Source: Octopus sinensis
Lineage: Eukaryota
Assembly (NCBI RefSeq): GCF_006345805.1
Contig: NC_043002.1
Coordinates: 50,654,001-50,718,000, forward strand
DNA length: 64,000 nt
Direction: 5' to 3'
Below, piece after piece: positions 1-64,000 of this stretch (position 1 is the first letter of the stretch; every line of letters starts with the position of its first letter). The notes under the pieces are model-generated. The model worked only from the letters and a program-made list of their open reading frames with translations, was not told the DNA's origin and made no database searches. The position numbers were made by a program, and so were the translations under genes.

Positions 1-109
1 ATCATCATCATCATCATCATCATTGTCGTTGTCGTTATCATCTCCAGCATCACATCATCGCCCCCAGTGGATACATATATGTATGTATGTGTATATGATA
101 GTTAAAGGC

Positions 110-140
<31 letters not shown>

Positions 141-441
141 AATATATATACCTAGCTACACGAAGAGAAACCATACAGGGTCATAAACGCATGTGGATAC
201 ACACACACACACACACCCTCCGTACTTCTGGTGTGGCCCAGAATTATGTAGCAGTGTTAGTGTTGACACAAACGAAATGGGGTGCGAGGTAAATACCCTG
301 GACCACCCTGGAAATTAAATTCGAAGACAGGAGTCGCAGAGCAGAAAACTAAGACGAGTCTGAGAAACAAATGGATGTATTACCAGAATATCAAAGTTAT
401 TCAACATATTGCAAGCAAAAAATCTATTATTTTGAATAATA

Positions 442-687
442 GGCGCAGGAGTGGCTGTGTGGTAAGTAGCTTGTTTACCAACCACATGGTTCCGGGTTCA
501 GTTCCACTGCGTGGCACCTTGGGCAAGTGTCTTCTACTATAGCCTCGGGCCGACCAAAGCCTTGTGAGAGGATTTGGTTGACGGAAACTGAAAGTAGCCC
601 GTCGTATATCGAGTTGCTCGATTAAAGGCGGTGCTCCAGCATGGCCGCAGTGAAATGACTGAAACAAGTAAAAGAGTAAAAGAGTAA
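442..687 (+). mobile_element. tRNA-derived SINE, family A (near full length)
   Basis: Head GGCGCAGGAGTGGCTGTGTGG (A-box-like) and GGTTCAGTTCC (B-box-like), tail (GTAAAAGA)n. Related copies occur at ~14612, 24741, 41121 and 45345. Confidence 0.85.
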
Positions 688-1584
688 GGAGCAACGTGAG
701 AATAAAGCAGTATATTTGAGGAGGAAGTGCAGCGTGAAAGATAACCGAATAAAATAACCTATGGTGAAGTATGATGTGGAAAATGGTGCCAGTGAGATTT
801 AGATATCTTCTGTGTGCAATATTCAATGTGTTTCTATTACTGCCCAGCGTTAGCTGATGGGCCTGGTGTGATTCCGTTAATTATGCATAGTTGAAGAGAC
901 TATGCGTTGTTGGAGTATGTTTTGACTACATGCAAGTCTTTCCTAGTAGGAAAATCAAATTTTGAAAGCCATTGCTACTGCACTAAAGAAATAATGTGGC
1001 ATTTTCAGTGCAATGAGATCCAGCACCGTGTAATTCTGTTTTTTTCTTAAAGAAGAGGAAGGAGAAGGCAAAAAAGTATAAAGAAATGAAAGATGAATTT
1101 CAGATTTTTTTAAAGGCGAGTGGTTAATGACTGAAGTGCATAGCTAGATGTAAAGCAAACGCTCGTCTTCTCAAAACATTATTGCATTAATTAAATAATG
1201 ACCAAGCCTTTTTGTACGATATATATTTGACAAAACAAAAATATGTCATTGAATTGATTTTGTCATGGAGAGGTGAAAAAGAGTGTGTGCATTAAAATAT
1301 GAACTTCAGAAATAGTATTTTACAGTAATTTGGATCGTATTCAGTAAGATCAAATAGAAAAAAAAAACTCTAGATAAAATGGTTGTTAGAGAGATTCCTT
1401 TAAATTTTTCACAATCTCTTAGATCAATTTTCATTGAGTTTCATAAACGTTTTGGTTCCATCCACTTGGTTTGGTCTCAACATACCATACTTTTCATAAA
1501 GCATGTAACGTGCTTTTAGCATTTCTCCCTCTATTCTGTATAGTTTCAGAATATACCTCTTCTTCAAGTGCTCTCTCTTTCCCT

Positions 1585-1638
<54 letters not shown>

Positions 1639-2751
1639 GTTTCCTTTACAATGATAATAATTATTTCAATATCCAGTTCTTCTTGTGATTCAGATATAAA
1701 GAAAGCATAAATCTAGTTACAAACTTTATTCATGCACTCTTCAATTGCTCTCCTCATCATTCCTTTGCAAGATCTGATGTTACGAATTTGTTTCTTGTCA
1801 ACACTGGTGATTTTTTAATACAATACGCGCCTTACAAAGTCATGGCCTACATCTGAGTGAAATATGCTTTGTCTGCTTCAACGTCTTTGATTCTACATAT
1901 TCTCTTCACCTAACTATTGCGGCTCTACTATTTAGCTATTTTGTATTTTTGTGTGTTTTTTTGTCTCTTTCATTTCTCTTACCATTTATTTCATTTTGTC
2001 TCTGTCATTTCGTAAAAGTACCCATAGTCCCTCAATGAGCCACTTCTGATTTTCTATCTTTTCTTTTCTCCGGGCAACAATGAACTTTTCTTGATACGGT
2101 TGTTTTATTTCCAAATATTTTCCTTACCGTCTTCCAGCATCACATCTGGAACTTCTTGAGCTGTGTCTAATATTGCAAATATATTGCAATAATGGAGCGT
2201 GAATTTTTTATAATCTGAGCATTTAGCCATTTTATTTATTTATTTCTTGCATGGAGAATAAAATAATTGCTTCTCAGTTTTGCTTTCAACTTCCGTTGGA
2301 AACTGGTCATAATTATTTGATAAACGCCTCCGCCGTTTGCTCTCCAATAAGTCCAAACGTTTTGAATGTATTTTATATTTGTTTACAGGTCAAAACATGA
2401 CCTATTTGATTCCTACTTTTGCTATCAAGTGATATTCAGGTTTAAGTGAGTATGTTTTTATATTGGAATAGAGTACCTGGAGCAACAAAGTTATTCACCC
2501 ACCAGAAGTATATCAGACGCATTCCGTTCTTATTATTTTCATTCAGACAATGTTTCATTGTCATGTCTTTCATGCCATGATTATTCGTTCTTACGTGCGC
2601 ATTGATGCCACCCACCCATCCACCAACATCCTTACACCTCTTCCAGGAATATCAACAAAAATACACTTCAACTGTGTTTCATCAAAACTATTATTTGTTG
2701 ACTCATATAGGCAGTGAACTAGTAAAATCGATATCACATCGAAGAAAATGG

Positions 2752-2930
2752 GTAGCGGCATTTCTTCCCGCTTTACGTTCTAAGTTCAAATACTACTGAG
2801 GTCATCTTTGCCTATCTTCCTTTCGGGGGTCGATGAAATAATACCCGTCAAGAACTGGAAATGATGTAATAGACTTGCACTCTCACTACAAAATTTCAAG
2901 CCTTGCGCCTATAATAGAAAGGACTATTAT
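2752..2930 (+). mobile_element. degenerate SINE, family B (Nin-domain-like core)
   Basis: GAGGTCATCTTTGCC..CCTTTCGGGGGTCGATGAAAT matches the core of the better-preserved copy at 40260-40487; short ATT tail. Confidence 0.65.
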
Positions 2931-4196
2931 TGGGAAGCTATCCTTCAAAGGTCGGGCAGAGGTGGCTAACGCGTATATCGCGTCCGTCATCTACTATCGA
3001 TTGACCGTCGTCCCTTGTCCTGGCCACCGTCTGATTATGCTGGAACGTTTCATGTGAAAGGGACGCGTCTCGAAGGTCAGGCGGCCTATCTGCTGTCAGC
3101 ACCCGCTGCATGGTGACCTGAGCATGCTGTGGTTGGTGAGGTGCTGATATGCACTGAAGCTACATCTCCAGTGCTTCCTTGATGGTGAACAAGTGTGGTC
3201 GCCGTTCGCCAGAGGTATTTCCGCAGCTAATTTCTTTAACAGGGCTGCAGTCTTCGGTAAAACAGAGACGAGAGGGAGCATTTGGAAAGTGGAATGTCTT
3301 TAAGCGCTCACAGCCCTCCGCCAATCGGACAGTGCGAAGGGTGGAACGTCGACTTTAGCTTTTTATAGAGGATTGGTGGAGGAAAATTGCTACGACGTTC
3401 TAGGGTCGTCGAAGAAGATCAGTTAGTCGCTCTTTCCCGGAGAACTTTCGGGCTCGACCGATGGGTAATTTCCAAAAATTTCTGTCCTGGCAGTGCTACC
3501 GGGGAACTTTACCTGTTCGAGATAAACTTTACAGGCACGAGAGTGCCGTCAGCCAAGCATGTCCGAGATGCGCGCAGCACGACGAGATGGTTCTGCATGC
3601 ACTCTTCCAGTGCCCGAGCATTGCTGACACGTGGGCTTTTGTCGAACACCTACTGTGGCGTTTAGGACAGATCCAGCTGTCAACTGAATCCATAGTGAAG
3701 AGCGCCCAGCCGCCTTCTTTTAACCAAGAGGGAAAGGTTGTTTTTATATGCTTGGTGTCCATGGTGAAAGAGGTTGTATGGTGGACGAGATTGAAGGGGC
3801 TGTAGACAAACACTCTTCTCTTTGGCCAATCCTTGAGGAACTGTTTCCAGTTTCACTTGAAAAGGAAACTAAGAGTAGAGATGGAAGTGTCTTCTAGCCA
3901 GTTTTCTGAAAATTGGCTGAGCATACGCCTGCAGTTCGAAAAAGGGAAGGAAAAACGGCACCTGCCCCCAAAATCAGGGTACCCATTGTTTTTTATGGAG
4001 TTTTTCTGTGAGTAGCTCCCCAACGTCTCTTTGTTGAGGATTACACAAGCTGATTTCTTTGTTTTAATGTTTTAATTTTGTTAGTCTTGTTTACACGCAA
4101 AATCCTCACAACACACACTCACACACATATTTGTTTTTGTTCTGTGCTGTCTATAATGTTTTTCTTAATGTAAACCCTTGTGTTTAATAAAGAAAT
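2931..4196 (+). mobile_element. 5'-truncated, disrupted L1/Tx1-clade LINE (ORF2 C-terminus with zf-RVT-like motif, plus 3' UTR)
   Basis: Translations KLSFKGRAEVANAYIASVIYYRL and LPVRDKLYRH..CPRC..EMVLHALFQCP are typical L1/Tx1 post-RT motifs. Multiple stops and frameshifts; ends ...CCCTTGTGTTTAATAAAGAAAT then (ATT)n. Confidence 0.8.
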
Positions 4197-4222
4197 CATT
4201 ATTATTATTATCACTATTATTA

Positions 4223-6174
4223 TCTTTTTTTTCTTCTTTCAAATTTGCTTTCATTTCTCGCCGAGTGTCTTCCCGACTCCTAGGGCAAAAAAACTCATAG
4301 TATACATTGGTAGGCCATTAAACTAAACTCACTAGTTCGATTATTAAAAAAATTTTTTTTTTAAGTTAAATTAAAATACATGGGTAGTAATAGTTCTCAC
4401 ATCGACAATGCTCTTCTCAATACGTGTGATGTACCAGTTAAGACAATCTTTTGCACTTCTTGCGGGGATGGTAAGCCAGGGATCATTCTCATATAATTTT
4501 CGGTTCCCTTCTTGATCATTCCTAGTGCTCCTACGATCACTGGTATTGTAACCGCCTTGAGATGCCACATTTTCTCAATTTCAATATTTTCTGAGCTTGT
4601 CAAACTCTTTCGCCGAGATATTATGATAACAGGGGATGCTCATGTCGATCAATAAGCAAACTTTATTGCTTTGGTCTTTCACAACAATATCCGGTTTATT
4701 GGCTTTGATGGTTCGGTCTGTATGTACTGGGAAGTCCCACAGAATCGTTACATTTTCTCCTTCAGTTACAGCTTCAGGGTGGTGATTATACCACTTGTCG
4801 GCAGTTTTGATATCGTAATGCCGACTTATTAGCCAGTGTAGATATTGGCCAACTCTGTCATGTCTTAATTTATACTCCACTGGTGCTAAGACTTTACATC
4901 CAGAGATTAGGTGGTCCACTGTTTCAATCATGTCGTTGCAGAATCGGCATTTTGGGTCTGCTCCATTTTTCATCACATTGGCCTGGTAGTTCCGGGTTAA
5001 TAGGCTTTGATCTTGAGCAGCCAGGATGAAACCTTCGCTCTCTGCTTTTAGCCCTGAGCTCCGTAGCCACTGATGGGTTTCCTTCTGGTCAACATCAGCT
5101 TGTTTGCTACGGGCCACATATTTGCCGTGCAGAGGTTTCTCCTCCCATCTATCAGCCAATTGCTCGTGCGCTTTTTTCGTTGCCATTATTTTCACCTTCT
5201 TTGCAACAATAGTTGCCGTACTTCTCTCGGGTTGTTCAGTTTGGGTATCCTGCACGAGATCAATAGCAAATTTTTTGCTTTCCTTTATGATAGATTGAAG
5301 CTTCTTTCGTCTCTCGTGATTTTCCACGAGCTTTAGCATCCAGTCATTCGTTATTTCAAGATATTTGGCCAGTCCAATTGTGGTTGTTTTGTAAGCTAGT
5401 TCAAATTGGATCAGGCCTCGATCTCCTTGGGCTCTGGGGAGGTAAAGGCGATCTACGTCTGCCTTTGGGTGGTGCATCCTATTACAACTCAGCAGCTTGC
5501 GTATTTTCCTATCTATATTCTTTACTTCACTCATATTCCAGTTCAACACATTGTAGCTATAAGTAACAACTGGAACTGCTAAGGAATTTATAGCTAACAC
5601 CTTGTTACGTGCATTTAGTTCAGATTTCAGGACTGCACGAACTCTCCTATAACATTCTTCCTGATCTTCTCTTTCATGCTTGCATGCTGAATACCAGAGC
5701 CTTCATTTATCCCTAAATATTTGTATGTTTGTTCTTGCTCAAGCTCTCTTATGACTGTGTCAACATCTAACACGACTGAATTTGTGGTCTTCACTTTCCC
5801 TTTCTGGAAAGTGACCTTGGCACACTTCTCAAGCCCAAACTCCATCCCGATGTCATCGCTGAATGCTTTCACAGTGCGCAATAGGCCTTCAAGTTCATTA
5901 TTGTCTTTACCATAGAGTTTTAGGTCATCCATATAAAATAGATGGCTTATTTTTTTATTGGCAATTTTATACCCATACCCTGTTCTGTTTAATTCACTTG
6001 TAAGGGGTATTAGGGCTATGCAGAATATTAGAGGTGAAAGTGAGTCACCTTGAAAAATTCCACAGTTTATGTTTATATTCTCTGAGGCAAGTACTCCATT
6101 AGAGTGGTATAGTTGGAGATTCGTATTCCACAACGACATATTGTGCTTCAGGAAGCTTGAAATCACAGGCGAAA

Positions 6175-6177
<3 letters not shown>
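4223..6177 (-). mobile_element. 5'-truncated R4/Dong-like non-LTR retrotransposon (RT + CCHC + restriction-like endonuclease), frameshifted
   Basis: GIFQGDSLSPL and HLFYMDDLKLY RT motifs (ORF 5627-6355); CRFC..ETVDHLISGC, RHD and KPD..IDMS..K..KY motifs (ORF 4581-5600); IPVIVGALG (ORF 4397-4603). Both ends abut (TAA)n. Confidence 0.9.
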
Positions 6178-6231
<54 letters not shown>

Positions 6232-6262
6232 CATTATTATTATTATTATTATTATTATTGTT

Positions 6263-6337
<75 letters not shown>

Positions 6338-6374
6338 TATTATTATTATTATCATTATTATTATTATTATTATA

Positions 6375-6407
<33 letters not shown>

Positions 6408-6408
6408 T
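6178..6408. repeat. (ATT)n/(ATC)n microsatellite
   Basis: Directly visible trinucleotide arrays. Confidence 0.95.
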
Positions 6409-6680
6409 ATGCACTCAAGAGATTAGACTGTTGGAAAAGAAAAGAATTCTAAAAACGAGCTACAAGTTGCCTCAAGATGCCAAGAAGCCACCTAAGTATC
6501 CTAGCTTTCCCTAATAACACTGTTTTCTGAAGCTGTACTAAACTAGTTTTTATGCTTATTTTCTCTATCCATCTGTTCAAATCTTTAGGGGATAGTTTCC
6601 AATGCACCTATAACTACTGGGATATATCTTATCTGCACTTTCCATAGTGTCTGTAATCCAATAGCTAAGTCCTGGTATTA
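6409..6680 (-). mobile_element. 3' end fragment of a second, diverged R4/Dong-like element
   Basis: Minus strand reads YQDLAIGLQTLWKVQIRYIPVVIGALG, homologous to the C-terminus of the 4223-6177 element; its 3' end runs into (TAA)n. Confidence 0.65.
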
Positions 6681-7213
6681 AGATAGTGATCCGACAGAAT
6701 AGTTGGCGCGTCGGACAAAATGCTAAGCAGGATTACCTCCGGCTCCTTATATTCCTTATATTTATCCGTTCAGGTTCGATAAAATCAAATATCAATCAAG
6801 TACTGAGATCAATATAATCACCTTACCCAATCCCATCACAATTGCTGGTCTTGTGTGAAAATGAGAGCAGATTATTTGTTGACGCATAGTACATCATTAC
6901 ACTTACATTTGATTCCAATTGAATTAATCTTTATCACCAATATTCTTCCACTTCTCTTTGGTTGCTATCCTAGTAATACTTTTCTTGCAAATTTTCCTAA
7001 AAAAAAATTAATACCCACTCTTTTAAAATCATTGTTTCTCCCAGAATTCACCTATATTTCCATTAGATGGAAATACTGTTAATTTCCAACCCACTTTCTC
7101 TGAAACCTTTTATATTCCCAAAATTATATTTTCAGTAAGTTCAAGTTTACTATAACCCGTTATTGACTTCGTGTTCCATGCCACTACTCTGGAAGTTATA
7201 TGTATATATATAA

Positions 7214-7367
7214 ATTAGAATAAAACCACCTTTTATCAATTCAACATTACTTAATCATTGGTATATGTTTTATCTTATATTTAATTTTCCTATAAGGTGT
7301 AATTTTTTCTAGGTGGTATAATTTAATTTTTTCATTGTTGAATTGATAAAAGGTGTTTTTTCCTAAT
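7214..7367. repeat. short fold-back element with ~33-bp inverted repeats, flanked by (TA)n
   Basis: ATTAGAATAAAACCACCTTTTATCAATTCAACA (7214-7246) versus TGTTGAATTGATAAAAGGTGTTTTTTCCTAAT (7336-7367). Confidence 0.75.
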
Positions 7368-7369
7368 AT

Positions 7370-7503
<134 letters not shown>

Positions 7504-7854
7504 TGAAATTTGATTTAGTATTTCTAAATTGAATTTTTCCCTGTAAGTTTGGAATAATATTCCCTCATATTATTACAATATCCTCATATTGTTTACACAC
7601 TTATAGAGAAATCGTACAAATGTAAACACTGGCAGAAACATACATTTTACTCATATAAATGATTTCGATAGTTATTATAGTTTGAACAATTAGTTTAACG
7701 TGCACTTCACTTCAATAGAGAAATCCTTTCCTAAGCCTTTGAACATTCTTTTAATCAACGTAACCCTCCCTCTCTATTTCTTCCCTATTTATTATTCCTT
7801 TAACCCTTCTCTTCCTACTATCTAACTTTGACTTCAATTGTTGAGAGAGGCTCC

Positions 7855-7945
7855 CTTTCTTTCCTGATGAGAAGATTGCATCTTACACCGTTTATTCCTT
7901 TGGAATAAAACCCTGTTGTATTCGAAACATATGTCGAAAGTAAAG
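7855..7945 (+). ncRNA. type I hammerhead ribozyme (PLE-type), core intact
   Basis: Stem I CTTTCTTTC/GAAAG(T)AAAG; CTGATGA at 7864; long imperfect stem II with inner hairpin TTTATTCC-TTT-GGAATAAA; GAAA at 7924; palindromic stem III ACATATGT; GUC cleavage triplet ending at 7935. Confidence 0.8.
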
Positions 7946-8145
7946 AAAACATATTAACATCTTCTTTCAACTCCATTTATCTATTTATTCATATATAACA
8001 CACAAATTTCTGCACATGAACCCGGAGTTATTACCTTTGGATAGGTCGCTTCAACCGTGTTTCTGACATGAATTTGCTACCCTGGTATCGGTTCATCGAA
8101 TTTTCCATGTTGACGGTAATCATAGGATAATTCATTCACCCATCG

Positions 8146-8210
<65 letters not shown>

Positions 8211-8399
8211 AAACGACAGAAGCAGTATTACTACCGAAGGATAATATTTATCTCCACTCAACCGTGAATGTCCTGTTAGAACAAACTATACTGTAGTAGA
8301 TACCATGAGAGAAACTCCTATATTGTTTTTTGTGTAAAATACGCTCCCGTTTATATCGCGAACGGGGTGATAAATCCCCGCCATCTCCAGCACCGACAA

Positions 8400-8444
8400 C
8401 ACCAGATCACGTGGTTTCGAGCTTCCTTAGTCTCATCAATGATG
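8400..8444 (-). ncRNA. degenerate minimal hammerhead ribozyme
   Basis: Reverse complement CATCA-TTGATGA-GACTAAGGAAGCTC-GAAA-CCACGTG-ATC-TGGTG; C3U change and one stem III mismatch. Confidence 0.5.
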
Positions 8445-8449
8445 AACGC

Positions 8450-8700
8450 CTGACTGCTAGAAATATGTTTTGTATAAAGATAAAAAAAAATAGAGAAGTT
8501 TCTTGAAGTGCTTGTACTCTGGAACTTGGATCCATTGCTGAAGTGTTGGTCGTTTGTCGAATCTATAGAAATTCGTCTAGTATTTCAGAGCGGCTCCCGT
8601 CATGTGATACGAAGTACCAAACTTCAGTCAGAAGCGGCTACTATCTTAAGAAATGATTATTACCTAAAACTACCACCAGAAGTAAAAACTTTTGTTAATC
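8450..8700 (-). mobile_element. possible Penelope-like endonuclease/pLTR remnant
   Basis: Minus translation RFDKRPTLQQWIQVPEYKH weakly resembles a PLE GIY-YIG C-terminal region; lies just upstream of a same-strand hammerhead motif. Confidence 0.3.
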
Positions 8701-9886
8701 CTAATCGTTCCGGTCACCATCTGTCTACCAGAGGTTTCTGTTGATTCACAAATATCAACTGCTACGCATATCTCGATCAGCCGAACTTGTCGATGGCGTA
8801 TAGATATGGAGGTACAGTTATTAATTGACATACAGTACTACTGCCATTGGAGATCTTCCATCATTTCCCGTTGTTCTATTTACAACAACTATAACCCCAT
8901 TTGTACTCATTATGCAGTTTCACCGATCCTGTCTTTTTTCTTATGTTTAGATGCGGCATAGTTAGGGATGCATTATCCAGTAGATACTTCCTTTATAAAA
9001 CACAGGACATAGTTTGAGACAGATGACAACGTTACTTCTAGCAGGGAGCAGATTGTCGTGGGAGTGATGGCAGTAGTGGTGGTGGTGGCAGTGGTGGTGG
9101 TGATGGTGGCGGCGGCAGTGGTGATAGCGATGGTGATGATGGTGATTGTTGTTGCAGTTGTGGTGGTGGTAATGGTGGGTGTTCGTGATGGTGAAAGCGG
9201 TGATAGTGTTAATAAGAGCAGTGATGGTCATGGTAGTTATCGTGGTGTTAGTTGAAGGGCGATTGTATTGTTCATGTTGAAGGCGGTGGTAGTATTGGTG
9301 GTGTTACTAGCGGTGCTGATGATTGTGGCATTGGTAGTATTAGCAGTTGTGGTAGTGCTGTTAGTAATTAATGTGGTAGTATTTATTATGGTGTTGGTGG
9401 GAGTCGTGGCGCTGATAGTGATACTAATGGCGGTGGTTGTGGCGGAAGCATACTGGCAGTAGTCATTGTTATGGTGGTGGTGGTGGTGATAGTTCTATGC
9501 GGTGATGATGGTAGTAGCTTTTGTAATAGTATTGGAAGTGGTGTTGGTGGTTGTGGTGTTAGTGTTAGTGGTAGTGGTGACATTACTACCACCGTACAAT
9601 GGAGAATTTTCATAATTCATTTAGCTGATTTGTGAGAAATTCAGTATAAGAGCTACAGGAAGTCTCAGAGTGATTGTGAATAAGGAGAAGATATCGACAT
9701 CAATCACATACAAAGATAGTAGGGAAAAGTAGTGGAGAGAGAGAATGGGAGAGAGAGAGAGAGGGAGAGAGGGAGAGACTAAGAGAGAGAGAAAGAGAAA
9801 AAGTCAAGGGTCGAACGGAAAGATGAATGAGCAGAAAACAATGCAAACATTAAAGAGAGGGCTACATCTCTGTCTCTATCTGTCTG

Positions 9887-9926
<40 letters not shown>

Positions 9927-9950
9927 CATACATACGTACATACATACATG

Positions 9951-9989
<39 letters not shown>

Positions 9990-10063
9990 TATATATATAT
10001 ATATATACACATACTACATATCTATATATCTATCTATCTGTATCTATATATACATACATACAT

Positions 10064-10117
<54 letters not shown>

Positions 10118-10196
10118 GTATATGTATATATGTGTGTGTGTGTGTAAGTGTTTGTATATATATGTATATATATGTATGTGTGTATGTGTATATATA

Positions 10197-10830
10197 CAGG
10201 TTGCAGTGAATAAACTCGTCTAAATTGTGCAAAAATGAAAATAATACTGACATCTCATTTTAGTAGATGTTTTTACCAAAGTTAAATAAAAATATTTTGA
10301 AAGACTACAGAATAAATTCATTCAATAAAATCGCAATTGACTTCAACGACGGCCTCCTGACAACTTCGCAATCTCTTGCAACTCTTCTGGGCGGTCTCTT
10401 TGTTTAAGTTGGCGAGTGCTGCCATAATCCTTGCCTTCAGTTCGTCTTTGGTGTTACGAGGAGTTTTTTGGTGGTTTCTCACTCAACTGCGCCCTACATA
10501 ATAATCAAGTGACGTGCAGTCTGGGGTGTTAGGTGGCCAGATACTAGGTGTGATGTGGTCGCAAAAGTTGCCTGACAACCACGACTAGGTTCTCCTGCTT
10601 GTGTGGCATGGTGCAGAGTTCTGTTGCCAGACATAGGGTCTTCCTGCAGCCACCCTCTTGACCCAGGGCAGCACTACCTCCTCCAGGCACTTGATCTATG
10701 CCTCCCGTGCTGAGCCTGAGGCCGTGTGAGAAGATGAATGTAAATATAACGTCGCCCTCACTAGTGATTATACCAAACACCATGATATTGACTGGATGTT
10801 TGACTTTTATAACTCTCTGCACATGTCCTC
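10197..10830 (-). mobile_element. maT (DD37D) Tc1/mariner remnant: C-terminal half of transposase and terminus
   Basis: KHPVNIMVFGIITSEG; in another frame RPYVWQQ[N]SAPCH...WPPNTPDCTSLDYYV, giving 37 residues between the last two catalytic positions. Stops and frameshifts present; TA|CAGG terminus. Confidence 0.8.
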
Positions 10831-12039
10831 AGATTGACACCCAAACACTCTGAAATGTTCGTGTTGGAGCGTCCAGCGCGAATGCCAAGCAGTATAGCAT
10901 GTTTCTAAATTTCTGGTAGAGTGAATTGCTGTACTGGCTGGAGAATTGCTGTACTCGCTGTACAGGCTGGGAGTCAATACTTGCAAGAGAGAAGAGAGAG
11001 GATAATTTTAATGGAAGGAACAAATGATCTGAAAGGTAAACAAACAACAAGCGTTCGATAGATGGCCTTTCATTCTGTCCGCCGTGCAGATGTCATTGTT
11101 CATTGGAGCGATCTAACTCTGAGGACGGGATCGACACCAGCCGCTAAGTAACGATGACTAACCTATCGAAAGCTTTCGATTGAACCAAGTTGAGCTTGGC
11201 AAATGGTTTGAAACATTTTGGCGGGGCGTGAGTTAAATAAATTAAGAGCTTTTGTCTGGAGTTCTAAAGATTCCGTCAATCAACTGCTCTACTCTAAAGA
11301 AAATGTTTATAAGAATAAAAAAAGCTGAGAATGTTTAAGGGAAATAAGCAGGATTAAAGAGTGGTTTGAAGAGATTGTTGGGGAGAAGGAGAAAGGAGGT
11401 CATGAAGAGAAAAGGATGCGGAATGATATCTAACAAAAGCAAGATAGAAGAAATAGCTATGGAAAAAGAGTAATTGTGGGAACGAAAAGTGAATGGAGAC
11501 ATGGAGAACAAAAGAAACAAGGATAGGTAGAGATGAAAATAGAGAGATGGCCAATGTTTATGTGTGTGTGTGTGTGTGGGGGGGGGGTGTGTGTGTATGT
11601 GCGTGCCTGTTTGTGTGTTTATATGTATATATGGCCAGACTAGAACAAAATACAATGAAAGAGGAGTGGGGGAAATAGGGAAGAGAGAGAGTATGTGACA
11701 GGAATATAGTAACAGCTTCAGATGACGGTATATGATGATATATATACATATGAACACACACGCACACGTACACGTACGCATGCACACACGCACGGGCACT
11801 CACTCATACACACACTCATGGTATTTCTTGCAAAAAAACTGGAGAGATAATGTTTCTACAACCGTTATGTAATTATGACAGTGGTTTGCCAAAAAGCCTG
11901 TATATTTTATGACGTCTTTAATACTATATCTGTTTTTTTTTTCTAAGTCATTAATTCTATACTTTGGCTTCTATTGCCCCCTAACATATCCTGAGTTTAC
12001 GTGTCATGCTTCGCAGCACGCGGCTACTTCATAACCGAG

Positions 12040-12172
12040 TGAGTTCTGATGACAATAAACGTTTACTGCATCGGAACGGAGAAGCAACACGTCGAGTTCT
12101 CGCTCAAGAACTTACCTATGCATAACAGGCGACAATACCTTGAAGTTATGCTGCAGAAATGTGAGCGCTTTA
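12040..12172 (+). mobile_element. Penelope-like element 5' fragment (ORF N-terminus) with degenerate hammerhead-like motif
   Basis: EFSLKNLPMHNRRQYLEVMLQKCERFI resembles the PLE N-terminal YSLKNIP..Y..L..K.E.FI pattern; upstream CTGATGA-CAATAAAC/GTTTACTG-..GGAAC. Confidence 0.45.
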
Positions 12173-12200
12173 TACATACTTACATACATAGATACATAGA

Positions 12201-12236
<36 letters not shown>

Positions 12237-12248
12237 TATATATATGTA

Positions 12249-12624
12249 CTAGCAGTATCGCCCGGCGTTGCTCGGGTTGTAAGGGAAATAACTATATAAG
12301 CATTTTTAGAGAGTTATAGCCAAAAAATAGCAAAAAAAATGCATTAAAAATTGAAAAAAATTAAGGTAAATTTTTTTTAAATCGTTGACACATCGTAGAT
12401 ATTTTTAGAGAGTTACTTCCCTTATATAAAAGCGAAAAAAATGCATTAAAATGGAAAAATATGATGGTAAATTTTTTTAAAATCGTAGACTCATCGTAGA
12501 AGGGCTCGATATGAATCACGACTATAAGATACCCGCTTTTGGTTAAACTGCACCGCAAAATGTGGGAGTAATTACGAATGTAAATCGAAGGGGACAGACA
12601 CACAACTTCACTCTTATATAAAGA
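12249..12624 (-). mobile_element. non-autonomous Helitron
   Basis: On the minus strand it starts A|TC and ends with hairpin CCCGAGCAACGCCGGG, then CTAG|T; no TSD; internal direct repeat. Confidence 0.8.
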
Positions 12625-13398
12625 TGCTTTTTTTTTTCAGTTATAGAGTTAGATTTATGAAGGTCTTCAGTAGAAAATCCTTCGAATTCTGACTCGCTGC
12701 TTGATATAATGAAATTCGTATCCATTTTTTGTCAGAATTACAAATTTTGAAAACACAATAGGAACAAATTTCGGAAAAAAATCTCCCATAATTCACGGAA
12801 TTAAAATTACACTTCGATTTTTGTACAAAACTGTATTTGAAGTGTTTACGAAGTATAATACGTGTTTTCACGAATGTACTAAAGAGATTTACTCTGATAT
12901 TCTCATTTAAATATGAATAGGTAAATTCGGGTGGTTTGGTAACGAAAGGGTTTATATAAGTGTCGTCTGTTTATACATAAACACTGTTTCATAGTTTCAG
13001 TTTAGTCTTCCTCAAATCACTGTCGCTAATTTACTCTCTTCCAAGAACATTTTCACTCACTATTATCTGTTAGCTTCCCATACATTTTACTCATGTATCT
13101 ATCAGCGTGATAGACAGAAACAAATATTACATTTACTTTCATTTTATTCGTTGCCCACTGTGTGTGTGCGTTTGCGTGTGGTGTAAACCAGACTAAGAAA
13201 AGCATTTGACACACACACCAGAATGTGAGTTTTCTGTAAATTTTGCTTAATTGGAGTTTAAATTTTAAAAACTGGACCTGGCATGACGCGATGCATTGTA
13301 CTCTTAAAACTGCTAGGTAAATTGTAATTGAAGAAATCCTATATTGTAGATTTGTATAACTCCCAAAGGGAGGCAGATAAAATCTGCCTTTTATAATA

Positions 13399-13443
<45 letters not shown>

Positions 13444-13446
13444 TAA

Positions 13447-13574
13447 TTTATTTAAAAGCAGCAGAAATATAACAAAAGCTGTTACTCAGAGTTTCAAGTT
13501 TCCGTTCGTCGGACAGTTTTGTTAAAATATTTTATATTGTTATAAATGTTATATTTCTGCTGCTTTTGAATAAA
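13447..13574. mobile_element. short fold-back element with 28-bp inverted repeats enclosing a hammerhead motif
   Basis: TTTATTTAAAAGCAGCAGAAATATAACA versus TGTTATATTTCTGCTGCTTTTGAATAAA (1 mismatch). Confidence 0.75.
13474..13522 (-). ncRNA. minimal hammerhead ribozyme variant (CCGACGA core)
   Basis: Reverse complement AAAACTGT-CCGACGA-ACGGAAACTT-GAAA-CTCTGAG-TA-ACAG(C)TTTT; stem III ACTC/GAGT; GUA triplet. Confidence 0.6.
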
Positions 13575-13670
13575 GCATATTACTCTACCTCTGGTATTTG
13601 AGTACTCTTTTTCCCACCTTGTTTCACATTTATGCGCTTACTCCGGTATATATATATATATACATATATA

Positions 13671-14182
13671 AAATTGCCAACCAAGTGTGATGGTCTATAC
13701 AGGACTCTGCTACTGATGTTTATAGCCCCAGGAAGACATCTCCCCCAGGTGGCTAACGAGACACGTTCTGTGTCAGATTAATATTTGTGAGGGAAGGTCA
13801 TCGCTTTGATCACTAGCCTTAAGTGCTACACACGGTTTCTAGGTGGCTACCCATCTTCAGCGTGTGAGGAAAGCATATAGGAGTTTGGGAGTGAAATGAG
13901 TTTTCATCACTAGCTTGTGATTAACACAGGCTGAGGACGGGTAACCACCCAGAAACTCGAGTCTATGTGCATCACGTAAGGCTAGAGATGGGAGCGATGA
14001 CCTACCCTTGCAAATACTAATCGGATACAGAATGTGTATCGTTAGCCAGCTGGAGGAGATGTCTTCCTGGGGCTACAAACGTCAGTAGCACTGTCCTGTA
14101 TAGGACGCTACACTTCGTTGGTAATTATATGTTACGATTCCGTATTGCTACTGTTTACTGTTTATATCTCGCTCAGAGATTT
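13671..14182. mobile_element. palindromic hammerhead-bearing element, family P1, older copy
   Basis: Arms ~13671-13866 and ~13925-14126 are diverged inverted repeats; shares CCCCAGGAAGA..CTCC.CCAG.TGGC and the terminus ..CTCG.TCAGAGAT with 21803-22490. Confidence 0.8.
13925..13969 (+). ncRNA. type I minimal hammerhead ribozyme
   Basis: CACAGG-CTGAGGA-CGGGT AACC ACCCA-GAAA-CTCGAG-TC-TATGTG; palindromic stem III ACTCGAGT; GUC triplet. Confidence 0.7.
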
Positions 14183-14188
14183 AATATA

Positions 14189-14233
<45 letters not shown>

Positions 14234-14539
14234 ATATATGTATAATGTCTGAATGAGTTAGAAGCTAAGAAACCATCTAAGGGATATTAAATAACCATTA
14301 TACTATTGGATATGTGTCTACGTATTTTTAATCAAGTGCTTACTATTGCATGGCAATATTGCAATTCAATTCTGGGCATAGATGGAGGTAAACTGGAAAT
14401 TTAACCAGGATTTATAAGGCAGATAAGAAAATGGAGAGGATATAAAATCGACAAACAAACTGGCTGATGTTTGTTGATTTTATAACCTCTCTGTTTTCTT
14501 ATTTGCCTCATATATATATATATTTGTACACATGTATAT

Positions 14540-14611
<72 letters not shown>

Positions 14612-14990
14612 CGGGGTGGTTATGTAGTAAGAAGCTTGCTTTCCAACCATAGGATTCAGTCCCACTGCGTGGTGCACAGGGCAAGTGTCTTCTACAATAG
14701 CCCCGAGCTGACCAAAACCTTGCGAGTCGATTTGGTAGAGGGAAACTTAAAGAATCCCGTCATATATATATATATATGTGCATATATATTTCTCTGCCTG
14801 TGTCTTTGTGTCTGTTTGTCGCCCCATCACCGCTTGAAAACCGGTGTTGGTGTGTTCGCACCCCCATATCTTAGCGGTTTGGCAGAATATACCGATAGAA
14901 TAAACACCAGACTTTAAAAAATTCATTCGACTAAAAGTTGAAGACGCTGCCCCAGCATGGCCGCAGCCTAATGACTGAAAGAAATTAAAA
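14612..14990 (+). mobile_element. tRNA-derived SINE, family A
   Basis: Homologous to 442-687 in both head and CAGCATGGCCGCAG tail. Confidence 0.75.
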
Positions 14991-15021
14991 AATTATAATT
15001 TAGATTATATTTTTTAAAATT

Positions 15022-15195
15022 TCTTTCAGCCATTAGACTGCGGCCATGCTGGGGTACTGCCTTGAACTTTTAGTCGAATGAATCAACCTCAGTACTTATT
15101 TTTAAAGCCCGGTGCTTATTCTATCGGTCAATTCTGCCAAACCGCTAAGATACGAGGGTACGAACACACCAACACCGGTTTTCAAGCGGTGATGG
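15022..15195 (-). mobile_element. SINE family A 3' part, inverted relative to 14612-14990
   Basis: CTGCGGCCATGCTGGG..CACACCAACACCGGTTTTCAAGCGGTGATGG is the reverse complement of the upstream copy. Confidence 0.7.
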
Positions 15196-15329
15196 AGCGA
15201 AAATCAGACAGACAGACAGAAACATACGCATACACACACATGCATATTCTGGCGTGCTGGATGATCACTGAGAGTAAAACACTCTTTAGCTTTTGTTAAA
15301 GTATGTTTCTAGAAGGCTGCTCTGAAATA

Positions 15330-15690
15330 AAACCAGTTTCACAGGGAATGTGACTGAACATTTTGGAGGTCTTTCACTTGCCCTTGAAATCATGGTGCTC
15401 CTACATTCCTTAACCTACGACCCATATTTGGTACCGGATTTCTTGCACAGGCTTGTCTCTGGATTACGTCAGTAAGATGGGAAAGTCTGTAAGGTTTTCT
15501 ACAAGCCTTGTTGAATCCAACATTGTACGTTGTGCAATTATGAGGTGACTACGCGAAGACCGGTAGAGTAGGAAGGGGCTGTGGTCATGAACCCAAGTGA
15601 AGCTGACTTCTGATGCAATAACCTCATGCTGGCATTTTGCATAGTCAGTGATAGTCTTCTTTGGTTACAAGTGGACAGCCATCATCATGA
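15330..15690 (-). mobile_element. possible degraded RTE-like LINE fragment
   Basis: Higher-complexity segment with weak resemblance on the minus strand to the RTE C-terminal LRWL/WYGHV region. Confidence 0.3.
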
Positions 15691-15749
<59 letters not shown>

Positions 15750-16301
15750 CATAAACATACATATATTCATATATATATATATATATGAAATTTTTTCTAT
15801 ATATATATATATATATACATATACATAAATATAAACTTACACAAACACAAACACACACACACACACACATATATATATATGTCGTTGCTATAAAGTTAAA
15901 CTGTCGTATGTCCAGATTTTGCCCGATGCATTTTTCTCGATATTTATTTTTACTTACAATAGCCAGTTCTTTTGGTGTCAAACTATCGCACCTCCGGCTG
16001 CTTCAGATGCCAAGGTATCAAAAGGTGTCAAAGTGTAGTACAGCGGTTTTCTATGGAATGGTGAAACTATCTTACCACGTTCTAAAAAAGCAACGCTTTG
16101 GACTTACGATACTTTTGCATAATAGCAAGGATATATGACGAGAAATGTCGACTGCTGAGGTTAGTATTACGTAATAGTTATCTATGTAACTATTCGAAAC
16201 GTTCGTATTGAATGCATTCAAACTATCAACATCTTGCTTTGTGAGTGCTCCTTTATGTGCATGTACATATATAGATACCTACCTACCTACGTATATATAT
16301 G

Positions 16302-16346
<45 letters not shown>

Positions 16347-16568
16347 ATATATATATAATATATATATATATTATATATAAGTATATGCGTGTATTTGCAT
16401 CTACGCATAGAAGAAAGAGAGGGGAGAGAGAGTAAAAAGAAAGAGTGTGAGGAATATAGAAAAATGGAAAGAAAAGGAAGGCGGAGTCAAAATAAGACAA
16501 ATAGAGAAATGGGGAGGAAAGGAGGGAGAGAAAATAGGAGAGAAAGAAACAGAGGGAGAGAGAAACGA

Positions 16569-16605
<37 letters not shown>

Positions 16606-16754
16606 ACATCGGGAGATGGGTATAGTAACGAGACAAAGAAAGAATAAAGAAAGAAAGAAAGAAAGAAAGCCGGGTACTGTAATCGTGGACATCAAATTTA
16701 CAGGTGTAGTTGTAATTTCTCATTATCAAAAATTCATGTTAGTTGTGTAAGTTG

Positions 16755-16788
<34 letters not shown>

Positions 16789-16881
16789 CTTCTCCCCTTC
16801 TCTCCCCTCCCCTCCCTCTGCAACTGAAGAATTTCTTCTTTTTGTTTTTCCGTTTTGAATCTACCATTTATTATTATTATG

Positions 16882-16934
<53 letters not shown>

Positions 16935-17288
16935 CATCATCATCATCGTCATCATTATTATTCTTTTTTTTATTATGTTTGTTGTTGTTTTTGTTGTTAT
17001 TGTTTCATTTATTCAATGTTCGTTTTTTTTTTGCATAACACACTGCAATCAGTTAATCTTGTCGCCTTCACATCAACCAGTTTGGTATTTTCGTATCAAT
17101 TTCACTGGTTGTCTAAGAAAAAAAAAACTAACAAAATTATTAATTGTAATTAATTACCATCTGAATTATTTATTCATTGTAAAAGGCAAATACCGTTAAA
17201 CAGCCACAAAATTTCAACACCACCACCACAACCACCGCCGCCACCACCACAACCACAAACAACAACAACAACAATAACGATGACGACG

Positions 17289-17323
<35 letters not shown>

Positions 17324-17466
17324 AGAATGAAAATAAAAGCAAAGCCGTAACAAACGCAATCAAAATACGTGAAACATACAATCGCAGAGATAAAACACTA
17401 ATATATACATAACAAACGTAGACATACGCATATATAGACTTGCATACACGCGCACACACACACACA

Positions 17467-17527
<61 letters not shown>

Positions 17528-18668
17528 ACATCTAAACAGAACCTCCTCCATTTTAGATAAATTTCTAACAATCGCACCAAAAATTTTGAAGAAATGGGTT
17601 TCATCTCCCGCTCTCATTCAACTGTCGTCTGCCTCAAATTTTGTATCCGTTACTTTCAATATAACAGACGATATCTGGAGTAAAACTGCATATCACCGAT
17701 GATGTTGCCGGGCAAACGAATAGCCTTAATATCAACTAGGACGACATCCTAAGACTAACTCTTTTCTTACGGAACAAAGGTTATTTTAGCCCTCGTCACT
17801 TACTATATTCTACAAAGCTCAAGTGAGATTTGCAATGGAATACTTTTCCTACATCTGGGATAGGGCTGCTTCTATCCTTACTTGAATCTAAATCTGAAAT
17901 CTTTTCTGCTTTTGAAAATATATCTTCAAGTAACTAACTTTCTAGTATCCAAAGTCAGTTTTTGACCAAGTGGTATTTCATTTCTCCAAATGCAATTTTG
18001 TATCTCTTAAGCAGGAGGAAGGCCAATACTTATGACTTTTACAATCGAGAGGCCTAGTTGTGGTAAATTTATACTTACGTGTCCTATAGCTGTAAAAATT
18101 CATACAATATAGAGAGAGATTTCCATATTAATTCATAGAATTTCTGTTTATTTCCTAAATTTCCAAAGTAAACCTGACCATTTATTTATAATGTCACCGT
18201 TTTTATCACATACTATTTTCCTTTATTGCGGGAGGGGTTTTTTTTCACTCTTGTATATTTTCTCATTTTTATGTTTGAAACTTAAAGTACCTAATTTCCT
18301 TTTAACCTAGGGTACAATTACTTGTTTTGATTCATATAACTTTTTATTTGTTTTCTGATTATATTCAGCTTGTATTGATTTAACTTGTTTTTCCTTAGTG
18401 TATTCACAAATAGAGGGCAATGAATGATTAACGCAATCAAATTCAGTGCATTATATATATATTAGACGAAGAGCAATAGAAAATGATTCATAAGTTAATG
18501 TAATGTTTACACATGAATACTTCAAAATTGCAGTTACTATTGAATCGATGTTAATAAATATTTTGATGGCTAAGAATTGAACTATTCCCAAGTTCAATCC
18601 AGTGGTAGATATATTTTCATATACATTCATATATGCATATACATCTCTCTCTCTCTCTCTCTCTCCCC

Positions 18669-18712
<44 letters not shown>

Positions 18713-18761
18713 TATATGTGCGTGTGTGTGCGTGTATGTGTGTATACGTATGTACATGTGT

Positions 18762-18799
18762 GCGCAGGAGTGGCTGTATGGTAAGTAGCTTTGATAACC
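18762..18799 (+). mobile_element. SINE family A 5' head, interrupted by an insertion
   Basis: GCGCAGGAGTGGCTGTATGGTAAGTAGCTTTGATAACC matches 443-479, then homology stops abruptly. Confidence 0.85.
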
Positions 18800-20844
18800 T
18801 TCGTCTGAGTTAGACGTGTTATTTTGCTGCTCCGGATGCCACGTTGTTTCAACGTGAATTGTTGAACTCTCGACTCGACTGCAGGTAGGCGTTTTGTATT
18901 TTTGCGAGCGAAGTGAAGTTTTATTACTTGCATTAATGTTTTTTAGCATTAAATATTTTTTTAGCAGATACTAAGGCTCCACTTTGCTCCGGATATAATT
19001 TTTCTGCCTGTTGTCGAGTGTAAAGAAAATTGTGTTTTTGAGGCGGCGTAGTCCGTCTGCAAAAATTATTTTTGAAATTGTCGTTGTGTTATCTACGGGA
19101 TTTACCAAGGATTATTTTACCAAGGTGTTTTACCAACAGTGTATTTGGCCTGGAATACAATTTTTGGCCGAAAAATGGAACAAAAAAAAAAGAAAATTAA
19201 TTCCTTTGTCTGAATTTGAACTCTCTTTCTCCGTCTATCATTCATTTGTAAAAAAAAAAGAACTTTTTTTGAACTGCCATTTTAATTTTATTTCTTCCCT
19301 TCTGTTGCTTTTTTCATTCTCCTTTCTGTGTCTAATTTATTTTGTAACATTTTGAACTGTTTTTCTTATGTTATGGCAAGGAATTTCACTGTGTGGGAAT
19401 TGACACCTCCCAAAAAGTACTTAAAGGAGCTCGAGGACAAAACCGTGGTGTTGAGGACATATTCGAGGTCGCTCGACACCATAATGGTTTTCCCGAAAGC
19501 CACCATTATGAACGAGCTGGCAGACTATATGCCAGCCGTTAAACACATTCAACGGGGAGCCAAATACGCAACGATTTGGTTGCTGTTTGACTCCCCTAAA
19601 GCAGCTTGCGATTTCGCGAGTAAGCCCATTGAGGGCGAAAAGATTCTGTTTCTCCCAAGCTATAAGGGGGAAAAATTGATACGATTATGGGTCTGCGGCC
19701 TGCCGCCCGGCTGTGAGCCCGAGTGGGTGGAAGATTTCATCCGCCGGGGTCTGAGTGGTGGTAGCGCCAAGATCCTGAACGTGAGAATGCAGCCTGCGGC
19801 TGACTGGGAAGGGGCAAAGGCTACTTTGACTCTGTGGACCCAGTCGGCCAAGAGTCTGGTTTTGCCGGACTTCTTGAAGATGGCCGGGTCCAAGTATCCG
19901 GTGATGCTTGAGGGACGCCCCCCAAGTGTCACCTGTGTTCGGAGACCGGCCACATTAAGAAAAACTGCCACAGGAACCAGAGTAGGATCCTGGAGAAGTT
20001 AATATCAGAGCCTCTCCCTGCCCCACCAATGGAGGGAGAGAAACAAAGTGAGGAGGGGGAAAAATCCTCCTCCAAAAGAAAAAGAAAAGTGGGGAGCAAT
20101 GGCGATCCACCAAAGGAACCGGAGGCTGCGGAAGAAAAAGAGGACCCGGTGCGTATAGCACCGGAACCCCAACCTCCCGAGGCCCAGCGTAAAAAGAAAA
20201 AGAAAAAGAGGAACGGGACGCCACCAGCGGACTGTAACACCCAGACGGCGTCTCCCATGTGTCCTCCGGCGGTTGTGATGCCGGAGAAATTTTATGTAGT
20301 CCTCTTCCATAAAGGAGGCACTGTAGGAAACGAAATAGGTAAGATGAGGAAGAGAAACCAATGGGAGGGACTTCGGTCCTGCATGGAGTATCCCGAGTGG
20401 CCTTCGCAGCTGGCTGCGGAGGTCCTACTCGAAAATGATATGTGCAGGATCGAGAATTCTTTCCCGGAGGATCTCTTGCAAGTCATACCTGTATGCGGAA
20501 GCCTGACGATGGACGATTGCGTCATTAAAGCAAGAGAGTTCATCGGTCGGGTAACGTAAAATTGCAATTGTGTTACATTGTGACAGAGGTTTATTGCCTC
20601 TGAAGAGACTTTTAAAAGTGTAAATTGTAAATTGAAATTTTTGTGAAAATTTTTTTAATTTTTGTAATTTTTGAAATTTTGTAAGTTATTGAAAAAAAAA
20701 CATTGTTTTAGAGAAGCAAAAGTCGGCGGGCGCTTTCTGACTTCTCCCATCACCATCTTCATCAACCACCACCATCATCCATTAATGTCCTTGTCCAGCC
20801 CGTAGCTACTCTGCGTGCTGCCCTAGTGGCAAATTATTAAAATA
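18800..20844 (+). mobile_element. ORF1(gag)-only non-autonomous L1/Tx1-like retroelement (half-LINE), apparently full length, 17-bp TSD
   Basis: TSD AAGTAGCTTTGATAACC (18783-18799) / AAGTAGCTTTGCTTACC (20845-20861). ~570-nt 5' UTR beginning TTCGTCTGAGTTAGACGTG, a single ORF with a zinc knuckle, and a ~285-nt 3' UTR ending at AATAAA; no RT. Confidence 0.75.
19373..20559 (+). CDS. LINE ORF1p/gag-like nucleic-acid-binding protein (~395 aa if one frameshift is corrected)
   Basis: ORF 19328-20002 (ATG at 19373) joins ORF 20029-20559 if one C is added in the C6 run at ~19918-19923, giving EGRPPK-CHLCSETGHIKKNC (CX2CX4HX4C). Basic NLS-like tracts KRKRK and RKKKKKKR. Confidence 0.75.
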
Positions 20845-20861
20845 AAGTAGCTTTGCTTACC

Positions 20862-21800
20862 TCACTGACAGAAGAGTTCGCATTTTACATGCAGCTTGAA
20901 AGTCACGTCGCAAGACGTGAAAATTGAACACTTTGGAAGCACGACTCCAGGTAGGCATTTGTTGTATTTTTTGAGGGCTTAGTGGAGTTTGTTGCCCTGT
21001 ATTGAATATATTTTGGCGAGCAACGGTCTCCACTCTACTCCAGACATTTGCCTGCTTGTGATCGTCCATAAAGACTCACTTTGCAGTGAAAATTGTGTTT
21101 TTAAGGAGGTGTAGCCCCTCCGCAAAAATTAATTTGTTTACAAAAATTGTCTTCGTGTCTGTGGATTTCCACTGGAGTACCAAGGGGTACCAAGGCAGGA
21201 GGGACTGTTTTTGCAAGGTGGACGTGAGTGAGTTGGCTCTGTCCAATATTGAACAGAAAGAAAAAAGAACAACACCAGCATAAGACCGTAGAGGTAGGTG
21301 GATTTGTTTTCGGTTGAGCTGGGTGTAATTTGTCAAATAGTAATTGTTTGTGTGTTGATAAATTTTGCCCAGCTCCGTGGCAATTCTGCCTGCTGTCGGG
21401 GGCTGCTGTTTGTTGGTTTTTGTATTGGAAAAAAAAGTGGGAGCGTATCTTCGCCCGAACTTACTGGATTTTGCCATTGAAACTTGTTGAAGTTGGCCAG
21501 GAGTACCTGTTGGCCATTGATGTTTGTTATGTGAACTGTTTTTCTTTTTTCTATCCTTCTGTTTTTTTCTTTCTTTTTGGAGCTGTTTTTGCGTTTCTTT
21601 TGAATTTTATTTTTTATTCATATTTTTTTAACTGACTTGTTTATTTCTTTTTGGACTTGTTAATTCATTTGGACTTTCCTTCTTCTTTTGAATTGATTTT
21701 TAACATGGCAAATGCAAAAAGTGCCTTAGAATGGGAAGTGGTCCCACCTAAGCAATGGAGTGAAAGCCTTGAGAGAAGGGCGGTGGTACTACGGACCTAT
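20862..21800 (+). mobile_element. second, diverged copy of the ORF1 retroelement family: 5' UTR and first ~32 codons, truncated
   Basis: 5' UTR shares ACGTGAA.., CGACT.CAGGTAGGC..TTGTATTTTT, AAAATTGTGTTTTT.AGG.GG.GTAG and GCAAAAATTA with 18800-19370. ATG at 21706 gives MANAKSALEWEVVPPKQWSESLERRAVVLRTY versus MARNFTVWELTPPKKYLKELEDKTVVLRTY. Confidence 0.8.
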
Positions 21801-22007
21801 AAATCTCTGAACGAGGTATAAACAGTAGCTACACGACATTGAGAAGTATATTTGCCACCTAAATGTAGCTAACCTTTAAGAGTTGATGCTACTGTAACTT
21901 GAAGCCCCAGGAGGACTTCTCCTCCAGCTGGCAATTGACACACTTTCTGTGCTCTCTCAGTATTCGCAATGAGAAATCATCTTTCCCATCTCCAGGCTGA
22001 CGTGATA

Positions 22008-22052
22008 CACACGGAGCCGAGTTTCTGGGTATTGACCCGTCATCAGCGTGTG
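22008..22052 (-). ncRNA. hammerhead ribozyme motif (left arm)
   Basis: Reverse complement CACACG-CTGATGA-CGGGT CAAT ACCCA-GAAA-CTCGGC-TC-CGTGTG; perfect stem I, weakened stem III. Confidence 0.6.
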
Positions 22053-22170
22053 ACGACCACCGATTGGCGATGGGAAGAGGTTCTCAATGCAAATATATAT
22101 ATCCTTGTTTTTCGAGATCAGTGACTTTGCGTCACTGGAAAAAGGATATATATATATATATATAATATAT

Positions 22171-22201
<31 letters not shown>

Positions 22202-22241
22202 TTGCATTGAGAAACACTTCCCATCGCCAACCGGTAGTCGT

Positions 22242-22286
22242 CACATGCTGATGACGGGTCAATACCCAGAAACTCGGCTCCGTGTG
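22242..22286 (+). ncRNA. hammerhead ribozyme motif (right arm)
   Basis: CACATG-CTGATGA-CGGGT CAAT ACCCA-GAAA-CTCGGC-TC-CGTGTG. Confidence 0.6.
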
Positions 22287-22599
22287 TATCACGTCAGCCT
22301 GGAGATGGGAAAGATGATTTCCCTTTTCAAATACTGATAGGGCAAAGAAGTGTGTCAATAGCCAGCTGGAGGAGATTTCTTCCTGGGGCTACAAGCTACA
22401 GTAGCATCCACCCTTAAGTATTAGCCACATTTAGGTGGCAAGTATACTTCCCGATGTCATGCAGCTACCGTTTATACCTCGTTCAGAGATGTATTATTGC
22501 TTTTATATAGAGTTTATAGGGTATTTGAGGACATACCTTTTTTGGGTCATTGATGCATCCTTTGCTAACTCTGTGTAGTCTTTGCTTCAAAAAATAATA

Positions 22600-22917
22600 A
22601 TGGCAGACTCTCAGCTTACTGAAGAAATGAAGAGGTATGTTGTTATTGTGGTTATAAAGGCTGAGGATAACAATTTAGATATATCATGATTCTTAAAAGT
22701 TTCCAGATCATTCATCTACAAAGTTTGTAAGGAGCTAGAGACTGACGATGGAAACGTACTACCTGTATCAAAACATAAATGCATTCTAAACTCTCTGAAA
22801 TTATCAGAACACCTGAATTTATCAGCACGTTCAATAGACCATTGATTACAACCCCAGAAAGTCCATGAGGACAATTGCAAAAGATCTCCATGTGTCAGAA
22901 GGATCAGTCAGAAATAT
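22600..22917 (+). mobile_element. maT/mariner transposase N-terminal (HTH) remnant
   Basis: Disrupted translation EEMKRYVVIVVIKAE..IS*FLKVSRSFIYKVCKEL..IIRTPEFI..NPRKSMRTIAKDLHVSEGSVR. Confidence 0.6.
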
Positions 22918-24740
22918 CCCATCGCAGCGGCGTTCAGCATATATGATGAAAAAAACGACATTTCACTAGTAGGTAATAAGACAGTTTAAATAGGATACGA
23001 AGATGTGTTTTTGATCTCAAATTTAAGATATATGTAGAAGTGAAATCAAGAAGTCATGTTTATCTTAAGAATATTATTTCGTTTCTTCATACTGGGTTGA
23101 CTGTATTTTCTCGTATTGACAAAGGTTTGAGTATAATTTCATAAAGGTGCATGCAAATAAATGTTTGACTAATTCAATTTCCTTATAGTATACGATGAGT
23201 GTTCGTACTGATAATATCAAGAGGAGGGTTTGATTTAACAGCAATCATTTATTTACAGGAAGTAAAAATATATACAATGAATTTATCACAACATAATAGT
23301 GACAGGAAAAATTGCAGTACTTAGTATAATGAAGAAAAACGTATTTTTAAAGAATCTGTCGCGAGAATGATGACAGGAACATTTTTCTTTGCTAGTTCCT
23401 CAAAACTACTCTAAAAAGGTTAAGAAAAGCATGACATAAGGTCATAAAGGATGAACAATGCAAAGTAGAATTGCCAGAATGAGTGACCAGGTTCCGTGTG
23501 GCAACCGAGTGTCACTGAATAATTTCCCCAAAATTAGTTTTTTTTTATAACTACTGTAAACCCGACTCTAAGAACCTTTCTCCACGGTAAAGAATTTTTT
23601 CACGAAGATTAGAATCGATGTATGGACAGTAAAATTGACAAATGAAAAAGCATAAGAGATTTATAAACGAAAAGGCAGCCGACACGACTACAACGTCATG
23701 AAGCTGCTACTGATGCGACAATATATATATATATACCTATGTATATACATATATACATATTTACACATGCACACACAGACACGCACATATATTCATATAT
23801 GAACAAGAGGAGTGGAGTAAGTCTTTTTAGCTCATCAATTTACAGTTATTTCCTCCGAACTTGATCTCATCAATCGTGCTGTATTATGCAATGATATATT
23901 CAACTATTGATTCTTGAGATGTCATTGAAATGGCACATACCGTATCAGAATCATCAGAATTATGTATAAAATTCATTTGCTGAAGGAACATGAATTGAAT
24001 TATCAAGAATTTATGAATATATCGAGCTGGACGTGGTTTCATCATTACATTTGTATTACAAACAAAAACGAACCACACACTTGAATTAACCGATCAAGGA
24101 AGAAAAGTGAATTGAAATAGGGAAGAATAAAAGAGAAGCAGTAAGAATATTTTTGTATTCAGGTGCTGTAATAAATTATTGGCTTGTGAACATTTTGTAT
24201 ATCGGTTAAAAAGATTTTGTAACAGCTTTCTTCAATAATGTTTTAAATTATACCCATTCTATCAGCTATTTATATGTAAAAAAAAAAGGACTTATCAGGC
24301 ATATGTTTTATCGCCGAAAGGTTATCCGCTAAATAATAGGCACTCAACTAGACCCTGACTGGCGTAGGGTCAGGTGTCAGTTACTACAATATTCAGTGGT
24401 CACGGACACACAGACACACACACGCACGCACACGAACTATCTCACATATACGCACACACGCACGTACACACGCATGTACACACACATGTACACACACAGT
24501 GAAAGGCACGCACACGCACACTCACACATACACGCGCGCACACACACACAAAACACACGTTCTGAAGTATGTAGAAGACACTTATAAACATGCTTTGAAT
24601 AACTTATAAAGGCCACATTTTAACAAATTATGGCTGTTCTGTTTCCAAGCACATTTCTCTCCCAGCCTTGGTTCTCATTCCAACGGTTTCTAGCTGCTGA
24701 ACTGCTTCGTTATAGAGACGTAAACACATACACACACACA

Positions 24741-24870
24741 ACGGGCTTCTTTCAGATTCTGCCTGCCAAATCCACTCACAAGGCTTTGGTTGGTCCGTTG
24801 TGTCATGCAGTAGAATAAGACCAAAACCATGCCGTTGGGGGGCAAGATTCTTATCACACAACCACGCCTG
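24741..24870 (-). mobile_element. SINE family A 5' part
   Basis: CAAATCCACTCACAAGGCTTTGGT..CACACAACCACGCCTG is the reverse complement of the family head. Confidence 0.65.
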
Positions 24871-25539
24871 GAACTATACATAATTACTAATTGTTCCAAT
24901 CACCGTTTGAAACTCATTTTGAGATGATTTCGCAACAAATTTCACATCAGCATATTAGCAGTATATATATCTATCTATCATTAGAAAGATCTTCATTAGA
25001 GCAATACGAACTTTTATATTTTGGTGTCATTAATAAATACATCGAAGGGGTACCATTATATCTACATTTGTTTATTTGTGATAGAATATTTTATGAGTTT
25101 CAAGATATGATTGAATCAATTAGAATGAATGTTAGAATGAAGAATTTTTGAATAGTTCAGTATTGTGTATAAGCAAACAAAATTCTCCTTTAAGTATCTG
25201 AGTATATGAATTAATTTATTTGTTTTTATCTATTTAGTAAGTGCAAGGTGGCAAATAAGGCATTGGAAACATCTGCGTGTATGTCTTTTTTATCCTTCTC
25301 TATGATAAATCAGACGATCTTTGGATTACTTCCTCTGCTCGTGGATGAGCTTAATACCCGAATAAAATTACGCACACACACAAATATACACACACGCACG
25401 CACACACATACACACACATACGCACACACACATACACATAAAATATATATACCTATATGTATGTATGTATGTATTTATGTGCAGTTATATATATTTAGAT
25501 ATGTATGTACACACATATATGTATGTATCTATATATAGT

Positions 25540-25567
<28 letters not shown>

Positions 25568-25570
<3 letters not shown>

Positions 25571-27182
25571 TTGCGTCGGAAATTAATTAGCACTTCTCAA
25601 ATTTCTACATTTTCTTACATTTTCTTAATTTAATTAACTTATTATCAGAAACGAACTCGTTTATAATCAAAAATGTATTAAAACATATCCCAGCACACCA
25701 CATAATTGTTATTAATCGTGAAATTTAGTCAATATATTGTTGCTCCTCCTTTGGCAGCAATGACAGCTGCTACGCGGGTCGGCATGCTGTCTATGAGTGC
25801 CTGCAGGTACTGTGCAGGGATGGCCCCCCATGCAGCAAGAAGTGCCCCAAACAGCTTGTGTCGGTTCCTGTATTGCTGCACATTCAAATCCCTACCCAAT
25901 CGACTCCAGAGGTTCTCAATAGGGTTCAGGTCAGGTGACATACTCCTCGCCACCAAAGAGGTATCCCGTACTATCTCAACGTACTTTGCTGCGTTGATGT
26001 TGCCTTTGACGGCATAGAGCCGCCCAACACCGCTGTAGCTGAACGCCCCTCACACCATCAGACCACCCCCACCATGCTTCATGGTGAGAGCAATGCAGTC
26101 TTTGTTGAAGCGCTCACCCCTGCGGCCTCGCACATGGACAGGCTTGTCACTGACGAGACTGAATCGCGACTCGTCAGTGAACATCACTGTCCACCACTGC
26201 TGCACGGTCCATATCTTGTGGGCACGGGCCCAGAGCAGCCGCCTCTTCCAGTTTTGGGCTGTAATGAGCGGCTTATGGGCGGCCCTACAGGATTTTAGAC
26301 CAGCTTCCAGTAATCTGGTCTTGACGGTGGTTGTAGACAACTGCTTCCCTGTCATCTTTTGCATCTCCTCCGCCAGTTGCTGGCTCGTTGCCCTTCGGTT
26401 GTACAGCGACTTTCGGATCAGCATCCGGTCCTCCCGCTGGGTCGTCAGCCTCTTCCGTCCCCTACCCTTTTTGTCAGCTGCTGATCCGGTTTCATCGTAT
26501 TTCTTAAATAAGCACTGAATTGTGCGCCTGGCTACACCAAGTTTTCTGGCTATTGCAGCCTCCGACAGCTTCCCACGCCACGAGAGAGCCTCGTACCGTC
26601 TCTCCAAGGTCATGCGAGGTCTTGGGCCCATCTAGGAATGAACGATAAAAACCAGTTATTTTCATTAAAACTATTCATTTGAATAATGTTATGCTATAAC
26701 AAAACTGCTATGAGTTATTATTCATTAAACAAAAAAGAAAGAAAGCAGAATTTCTCACCTTATTTGATGTATAACAGAAAGTTTTGTGAACCAGAAGTGA
26801 CGTCATCAAGCAGAGTGTAGGAGAATTTGCGAGGAAAAAAATCTTGCAAATACACAAATCAATTAACCTACGAGCTGTTCAAAACGTCTTACGCGATGAG
26901 AAAACTTAGTACGGTGTGATTTCGGTCCTTGCGAGGCGCTACCTATATCTATTAAACAAAGGAAGATTTGTCTGCATCCGCACTCCAAGTTGTTGTTGCA
27001 CTGCTATGTCAACATCATTAGGCTGTAGACTCTCAAACTGCTCTGCAAACAAAGTTACGTCATCGTTCTGCGCAACAGTGAACTCACAACAAAGCAATAG
27101 TTCGAGATATGGCCACTAGGTGACAGCAAATACCTTGAGTGAAGAGAAAATCAAGGGTGCTAATTAATTTCTGACGGTAGTG
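25568..27182 (-). mobile_element. Tc1-like transposon, full-length ends, inactive
   Basis: 26-bp TIRs CACTTGCGTCGGAAATTAATTAGCAC / reverse complement CACTACCGTCAGAAATTAATTAGCAC (3 mismatches); TA on both sides within (TA)n. Confidence 0.92.
25729..26631 (-). pseudogene. Tc1 transposase pseudogene
   Basis: HTH, GRGRKR, FTDESRF, KHGGGGLMV then TGA in place of W at 26050-26052. Continues in frame as GAFSYSGVG..SPDLNPIENLW, but the second catalytic D segment (QQDNA..WP) is deleted. Confidence 0.9.
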
Positions 27183-27339
27183 TATATATATATATATATA
27201 TATCTGTGTGTGTGTATACATATATGTATGTATATATATATATATGTATATATGTGTGTGTGTGTGTGTGTGTCTGTGTGTATATAGATATATATGTATG
27301 TGTGTGCATATATGTATTGATAGATAGATTGATAGATAA

Positions 27340-27377
<38 letters not shown>

Positions 27378-28543
27378 GGACATATAATGTTGGTTTCCTT
27401 CGTATCTTGTCATTGTGATGTACCTACTGTCTTGAGTGCTTGCAATTAAAAAAAGACTTCATCATCATCATCATCATCATCATCTCGACAGCAGCAACAG
27501 CAACATCGTTATCATCATCATCGTCAAGTATGTTCATCTGTGTCGATCCTACATAATTATACATCGCTCAATGCGTTTAGGATTTTCAAATCATTTCCAC
27601 AATATATAACTAGGCAATAAATATTAAAAGTCTTCATCATAAATCTGACATATGCACCCTTAGCATCTCAGGGTGGTCTTGACAAAATTCTCCCTGCAGC
27701 TACCGATATGTTCTACATCATTAATTCACGTTGTTGTTGCTGTTGTTATTGACGTTGCTTTTATTGTTGTCATCGTCATATTATTTTCTTTTGTTTTAAC
27801 ATGTCAATAAAGTAATTGAAAATACATATATTCGCAGACTCAATTCTATATCACTCACTGGCACACACACACACAACACACACACACACGCAAGCAAAAG
27901 CTCACTGAGACAAAGATTTAGGCACATACATATACACAAACGTACGCAGATATATACAGATGTAAAATACCTTACAGACAGATCATTTCAAATGCTATCA
28001 CACACACACAGAGCCACACACACACGCACATACACACAGACACACACACAACTCATTCATAGACAAGCGTATTCATCCCGAATACAATAGCCAATCTAAT
28101 TAAATTAAATGGATCGATAGATAGATGGATATGTAGATAAGTCAAAGATGGATGGACAGAAGTGGCAAAATAATAGTGACAGCCACTGTTATGTTCACTG
28201 GGAGAAGTACAGAATCATGGAATCAGTGATAAGTATCGAGATTGATGGGGATGTAAATAAGTATTGACAGCTGTATTTATACATCGTATACAAAAGTTAT
28301 ACGTACATTTATTGCGGTTCTCTCTCTTTCTCTCCTTCTTTCTCCCCATCTCTCCATAAATATTTTATATATATATATACGCATATATGCATGTGTGACT
28401 GTATACATATATGGATACGCACGTACATGTGTACACACGCACACATGCTCGTACACAGTGTATGTATATATATATATGTGTGTGTATGTATGTATATGTA
28501 TGTATGTATGTACATATATATATATATGTATATGTATGTATGT

Positions 28544-28603
<60 letters not shown>

Positions 28604-29953
28604 ATAATAGTACTAATAATTTTTAGCAGAAAACATGATATGGTATTCAATGCTGAATAAAACACACACGCGTTTCAACAAAATACCATAATGATTATAT
28701 AACAGTTGTAGAAAATTTATGAAAACGTGCACGTTTTAGATTACTAATTTGCATAAATGCAAAAAAAGTGAGCCAAAAGAAATTACTTAGGGTGGCCAGT
28801 GCTTGTATTTGAACAACATACATAAACACACATATATCAAACACCATAGAACATAAATTCTCGGTTTATTGAACTTATCTGCGCCTCTAGAGGATGTGTT
28901 TTAATTACCAAATGGCAACTACAACTATTTCTATATAAGAAGGGAAGATATTATCAAGAATAAAGAATAAATACTTATCCCCAGTAGTCAAAGGATAAAG
29001 CCAATCTGAATTATTTATGCTAGGTTATTTGTGCTTAAACTATCTAAGTCATAAATGGGTTCGACTCTTTCGTATGAGTCTAATTTGGACGATTGACGCG
29101 CTGATAACAGCTATTGAGCCAGAAACACGTGTTCCGATTGTCTCCCTTCTCCCACCGAATATGCCAGACCTTTTCCTTTATAGCATATCATTTACGGAAA
29201 ATTCTTTTTATTAAAGATAATTTTCTCTTCTCCAGTGAAGCAACTGCCACTTGGTACTTGAGACGCATCCTCTCGGTGTCGGGATAACTTTAATAACTCA
29301 AGAATATCATTTTTATCTGGTATTTGATATACCTTCATTTGTCTTTCTCTATACACACACTCACAAACTCGCACACGCACACTTACGTGTGCATGTATGT
29401 ATGTATGTGTGTGTGTATGTATGTATGTATGTATGTATGTATGTATGCATGTGTCTATGTCTGTATATACACGCGTCAAGCGAACATATCTCGTCAGGCT
29501 TTTTGAGATTGAAGTATAAATCGGAGAGTTTTTAGATGCTGCGCTACTATTGTTCAACGCAGTTCACGTGGTAGTATAAATATGGATGGTATATCAAATT
29601 AAATCCTTATTCCTGGGACGACGTGCTAAAACAGGATGTTGGTGAGTAGCTAATACCCCTCTTTCTCTGGGAAATGGAGTATGCCCTATTAGCTACATGA
29701 GTTAGATGATACATATATTTGAATCGAATATATGAGTGTGTGTATCTCTTGTGTGTGTATCTGTGCATGTGTATACATGTGTCTGGTACGTATTGATCTG
29801 CTACATACGCCTTCATTTGTCTGTTGAAAGATTGGGATGATTGGTGGAGTATGTGTGATTCTGGTGTATATGTGTATACGTAGTGTGTGTGGGGGGACAT
29901 AGCTTTGTTGCATAAATGTTACATGCATATCTGCTATGTGTGTGTGTGTGTGT

Positions 29954-30041
29954 ATCTGGTGTGGATACATATCTCATCTGGTGTGGATACATATCTCATC
30001 TGGTGTGGATACATATCTCATCTGGTGTGGATACATATCTC
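29954..30041. repeat. 22-bp minisatellite, 4 identical copies
   Basis: (ATCTGGTGTGGATACATATCTC)x4. Confidence 0.95.
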
Positions 30042-30079
30042 ATGTATGTTTGGTGTGTGTGAAGAGGGGCAGAAGGAGT

Positions 30080-30330
30080 AAGGTAATCTAGTTCAACACC
30101 CCATTTAACCTAGGAGTTTCAAACAACATAGGTAGGAATTTCCTGACGTTTATCAAAATACATTTCGCGAGACGATATAAGGATTACAAACTTTTCAACT
30201 CCCATAACGTTAAGGTCAGTTACTCCCTGATATTGCACCTAACATCGCACACTACAATAGGCACAATCACACACCTAAACATCCACAAACCTGCACCCCA
30301 TTCCAAGATTATACCAACAGCCTATTTGGA
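30080..30330 (+). mobile_element. Penelope-like element remnant (RT-endonuclease linker region)
   Basis: VI*FNTPFNLGVSNNIGRNFLTFIKIHF..YKLFNSHNVKVSYS matches the PLE IIWFNPP..NIG..FL..I..HF..KIFN...VK.SYS pattern. Confidence 0.7.
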
Positions 30331-30676
30331 GGGTCCTGTCTCTCAAGGGCTATGATCAACAGAACCTCCCTCACAATGAGCAACGAAATCACTTACTACT
30401 CAGGCATTTAATGACTAATGAAGAAGGTATACTATATATATATATATATATATATATACTCCTTCAAATGAAGGGAGAGGGAAAATCCATCCCCTTGCCC
30501 CGCTTTATCACGAGACCAATCGCCGCACAACTTCTAGAAATCAGCTTGGATTTTTCTCATTCGGTCTCAACAAACCTGACAAGATGGGGCCGTTTGAAAA
30601 GAATACGAAATTTTAAGTTCCATGGTAGGTGACTCTTACCAAAGGTGTTGAATGCTGCTTCTTTTTGTCCCCTCAC

Positions 30677-30708
<32 letters not shown>

Positions 30709-30920
30709 TGTATGTATGTATGTATGTATGTATGTATGTATACGCGCGGATTTCATGTTTTGTTATATGTATATTTTCTCATGTATATACTTGTATATCT
30801 AGAATGCCCATATATACTTAAATGATAAGCTACTGGAAAGTTTTACAGATTTTTACAGTTCCATTGATGGCTTGGATCTGTAGTGCTCGAATCAGCTTTC
30901 TCCTGGTTTTCAGAAGCCTA

Positions 30921-30951
<31 letters not shown>

Positions 30952-31203
30952 ATGTCTGTCTGTCTGTCGGTAAGTATGTATATGTGTGAGTGTGAATGTA
31001 TGTCTCTAGTGTGTGCGCGCGTACGTAGGAAAGCATTTAATGGCTTCTGTATAAAATGTGTTAATATTGTGTGAATATTTGATTCTTGTTAAATCTGAAT
31101 GGAAAATAATTACACAATAAAGCGATAAATCTGCACGTGTATTGATTTCGTGTATCAATTAAACGTATATACATACATAGACAAACACACATACATTAAT
31201 ATA

Positions 31204-31253
<50 letters not shown>

Positions 31254-31766
31254 TGTATGTATGTGTGTATATATGTATATATAAACATATTATCACACAC
31301 ACACACACGCACACACACACACACCACACACACCACACACACGCACATATATATATATATAAAACATGTTTTGCTTGAAGAACATCTGTATAAGTGCGTA
31401 TATTTAAGCTTGTGTCTACGTACTCTGTCTTTATATCTCTGTCTGTCTGCCTGTCTCTCTCTCTCTCAATCTCTGTCTCTGTCTGCCTGTCTCTTTCTCT
31501 GTCTTTCTCTCTCTCTCTCTCTCATTCTCTCTCTCTCTCATTCTCTCTCTCTCTCATTCTCTCTCTCTCATTCTCTCTCTCTCTCTCACACACATTACAC
31601 ACAAAGAAATATTTTAAACGTTCCGAATTTGATTTTGTTTGATATTTGACATGTTCATTTCATTAATTTCTTTTTTTGGCTTGTCTCCTACTGTCATTCT
31701 CGAAATTAGGGTGTATGTGTACATATACGTGCCTGCGTGCATCTCTACTTGTGTATATATGTATGC

Positions 31767-31799
<33 letters not shown>

Positions 31800-32217
31800 T
31801 GTATGTATGTATGTATGTATGTATGTGTATGTACGTTTATATATGTTTGGCAGACCCCTCTGTTCGCCTATGTGAATGTCTTTATTGATTTTCAAATCTG
31901 TGTGTGAGTGAATGTTTGTATGATTCATTATGTGTGTGTATGTCTTCTGTGTTCTTATGTGTACTTTACAAAATCAAAATATCTGTATACTAAATATTAT
32001 CCATTAATTATCTGAAATACCAATAGTCATGAATGTGCATCAATAAACAATACACACATAAACACACACAGATACATACATACATACATACATACATACA
32101 TACATACATAAACACACACAGATGCATACATACATACATACATACATACATACATACATACATACACATTTATATTCACTCATTCAGGAACGTGTATATA
32201 TGTATGCATGTATATGA

Positions 32218-32346
<129 letters not shown>

Positions 32347-32954
32347 TAGGTATAGTTAGATAGATGTGTGTATGTGTGTGTATGTGTGAGTGTGTGTGTA
32401 TGTTTGTGTACACGAATCTGTGTGAATGTAAATGCGCTTGTGAGCATATATATGTAGATCAGATACATTATATACACGTATGTTTTAAATATATATGTAC
32501 GTATAAATATATTCTCAAACTCATACACACACATCGCCAGACACACACACACCACACACATATATATATATATATATATATACACGCGTGCATAGATACA
32601 TACACACTCATATTTGTCTACATATTGATAATCATCTGTGAAATCACAGGTATGGATGTAATGTTTCACATTACTCGCATACACGCACGCACGCACACGC
32701 ACACACTCACACACACACATATATATATGTATATATATACGTGTGTGTGTATACATATTTACATGCCATATCTATTTACACACTATATATTATATGTATA
32801 CATGTATTCATATACATACATATACACATAAATGCACACATATTTATATATATGCATATATATACGTATTAGCATATATATAGTTGTGTGTTTATATATA
32901 TAGGTATGCATATCTATCTTTCTTTCTATCTATCTATCTATATCTATCTATCTA

Positions 32955-33006
<52 letters not shown>

Positions 33007-33021
33007 GTCTGTCTGTCTGTA

Positions 33022-33058
<37 letters not shown>

Positions 33059-33105
33059 GACTGACTGTCTGTCTGTCTGTCTGTCTATTTATCTATCTAT
33101 CTATC

Positions 33106-33150
<45 letters not shown>

Positions 33151-33803
33151 ACTATCTATCTGTCTGTCTGTCTATCTATCTATCTAATCTATCTATCTAT
33201 CTATCTATCTATCTATATGTACTTGTCTTTAGATGTCATCATATTTGTGTATGTGTCCATATGTACGTTTATCCATGGTGGAATGTGAGTATAAGTGAGG
33301 GCGAGTGTGTGTCTGTGTGCGTGTGTATAAATACATGCTCGTATCTACATGTGAAATATCACTCATTTCAATGCTGTAACGTCTTGTGAAGATGAAATGA
33401 CGAGAAGAACCACGAAAAGCTGTCAAGTTCCACCTTTAGGCTATTCATCAAGATGGCAACGACAATTACAATAACAAAAACATCAACAACCATTGCCATA
33501 GTAAAAATGAAATACTAAAATTAAATGAATCATGTCAATTAATATGTGTGTGTATATAATTCATACAAATATATGTATGTACGTACACATATATGCATGT
33601 ATGTATGTGTGTATATATATATATATATTTATATATGTAATATATATATATGTATGTATATTTATATATAGATTTATATCTATATATACATATATACAAG
33701 AATATATCTTTGTATATACATTTATATGTATGTATATATATTTATATGAATTTAAGTGCATATATATTTATATAATTGTACACGTCTATATATATACCTA
33801 TAT

Positions 33804-33834
<31 letters not shown>

Positions 33835-34209
33835 ATATAATATAAATGCATATATATGAATGCTTATATTACACACACCATATATGTATATATACATATA
33901 TAACATACATATATGTATACATATTTTACACACATATACGCATATATATATATATATCTTTATATATATATAATATATATATATATATATAGCTATATGG
34001 ACAACATAGAGGGTAAGAATAGAGGGAACGACTGAGGGGGAAGATGGAGGACTTAACAGATAAAATATTGAAAGGAAATTCTAAAAAATAACAAAATTCT
34101 TTTTGAACAATTCCAAGTCCACCTCTCCCATCCAAAATCAAAATTAAGAATTTTTTTTCTCAAATACATATACAGACGCACATACATTTATATGCACGTA
34201 TGTATGTAA

Positions 34210-34268
<59 letters not shown>

Positions 34269-34547
34269 TATATATATACACATATATATACATACACACA
34301 TATATATATAGATATACGTATATATATATATATACATATATATACAAGCATACACAAACAAAATCATACATGCATACATGCATACATATATATATATATA
34401 CATTCATACATTAACTCAGATGTACATAATCTTCATGTATTTAGATTTGTATTCAAATGTGTAAAATTGTTTATGTATATGTACAAACACATATCTATGA
34501 ATATGTAGATAATTATATCTACAGACATATACATACATACATACATA

Positions 34548-34588
<41 letters not shown>

Positions 34589-35160
34589 TTACACTCACAC
34601 GCACATACCCACGCACGCACGCACACATACATATTCGCACACATTCAATTACTTATACATTCACACGTTGATCTTCATAAGCACACCTAGTGTCTGAAGC
34701 AGGCACAAATATGCACAGCCAGCCAGGCCGACAGATAGGTTGACAATCAGATATTCATTCAGATAGGATGTTAAGTCATCTGAAGGGCACGAAATTGGTG
34801 CTGTGACAATGTGTGAATCGACATGTCATTTCCTGCTGCCATCATGATTTGACAGTCTTTGAAACGGTAGGCATATCATTGCCTTTTTACTTCGTTCTTT
34901 GTTTAATTGGTGTTTGCCATTAAATTTGTGCGTGCGTGAATGTGTACGTGTGCGTGTGAGCGTGCGTGTGGTATGTGTGTGTGTGCATGTGCGTGTGTAT
35001 ATACATACATACATAGATAAATACACATAAACACACGTACATACATACGCACATACATGCGTGCATACATACATGTATGCATGCAGTCATACAAACACAC
35101 CTCCATGTTCATATGTATGTATATATACATAAATACACACTCACACACACATATATATAC

Positions 35161-35193
<33 letters not shown>

Positions 35194-36039
35194 CACATAT
35201 ATACATGCATACATATATACACACATATATGTACATATACACCCCGTATTTTATATATACATACATTGATATATGTATACATGTATATACACACACACTC
35301 ACATATATATGTATGTTTAAATCTGTATAAGTATATATATATATGTCCCTTACGTGAAAATCTATATATATATATATATATATATATACAGTTTTCTGTC
35401 TTATAAACCTATGATTCCTTCAGTCATATTTTCATATATGAAACAGTTGTAAACAATCTTCGTAGTAGTAGTAGTGGTAGTAGTGGTGGTGATGATGGTG
35501 GTGGTCGTTCTGATCGAGGTGATTGTGGTGGTCTTGTTCATGGTGATGGTTGTGGCTGTGCTGAAGGAGGTTATAGTAGCGGTGATGGAAAAATGCTTTT
35601 CCGAATAAAGTTTAAAGTTTACGATATTGTGAGCGCATCCAGCATGGAGAGGATCAGTTTTATTATTTGCATATCAAGTTATGATAATGATATTTAGAGT
35701 ATTAAGAAGTAAAAATGGGAAGTGCAGGAGGAGGAAGAAGAAGGAGAAAACGATGATGATGATGTTGATGATGATGATGACGGTGATGATGATGAAGATG
35801 CTGATAATGAAGATGAATGAAGGTGAAGCAGAAAATCATTAAACAGCATCCAAATTAGTTCGAAGTGTATATGCTTATATATATATATATATATATATTA
35901 AGGAAATTAAACATTTTAGAATAGTTCATGAGCGTATACGAGAGTGTCACTTCCTACTGTCCTATTGAGTACACTGCGCAGCAAGTTCGCGCCACTGGTG
36001 TCTGTTGATTGCGGTTTTTTTTTCTGCATCCTGGCCCTT

Positions 36040-36720
36040 TAGTTTCAGTGTCATTTAGTTTTGGTTTACCTTCATTTTCATATTGCCGTCGTGCAATTGA
36101 AATCCATTTTGAATGGTGTTGTTCGTTCTAGCAACCGTAATATACGATCTGCGTATTTCAAGTTTCTTTGTATATTGATTTCGCATGTATCGTCTCTCTT
36201 TTAGAAAGCCTTCGTTGGTTACATGGTCTTGCCAATACGTTCCATCTCCGACATCTTTGAACGAAAACATCTAGCTTTGTATCTATTTTCACGGTGCTCT
36301 CCTATGTCTCACTAGCATGGAAAACTCTGCCGTCAGAGAGCCATCTTCGTGTGTAAGCTGATGGCTGTTGGAGGACCACAGAGTGCACATTCTCTGAAAT
36401 ACAGCCGCAGCTTTGCCGATTTCATGTTTATGTTAGACACAATTTAACACTGTTACTGATGATGCTACCCAGATAATTTTGCTGGTTGATCTTTAGGATT
36501 TTTGTTGCTTGATAGTCATCTGTAGTATTCATTATATTAGTTTTCACACTGATTCTTAGCCTAATCTTCACAACATTTTATTCTAGTTCTGCTGTGAGCC
36601 ATTCAAGGCTATTATTATCTAGAGAGCAAGACAATGGCATCGGCAAAGTTCAGATATTGAAAAACATATGCGTTAGTGCACGCAATGCTCCTTAGGGACT
36701 CTCTGTAGATACTATCAGAT
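36040..36720 (-). mobile_element. degraded RTE-clade LINE RT fragment
   Basis: Minus strand fragments LNFADAIVLLS, YLGSIIS, IGKAAAVFQR and WQDHVTNE; many stops. Confidence 0.65.
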
Positions 36721-36781
36721 ACCTTTTGAAAGTTTATAATAATCATCTTCAATGGTCTTTGATTCACAATACACTGCTGAA

Positions 36782-36867
<86 letters not shown>

Positions 36868-36899
36868 CTATCTATCTATCTATCTATATCTATCATCTA

Positions 36900-36931
<32 letters not shown>

Positions 36932-36967
36932 ACTCTCTCTCTCTCTCTCTCTCTTTCTATCTATCTA

Positions 36968-36998
<31 letters not shown>

Positions 36999-37352
36999 AT
37001 CTATCTGTATATAAATATACGCATATCATATATACGTTTGTACATACAACAACAACAAAATATTAAATGCTGTAATGTAGTATCGGGTAGTGGCTCTCAT
37101 AGCTTCTTAATTGATTAGAAATATTATAATGTACACTGATTTGTCTTGGTATAAAATATGAACTATAACAAATATTCTACTCAATACGACTGATTTGCTT
37201 GTCAGTTGTTTGACCATATATATTGATAATAATACTAATATTGTCAATAGGGTTTTAAACCCCTGTAACAATGATAATAATCGTGGGTATGTGGGCATCC
37301 AGAACAATAGAACTAATAATATATATATGGTAATGACACTATAATTGATAGA

Positions 37353-37441
<89 letters not shown>

Positions 37442-37469
37442 TAATAATAATAGCAATATCTCCAGCTGC

Positions 37470-37900
37470 AGTTGTAGGGTAAAATTCCAATGCCCGTTAT
37501 TAGACCGTTGTTTAGCCAAAATTGTTGTTTACAAATGTACAGCTTTGATTGAAACCAGTAAATTCATTTATTTCGGGTGCTCAATAAATACGAAGAAGCG
37601 CCTTAATAACCATCTTTCATCTTTTAGACTTAGACATAATGCTAATAATACTTCTATATCTAGTAAAAACTGGAAACTTAAGGAGAGAAACAGGAGATTT
37701 AGCCGTAAATGGAAAATAGTACGGAGAGCGCAGCATATAAAGATAGCAGATATGGCTGCCACCTTTGTTCTATGGAAATTTATGAAATTTTTAAGTATAG
37801 AGAAAAGAATAACCTAATTCACAATAGATTAGAAATTAGGGTATCCTATGTGTATCGCATCACCCGTAGATTTAGATATTTTCGAAACAATATCATAATC
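37470..37900 (+). mobile_element. Penelope-like GIY-YIG endonuclease remnant
   Basis: CPLLDRCLAKIVVYKC..IYFGCS..KKRLNNHLSSFR..TSIS..WKLK..KWKIV..CHLCSMEIYEI, with a frameshift. Confidence 0.8.
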
Positions 37901-38094
37901 ATCATACTATGATTTGGTGGTAGAAAATACCTGGGATGGCATATCTTTCATAACATACCCTCAAGTGTAGTAAATTATATGTTGTATATAATATTGCCCT
38001 CTTATAACCCCTAGTCTGCATTCATCCTATACCTCGATTACACTGTTTTTCCTTCAGCTCTATGACTTTCTCCCCTGTCAGTAATGATAAGTAT

Positions 38095-38636
38095 TATTTC
38101 TGCCATCAAGGTCCTCTACACAGATACGTCTTCAACCATCTTAACCCCTGATGGAGAAACATCATCTTTCTCAATCGAAGCCGGAATACTGCAGGGAGAC
38201 ACACTCGCCCCATTTCTTTTCACCATTGTTGTTGATTATGTGCTACGTATGTCAGTTGATACCATCTCTGGCAAGGGCTTTGAAATAAAACCTACACTCG
38301 CCTCCTTATGAGAGCTCAAAATCTCTCGTGGAGGCGCCATCCAACCAAAATGCAAATATATGGGAAATTACCACCTGTGTCATCTCTTGTGAAAGGTAGG
38401 AGAGTCCAGTTTGCTGGACATTGTTGTAGAGCTGAAAAAGAAGTAATTTCTACTCTTCTCCTCTGGAAGCCATCTACTCGCAACACCAGAGGGCGCACAC
38501 TCTCCTACCCTGATGTAATCTCCAGGAATACAGGCATCCAGCAACAGGACCTCCGTAATGCTATGATGGACCGTGAAGTCTGGCGCAACATAGTAAATTC
38601 CATTGTCTCGACCACGGTCGAACAATGATGATGATG
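38095..38636 (+). mobile_element. internally deleted RTE-group LINE with intact 3' end and 12-bp TSD
   Basis: GILQGDTLAPFLFTIVVDY fused to C-terminal RRVQFAGHC..AMMDREVWR; (TGA)n tail; TSD AATGATAAGTAT at 38083-38094 and 38637-38648. Confidence 0.85.
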
Positions 38637-40074
38637 AATGATAAGTATATTTACGACGAATTACCAGATCTTGCGCTTCCCTTAAGTATACTCTACACCA
38701 CCTGTGCCTGTAATATTACCTTTTACAATATTTTATAGAACCGCATCCAATGGTATCCTTATCTTAATTTATTTATTTTCATTTGCTTTTGTTTAGAACA
38801 CCTCGACTTATCCTTATTATTTATTTCTTATCTTTTAATCTTTATCTCTTTTTATATCCAGTATGCATCTTATGGCATCCTCAATGTAACATGTTTATCT
38901 TTATGTCTATTTTTTCAATTTATAAATCCTTTATTGAAATCTTATATATTTCTTCATTTTATTTAAAAAATGTTTTAGTATATTTTAGTTATTCTTTTAT
39001 ATTGTATTATTATATTTTGTATTTTGTATACCTGTTTACCCTCGTATACGTGTGTAACATTATAAGAATAGCGAAGGGGTTGTAAATTCTCTCTATAGTT
39101 AATCATGGTATAATATAATACAATATGGTATTTATATTTATTTATTTATTTGTATTTACATTTTATAATTATAATATATTAATATATTATTTATTCATTT
39201 TTTATATTTTTCATTTGTACCTATATAGATATGTGATATTATTATAGCTTCTTATACCCTTGAAGATTTTTTCATAATGTTGGACATTTTTTTCGTATAA
39301 TTATATTTTTCCAAGGTATTTTAAATAAGTTTATCTGTTATAGAACTGATTATCTTATTTCCCCCTTAATCTTTGGTTTTCAGTCAATAAAAAATGGGTA
39401 CAACTCGGATGAAATCTGAATTTAATTATGGGTTCATTGTTGAATAGTTCATGAAGCATCATGAGGTTTTTATTTTATATAAAGTACCCCACTTTTTAGG
39501 GCGTAGATTGGTTTATCTATCCTTCTTCTCTGACTTGGTCCTTAAAGCCCTTTCTACAGTTTATTATTTAAATTGCATTATGTAATATACACAGTTTTAT
39601 AATATATAAATTTTGCTAAATTTGGATATATTATTTTCCCCCTGTATCCTCAATACCTACTTAAATCTCATTGTGACCTCCCTTCTTTTCTAGTTTAGGC
39701 CCATTTTAACTGATAATAATAAAATAGTTTAAGTCACCCCTACCATTCCTCTTCCTGGTTATACACCATTACCTTGCTGGCATATTCTGAGGAAAGTTCC
39801 TTTATGTAGTCATGGAGAATTTATAGTCACAGTAAAAAAGGAGTAAGGAAGAGTTTCTGACATTAATTTATCACCAGTAGCAACAGCTTAACTGTCAATT
39901 TCCAGTGGTGTAAATTCTAAGTGGATGTAGAATACTAGTTGCATTGGATTGTTTGATTTTGATAAGGAGAAATAATCAATGTAGCTATATTACCATTTCT
40001 TGACTCCCATTGTTATTCTCTTCTACCACTCTAAATTATAGTAGGCTTGGGATATTTTCTCTCTAAGTTCATTC

Positions 40075-40487
40075 TTATTTCTTTATTGCCCACAAGGGGC
40101 TAAACATAGAGAGGACAAACAAGGACAGACAAAGGGATTAAGTCGATTACATCGATCCCTGTGCGTAACTGGTACTTGATTTATCGACTCTGAAAGGATG
40201 AAGAGTCGACCTCGGTGAAATTTGAACTCAGAACGTAACGGCAGACGAAATACCTATTTCTTTACTACCCACAAGGAGCTAAACACAGAGAGGATAAACA
40301 AGGACAGACAGACGGATTAAGTCGATTATATCGACCCCAGTGCGTAACTGGTACTTAATTTATCGACCCCGAAAGGATGAAAGGCAAAGTCGACCTCGGC
40401 GGAATTTGAACTCAGAACGTAACGGCAGACGAAATACGGCTACGCATTTCGTCCGGCGTGCTAACGTTTCTGCCAGCTCGGCGCCGT
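40075..40487 (-). mobile_element. SINE family B (tRNA head + Nin-like core), full copy plus tandem partial copy
   Basis: Head GGCGCCGAGCTGGCAGAAACGTTAGC, B box GAGTTCAAATTCC, core GAGGTCGACTTTGCCTTTCATCCTTTCGGGGTCGATAAA; ~175-bp unit duplicated. Confidence 0.85.
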
Positions 40488-41066
40488 GAGTTCATTCTGC
40501 TACAATAATAGCAATAAGCATGTAGTTCTTTTATTCTCAAGTTCTTATGAGAAATTTGCTAAAAAGTTATAATGAAGTATCCTGCATGTTGAAAATCTAT
40601 AAGGCCTTATGCGACATAGGAAGGCGGTTATTTCAAATTGATGTGATGCTTGCATTGATTGATTACATGGAGCTCTCTGAAACGGCCGTAATGCACTCAT
40701 AACTGGACATCCTAGCTACTTATTTACCTTTAAGTCACCTAACATCGAGCTGTGCGGACAATACCGGGTTGACTGGGTGACTCAACTTAAGTATATATAT
40801 AATATACAGGGTAGGAAAATTATAGAAGTTTTTCTACCAGTAGCTAGCATGTATAAAATAGTCGATCGACAACATACTTTTCATATAAAATTAGTGTACA
40901 TTTAAACGCAAAAGAGGTGACCCTAACCCTAACACTACCCCTAACCCTAGTTCCTTCTAGCACGTAAGGTGTCCTGTTAGGGTCACCTCTTTTGTTTTTA
41001 AATGTACTCTAATCACACACACACACACACTCACACTCTCTCTCTCTCTCTCACACGCACGCACAC

Positions 41067-41120
<54 letters not shown>

Positions 41121-41121
<1 letters not shown>

Positions 41122-41275
41122 GGCTTCTTTCATTTTCCGTCTAACAAATCCACTCACAAGGCTTTGATCGACTTGAAGCTATAGTAGAAGACACTTGCCC
41201 ATGGTGCCCCGCAATGGGAGTGAACCCGGAACGATGTGATTGGGATGCAAGCTTCTTAGCACGTAGCCACGCCTG
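41121..41275 (-). mobile_element. SINE family A 5' part
   Basis: Reverse complement of the 442-600 head. Confidence 0.75.
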
Positions 41276-41789
41276 TATCTAAAACTATTTTTCCATTTCT
41301 CTTTCTTACGTTCACGTTGTTTTCTATATAACTGCATCACTCCGAATGCGATTTTGTTTTATATGTCTTGGAATGTCATCTTGCATCACAAAGTGGATTT
41401 AAGCCCCCAGTGAAAGATCAACTAACTGATCGCTTGAGCCACTAAATTTTGTTATTATTATAAGAGCCTGATACTATTAAAAAGAAGAATGAAATGGTAA
41501 GAATAGTTTATTACATAATATTCTGCTTCACCAAGATTCTCTTGGAGCTAAACAACAACAATGACATCATCGTCAGTAGCAGCAACAGCAATAGCAACAG
41601 AAACTACAATGAGAAATAATGGCGTGTATGGGGTGGATGTGGAATCGTCTTTACTTGTCTCTATGATATTTTCATTGAAGCAATACACCATTAAATTTCA
41701 CATATATACATGTATTATACCTGTAGGATCTTTATTATTTTGATCTCAACAGCAATCTTTATATGTATATTCTTTGACTAATCAATTTT

Positions 41790-43400
41790 ACATTTCACTT
41801 CTGGGTATTGCTGGTTATCGCATTATATTCTTGGGTATTTTTGTAATTACAGTATATCCTTGAGCAGCTAGTCAAAACATTATACTTTTGTATATTGCTC
41901 ATTACCACATTATACGCTTGAGTATTTCTAGATGCTCAAGTTTACTTACGGATATTCGTACTCACCACTATCATATGCACCTCCAATACAAGGTTCAGTC
42001 CTTGTAGTGGTGTGGGGACGCGTATGCCTCAATAACCCCGAAAGCTACGCCAATAAAGTGCAAAGTCGTGGACAAGTGAAAGGAAAGTGGCCAAACTAAT
42101 ACGGATCACATCTTCCTAAAGGTAAAAATGGATTTGCGTAGGACCAACACCCCTTTCTAGAAGACAAAGCAAAGTTACAGAAACATCGATGACAATTCAG
42201 AACTATTAAGACCTGGGAACAGAAGTTTTTTTTTCCTCGGGGGAGCATATGACCCAGTACCTACAAAAAGAGGCGGAATAAAGGTCGCTCTAAAAATAAC
42301 TAGTGGTGGGGGTACTGAGGCAGAGCACAAAAAAGGAGCTAATTAGAGGAAAGCAGAAATGATAGTCAAGAGTCGAGAACAGGGAGGAAAGTGGCCAAAG
42401 GCTTACATACCTTGAGGAACGAAGAGCTTAAGAGAAAAAAGGTGGTCAAACGCAATTGGGTATTGTTTGGTCATCAAATCATATCCTTGGGTATTGCTGG
42501 TCGCAATTTTGTACTCTGATATGGATGGGTACCATCGTAGGAACTAGGGTATTTTTGATCACTCTATTATATCCTTGAATATTTTTGTTCGTCAAATCAT
42601 TGGTCGACGAAATTTTCGCCATTATTTTATACACATGGGTTTTGTTGCTTATCCCGTAATAGATTTCAGTATTGCTGGTCATCACATTATGTTCTTGGGT
42701 ACCGTTATTCATCACAGCATAACCTTGAGAATTTTAAACCGTCATATCATAACCTTGTCATGGTATTGCATCAGGGCGGATTGCGAAGAGGTAACGGAGT
42801 AGCTCAACTGACCCAGCTGTGCTTTTTATATTGATGCTGGGCGGAGGAGGAATCCTAGGAGATCAACGGCCAGGATCACCAAGTTCTAACAAGAGAGTAA
42901 CTGCAATGCATCCATGGGGGTGATGTCCATTGTTATGTATTCAGCTAATTGAAAAATTCATTATGACACAAGCTCCCAATCCAAATTCGTAATAACGGAA
43001 TTGGAAGGTGACGGAAAGTTGTGGGAATCCGCGAAAGCAGCGAAAAGAAATTTATAACCTTAGGCTCTACTGATGACTTTATTTTCACCTTGGTGATATT
43101 TGATCATCATACACCTTTAGCTATTTATAACACCCATGGGTAAATTTGGTTATCACATTGGTCTTAGATACTACATCCCATCATATAAATTTGGGTATTT
43201 CTCTTCAACCCATTTTCCATTGGCGTATTGCTCATCATTCAATTATGCGCCTGAATATTTCTGGTCCTCATTTGGGATTCTTAATCATCACATAATCTTC
43301 GTTATTTTAGGTGATTATAATATACCCTTGGGTATTTTCAATCATTGCATTATAACCGTGATTATTACTATTAATTAAATTATATTCAAAGTTATTTCTG
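41790..43400. repeat. old, degenerate ~30-bp minisatellite interrupted by two insertions
   Basis: Recurrent CATTATA.CCTTGGGTATT..TG.TCA.CA units at 41790-41975, 42457-42770 and 43080-43400. Confidence 0.65.
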
Positions 43401-44724
43401 ATTTTCATATTAGTAGCAAATTAGTGAGTAATTAAATAAATAAAATGAAAGCAGTTCGAAAACAGATTTTAAAATGCTCGAAAAATCCAGTTAAAAAACA
43501 GCTACTGGATAACATTGAACGGAAAACCAGTTTAAAACCCAGAGCTAAAGACCTGTTCTAAAACCTATTTCGAAACAATTTTAAAAGCCAAGGTTGAAGG
43601 CAGTTATAAACAATGAATAGTTAATACCCAGTTCAAATAATAGTTTTAAAGACCGCTCAAAGCTAGTTTACATGAGAAATTAAAAAAAAAACAACAAAGC
43701 TCTAAAAACTATTAAAACATGAAGAACGAAAGATATAAACCTAACCAAGGAGAACAGAAAACAGTTAAAAATCAAATCAACATCCAGTTGTAAAACAGTT
43801 AAAAAATAGTTAAAGTCAGTAGAAACTAATTAGAAATAGTAAACGCCTAAAAGCCAATTAAAGAGTGAACAACAAATAATGTTATTGAGGTGTGAGGTAA
43901 AGAACATTGTGTTAAAAGGGAATTTAATACCTCTGCTTCTAACGCTGCTGCTGTTGTTGTTGCTGTTGTCGTTATTGTGGTCGGTGGTGTTGCAGTCCGT
44001 ACATGAAGAAAACAAATGTAATATACAGTCTCTTTTTTTTTTTTAATTTTGTTCAGTTTCAGTTTCGGTTTTTGGAATTGAAACCGGCAAGCTATGCTCA
44101 GTTGTTCGGTGGTTGTGATGATATCCTACTATATGATGGTGGCGGTAGTGGTGGTTATGATTGCTTGATAGTGGTGATAGTATGAGTCGTGGTAGTGGTG
44201 GTGCTGGTGTGTGTATGTGTGTGGTGGGGGTTATATTGGTTGTGGCGGTAGCGCTGGGAAAAGTGGGAATGGTGCGACCGAGACAAGCAATTTAAGTGGG
44301 GCTGCTGTTGATGGTGTTCAAGACGGTATTGTAAGTCGTAGGGATTGTATTACTGCTGCTACGTCCGTTTCTCCTTCCACTACCAACACCACCACCACTA
44401 TCATCACCACCACCATCACTACTCCTACTACTACTACTACAAGGATTAGTAAATGAAATATTACTAATACTAATAGTTGTGAAATAAATGTTTTAAAAAC
44501 TCTTTGAGAACCGCGAGTGAAAAGTTAGGCAAACGGTGATAGATGCTATTATATAAAAGCTAGGAGAAGATAATGAGTTAGTTTATATCTTGACGAAAAT
44601 ATATATAAAAATCAAGAGGGGATGGTCATGTCTCGAATGGTTTTAAAAAGAGAATTGTTTGATCAAGACTAATTGAGATACTAAAACCTGCAATGACAGC
44701 GCCTAGATCAACCGCAACGGCAGT

Positions 44725-44890
44725 GGTGGCGCAATGGCCCAGTGGTTTCGATTCCCAGAACGCGGTTTCGATTCCCAGACCGGGCATTGGGAGTGTTTAT
44801 TGAGCAAAAACACCAAAGCTCCACGAGGCTCCGGTGGAGGGGTGGTGAACCCCGCTGTACTCTTTCTCTCACTCTTTCTTCCTACTTCTG
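44725..44890 (+). mobile_element. tRNA-derived SINE, family C (partial)
   Basis: GGCGCAATGGCCCAGTGGTT..GGTTTCGATTCCC; homologous to 56268-56580. Confidence 0.75.
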
Positions 44891-45344
44891 CCACAAAGCA
44901 GAGGAACCATGGTGTAACCCACTATGGTGTGGTAAACTTTCAGACCCTAGTCTAGATTTCGAATCCTCTGTACCCCAGGATGGTTCAGCTCTCCACCCGT
45001 TAAAAGCCGCCGTTTACGGAATGAGGATAACAACGGAGCTTTCGCGCTCGTGCAACCGCCAGTCTATCGTATGTGGTGGGTGGATCTTCAAGTTGCCACA
45101 TGCATTCTTAGTAGCTTAGAGTAGGCTCAAATTGGAGATTATTCTTTGTGGCTAATGGCGTGAGTCCTGACTGGAAGAAGAAGAAGACAGCAACGGTAGC
45201 AATAACAACAACACAAACAAAAACAACATCAGTAGCAGCAGCAGCAGCAACAACAACAGTAGTAAAACAAAAATGGCGAAGACATCAACGATAACAACAT
45301 TTGTACAAAAAGTTAAATTTCAACTTATACCGTGTGCGGTATAT

Positions 45345-45706
45345 TCTTTTACTTGTTTCAGCCATTTGACTGCGGCCTTACTGGAGCACTGCCCTTAGTC
45401 GAACAAATCGATCTCAGAACTTATTCTTTGTAAGCCTAGTACTTATTTTAAAAGTCACTTTTGCCGAACTGCTAAGTTACGGGAATGTAAACACACCAGC
45501 ATCTGTCGTCAAGGGACGGGGTGGGGTCATACACAGATACATATATGACGGGCTTCTTTTAGTTTTTATCTATCAAATCCATGCACAAGGCTTTGGTCGG
45601 CCCGCCGCTATAATAGAAGGCATGCCGAAGTTGCCACACAGTGAGACTGAACTCGGAACCATGTGGTTGGGAAGCAAGCTTCTTACGACACAGCCATGCC
45701 TGCGCC
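45345..45706 (-). mobile_element. SINE family A
   Basis: Head reverse complement ..ACAGCCATGCCTGCGCC; tail reverse complement TTTTACTTGTTTCAG. Confidence 0.8.
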
Positions 45707-46188
45707 TATGATGAAGTTTCACACAGGTTTCAATGTCGACCATTACTTCTAAATCAATGATATATCTTATCAATCAAGTCAGTCATTTGTCAAATATACA
45801 TCCCACCTTCCCCATTCATCACCACCTACGACAGTTCTCAAGATGAATGTTGGTAATAGCTTGCGTAATCAGTTCTCAGCTATGACCACCACCACAAGCA
45901 CCAGCACAACAACCACCATTGCGACCACCACCATTACCACCACCACCACCAAATTCTTTTCTTTTAGCCTCTTCACCTTCAGTCTTCGCAACCACCAACA
46001 CTATATAACCACTACAACAATAACCACAACCACAACCGCTGTCACTACCATCATTGTCACATCTATCCACATTACCAACTAGCCTCACCACTATCACTGT
46101 CACAACTACTACAACTACCAAAAAGTTACCACTGCCACCACCACCAGCACAACCACCACCACAGCAACAACAACAACAACAACAACAC

Positions 46189-46281
<93 letters not shown>

Positions 46282-46587
46282 TATTACTGCAACAACAACT
46301 GATACAACTATTACTACTACTGCTGCTGCTTACTTCTGCTATTACAACTACTTCTACCGCTACAACCACCAACACTACCACCGCTTGATCATCTTGATCA
46401 TCATCACTACTGCGATCATCATCACCATAAAATATCACTACTACCACCCAAATCATCAATATCAACACCGACACCACCACTACTACCCTACCACCACTAT
46501 CATTATCATCTTTACTATCACCACCACTTCTATTATTAGTGCCCCCATTACCATAACCACCACTACTAACACCACTACCACCAACTT

Positions 46588-46619
<32 letters not shown>

Positions 46620-46637
46620 ACTACTACTACTACTACT

Positions 46638-46679
<42 letters not shown>

Positions 46680-47165
46680 TACTACTTACTTTGTTTCCAC
46701 CAGAACTACTTGCCTATCGAAAAACATTGTCATCAAACCTTCACTACCACTTTACTGTAAGCTCCACTAACCTCCAACGTTCATTCGGTCTCTCTCTCTC
46801 CCTATCTGCTTGTCAGCTTGTGTGTGACTGTCTATCTGTTTCATTCTCTCTCTCTCTCATTCCTTATCTCTGTCTTCTTTGTTTTCCTCTAACCATCAGC
46901 AATTTCACTTCTCGGCTCAAAATGCTAAAAAATCCCAAATCCGGGATCGCGCCACGTGGAATTCTGTTTGTCATTTCGTCACTTTTGCATTTCCCCGCCC
47001 CCACCCTGATCCACCCTTTTCATCCTTTCTTTCTTTTTCCGTACTGCGTTTCTTTCTTTAATTTTCTTTACGCCATTATTTCTTTTCTTACGCAGTATAC
47101 ATCCATCCATCCATCCATCCATCCATACATACATACATACATACATGCGCACATATACACATATG

Positions 47166-47220
<55 letters not shown>

Positions 47221-47319
47221 CGAGAGATAGAGAGATAGATAGATACAAACATACATACGTATACATATACATATATATATATATCTATATATATGTATAT
47301 GTACACACACACACACACA

Positions 47320-47362
<43 letters not shown>

Positions 47363-47734
47363 CTATTTATATTTTTTTTTCTAAACACATAACTCACACT
47401 TAGCCAACTACTTATTGTAAATTGAATATCGACTTTGTTATTGCTTTCATTATTGTTGTCATTTGCTGTTATTGTTATTGTTGTTGTTGTTGTTGTTATG
47501 GCATCTATCCTCTCGGTAATTTTTGTTTTTTTACCCCTTTTGGTTTGGTTTGAATAAAATAAACTTCATTTCAATAAAGAAACCATATATTTTCCCGCCT
47601 CTAGCAGACAGGAGATGTTGCTGCTGTTATTTTAAAACCACAGTAAAAAAAAAACAAAAAAAAAAAAACTGAAAGAACAATGAATTCAAGAGCAACAATA
47701 ACAATTGTAACAATGACACCAACAACAACAACAA

Positions 47735-47771
<37 letters not shown>

Positions 47772-47800
47772 ATGCTTATATACGTATGTGTATGTATATA

Positions 47801-47857
<57 letters not shown>

Positions 47858-49620
47858 ACATATATGCGTACATACATATACATAGATACACATACATACA
47901 TACATAGACCTATACATACATACAAATATACATACACAATACTTACATATTGAAAGCGAAAAATAAAAACAAAATGGCGATTGTGATGCGTGTAAATTGT
48001 GATAAAACGGACTGACTAAACTGTAATTTATATCATGTCAAACAGCACACTGATTGCGAATGAGTAATGTTTTCTGTCGATGTAATTATTATTATTATTA
48101 TTATTATTATTAATATTATTATTATTATTATTATTGTTGTTGTTGTTAGCGTCGTCGTCGTTGTCATCGTTGTTGTTGTTGTTGTTGTTGTTGCTGAAGC
48201 TACATCTGCTCCTGTTCTTTCTACTGGTTTATAGTCTTCCTTGTTTTTGTCGTTGCTATTGTTGCTGCTGTGAATGTTTTACTTGTTGCTAACGTAGTTA
48301 TTCTAATTTTTGGCGTATTTGTTGTTGTTGTTGTTGTTGTTGCCGTTTATGTTGTCATTCATAATGTTGTTGTTAGTGTTGTCGTAAATGCTATTTGTCT
48401 GTTTGTTGTCGTGGTTGCTTTTGTTGCTCTTATTGTGTTCTCTTTGTTGTTTTTATTAGGTGTTCTTTTCGCAACCTGTTGCCAATATCATTATTCTCCT
48501 AGTTCATGTTGCTATTCTTCTCTGATCGCTGGTACTGCTGCTACTATTGCTTTAACTAATTTTTGTGTTAGTGTTGTTGCAATTCTTATTGTATCTGGGG
48601 TGGCTGTTGGGACCAAGACTTTTTTTTATTTGATGCTAATATTATTATTTTTGTAACTGTTTCTGCTATCGCTGTACACATTTCTAATTAGTTTCCGTTA
48701 CGAATATTGCTACCATTGTGGCAAATATTGCTAACGCTAAATAATTAATTCTGGGTGTTGTCCCTCATTATTTTTGCAGTTGCTATTGTTGTGTCTGCTG
48801 GTTCTAGTATATGATGCTAAGGGTATCGCTAGCATTGTTATCGTTGCTGCTATTGTTGTTGCTAATATCGTTGCTGTTAGCGTAATCAGTATCTAGTTGC
48901 GTTTGTCACTTTTAAAGTTGTTGATGTTGTCGGTGGTGGTATTGGTGGTAGTAGTGATTATTGCACTCACTGCTAATATTATAAATCATGCTGAGGTCAA
49001 CTTTACCTTTCATTCTTGCGAAGAATATAAAATAAAATACCAATCAAGAATTGGAGCTGACTCTTTTGACTTAAATCCTCACCTTAAACGTGTGACCTTG
49101 TAACTATGTTAGAAATCAATATGGTTGCGCTGTGGTTCAATCTCAGTCAATATGACTTATTGTAGTTTTTGACAATATTTGTTATTGCTTAAACTTGTCC
49201 AAGTCATGATCAAACGGACCGGTGATCAGATACGTTTCAGCCGTTCTCACCACTAGTATGTCTCATATGTGTGTGCTTTTTCAATGTATTTAGACATAAG
49301 GTATTTAATATTACATATTTACCGTGTCAATCCTTTTTAAGACACGAATATGCTATATAAATGAAGTTTGCCCACTAATTTTGGCAGACCATCCTATCAC
49401 ATTGAGAATTGATATATGGTTGTTATCCTTGATGGTTTGCGATATGAGCTTATGGCGTGGGAAGGACCTATGATCGTTTATTTTACATACACACGCGTGT
49501 GCGCACACACACACACGCATACACACAAACACGCAAACACGCACAGGCACACTCACGCATGCACACACACACATGCCCATCTCCCAACACCCCTGCACAC
49601 CCCACACCCCACACAGATAT

Positions 49621-50319
49621 ATAAAGAACTTAAGTGGGGTTCAAAATTCACAACAGCTGTTTCGGCAGCATTTTATTAATACATCTTTAGATTACATTAT
49701 GGAATAACCACGCCATCTTATGATAAATTTTAAACATATAAGGTAGAAATAGATGTGACTTGTTCACCAGCAATCATGGTAGAACAAGATCCACCATAAC
49801 TGTTTCTCCATGATTCTTGGTGAAGTTTCTCTCTCTCTTTCTCTCCCTTTACGCTTTTGCTCGATAGGGCCGGTGTAATGCAAGGTTAGCTTCCCAGAGA
49901 CGTGATCGTGCGTAGAGTCAACCAGGCCAGGTCCATGACTGCCATTCATTGCTCACGGTCCCTTGCCAGTCCCGCTACACCCTCCAAGGAGATCTTCCTT
50001 AATCACGTCCAGCCATGGGACCACTTCCGGCCCGCAGCTCTTGCGTCAAACGGGAGTAAGGGAGCAGGGTGATTTTAGCCAGAGGCGGAGAACATGTCTG
50101 TACTAGTGCATGCCGCGGATGGCTATAAGGTTGTGGGCTGTTGCGTGCGCACACGTTGCTCTTCGTTGGAAGCGTGATGGTAAAATCTGATGTTCTCGAA
50201 GGATGTGACAAACGCCATGACATCAGGGCCAATATGGAGTGGGAAAGGATCCAGCTTATCACCGACATGTCTTGCCTGTTTGCATGGATAAAAGAGAAAG
50301 AGAGAGGGGGAAGAAGTGT

Positions 50320-50354
<35 letters not shown>

Positions 50355-50541
50355 TGGGAGAGCAAGATAAAGTATGAAACGGAGGTAAAGAGATGGGGAT
50401 AGAGAAAAAATAATTAGTAAAAGAAATTAAATTTACCTGGAGATGGCGGTGTTTTGCCATAATGCAATCTCAGAATTCATCAATAAAATGCTATCGAAAC
50501 AGCTGTTGTGAATTTTGAACCCTACTTGTGTTCTTCTTTAT
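49621..50541. repeat. ~110-bp inverted-repeat pair (49621-49732 / 50428-50541), each arm with a hammerhead-like motif
   Basis: GGGTTCAAAATTCACAACAGCTGTTTCG versus CGAAACAGCTGTTGTGAATTTTGAACCC. Right arm reads AAATTTAC-CTGGAGA-..-GAAA-CAGCTG-TT-GTGAATTT. Confidence 0.8.
49850..50280 (-). mobile_element. RTE-clade LINE 3' fragment between the inverted repeats
   Basis: Minus strand SNEEQRVRTQQP, YRHVLR and PWLDVIKEDL..LARDREQ* match the RTE C-terminal pattern. Confidence 0.6.
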
Positions 50542-50626
50542 ACATACGCTATACTTGGAAACATATCTGAGTGGGTCCCTACACTCAACACACAATAATA
50601 TGAAAATGTAAGGGTATATATTTTCC

Positions 50627-50712
50627 CACCTCCGAGGAGATTCAACTTAAAAGTGTTTTTAATTATACTAATTAATTTCTAAAGTCATGAATCGAAACAG
50701 CTGTCAGAGGTG
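50627..50712 (+). ncRNA. type I hammerhead ribozyme motif with extended stem II
   Basis: CACCT-CCGAGGA-GATTCA..TGAATC-GAAA-CAGCTG-TC-AGAGGTG; 6-bp stem II base; palindromic stem III ACAGCTGT. Confidence 0.65.
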
Positions 50713-50799
50713 ATGTTCAATTTTGTAATTAATAAATAATCATTAATTTAATTATCGCTATTTTCTTATTTTCTCAAAAAAGTGTATGTATATATATAT

Positions 50800-50846
<47 letters not shown>

Positions 50847-50965
50847 ATATACACACATGTATATAATTGTGTGTTGCTTCAACATGTTGTACGTTCAATT
50901 CTATGTATCCAATGAATTCTGGCGTCCTAATTGTTGATATACCAAGATTCCTGCGAATCCTACAA

Positions 50966-51042
<77 letters not shown>

Positions 51043-51062
51043 TATACATATATATATATACA

Positions 51063-51094
<32 letters not shown>

Positions 51095-51398
51095 CATATA
51101 TTTATATATGTATATATGTATGTATGTATATATGTATATGGAGTGCTTTATATATGTGTGCACATCTTTATAAGCATATATATGTTTGTAAATACGTGTG
51201 CACCGAGAGAGGGAAAGGAAAAGAGATAGGTGGGAGAAATCGTTATTTATAGATTGGAAGGTTGAAAGAAAAAAGAAAGAGAATTTGTTTTGATACGTGT
51301 CTGAGAGCTCATGAAGGGAATTGGGAGAAGCCTGAAGGAAGATATACGGATATGCTGATATATACCGATATAAAGAGAGAAATAGATAAAGAGAGAGA

Positions 51399-51444
<46 letters not shown>

Positions 51445-52152
51445 AACAGATAAAGGAGAGTGAGAAAGAGGGAACAGGAGACAGATAGACATAAAGAAAT
51501 AATGAGTAACAGAAGGTGAAAGAAAGAGAAGAAATGATAAAAATCCTGGGTGGCTGTTTGTGAAAGAGAGATACGGATTGTGATAAGGCACGTGCATTAG
51601 CGTGAAATGGAGAGAAAGAGAGAGGGGGGATGGAAGGATGGACGAGAGAGAGGGTGTGTTAAGAGAGAGAGAGTGGTGATAGAGGGAAAAAGAAGGGAGA
51701 GAAATTAGAGTTAGTGAAAGAAACAAAGAGTATTCAACTGTATATGTTAAACATAATGGAACAAACCGAAAGAATGAAAAACAAAGTCAAGAAGTTCAAT
51801 GTAAATGTATGTTTAAATGTGTGTGTACATGTGTGTGCGTATGTGAGAGGGAGAGTGTGAGAGAGAAACAAACAGAGAGAGGGAGAGATAGAATGTGTGA
51901 ATGTATGCCTGTATATGTGAGGCTGCAGATTAAATATTTAAAGACAAAACCTACTGTTGCCTCTTGCACTAAACACAAAGCAGCTATTTTTACGAAGTAC
52001 AACATAAAGGTGTTGTTTAAAATTAAGTGAAAAATATCAGAATGCTAATATATAAATAACAGTATAGTTATTCTTCAAGTGATCCGTTTTTTTTATCGTC
52101 CTTGCATAAGCACACACACACATGCGCACACACCCATACGTAGATACACATA

Positions 52153-52534
52153 CAGTAGAACCTCGCATTACGAGTGCCCCATTGTACGAGTAAAAATGCT
52201 GTACGATCCGAGAGTCATGCGAACTTTTGTCTTGAGTTACGAGAAGCAATCCACAGTACGGGCATACAAATCGTCCAATCTTTAAGGTAATTCGTTTAAT
52301 ATAACCAGTTTACATATTTTTTCTTGCAGTCTCTATTTTATAATTGTCATTTTACTTGTAACTTACACCTGTTCTGTTTTAAAACCAATAAAAAAATTGT
52401 TTTTGAGTCGTTTTCGGAGGCAGGAACGGAATAATTATATTTAGTTAATTTCAACGGGGGGAAATTGATTTGTAAAACGAGTAAGACGAGCTCGGTCATG
52501 GAACAAATTAAACTCGTACTGCGAGGCGTCATTG
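52153..52534. mobile_element. Tigger/pogo-like MITE
   Basis: TA|CAGTAGAACCTCGCATTACGAG ... CTCGTACTGCGAGGCGTCATTG|TA; internal (T)ACGAG repeats. Confidence 0.7.
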
Positions 52535-52633
52535 TACACACACAACACACACATACACACACATACATACATACATACATACATACATACATACATACAC
52601 ACATACATACATACATACATACATACATACATA

Positions 52634-54239
52634 CAGTTGCGGTCAAAATGTTCAGAACGGCATTGTTTTCGTCAGAAAAGTAGATATAATTTTTTATCAA
52701 AGTTGTTTTATATTCTATAATTTTCACAGACAATAAATACGATATTATTTATTATTGCCTGAGATTTCGGTGTAATTTGAGAGGATAATACAAAAGTTAT
52801 GGATGATTTAGTGATTTACTGCAAAACCCATGGCGGCCAAAATGATCAGAACGGTTGCTTTTACTCCGTGTTTTAGTATATTTAACTGGCGAACTCTAAT
52901 GTTTTGAATTTGTTTACGTGACGTTCGTTTACTAAACATTAGTAAGAATATTTGCAGTATACTTTATTAATATAATGCCACTTACTCCGTTACCAATTCG
53001 TCAGCAGATTATTAAGCTTCGAAGGAGGGATAATTTAAGTATTGGATCTATTGCAAAGATTGTTAACAAGTCAAAAAGTGTTGTACACAGTATTCTTAAG
53101 GTCTACGATGATTGTGGTTCGTGTGAAGCAAGAAAGTTTACAGGTAGGCCAAGAAAAACGACCAAGAGAGAAGATCGTGCTATGGTAAAGTTGGTTAAAA
53201 AGAACAGATTTAAAACTGCTGCTGCTGTTTCTCGGAAATTGAGCATTGTATTGAAGAAAACTTTATCTCGAAAAACTGTCTCGTCGTTTAGTTGAACATG
53301 ACCTACAAGCAAGAGCACCTGCAGTGAAGCCACTGATCAGCTCCAAGAATAAAAAGTGTCGTCTTAACTTTGCAACCGAACATGTGTTGTGGTCTCAAGA
53401 AAAATGGCAAACGGTGCATTTCAGTGATGAATCTAAGTTTATGCTATTTGGCTCAGATGGGAAAAGGTACGTTCGTAGAAAAGTAGGTGAAAAATTGTTG
53501 CCTAAATGCCTTAAGACTAGTGTTAATTTCGGTGGAGGAAGTGTCATCGTTTGGGGAATGATATCTGGAGATGGTGTGGGCCCTTTGGTGCGATTACATG
53601 GAAAGTTAAATGCAGGAGTTTATAAACAACTTGTAAAAGATCATGTCTTGCCTGTGCTGAGAAATTCAACTAAGCGACCACCCATATTCATGCAGGACAA
53701 TACCCCATGTCACAAGGCTAAGGTGGTCATGAACTTCCTCAAGGCTGAAAAGGTTATTGTTATGGGTTGGCCAGCTCAAAGCCCAGATCTCGATCCTATT
53801 GAAAATGTGTGGAATATTCTAGGAGAACGTTCGAAAGCCAGAAATCCTAAAACAACTGAGCAGGAAGAATGGAATAAGATCACCCAGCAAGAAATTGAAA
53901 ATTTAATTTCCTCATGCAGTCGAAGATGTCAGAGTGTGATTGAAGCTAAAGGGCTTCACACTAAATATTAAATAATTCCAGTATTCTCTGTCATTTTTGA
54001 TTATTTTGTTATTTTTCAACCGTTCTGATCATTTTGGCCGCCATGGGTTTTGCAGTAAATCACTAAATCATTCATAACTTTTGTATTATCCTCTCAAATT
54101 ACATCAAAATCTCAGACAATAACAGTTAATATTGTATTTATTGTCTGTGAAAATTATAGAATATAAAACAACTTTGATAAAAAATTATATCTACTTTTCT
54201 GACGAAAACAATGCCGTCTGAATATTTTGGCCGCAACTG
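52634..54239 (+). mobile_element. Tc1 (DD34E) transposon with long IR/DR-type TIRs (~224 bp)
   Basis: TIRs 52634-52857 and 54017-54239; TA flanks; each TIR has an outer and inner direct repeat GCGG.CAAAAT..TCAGA. Confidence 0.95.
52975..53971 (+). pseudogene. Tc1 DD34E transposase, frameshifted near 53280
   Basis: HTH and TGRPRKT in ORF 52975-53295; FSDESKF, GGGSVIVWG and QDN..(34 aa)..SPDLDPIE in ORF 53324-53971. Confidence 0.9.
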
Positions 54240-54369
54240 TATATATATATATATATACATATACATACATACACACATACACACACGTCTAGATATGCAA
54301 CTATATGCATGAGAATACATGCATAAAACATGCAAATCTGCACATACATACATATATCTATTATCCTTT

Positions 54370-54712
54370 ACGCGTTTATTTCATTAGACTGCGACCATAC
54401 TGGTACCTATCGGTCTCTTTTGTCGAACCGCTAGGTTACGGTGACGTAAACACACCTACACCAGTCGTATATATCTATGTGCTTATGTGTGTGTGTGTGT
54501 TTTGTGTCTGCTTGTCACCTACCACCACCTGACAATTGGTGTTGGTTCATTTACTCTCCCGTAACATAGCGGTTCGGCAAAAGAGAACGAATGAATAAGT
54601 ACCAGGCTTTAAAAAATATAACAAGTGCTGGAGTCGATTTATTCAACTAAAAATTCATGGCCGTGCCCCGGCATGGCCGCAGTCTGATAACCGGAACAAG
54701 TAAAAGAGTAAA
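54370..54712. mobile_element. two SINE family A 3' fragments in opposite orientation
   Basis: TTCATTAGACTGCGACCAT..GAACCGCTAGGTTACG (minus) and CGTAACATAGCGGTTCGGC..CATGGCCGCAG..GTAAAAGAGTAAAAG (plus). Confidence 0.65.
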
Positions 54713-55526
54713 AGCTGAGAGATACGTTATATATTTATGTGATACAACCAGTTAATTCAGATTTACATCTGATAATAACTTGTGTCTTTCAAACGGTAAA
54801 GAACCATATAAATTTCAACAGAGAAAAGAGAGCAGTCTTTATGGCTGTAAGAAGGAGAAAAGGGGAGAAGGAGAGAAGAAGAGATGCAATGTAAGTCTGG
54901 GAATAAACAATCACATCATCGAAATCTCAATGCTATGAGCTGATACTGGACTAATTCAAAGCAACGTGAATAAATAAATAAATTACATCCGACAGAGTAA
55001 TTTCAAAGGTAAGGGGTTAATCAAAGCACTGTGAAGAGGCTGAAGAAGACGTTTTGAACAGTGGAAGATGCTGTTTATTCATTCATTCTCAAATAATTAG
55101 TTGAAGTCTTTTTCCACACATAAAAAGTAACTGATATTATCGAGTCTGAAGATTTAAATTTCGAACGACATCGGAAAGTTGCTTCAGATTTATATATTTC
55201 TCACTTCTGTATTCGTGAAATAGAGGACGAAAAGAAAATTCTGGACTGGAAGCGAGAAAATCTTGATGCAGTGATCCATTCTTAAGTACAGACATGTCTC
55301 GACTTTATATAATGTTGCAAATTGATAAACTGGAATAATTTGTAATCTATTGTACCTGTAAGCGTTCTACTTCACAGGAAATCATTTGCGCACGCATGGC
55401 CAGCTTGTTACCACAGCAGAATTTGTCGTCAGCAACGAAAGAGAGATATGCCTCCTCACTTTTTTCATAAAGCTTAACTGTCAATGCCAAAGTCTATACA
55501 ATATTAGAAAAGTTGAAGCTCTAGTT

Positions 55527-55877
55527 CAGTGATTTTCAACCACTTTTACCTATGGAGCCCTTTAACTTCTATTTTATGCTGGTGGACCCCAACAGACATT
55601 CGATGTTTCAAAAACTAGTTTTATAGATACTTCTTTCAAAAGTCCTGATTTCTTTTTCTCAGGTTCACTTGCATACATTAGCAAGAGATATGTTTAACTA
55701 TGTTAAGCTTTTGAAAAAGAAACCTAGCTGTATCTTGCAGGACATCTAAGGCAAATTGTTTTCATGAGCCCTTAAAATGATATTGTGGATCTTCAAATGA
55801 CTATTTTGCTTACGTTGACAGCCCAAAATCTTATATAGACCCCCAGGGGTCATATAGATTCTGGTTGAGAACCACTG
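55527..55877. mobile_element. hAT (Charlie/Buster-like) MITE
   Basis: TIRs CAGTGATTTTCAACC / GGTTGAGAACCACTG; degenerate 8-bp TSD CTCTAGTT / CCCTAGAT with CTAG core. Confidence 0.7.
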
Positions 55878-55885
55878 CCCTAGAT

Positions 55886-56200
55886 AGTGAGAGAGAACGC
55901 AACGGAAGACCGTACGTCTTCCAAACAGACTCTACGACGCCTCATAAGGATAGAACAACCCAAGTGAGGATGCGTGCCAATTTTCCTGATCATATTTTCT
56001 CAGACCTATTCCACAGAACTATTACGTATAGGGCGTATCGAGAAAGAGAGGTCAATCAATATGCCCATAACACCATACAAACTCTCAAGTTCTCTGTAAA
56101 CAGCACAATGTCTAAAAGTTTATATAAAGCATCTCATTCGGAGATGTCAACGCTTCTGACCCCGTATTGAAGCAACATTCATGCTGACAATAAATTCATT
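55886..56200 (+). mobile_element. maT/mariner transposase remnant, interrupted by the hAT MITE
   Basis: NGRPYVFQTDSTTPHK..NFPDHI..EREVNQYAHNTIQTLK is homologous to 10197-10830; an upstream piece lies at ~55395-55518. Confidence 0.6.
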
Positions 56201-56267
56201 GAATTGGTGTTATAAAAAGATTCTCAAGATCATTCGTACCAAATCGTTTCCAAATACAACTTCGTCT

Positions 56268-56580
56268 GTGGAGGCGCAATTGTCCTGTGGTTAGGGCAGC
56301 AGACTCGCGGTCGGAGGATCGCGGTTTCGATTCCCAGATCGGACGTTGTGTGTGTTTATTGAGCAAAACACCTAAAAGCTCCACGAGGCTCCGGCAGGGG
56401 ACGGTGGCGACCCCTGTTGTACTCATTCGCCACAACTTTCTCTCACTCTCTCTTCCTGTTTCTTGAGTAACATTGCGATGGACTGGCGTACCGTCCAGCT
56501 GGGCGGGGGAGGGGGACATATACGCCACAGAAACCGGGAAATCGGGCCCATGAACCTGGCTAGGCTTGAAAAGGGCGACA
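56268..56580 (+). mobile_element. tRNA-derived SINE, family C (full length)
   Basis: tRNA-like head GGAGGCGCAATTGTCCTGTGGTTAGGGCAGCAGACTCGCGG..GGTTTCGATTCCC; A-rich tail. Confidence 0.8.
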
Positions 56581-56686
56581 AAAAAAAGCAACTTCTATGA
56601 GCTATGCGTCTTTTTTCTAAATTCTTGCAAATGATCTCAAAAAACTGACACAGTCTGTATATAACAGGACATTATACAATATGCTT

Positions 56687-57695
56687 CAACAGGTTACAGC
56701 TGTTTCTGCTATAAGATACAGTACAGTCAGAGCTGACTGTTTGTGCCTCACCTTATATCTTCCTCAGAGCTTCTGAATCGAAGTGCAAGTTTATTTGGGA
56801 AAAGGTTGATATATATGGAAAATACAGACCCCCGTCAGTCACGAATGACTATGGGGTTGAATGTTGAAATTACGCTCCAATGCACAAGACTAGGCAAGAT
56901 TGTTTATGGAATACCAGCAGTCACATATGCATAGTAACCTCCCCTCTCCGTGTCACCGATGTTATCCAAAGGAAAAGCAAAGGCCGAAACAGTATGGAAC
57001 TGCTGTATAATAAATGGTGTATACTGTAAACCCTCGGATATCGCGGATGTTACGTCCAAAAAACCCCCACGATAGGTGAAAATCCACGAAGCAGAAACAG
57101 CACTGTATTGTATATGTTTTTGTATTTTTATTTTTGTAATCTGTATATATTTATTTTATTATAAATGCAAAACAACACACCACACTCGCGTCACACATAC
57201 AGTGTGTGCGGTTCTTTGTTCACTCATCTACGGCACACTATTTTCTCTTAATATATTTAATTAATGTGTTATACTGTGCTGTGCTGTACTGTAGTTTATT
57301 AGTTTATTAATTTTTGGGCGTGAAAATGCTTATTTTACCACAGAAATAATTAAAATCTTAAAAAATATAATTAACTATCGGCCGCAGAAACCCGCGATAT
57401 ACTGATGAGTTGGCGATATAAATTTACATATATTAGCCAGAAAAATCCGCGATGTACTGAGGGTGCGATAGGTGAACCGCGATACGGCGAGTGATTATTG
57501 TATTTATATATTTTCTCTGAGTCGCTTGTAGCCTTCATTTTAAATGCGTTTTCATATTTTTGACGGTGAACTTTTCCGTGTTTGTAAATGCTTTTCGAAT
57601 TAAACTTGCACTTCATTTTCGAAGCTCTGAGGAAGATATAAGATGATGCAAAAGCAATGAGCTTTCAGTGTGCTGTATCATATAGAAGGAACAAC
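56687..57695. repeat. ~110-bp inverted-repeat pair (56695-56805 / 57590-57695) with hammerhead-like core
   Basis: CTTATATCTTCCTCAGAGCTTC..GAAGTGCAAGTTTA versus TAAACTTGCACTTC..GAAGCTCTGAGGAAGATATAAG. Left arm reverse complement gives CTGAGGA..GAAA-CAGCTG-TA. Confidence 0.7.
57024..57500. mobile_element. Tigger/pogo-like MITE
   Basis: TA|CTGTAAACCCTCGGATATCGCGG ... CCGCGATACGGCGAGTGATTATTG|TA; repeated (C)GCGATA motifs. Confidence 0.65.
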
Positions 57696-57746
57696 TACTG
57701 CACGTTGTCCTGCTTCCTTGTCATTTATTCAATTTCATATATATAT

Positions 57747-57821
<75 letters not shown>

Positions 57822-57840
57822 ATATATATATATACATAAT

Positions 57841-57927
57841 ATATGTAAGCATGCATATATGTATTTATAGTGGTAAAGGCTTGTGAAGGAGCAGCCACAC
57901 TTTTGGAAATGCTGATGGCAAAAAGTT

Positions 57928-57971
<44 letters not shown>

Positions 57972-57983
57972 TATCTATATATA

Positions 57984-58038
<55 letters not shown>

Positions 58039-58039
58039 T

Positions 58040-58090
<51 letters not shown>

Positions 58091-58114
58091 TATATATATA
58101 TATATATATACATA

Positions 58115-58148
<34 letters not shown>

Positions 58149-58177
58149 CTATATATATATACTATATATATATATAT

Positions 58178-58215
<38 letters not shown>

Positions 58216-58303
58216 AACTTTTTGCCATCAGCATTTCCAAAAAGTGTGGCTGCTCCTTCACAAGCCTTTACCACTATAAATACATATATGCATGCTTACA
58301 TAT
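57841..58303. repeat. near-perfect ~90-bp inverted repeat around a ~280-bp (TA)n tract
   Basis: 57841-57930 versus 58213-58303 differ only by one base in a homopolymer (TTTT versus AAAAA). Confidence 0.95.
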
Positions 58304-58394
58304 ATACATCCATCAATCCATCCATCCATCCATACATACATACAAACATACAAACATATATATATATTATATACATATACATAGATTTATATAT

Positions 58395-58436
<42 letters not shown>

Positions 58437-59252
58437 CACACATACATATCAGTATGCACGTGTGTGTGATGAGTGGCTGTGTAAGGTCATATATGCATAT
58501 AAGAGCATTTATGTATACGTTCCTTTACAACTCCCTGTATTTCAGACTGCATATGAATGCGTTTGTTACTGTATGAGTGTGTTTTTGTGTATTGCTGTAT
58601 GTGTTTGCAAGTGCACGCGTGAGAGAGAGAGAAAGAGAGAAGGAGAAAAAGACACAAAGAGAGAGGGAGAAAAAAGAGAGAAAGAGAGATCTGAATGTGT
58701 ATTAAGTGTGATATCAATAACACATCCGTATGTCACTTATACAAAATCAGGACTAACATCGGAATAGACTGCGAGAAAGCGGTTGAGCGAGAAACATTCA
58801 CCTTTACAAGACAAGTTATTACAACGTATGAATTTCGCATGATGTTTGACAGATGAAACGTTAGTGTAGGAACTTCTGCCGTCATTTGAGATATGCACGA
58901 GTGAAAAGAGGCGCCTAAGACTTTGTCGAAATGCACTCTTTATGACGGAAAATATCTACGCTTTCATATTTTCTCATAGTATTTAGAGAGAGAAAATAAA
59001 GAGAAATATGGCTTTCCCACAGCAAACACAACATTAGTTTACTGCCGACAGACGGCGCGTCAAAAGCTGGGAGCTTCATGTATTTTCTATTGGATTAATT
59101 CAAATGCCACATTCACTTACGTGTACATTTTGAGCGGCCGCCATTTTTATGAAGCAAAAGAGGCGAGTGATTTATTGCATATATTGAGTTAGGCTCTGCT
59201 GCTGCTGCTGCTACTACTACTACTACCACTACTACTACTACTACTACTGCTA

Positions 59253-59293
<41 letters not shown>

Positions 59294-59372
59294 ACTACTA
59301 CTACTGCTGCTACTACTACTACCACCATTACTACTACTACTGCTTCTGCTGCTGCTGCTGCTACTACTACTA

Positions 59373-59420
<48 letters not shown>

Positions 59421-61310
59421 ATCATTGGTGCTGCGACTAATTTTACGGTCAATGTGACATTCTCAGAAAGTAACATTGCTACTGCTTGATAATGTCGTTC
59501 GTTTCCGATGATAATGATGATGATGATGGTGGTGGTGGTGGTGGTAGTGATAGCGAGCGAGTATGACAATGATGACAACGATGATGATGATGATGATGAT
59601 GATGACGATGTTGATAATGATCATGACTGTGATGATGTAGTGTTGCTGCTGATGATGAAGATGGGGTGATGGTGGTGGTGGTGGTGGTGGTGAAGTTGGC
59701 AATGGCGACCACGACGACGACGGCGATGATAAAAACGGTGTTGATGATAATAACGACGATGATTACGACGATGATGACGATAATGATGAAGATGACACTG
59801 GCAACGATCACGAAAGCAATGACAATGTGATGACGACAACGACAACGACTATAAAGTCGACGACGATGATGACGATGACGGCGATGACTACGACGACGAT
59901 GAAGAAGACGACGACGATAATGATGATGATGACGGTGATGAAGATGAAAGAGGACAACCACGGTTAATGTTCGCGTGATTGAGATGAAAGCAGAATGAAA
60001 TTTCATACAAAAATATCGATTTGTCAGTAAAGCAAGCAACAGGTAAATAATATTTAAGTTTCATTGAATAGATTTTTGGAGAAAATGGTTTTCTTATATT
60101 GGCACCAAGCGAACAATATGAGAGCAACTGTAGCTGAAATCCGGTCATTGTTTGCTTGAATAATGTAACGCAGACCACATTAGCCAAAGTTTCCTTTCTT
60201 TTATGAGAAATCGGCAGTTGCCTATGGAATTAACCCCTTCCTCTCCACGAAGTGATTCGTGTTGTCTAAGGGGAAAAAAATCAACTTTCGTTGGCACCAA
60301 TTTCGCCAGAACCCTAAAAACTAGAACAAATACTACATAACATCCCATCTGGAGTTTTAACAATTCCGCCAATTTCATGAAACAATAAACAATAAACCAT
60401 GACCTCGATGGTATTCGAATGCCGAGAACAAAATGCCGCGAAAACAAATAACGCAAGTTATTCTAATTCGCTGCCATAAAAATATTCATCGTCGTAAATA
60501 TATTTACGTGACAAAACATAAAAATATTTACAGAAAAACAATTTCAATGCTATGAAATAAATTATCGCCTCTATTAAATGTCCTTCCTCAAACGAAAAAA
60601 TATCACTAACATACAATAAATTCACTACTTAAAAATTTCACTGAAAAATATTTTATTCTTATAAAAATAAACCCGCTTTAAGTAAGAAAAAAAGGCCTAA
60701 AAATATCGTCACTGAAAAATCCTTTTGGCCAGGCCTGTGCAGTGAAAAATAAGAAAATGTATAACAAGATATGAATCCTCGATAACCTATGATTTGGGGG
60801 ACATTTGACTTATATTTCTAACGGGTTGTAAGTGATTGTAGTCATAGAAAATTTGGGTGATTTTTTTCTTCCACGGGTAAGGAACATGACTCTGTGAAGA
60901 GCATAGTACATATGCTTGGGAGGTATAGAAAGATATTAGATACTCATAACCCCCATAGATCATGGCTTCGAAGATTCTATTCGGGGTTGTCATGTATATC
61001 TGGTGTGTCATGTCTACGTGGTAAACAGAAATAAAATCGCAAGAAGTTTGTTCTAAATTTAAATACCACATACATACATACATAAATACATACATACATA
61101 CAGACAGACAGACAGACAGACGTACGTACGTACGTACGTACGTACATACATACATGCATGCATAATATATACATACATACATTAGTTCATATATATAGGT
61201 ATATGCATACATATAAATTTACATGTATGTATGTGCATGTGTGAATGTGCTTTTCTATGTATGTATATGTATGTATCTATCTCAGTTTTTCTGTTATATA
61301 TATGTGTGTC

Positions 61311-61348
<38 letters not shown>

Positions 61349-61456
61349 TAAATACCTTCATGACTCTATATATACATACAAATATATATTTGTAAATATG
61401 TGTATGTATGTATGTGTATCTATATGTATATGTATATCTATCTATGTATACACACA

Positions 61457-61525
<69 letters not shown>

Positions 61526-62795
61526 AACACGCAAATATATATTAATGTTTGTTGAATCAACCAGAGGCGATAAATTACAGAACTCAGTACATTAAGTCGG
61601 TTATTATTTATGCAGATATAAATAACAACAATATTTCCTGAATGACTCTAAAATGCTAGTTCTAAGAGATACACGCTTCTGCTCTTTCATTTGACTATCT
61701 GCGCCTGTTGCCTTTTACCTCATCGGATGTTTGAAGTACTATATAAAAAATGTCGGAAAATACATCCCTATTTTTTAAAAGTATCAAGCTTGTGATATCT
61801 ATAGAAATGTTGCTTCAAGATCACGTTTATTTATCTCCTTCCTTGTTCTCTTGAGAATACCAAAATTGTCTAAAAAAATCTACACGCTATTTTTTTATCT
61901 ATCATTGCTTTAAAATCCAAACATCATACAAGAGACGTCAACTCAAAGATGTGTTTTCCCCTTAAAAATTCCGGTAGCATTTAAAGTTTATTTCAACACT
62001 AAGACTCACTTTGAAACACGCGCCTTTTAGCTGAATCAAGTGGGAAATAAAGAAGGCTGATACTCACGCAAAGATGCTTAGCTTCATGGATGCAAGGTGC
62101 TAATACTTCTGTTCATTTATTCAAATTATTATTGTAAGAAAATCTCCATTTTTCGCTCAAAGGTCGCGCTGCAAGTCTATTGCAAGTTACGCTTCTTGTA
62201 GGGTTGTGCTTTATCTACCACCGACAAACTAATTTTGATTTTGAGAAGACTTGTTCTTAGGTAAGAGCCACATAAATTTCAAAAATGCTGTAGCAGACTT
62301 CTGTCAGAGCTGCTAAACGAAAACTTATTGCATTTACTTTTCAGAGTCAGTTCAGTAACTCTAATATATATGTTTGGTCCTTTGCTTTTGTTTTTGATTT
62401 AGGTCTGTACACTATCAAGCCTGTAAAATGATAGCAACCTAACGAGCAATTTTTCACAAATTCTAAAGCCAATGATTAGTGCTGGGTAGATGCTTGGCAA
62501 TATGTTTAAATCAACCTTTTATCTTTATAATCTTTCAAAGAAAAACCAAGATTCTTACTACTGAATATCTAACCTGTGCAGTTGCTATGCAGTATTTTAC
62601 AAATTTTATTATGCTCATTTCCCGAAATCTCTCCCCTTCCTTCCACCTCTCTTCCCCTTTTTCTCTCTATATTATACATACATACATACATAAAGTTAAT
62701 CCAAACATGAAAATACAAAGAGAAAACACACCAACGCGAGGACGTGGAACATGTATAGTGTTAGTGAACGCTCAGGAAAGGAAAGAAAGAAGGAG

Positions 62796-62832
62796 GATTT
62801 AACGTTCCGAGCGGAGCTCTTCGTCAGAAACA
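62796..62832 (-). ncRNA. degenerate minimal hammerhead ribozyme (PLE-type)
   Basis: Reverse complement GTTT-CTGACGA-AGAGCTCCGCTC-GGAA-CGT-TA-AAT; GAAA altered to GGAA. Confidence 0.5.
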
Positions 62833-62922
62833 TAGAAAAAGGAAAGATCCAAGGAAAGGAAGACAGAGAAAGAAAATCGTCCACGATACACACGCGGTCA
62901 CATATTGAATGACATACATACA

Positions 62923-62953
<31 letters not shown>

Positions 62954-62975
62954 GTACATACATACATACATACAT

Positions 62976-63521
62976 GGTGGCTGCCCCCTCGTTATCGAGT
63001 ATGGCCATTGCACGAAGCTTAATCAATGTTGTTATCGTGCAATGCCTGTGCAAGAAGATTTTTTTAAGTGAGGAAAGGCTGTGCACTGAGTCAATCCCAC
63101 TCACTAAGCGACAGCAGCCATAATCCGAAAAGAAGAACAAGTCAACATCATCGGTAGCCACTGAGCCGCAGGTTTTATGTCGGAGTTATCCAAGTTACCT
63201 GAGTTACCTTCTCCTAGAAGGATCTCCTAACAAAGGCTAGGAGTCCTTCATTCCCAATGGTTTAACCGCGCGATCGGGTATTCAGTCCGCTTATTTCTAT
63301 GTCCCCGCGCTTGATACAGCCTTAAGACCTTTATTGGATGGCCGTTGACTCTCAAGTGTTCCTCCGCCCTTTGACGGGTTTAGTTTTTCATCTCGCAGGG
63401 GTCCAATAAACACCCTCCTCACCAAGCAAGCTCGGTAGGGTTGCCGGTTTAGTCGCCGACGGCCCGACCATGCAACAGGTTGTACTGGGTTACATGTTAC
63501 CAATAGCACTCGAAAGTGGCC
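62976..63521 (-). mobile_element. short non-coding retroposon, probably RTE-derived, within (ATGT)n
   Basis: GC-richer ~545-bp block bounded on both sides by (TACA)n; shares GGGCGGAGGA..GAG.TCAACGGCCA with 42840-42872 on the opposite strand. Confidence 0.5.
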
Positions 63522-63954
63522 ATACATACATACATACACCCCCGACACACACATATATATATATATATATTTATATATATATGTATATATATATGTATAT
63601 ATCATTTAATGTATACTGTAATAGAATAAGAGTCACTAATATAATTTTTTCTTCTCATTGAACCACGTGGTTAGGCAAACCTTTAAAATGTGCCTGGACA
63701 CTGACAAGAAATTATCAATACCTCTTATTTAGATGATATTTATGTTTCACTGGTTGGCGTGCATTTTGTTGATCATTTCTTAACGCAACAATAAACTGTA
63801 CATACATACATACATACACACATACATACATACACACACATATATAATACATACATATATAAAATACATATATACATACATATATACATATATTTCTCTG
63901 GTTTAAAATGTGACTTTGTTTTCGTTATACTACTGAATAATAGGAATAATAAAC

Positions 63955-64000
63955 CTCTGAACGAGGTATAAACAGTAATTACACGACAATGTGAGGTATA
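63955..64000. mobile_element. terminus of a third family P1 element (runs off the window)
   Basis: CTCTGAACGAGGTATAAACAGTAATTACACGACA matches 21805-21838. Confidence 0.85.

Follow-up and report, generated by a model that had tools for sequence, protein, structure and literature searches.

A family of retroelements of about 2 kb that encode only ORF1 is inserted at one base of an abundant SINE in the genome of Octopus sinensis, and these elements are likely inserted in trans by the enzymes of a 5.4-5.5-kb LINE of the L1/Tx1 type. We assign this reading a probability of about 0.82. The insertions occupy many independent loci, they form stacks of mixed families with a common 3′ motif, and the ORF1-only elements constitute a long-lived lineage under purifying selection. 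Mobilisation in trans by the LINE is likely in view of two features of the sequence, the shared insertion site and the 3′ motif. Throughout the text, "the window" denotes the whole stretch of 64,000 nucleotides that was analysed (contig NC_043002.1, positions 50,654,001 to 50,718,000, forward strand), and coordinates refer to its first nucleotide.

Results

Arrangement of the elements in the window

The first-pass annotation of the window had described a SINE head that is interrupted by an element of about 2045 bp, followed by a second occurrence of the 17-mer found at the break, with 2 mismatches, and this arrangement was confirmed by script (Table 1). Likewise, the second element that had been noticed directly after the recurring 17-mer is indeed homologous but diverged: between elements 1 and 2, similarity of the 5′ UTR is limited to short patches, with 80-85% identity over ~48 bp, and the starts of their ORF1 are 50% identical over 30 aa. 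Thus, the proposal that one family was inserted twice does not hold, as the two elements are different families of one ORF1-only lineage.

Table 1. Features of the SINE locus with the two stacked elements.
Feature	Position	Strand	Remark
SINE head, 5′ part (tRNA-related, A-box side), remaining before the insertion	18762..18784	+	sequence reading, tRNA alignment
Upstream target-like 17-mer AAGTAGCTTTGATAACC	18783..18799	+	~9 bp target, linker and ~7-8 nt of putative element leader
Element 1, full-length ORF1-only non-LTR retroelement	18800..20844	+	2,045 bp; to 20846 with the AA shared with the target
Element 1 ORF1	19373..20559	+	two predicted RRM domains and a single CCHC knuckle, with a low-complexity middle and a C-terminal domain
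Element 1 3′ terminal motif ..GCC..TGGCAAA..T(G/A)AAATAAA	20787..20846	+	outline common to all ORF1-only families and the autonomous LINE
Junction 17-mer AAGTAGCTTTGCTTACC between elements 1 and 2	20845..20861	+	2 mismatches to the upstream 17-mer
Element 2, 5′ UTR and first 32 codons (ATG 21705)	20862..21798	+	older ORF1-only family
MITE-like long inverted repeat with TA ends	21799..22494	.	696 bp; cuts element 2 at 21799

Element 1 comprises a 575-bp 5′ UTR and a 3′ UTR that ends in AAATAAA without a poly(A) tract, and its ORF1 contains one frame break near positions 19920-19925. The family of element 2 forms a whole unit of ~2.25 kb elsewhere (2,247 bp at locus L182), and in the window neither the rest of element 2 nor the SINE body was found downstream of the inverted repeat. 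Rfam and ARAGORN indicated no RNA genes. The nearest copy of element 1 is 97.7% identical and that of element 2 93%. Judged by nearest-neighbour identity in limited samples, element 1 is therefore the younger of the two, and most likely it inserted into the upstream junction of element 2, the older one. Truncation of element 2 by the MITE would have come later. Accordingly, what now separates the two elements would be the former upstream junction of element 2, which served element 1 as a target.

Insertion at one base of an abundant SINE head

The first-pass annotation had proposed strict targeting of the SINE, to be judged from a genome-wide table of the flanks at both ends, with random flanks speaking against it. 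With the 3′-terminal 207 bp of element 1 as query, which contain no target sequence except the shared AA, 30 of the 40 matches listed were fetched (window copy included). All 30 copies run straight into GTAGCT, beyond which the rest of the SINE follows in 22 and another element in 8. At the 5′ end, 27 of 30 copies of this family lie after a SINE head, two after the tail of another element plus the motif, and one after a different tail. Random flanks are thus excluded. Moreover, 400 exact tail/SINE junctions are present genome-wide, and the reversed-pattern control yielded 0. With 48,177 exact intact SINE heads in the genome, of which 24,185 are A-type, 0.9% of the exact sites are occupied. For an older variant of the SINE, 83 exact junctions were counted versus 3,085 exact heads. 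The fetched tails without GTAGCT belong to insertions in the older GAAG variant of this SINE. Two pattern counts (176 and 145) came from different patterns and yield no ratio.

The SINE head aligns to the tRNA-Lys(TTT) and Thr genes of this genome (z 5.4-5.6 versus shuffles) and is too diverged from tRNA to be recognized by ARAGORN or Rfam. The insertion site is located between its A-box and B-box regions. A genuine tRNA gene was considered as a possible original target, and the target core is absent at this position from 27 distinct tRNA sequences (30 loci representing only 9 anticodon classes). Both A-type and T-type SINEs take insertions. A preference for one subtype by RNA-DNA pairing was considered, given 13 A-type to 1 T-type targets among pattern-picked LINE copies. 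This preference is not supported by the unbiased ratios, which are 16 : 11 for the LINE and 15 : 7 for the element 1 family, as compared to about 50 : 50 among exact heads.

An autonomous LINE occupies the same base

An autonomous partner encoding ORF2 had been predicted, and an L1/Tx1-type LINE of 5.4-5.5 kb with ORF1 and ORF2 (endonuclease, RT and zinc finger) is in fact inserted at the same SINE base. When copies were picked by the LINE's own 3′ end, the motif directly follows in 30/30 fetched copies (from 40 matches listed), which continue into the SINE in 27 cases, into a stacked element in two and into non-SINE DNA in one. Hence, 29 of the 30 flanks are a SINE head or a stacked leader, and one is a look-alike core, namely at locus L206, where the DNA around the copy is not a SINE but contains the same 9-bp core. 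These flanks exceed the share of over 20% in one sequence type by which target preference has been defined (PMC4494074).

Eleven LINE copies measure 5,403-5,493 bp and two are internally shortened. Scanning two natural pieces of the ORF2 of copy L087 separately, Pfam returned Exo_endo_phos (3e-12), RVT_1 (2e-27) and zf-RVT (1e-8); ORF2 thus consists of an APE endonuclease, an RT and a C-terminal zinc-binding domain, without RNase H. Its best solved relative is the human L1 ORF2p (1e-54), R2 following at 1e-18. The nearest database relatives are an Argonauta protein with 60% identity or are unnamed, and a fish two-ORF element with ZCCHC3-type ORF1 domains is a 30% relative. The LINE belongs to the L1 superfamily and, by these comparisons, likely to the Tx1 subclade. 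Among the copies examined no ORF2 is unbroken, the longest comprising 1,002 aa, and a homologue search for longer ORF2 relatives returned only distant matches. A second LINE family is also present (L098).

To relate the two element types to the junctions, we took a census of 97 stretches, covering 98 of the 100 exact tail/SINE junctions listed (genome total 400). ORF1 is directly followed by the tail in 52 of the 98 junctions (half type), 23 carry an ORF2 end (LINE type), and 23 are without an ORF match. What the LINE has in common with the short elements is limited to the 3′ terminal motif and, in case of the element 2 family, the first 16 bases; no DNA similarity was detected between them beyond the termini.

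The ORF1-only elements represent an old lineage

The half-LINE nature that had been ascribed to the elements is borne out by discrete units of 1.9-2.45 kb that recurrently possess both ends and ORF1 and no ORF2, in line with the census. No A-tract follows AATAAA in 60/60 unbiased 3′ ends. In unbroken natural copies ORF1 encodes 393-397 aa (395 aa), and its only named relative, annotated from Octopus sinensis, is 59% identical. Pfam recognizes the CCHC knuckle alone (zf-CCHC in 24/24 members), without a match to Transposase_22. A structure model based on 24 natural sequences (pLDDT 81) predicts two RRM-like domains before the CCHC knuckle, with tandem-RRM matches in Foldseek (E 1e-4) and VIA (Z 7-9), and Atlas matches lead to ZCCHC3-type RBDs at 0.90. 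By this predicted fold ORF1 is of Type I (RRM and CCHC) and not of the Transposase_22 type, and Type I ORF1 has been linked with Tx1 (PMC5203782). The comparison of the ORF1 profile with the fish element is weak (probability 25%).

A quick tree was built from 73 rows and carries a long-branch warning; 61 of these rows form an ORF1-only clade apart from the LINE ORF1s (SH-aLRT 100). Its members are of the half type wherever the downstream tail was in view, and the one row labelled 'auto' (L080) is a half element into which another insertion is nested. One further half element groups nearer to the LINE ORF1 and would represent a second half lineage, subject to the same warning. Among 15 representatives (105 pairs) the dN/dS of ORF1 is ~0.2, with medians of 0.12-0.33 by divergence bin and a highest value of 0.79, and synonymous sites are near saturation. 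These values indicate an old lineage that retained its ORF1, rather than a fresh deletion product.

An origin as a simple deletion derivative of today's LINE was likewise considered and is rejected, given that DNA similarity is limited to the termini and that the ORF1 of the two element types is only 26% identical.

Pieces of the element family were also noticed in contigs of four runs (organisms A-D), from which starts, ends and strand are not readable.

Stacking at occupied sites

Head-to-tail stacking, as claimed for the window, is over-represented among the insertions elsewhere as well. In the element 1 family another element follows in 7 of 29 copies (window left out) versus the occupancy of 0.9% (p 8e-9), an excess that persists against an assumed occupancy of 5% (p 5e-4). 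The LINE is stacked in 2/30 copies (p 0.03). An array on C7 comprises at least 8 units of mixed families, and other arrays contain three or four. The younger unit lies upstream in the window and, as far as apparent age can tell, downstream in some other stacks, suggesting that both regenerated sites are used. Candidate reasons why occupied sites are favoured are open chromatin at the element promoter, local re-insertion or template jumping.

The last of these would imply that stacks are generated in one event, either by serial template jumping, in which a cDNA end resembling the primer primes on the next RNA, or by read-through transduction. We regard this as unlikely, albeit less so than the other alternatives discussed below. 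Stacking far above occupancy would be expected, the junction sequence is identical under both models, and the two units at L180 are about equally young. Against it, neighbouring units often differ in apparent age, as in the window and in the C7 array, where nearest identities range from 96 to 82%. This alternative concerns the stacking step only and may act alongside repeated insertion.

The 17-mer is probably in part carried by the element

The first-pass annotation had interpreted the repeated 17-mer as a TSD and had named as a possible objection that it is a fixed internal part of the element. Both views hold in part. Among 14 clearly 5′-truncated copies we found plain duplications, with 14-15 nt after AA (16-17 bp) in six and 5-10 nt (7-12 bp) in eight, so that duplications up to the proposed length do occur. 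In full-length copies the 3′ half of the 17-mer appears to travel with the element, whereas ~9 bp would derive from the target.

The distinction is based on the linker, i.e. the bases between GTAGCT and CTWAC in the 17-mer. In 54 single full-length insertions, the linker is non-canonical in the upstream copy in 22 cases (TTG 8, T 5, TGT 4, CG 3, TT 1, CC 1) and in the downstream copy in none. Since most downstream copies in this set had been picked by exact pattern, the test was repeated on 16 insertions picked by element sequence, which revealed a variant linker upstream in 10/16 versus 0/16 downstream (p 2.5e-4). Intact heads vary in the linker in 2/29 (p 9e-4 versus the 22/54 upstream copies). 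Moreover, four families each have an invariant A/T base in the upstream copy (7/7, 15/15, 10/10 and 13/13), and the family base is kept in 10/10 discordant targets. The simplest reading is that the upstream 17-mer would consist of ~9 bp of duplicated target and 7-8 nt of element leader. Accordingly, both junctions in the window would be leaders of full-length elements.

It is improbable that the same targeting generates an ordinary full-length TSD, whose copies differ due to later mutation or gene conversion. The exact 14-15-nt matches in the six truncated copies, the 26 of 54 full-length insertions with identical upstream and downstream copies, and the runs of one variant in arrays are in accord with such a TSD. 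The recurrence of the same variants at unrelated loci, in the upstream copy only, and an A/T base that tracks the family in every discordant case argue against it and for a leader carried by the element.

The window itself had been taken to support a true TSD, as both repeats share an extra T that is missing from other SINE heads. The T is indeed absent from the five other heads in the window. However, the element 1 subfamily carries it at three other loci as well (L124, L008 and L137), and full-length copies commonly show it at their 5′ junction. The shared T is therefore no proof of one duplication, and given the bias of variants to the upstream copy the argument fails.

Older families exhibit the motif of the older SINE variant on both sides, which indicates that the leader has changed along with the SINE over three variants or more. 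Runs of one linker variant across different families were seen in two arrays; they fit a plain site duplication, suggesting that leader replacement is not the only mode. On a weakly resolved tree of 13 LINE copies the linker variants do not group. Inheritance of the variants thus finds no support on this tree, and they may arise anew at each joint.

The insertions are independent events

That nearly all copies lie inside the SINE at the same base could also be explained if a SINE containing the insert were copied as one unit by the partner LINE of the SINE. This possibility is largely refuted and very improbable. The 13 LINE copies are on average 98.0% alike, whereas their SINE bodies are 94.0% alike, and the two values are uncorrelated (rho -0.19, p 0.10). 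Moreover, truncation points, families and SINE subtypes vary between the insertions, stacks are mixed in differing orders, and the LINE copy at L206 lies at the 9-bp core outside any SINE. Hence, co-mobilisation of SINE and cargo is rejected in favour of independent insertions.

A local segmental duplication, which the first-pass annotation had listed as a counter-argument, or chance nesting is refuted as the cause of the tandem, since elements 1 and 2 have only short patches in common and each belongs to its own dispersed family.

Discussion

A mechanism consistent with these results would start with the APE endonuclease of the LINE nicking the bottom strand at AA|GTAGCTT. The 3′ end of the RNA, consisting of AATAAA and probably a few read-through target bases, would prime at the nick, and the top strand would be cut up to ~15 nt downstream. 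As the RNA would begin inside the upstream target copy, a full-length cDNA would end in a target mimic, (G)CTWAC, which could pair with the second half of the duplicated stretch and take its place, the joint being subject to small slips. After every insertion a usable site would remain on either side, so that later elements could stack.

Several properties of the system are reminiscent of Tx1-clade LINEs, which likewise combine an APE endonuclease and RT with a Type I ORF1, occupy a fixed place in multicopy sequences including mobile elements, and can share their target with a non-autonomous rider, there SINEU (PMC4494074, PMC3706591). Known examples are Tx1 of Xenopus in Tx1D, Tx1-Mar in Mariner-N4_AMi, Keno in U2, Kibi/Koshi, Dewa and Mutsu; the target kinds given in the pertinent sections of these sources are DNA transposons, LTR elements, microsatellites and RNA genes, without SINEs being named there (PMC4494074, PMC3706591). 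In contrast, the system described here targets a tRNA-related SINE, of which at least 48,000 exact copies exist, and its riders code for a protein, ORF1 alone, are more numerous than the LINE and form long mixed stacks.

HAL1 proper, the half-L1 with a Type II ORF1, carries a poly(A) tail. The elements described here differ in this respect, as neither Transposase_22 nor an A-tract (60/60) was found. As for HAL1 of mammals (PMC5753468), the elements are non-autonomous, encode only ORF1p and, judging from the half element nearer to the LINE ORF1, have more than one origin; unlike HAL1, which derives from mammalian L1, they possess an RRM-RRM-CCHC ORF1, lack a poly(A) tract and insert site-specifically.

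A further parallel is provided by HeT-A and other telomeric elements of Drosophila, where ORF1-only lineages beget further ORF1-only families and form head-to-tail arrays with autonomous partners (bioRxiv 10.1101/2025.06.09.658640). There, ORF1-only elements depend on ORF2 in trans and account for about 40% of the families (bioRxiv 10.1101/2025.06.09.658640). HeT-A belongs to the Jockey clade and resides at chromosome ends, whereas the partner here is L1-like and the loci are interstitial on many contigs. The odds appear evenly balanced that the system is an interstitial counterpart of the fly telomere, with a Tx1-type LINE and an ORF1-only guild on a renewable SINE site, a leader that rebuilds and tracks the target, and occupied sites that attract, or polymerise, chains of at least 8 units.

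With respect to the junctions, it was proposed for R2Bm and R1Bm that target-derived bases at the 5′ end of the RNA pair with the upstream target DNA in full-length insertions, and downstream target bases aid precise priming (PMC6895275, PMC7265360). R2 is an RLE element, transcribed together with rRNA and cleaved by a ribozyme (PMC6895275, PMC7265360). The element described here, in contrast, is of the APE type, and at the level of DNA the mimic apparently takes the place of one half of a staggered duplication.

In Octopus vulgaris 13 recently active L1-Tx1 families have been counted, with no targets given in the part of the study that reports the count (PMC13282606). Among the papers listed by our literature search there was no report of a SINE-head-targeted LINE or of cephalopod ORF1-only Tx1-type elements, and Repbase or Dfam may already name the families. 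Targeting by Tx1 in the frog, the half-L1 of mammals and the stacking telomere elements of flies are already known separately; new is the joint occurrence of targeting to a SINE, an old ORF1-only guild that dominates, a leader mimicking the target, and stacking in long chains.

The hundreds of dated insertions at one base provide a natural system in which to ask why ORF1-only elements thrive when targeted and stacked. A link of their success to targeting and stacking has so far been argued from fly telomeres. The system further bears on how the 5′ junctions of APE-type LINEs are closed, and on how a sequence-specific endonuclease tracks a target that evolves as a mobile element. As the insertion splits the SINE between the A and B boxes, it would silence the SINE copies that are hit. 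A compact sequence-specific APE LINE may also be of interest for targeted-insertion tools. Finally, these elements affect annotation: such ORF1s are called host genes (P0002), and the stacks are easily mistaken for segmental duplications.

Target Recognition and Stacking of the Elements

At locus L206, a single copy of the LINE, the probable autonomous partner of the ORF1-only half elements, resides within non-SINE DNA, where the core AAGTAGCTTTG is repeated, hinting that ~9-11 bp of the target sequence are enough for recognition. In addition, a related element at L051:1-1500, the ORF1 of which is 35% identical to that of the LINE, carries a different tail ending in GGGTAATAAAGAAAT. This element immediately precedes a half element, the usual motif being absent between the two, and possibly represents a sister family that uses another target.

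On contig C7 of the same genome (C7:10449500-10469000; L161 and L162), at least eight units form one stack with a LINE-type ORF1 at its end, and the apparent age of the units increases starting from the head side. Upstream of this array lies a more diverged LINE (ORF2 about 60%).

T-type SINEs host 13 of the 14 clearly truncated copies, whereas 38/54 full-length copies are found in A-type SINEs; this contrast may reflect age or the sampling by exact pattern.

5′-Ends and Annotation of the Half Elements

Among many families of half elements, the first 10-20 bases past the leader, probably the element's own ~7-8 nt, differ before the sequences converge on GACGTG or GCGCATG, which suggests that 5′-ends were swapped repeatedly. 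One subfamily (L045, L046, L047, L051-L053, L056, L057, L059, L060) contains a ~200-bp tandem repeat within the 5′-UTR, reminiscent of the promoter monomers of rodent L1. Moreover, the ORF1-only clade includes the protein P0002, which comes from the Octopus sinensis gene model LOC115225585; this model probably represents an element misannotated as a host gene.

Other Repeats in the Window

The palindrome beside element 2, the older ORF1-only element, has related copies at L127, L071, and L171. As the remainder of element 2 is missing from the DNA beyond the palindrome, a MITE-linked deletion is suggested to have removed it. The transposase frames are presumably of the Tc1/mariner family, named from their DESRF motif. 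Four of the five uninterrupted SINE heads are of the older GAAG variant.

Repeat features in the window
Feature	Position	Strand	Characteristics
Near-perfect palindrome, 696 bp	21799-22494		Central (TA)n, TA ends
Broken transposase reading frames, Tc1/mariner-like	25706-26631	-	Helix-turn-helix start, DESRF motif
Uninterrupted SINE heads	453, 14618	+	Same SINE as insertion target
Uninterrupted SINE heads	24863, 41268, 45695	-	Same SINE as insertion target
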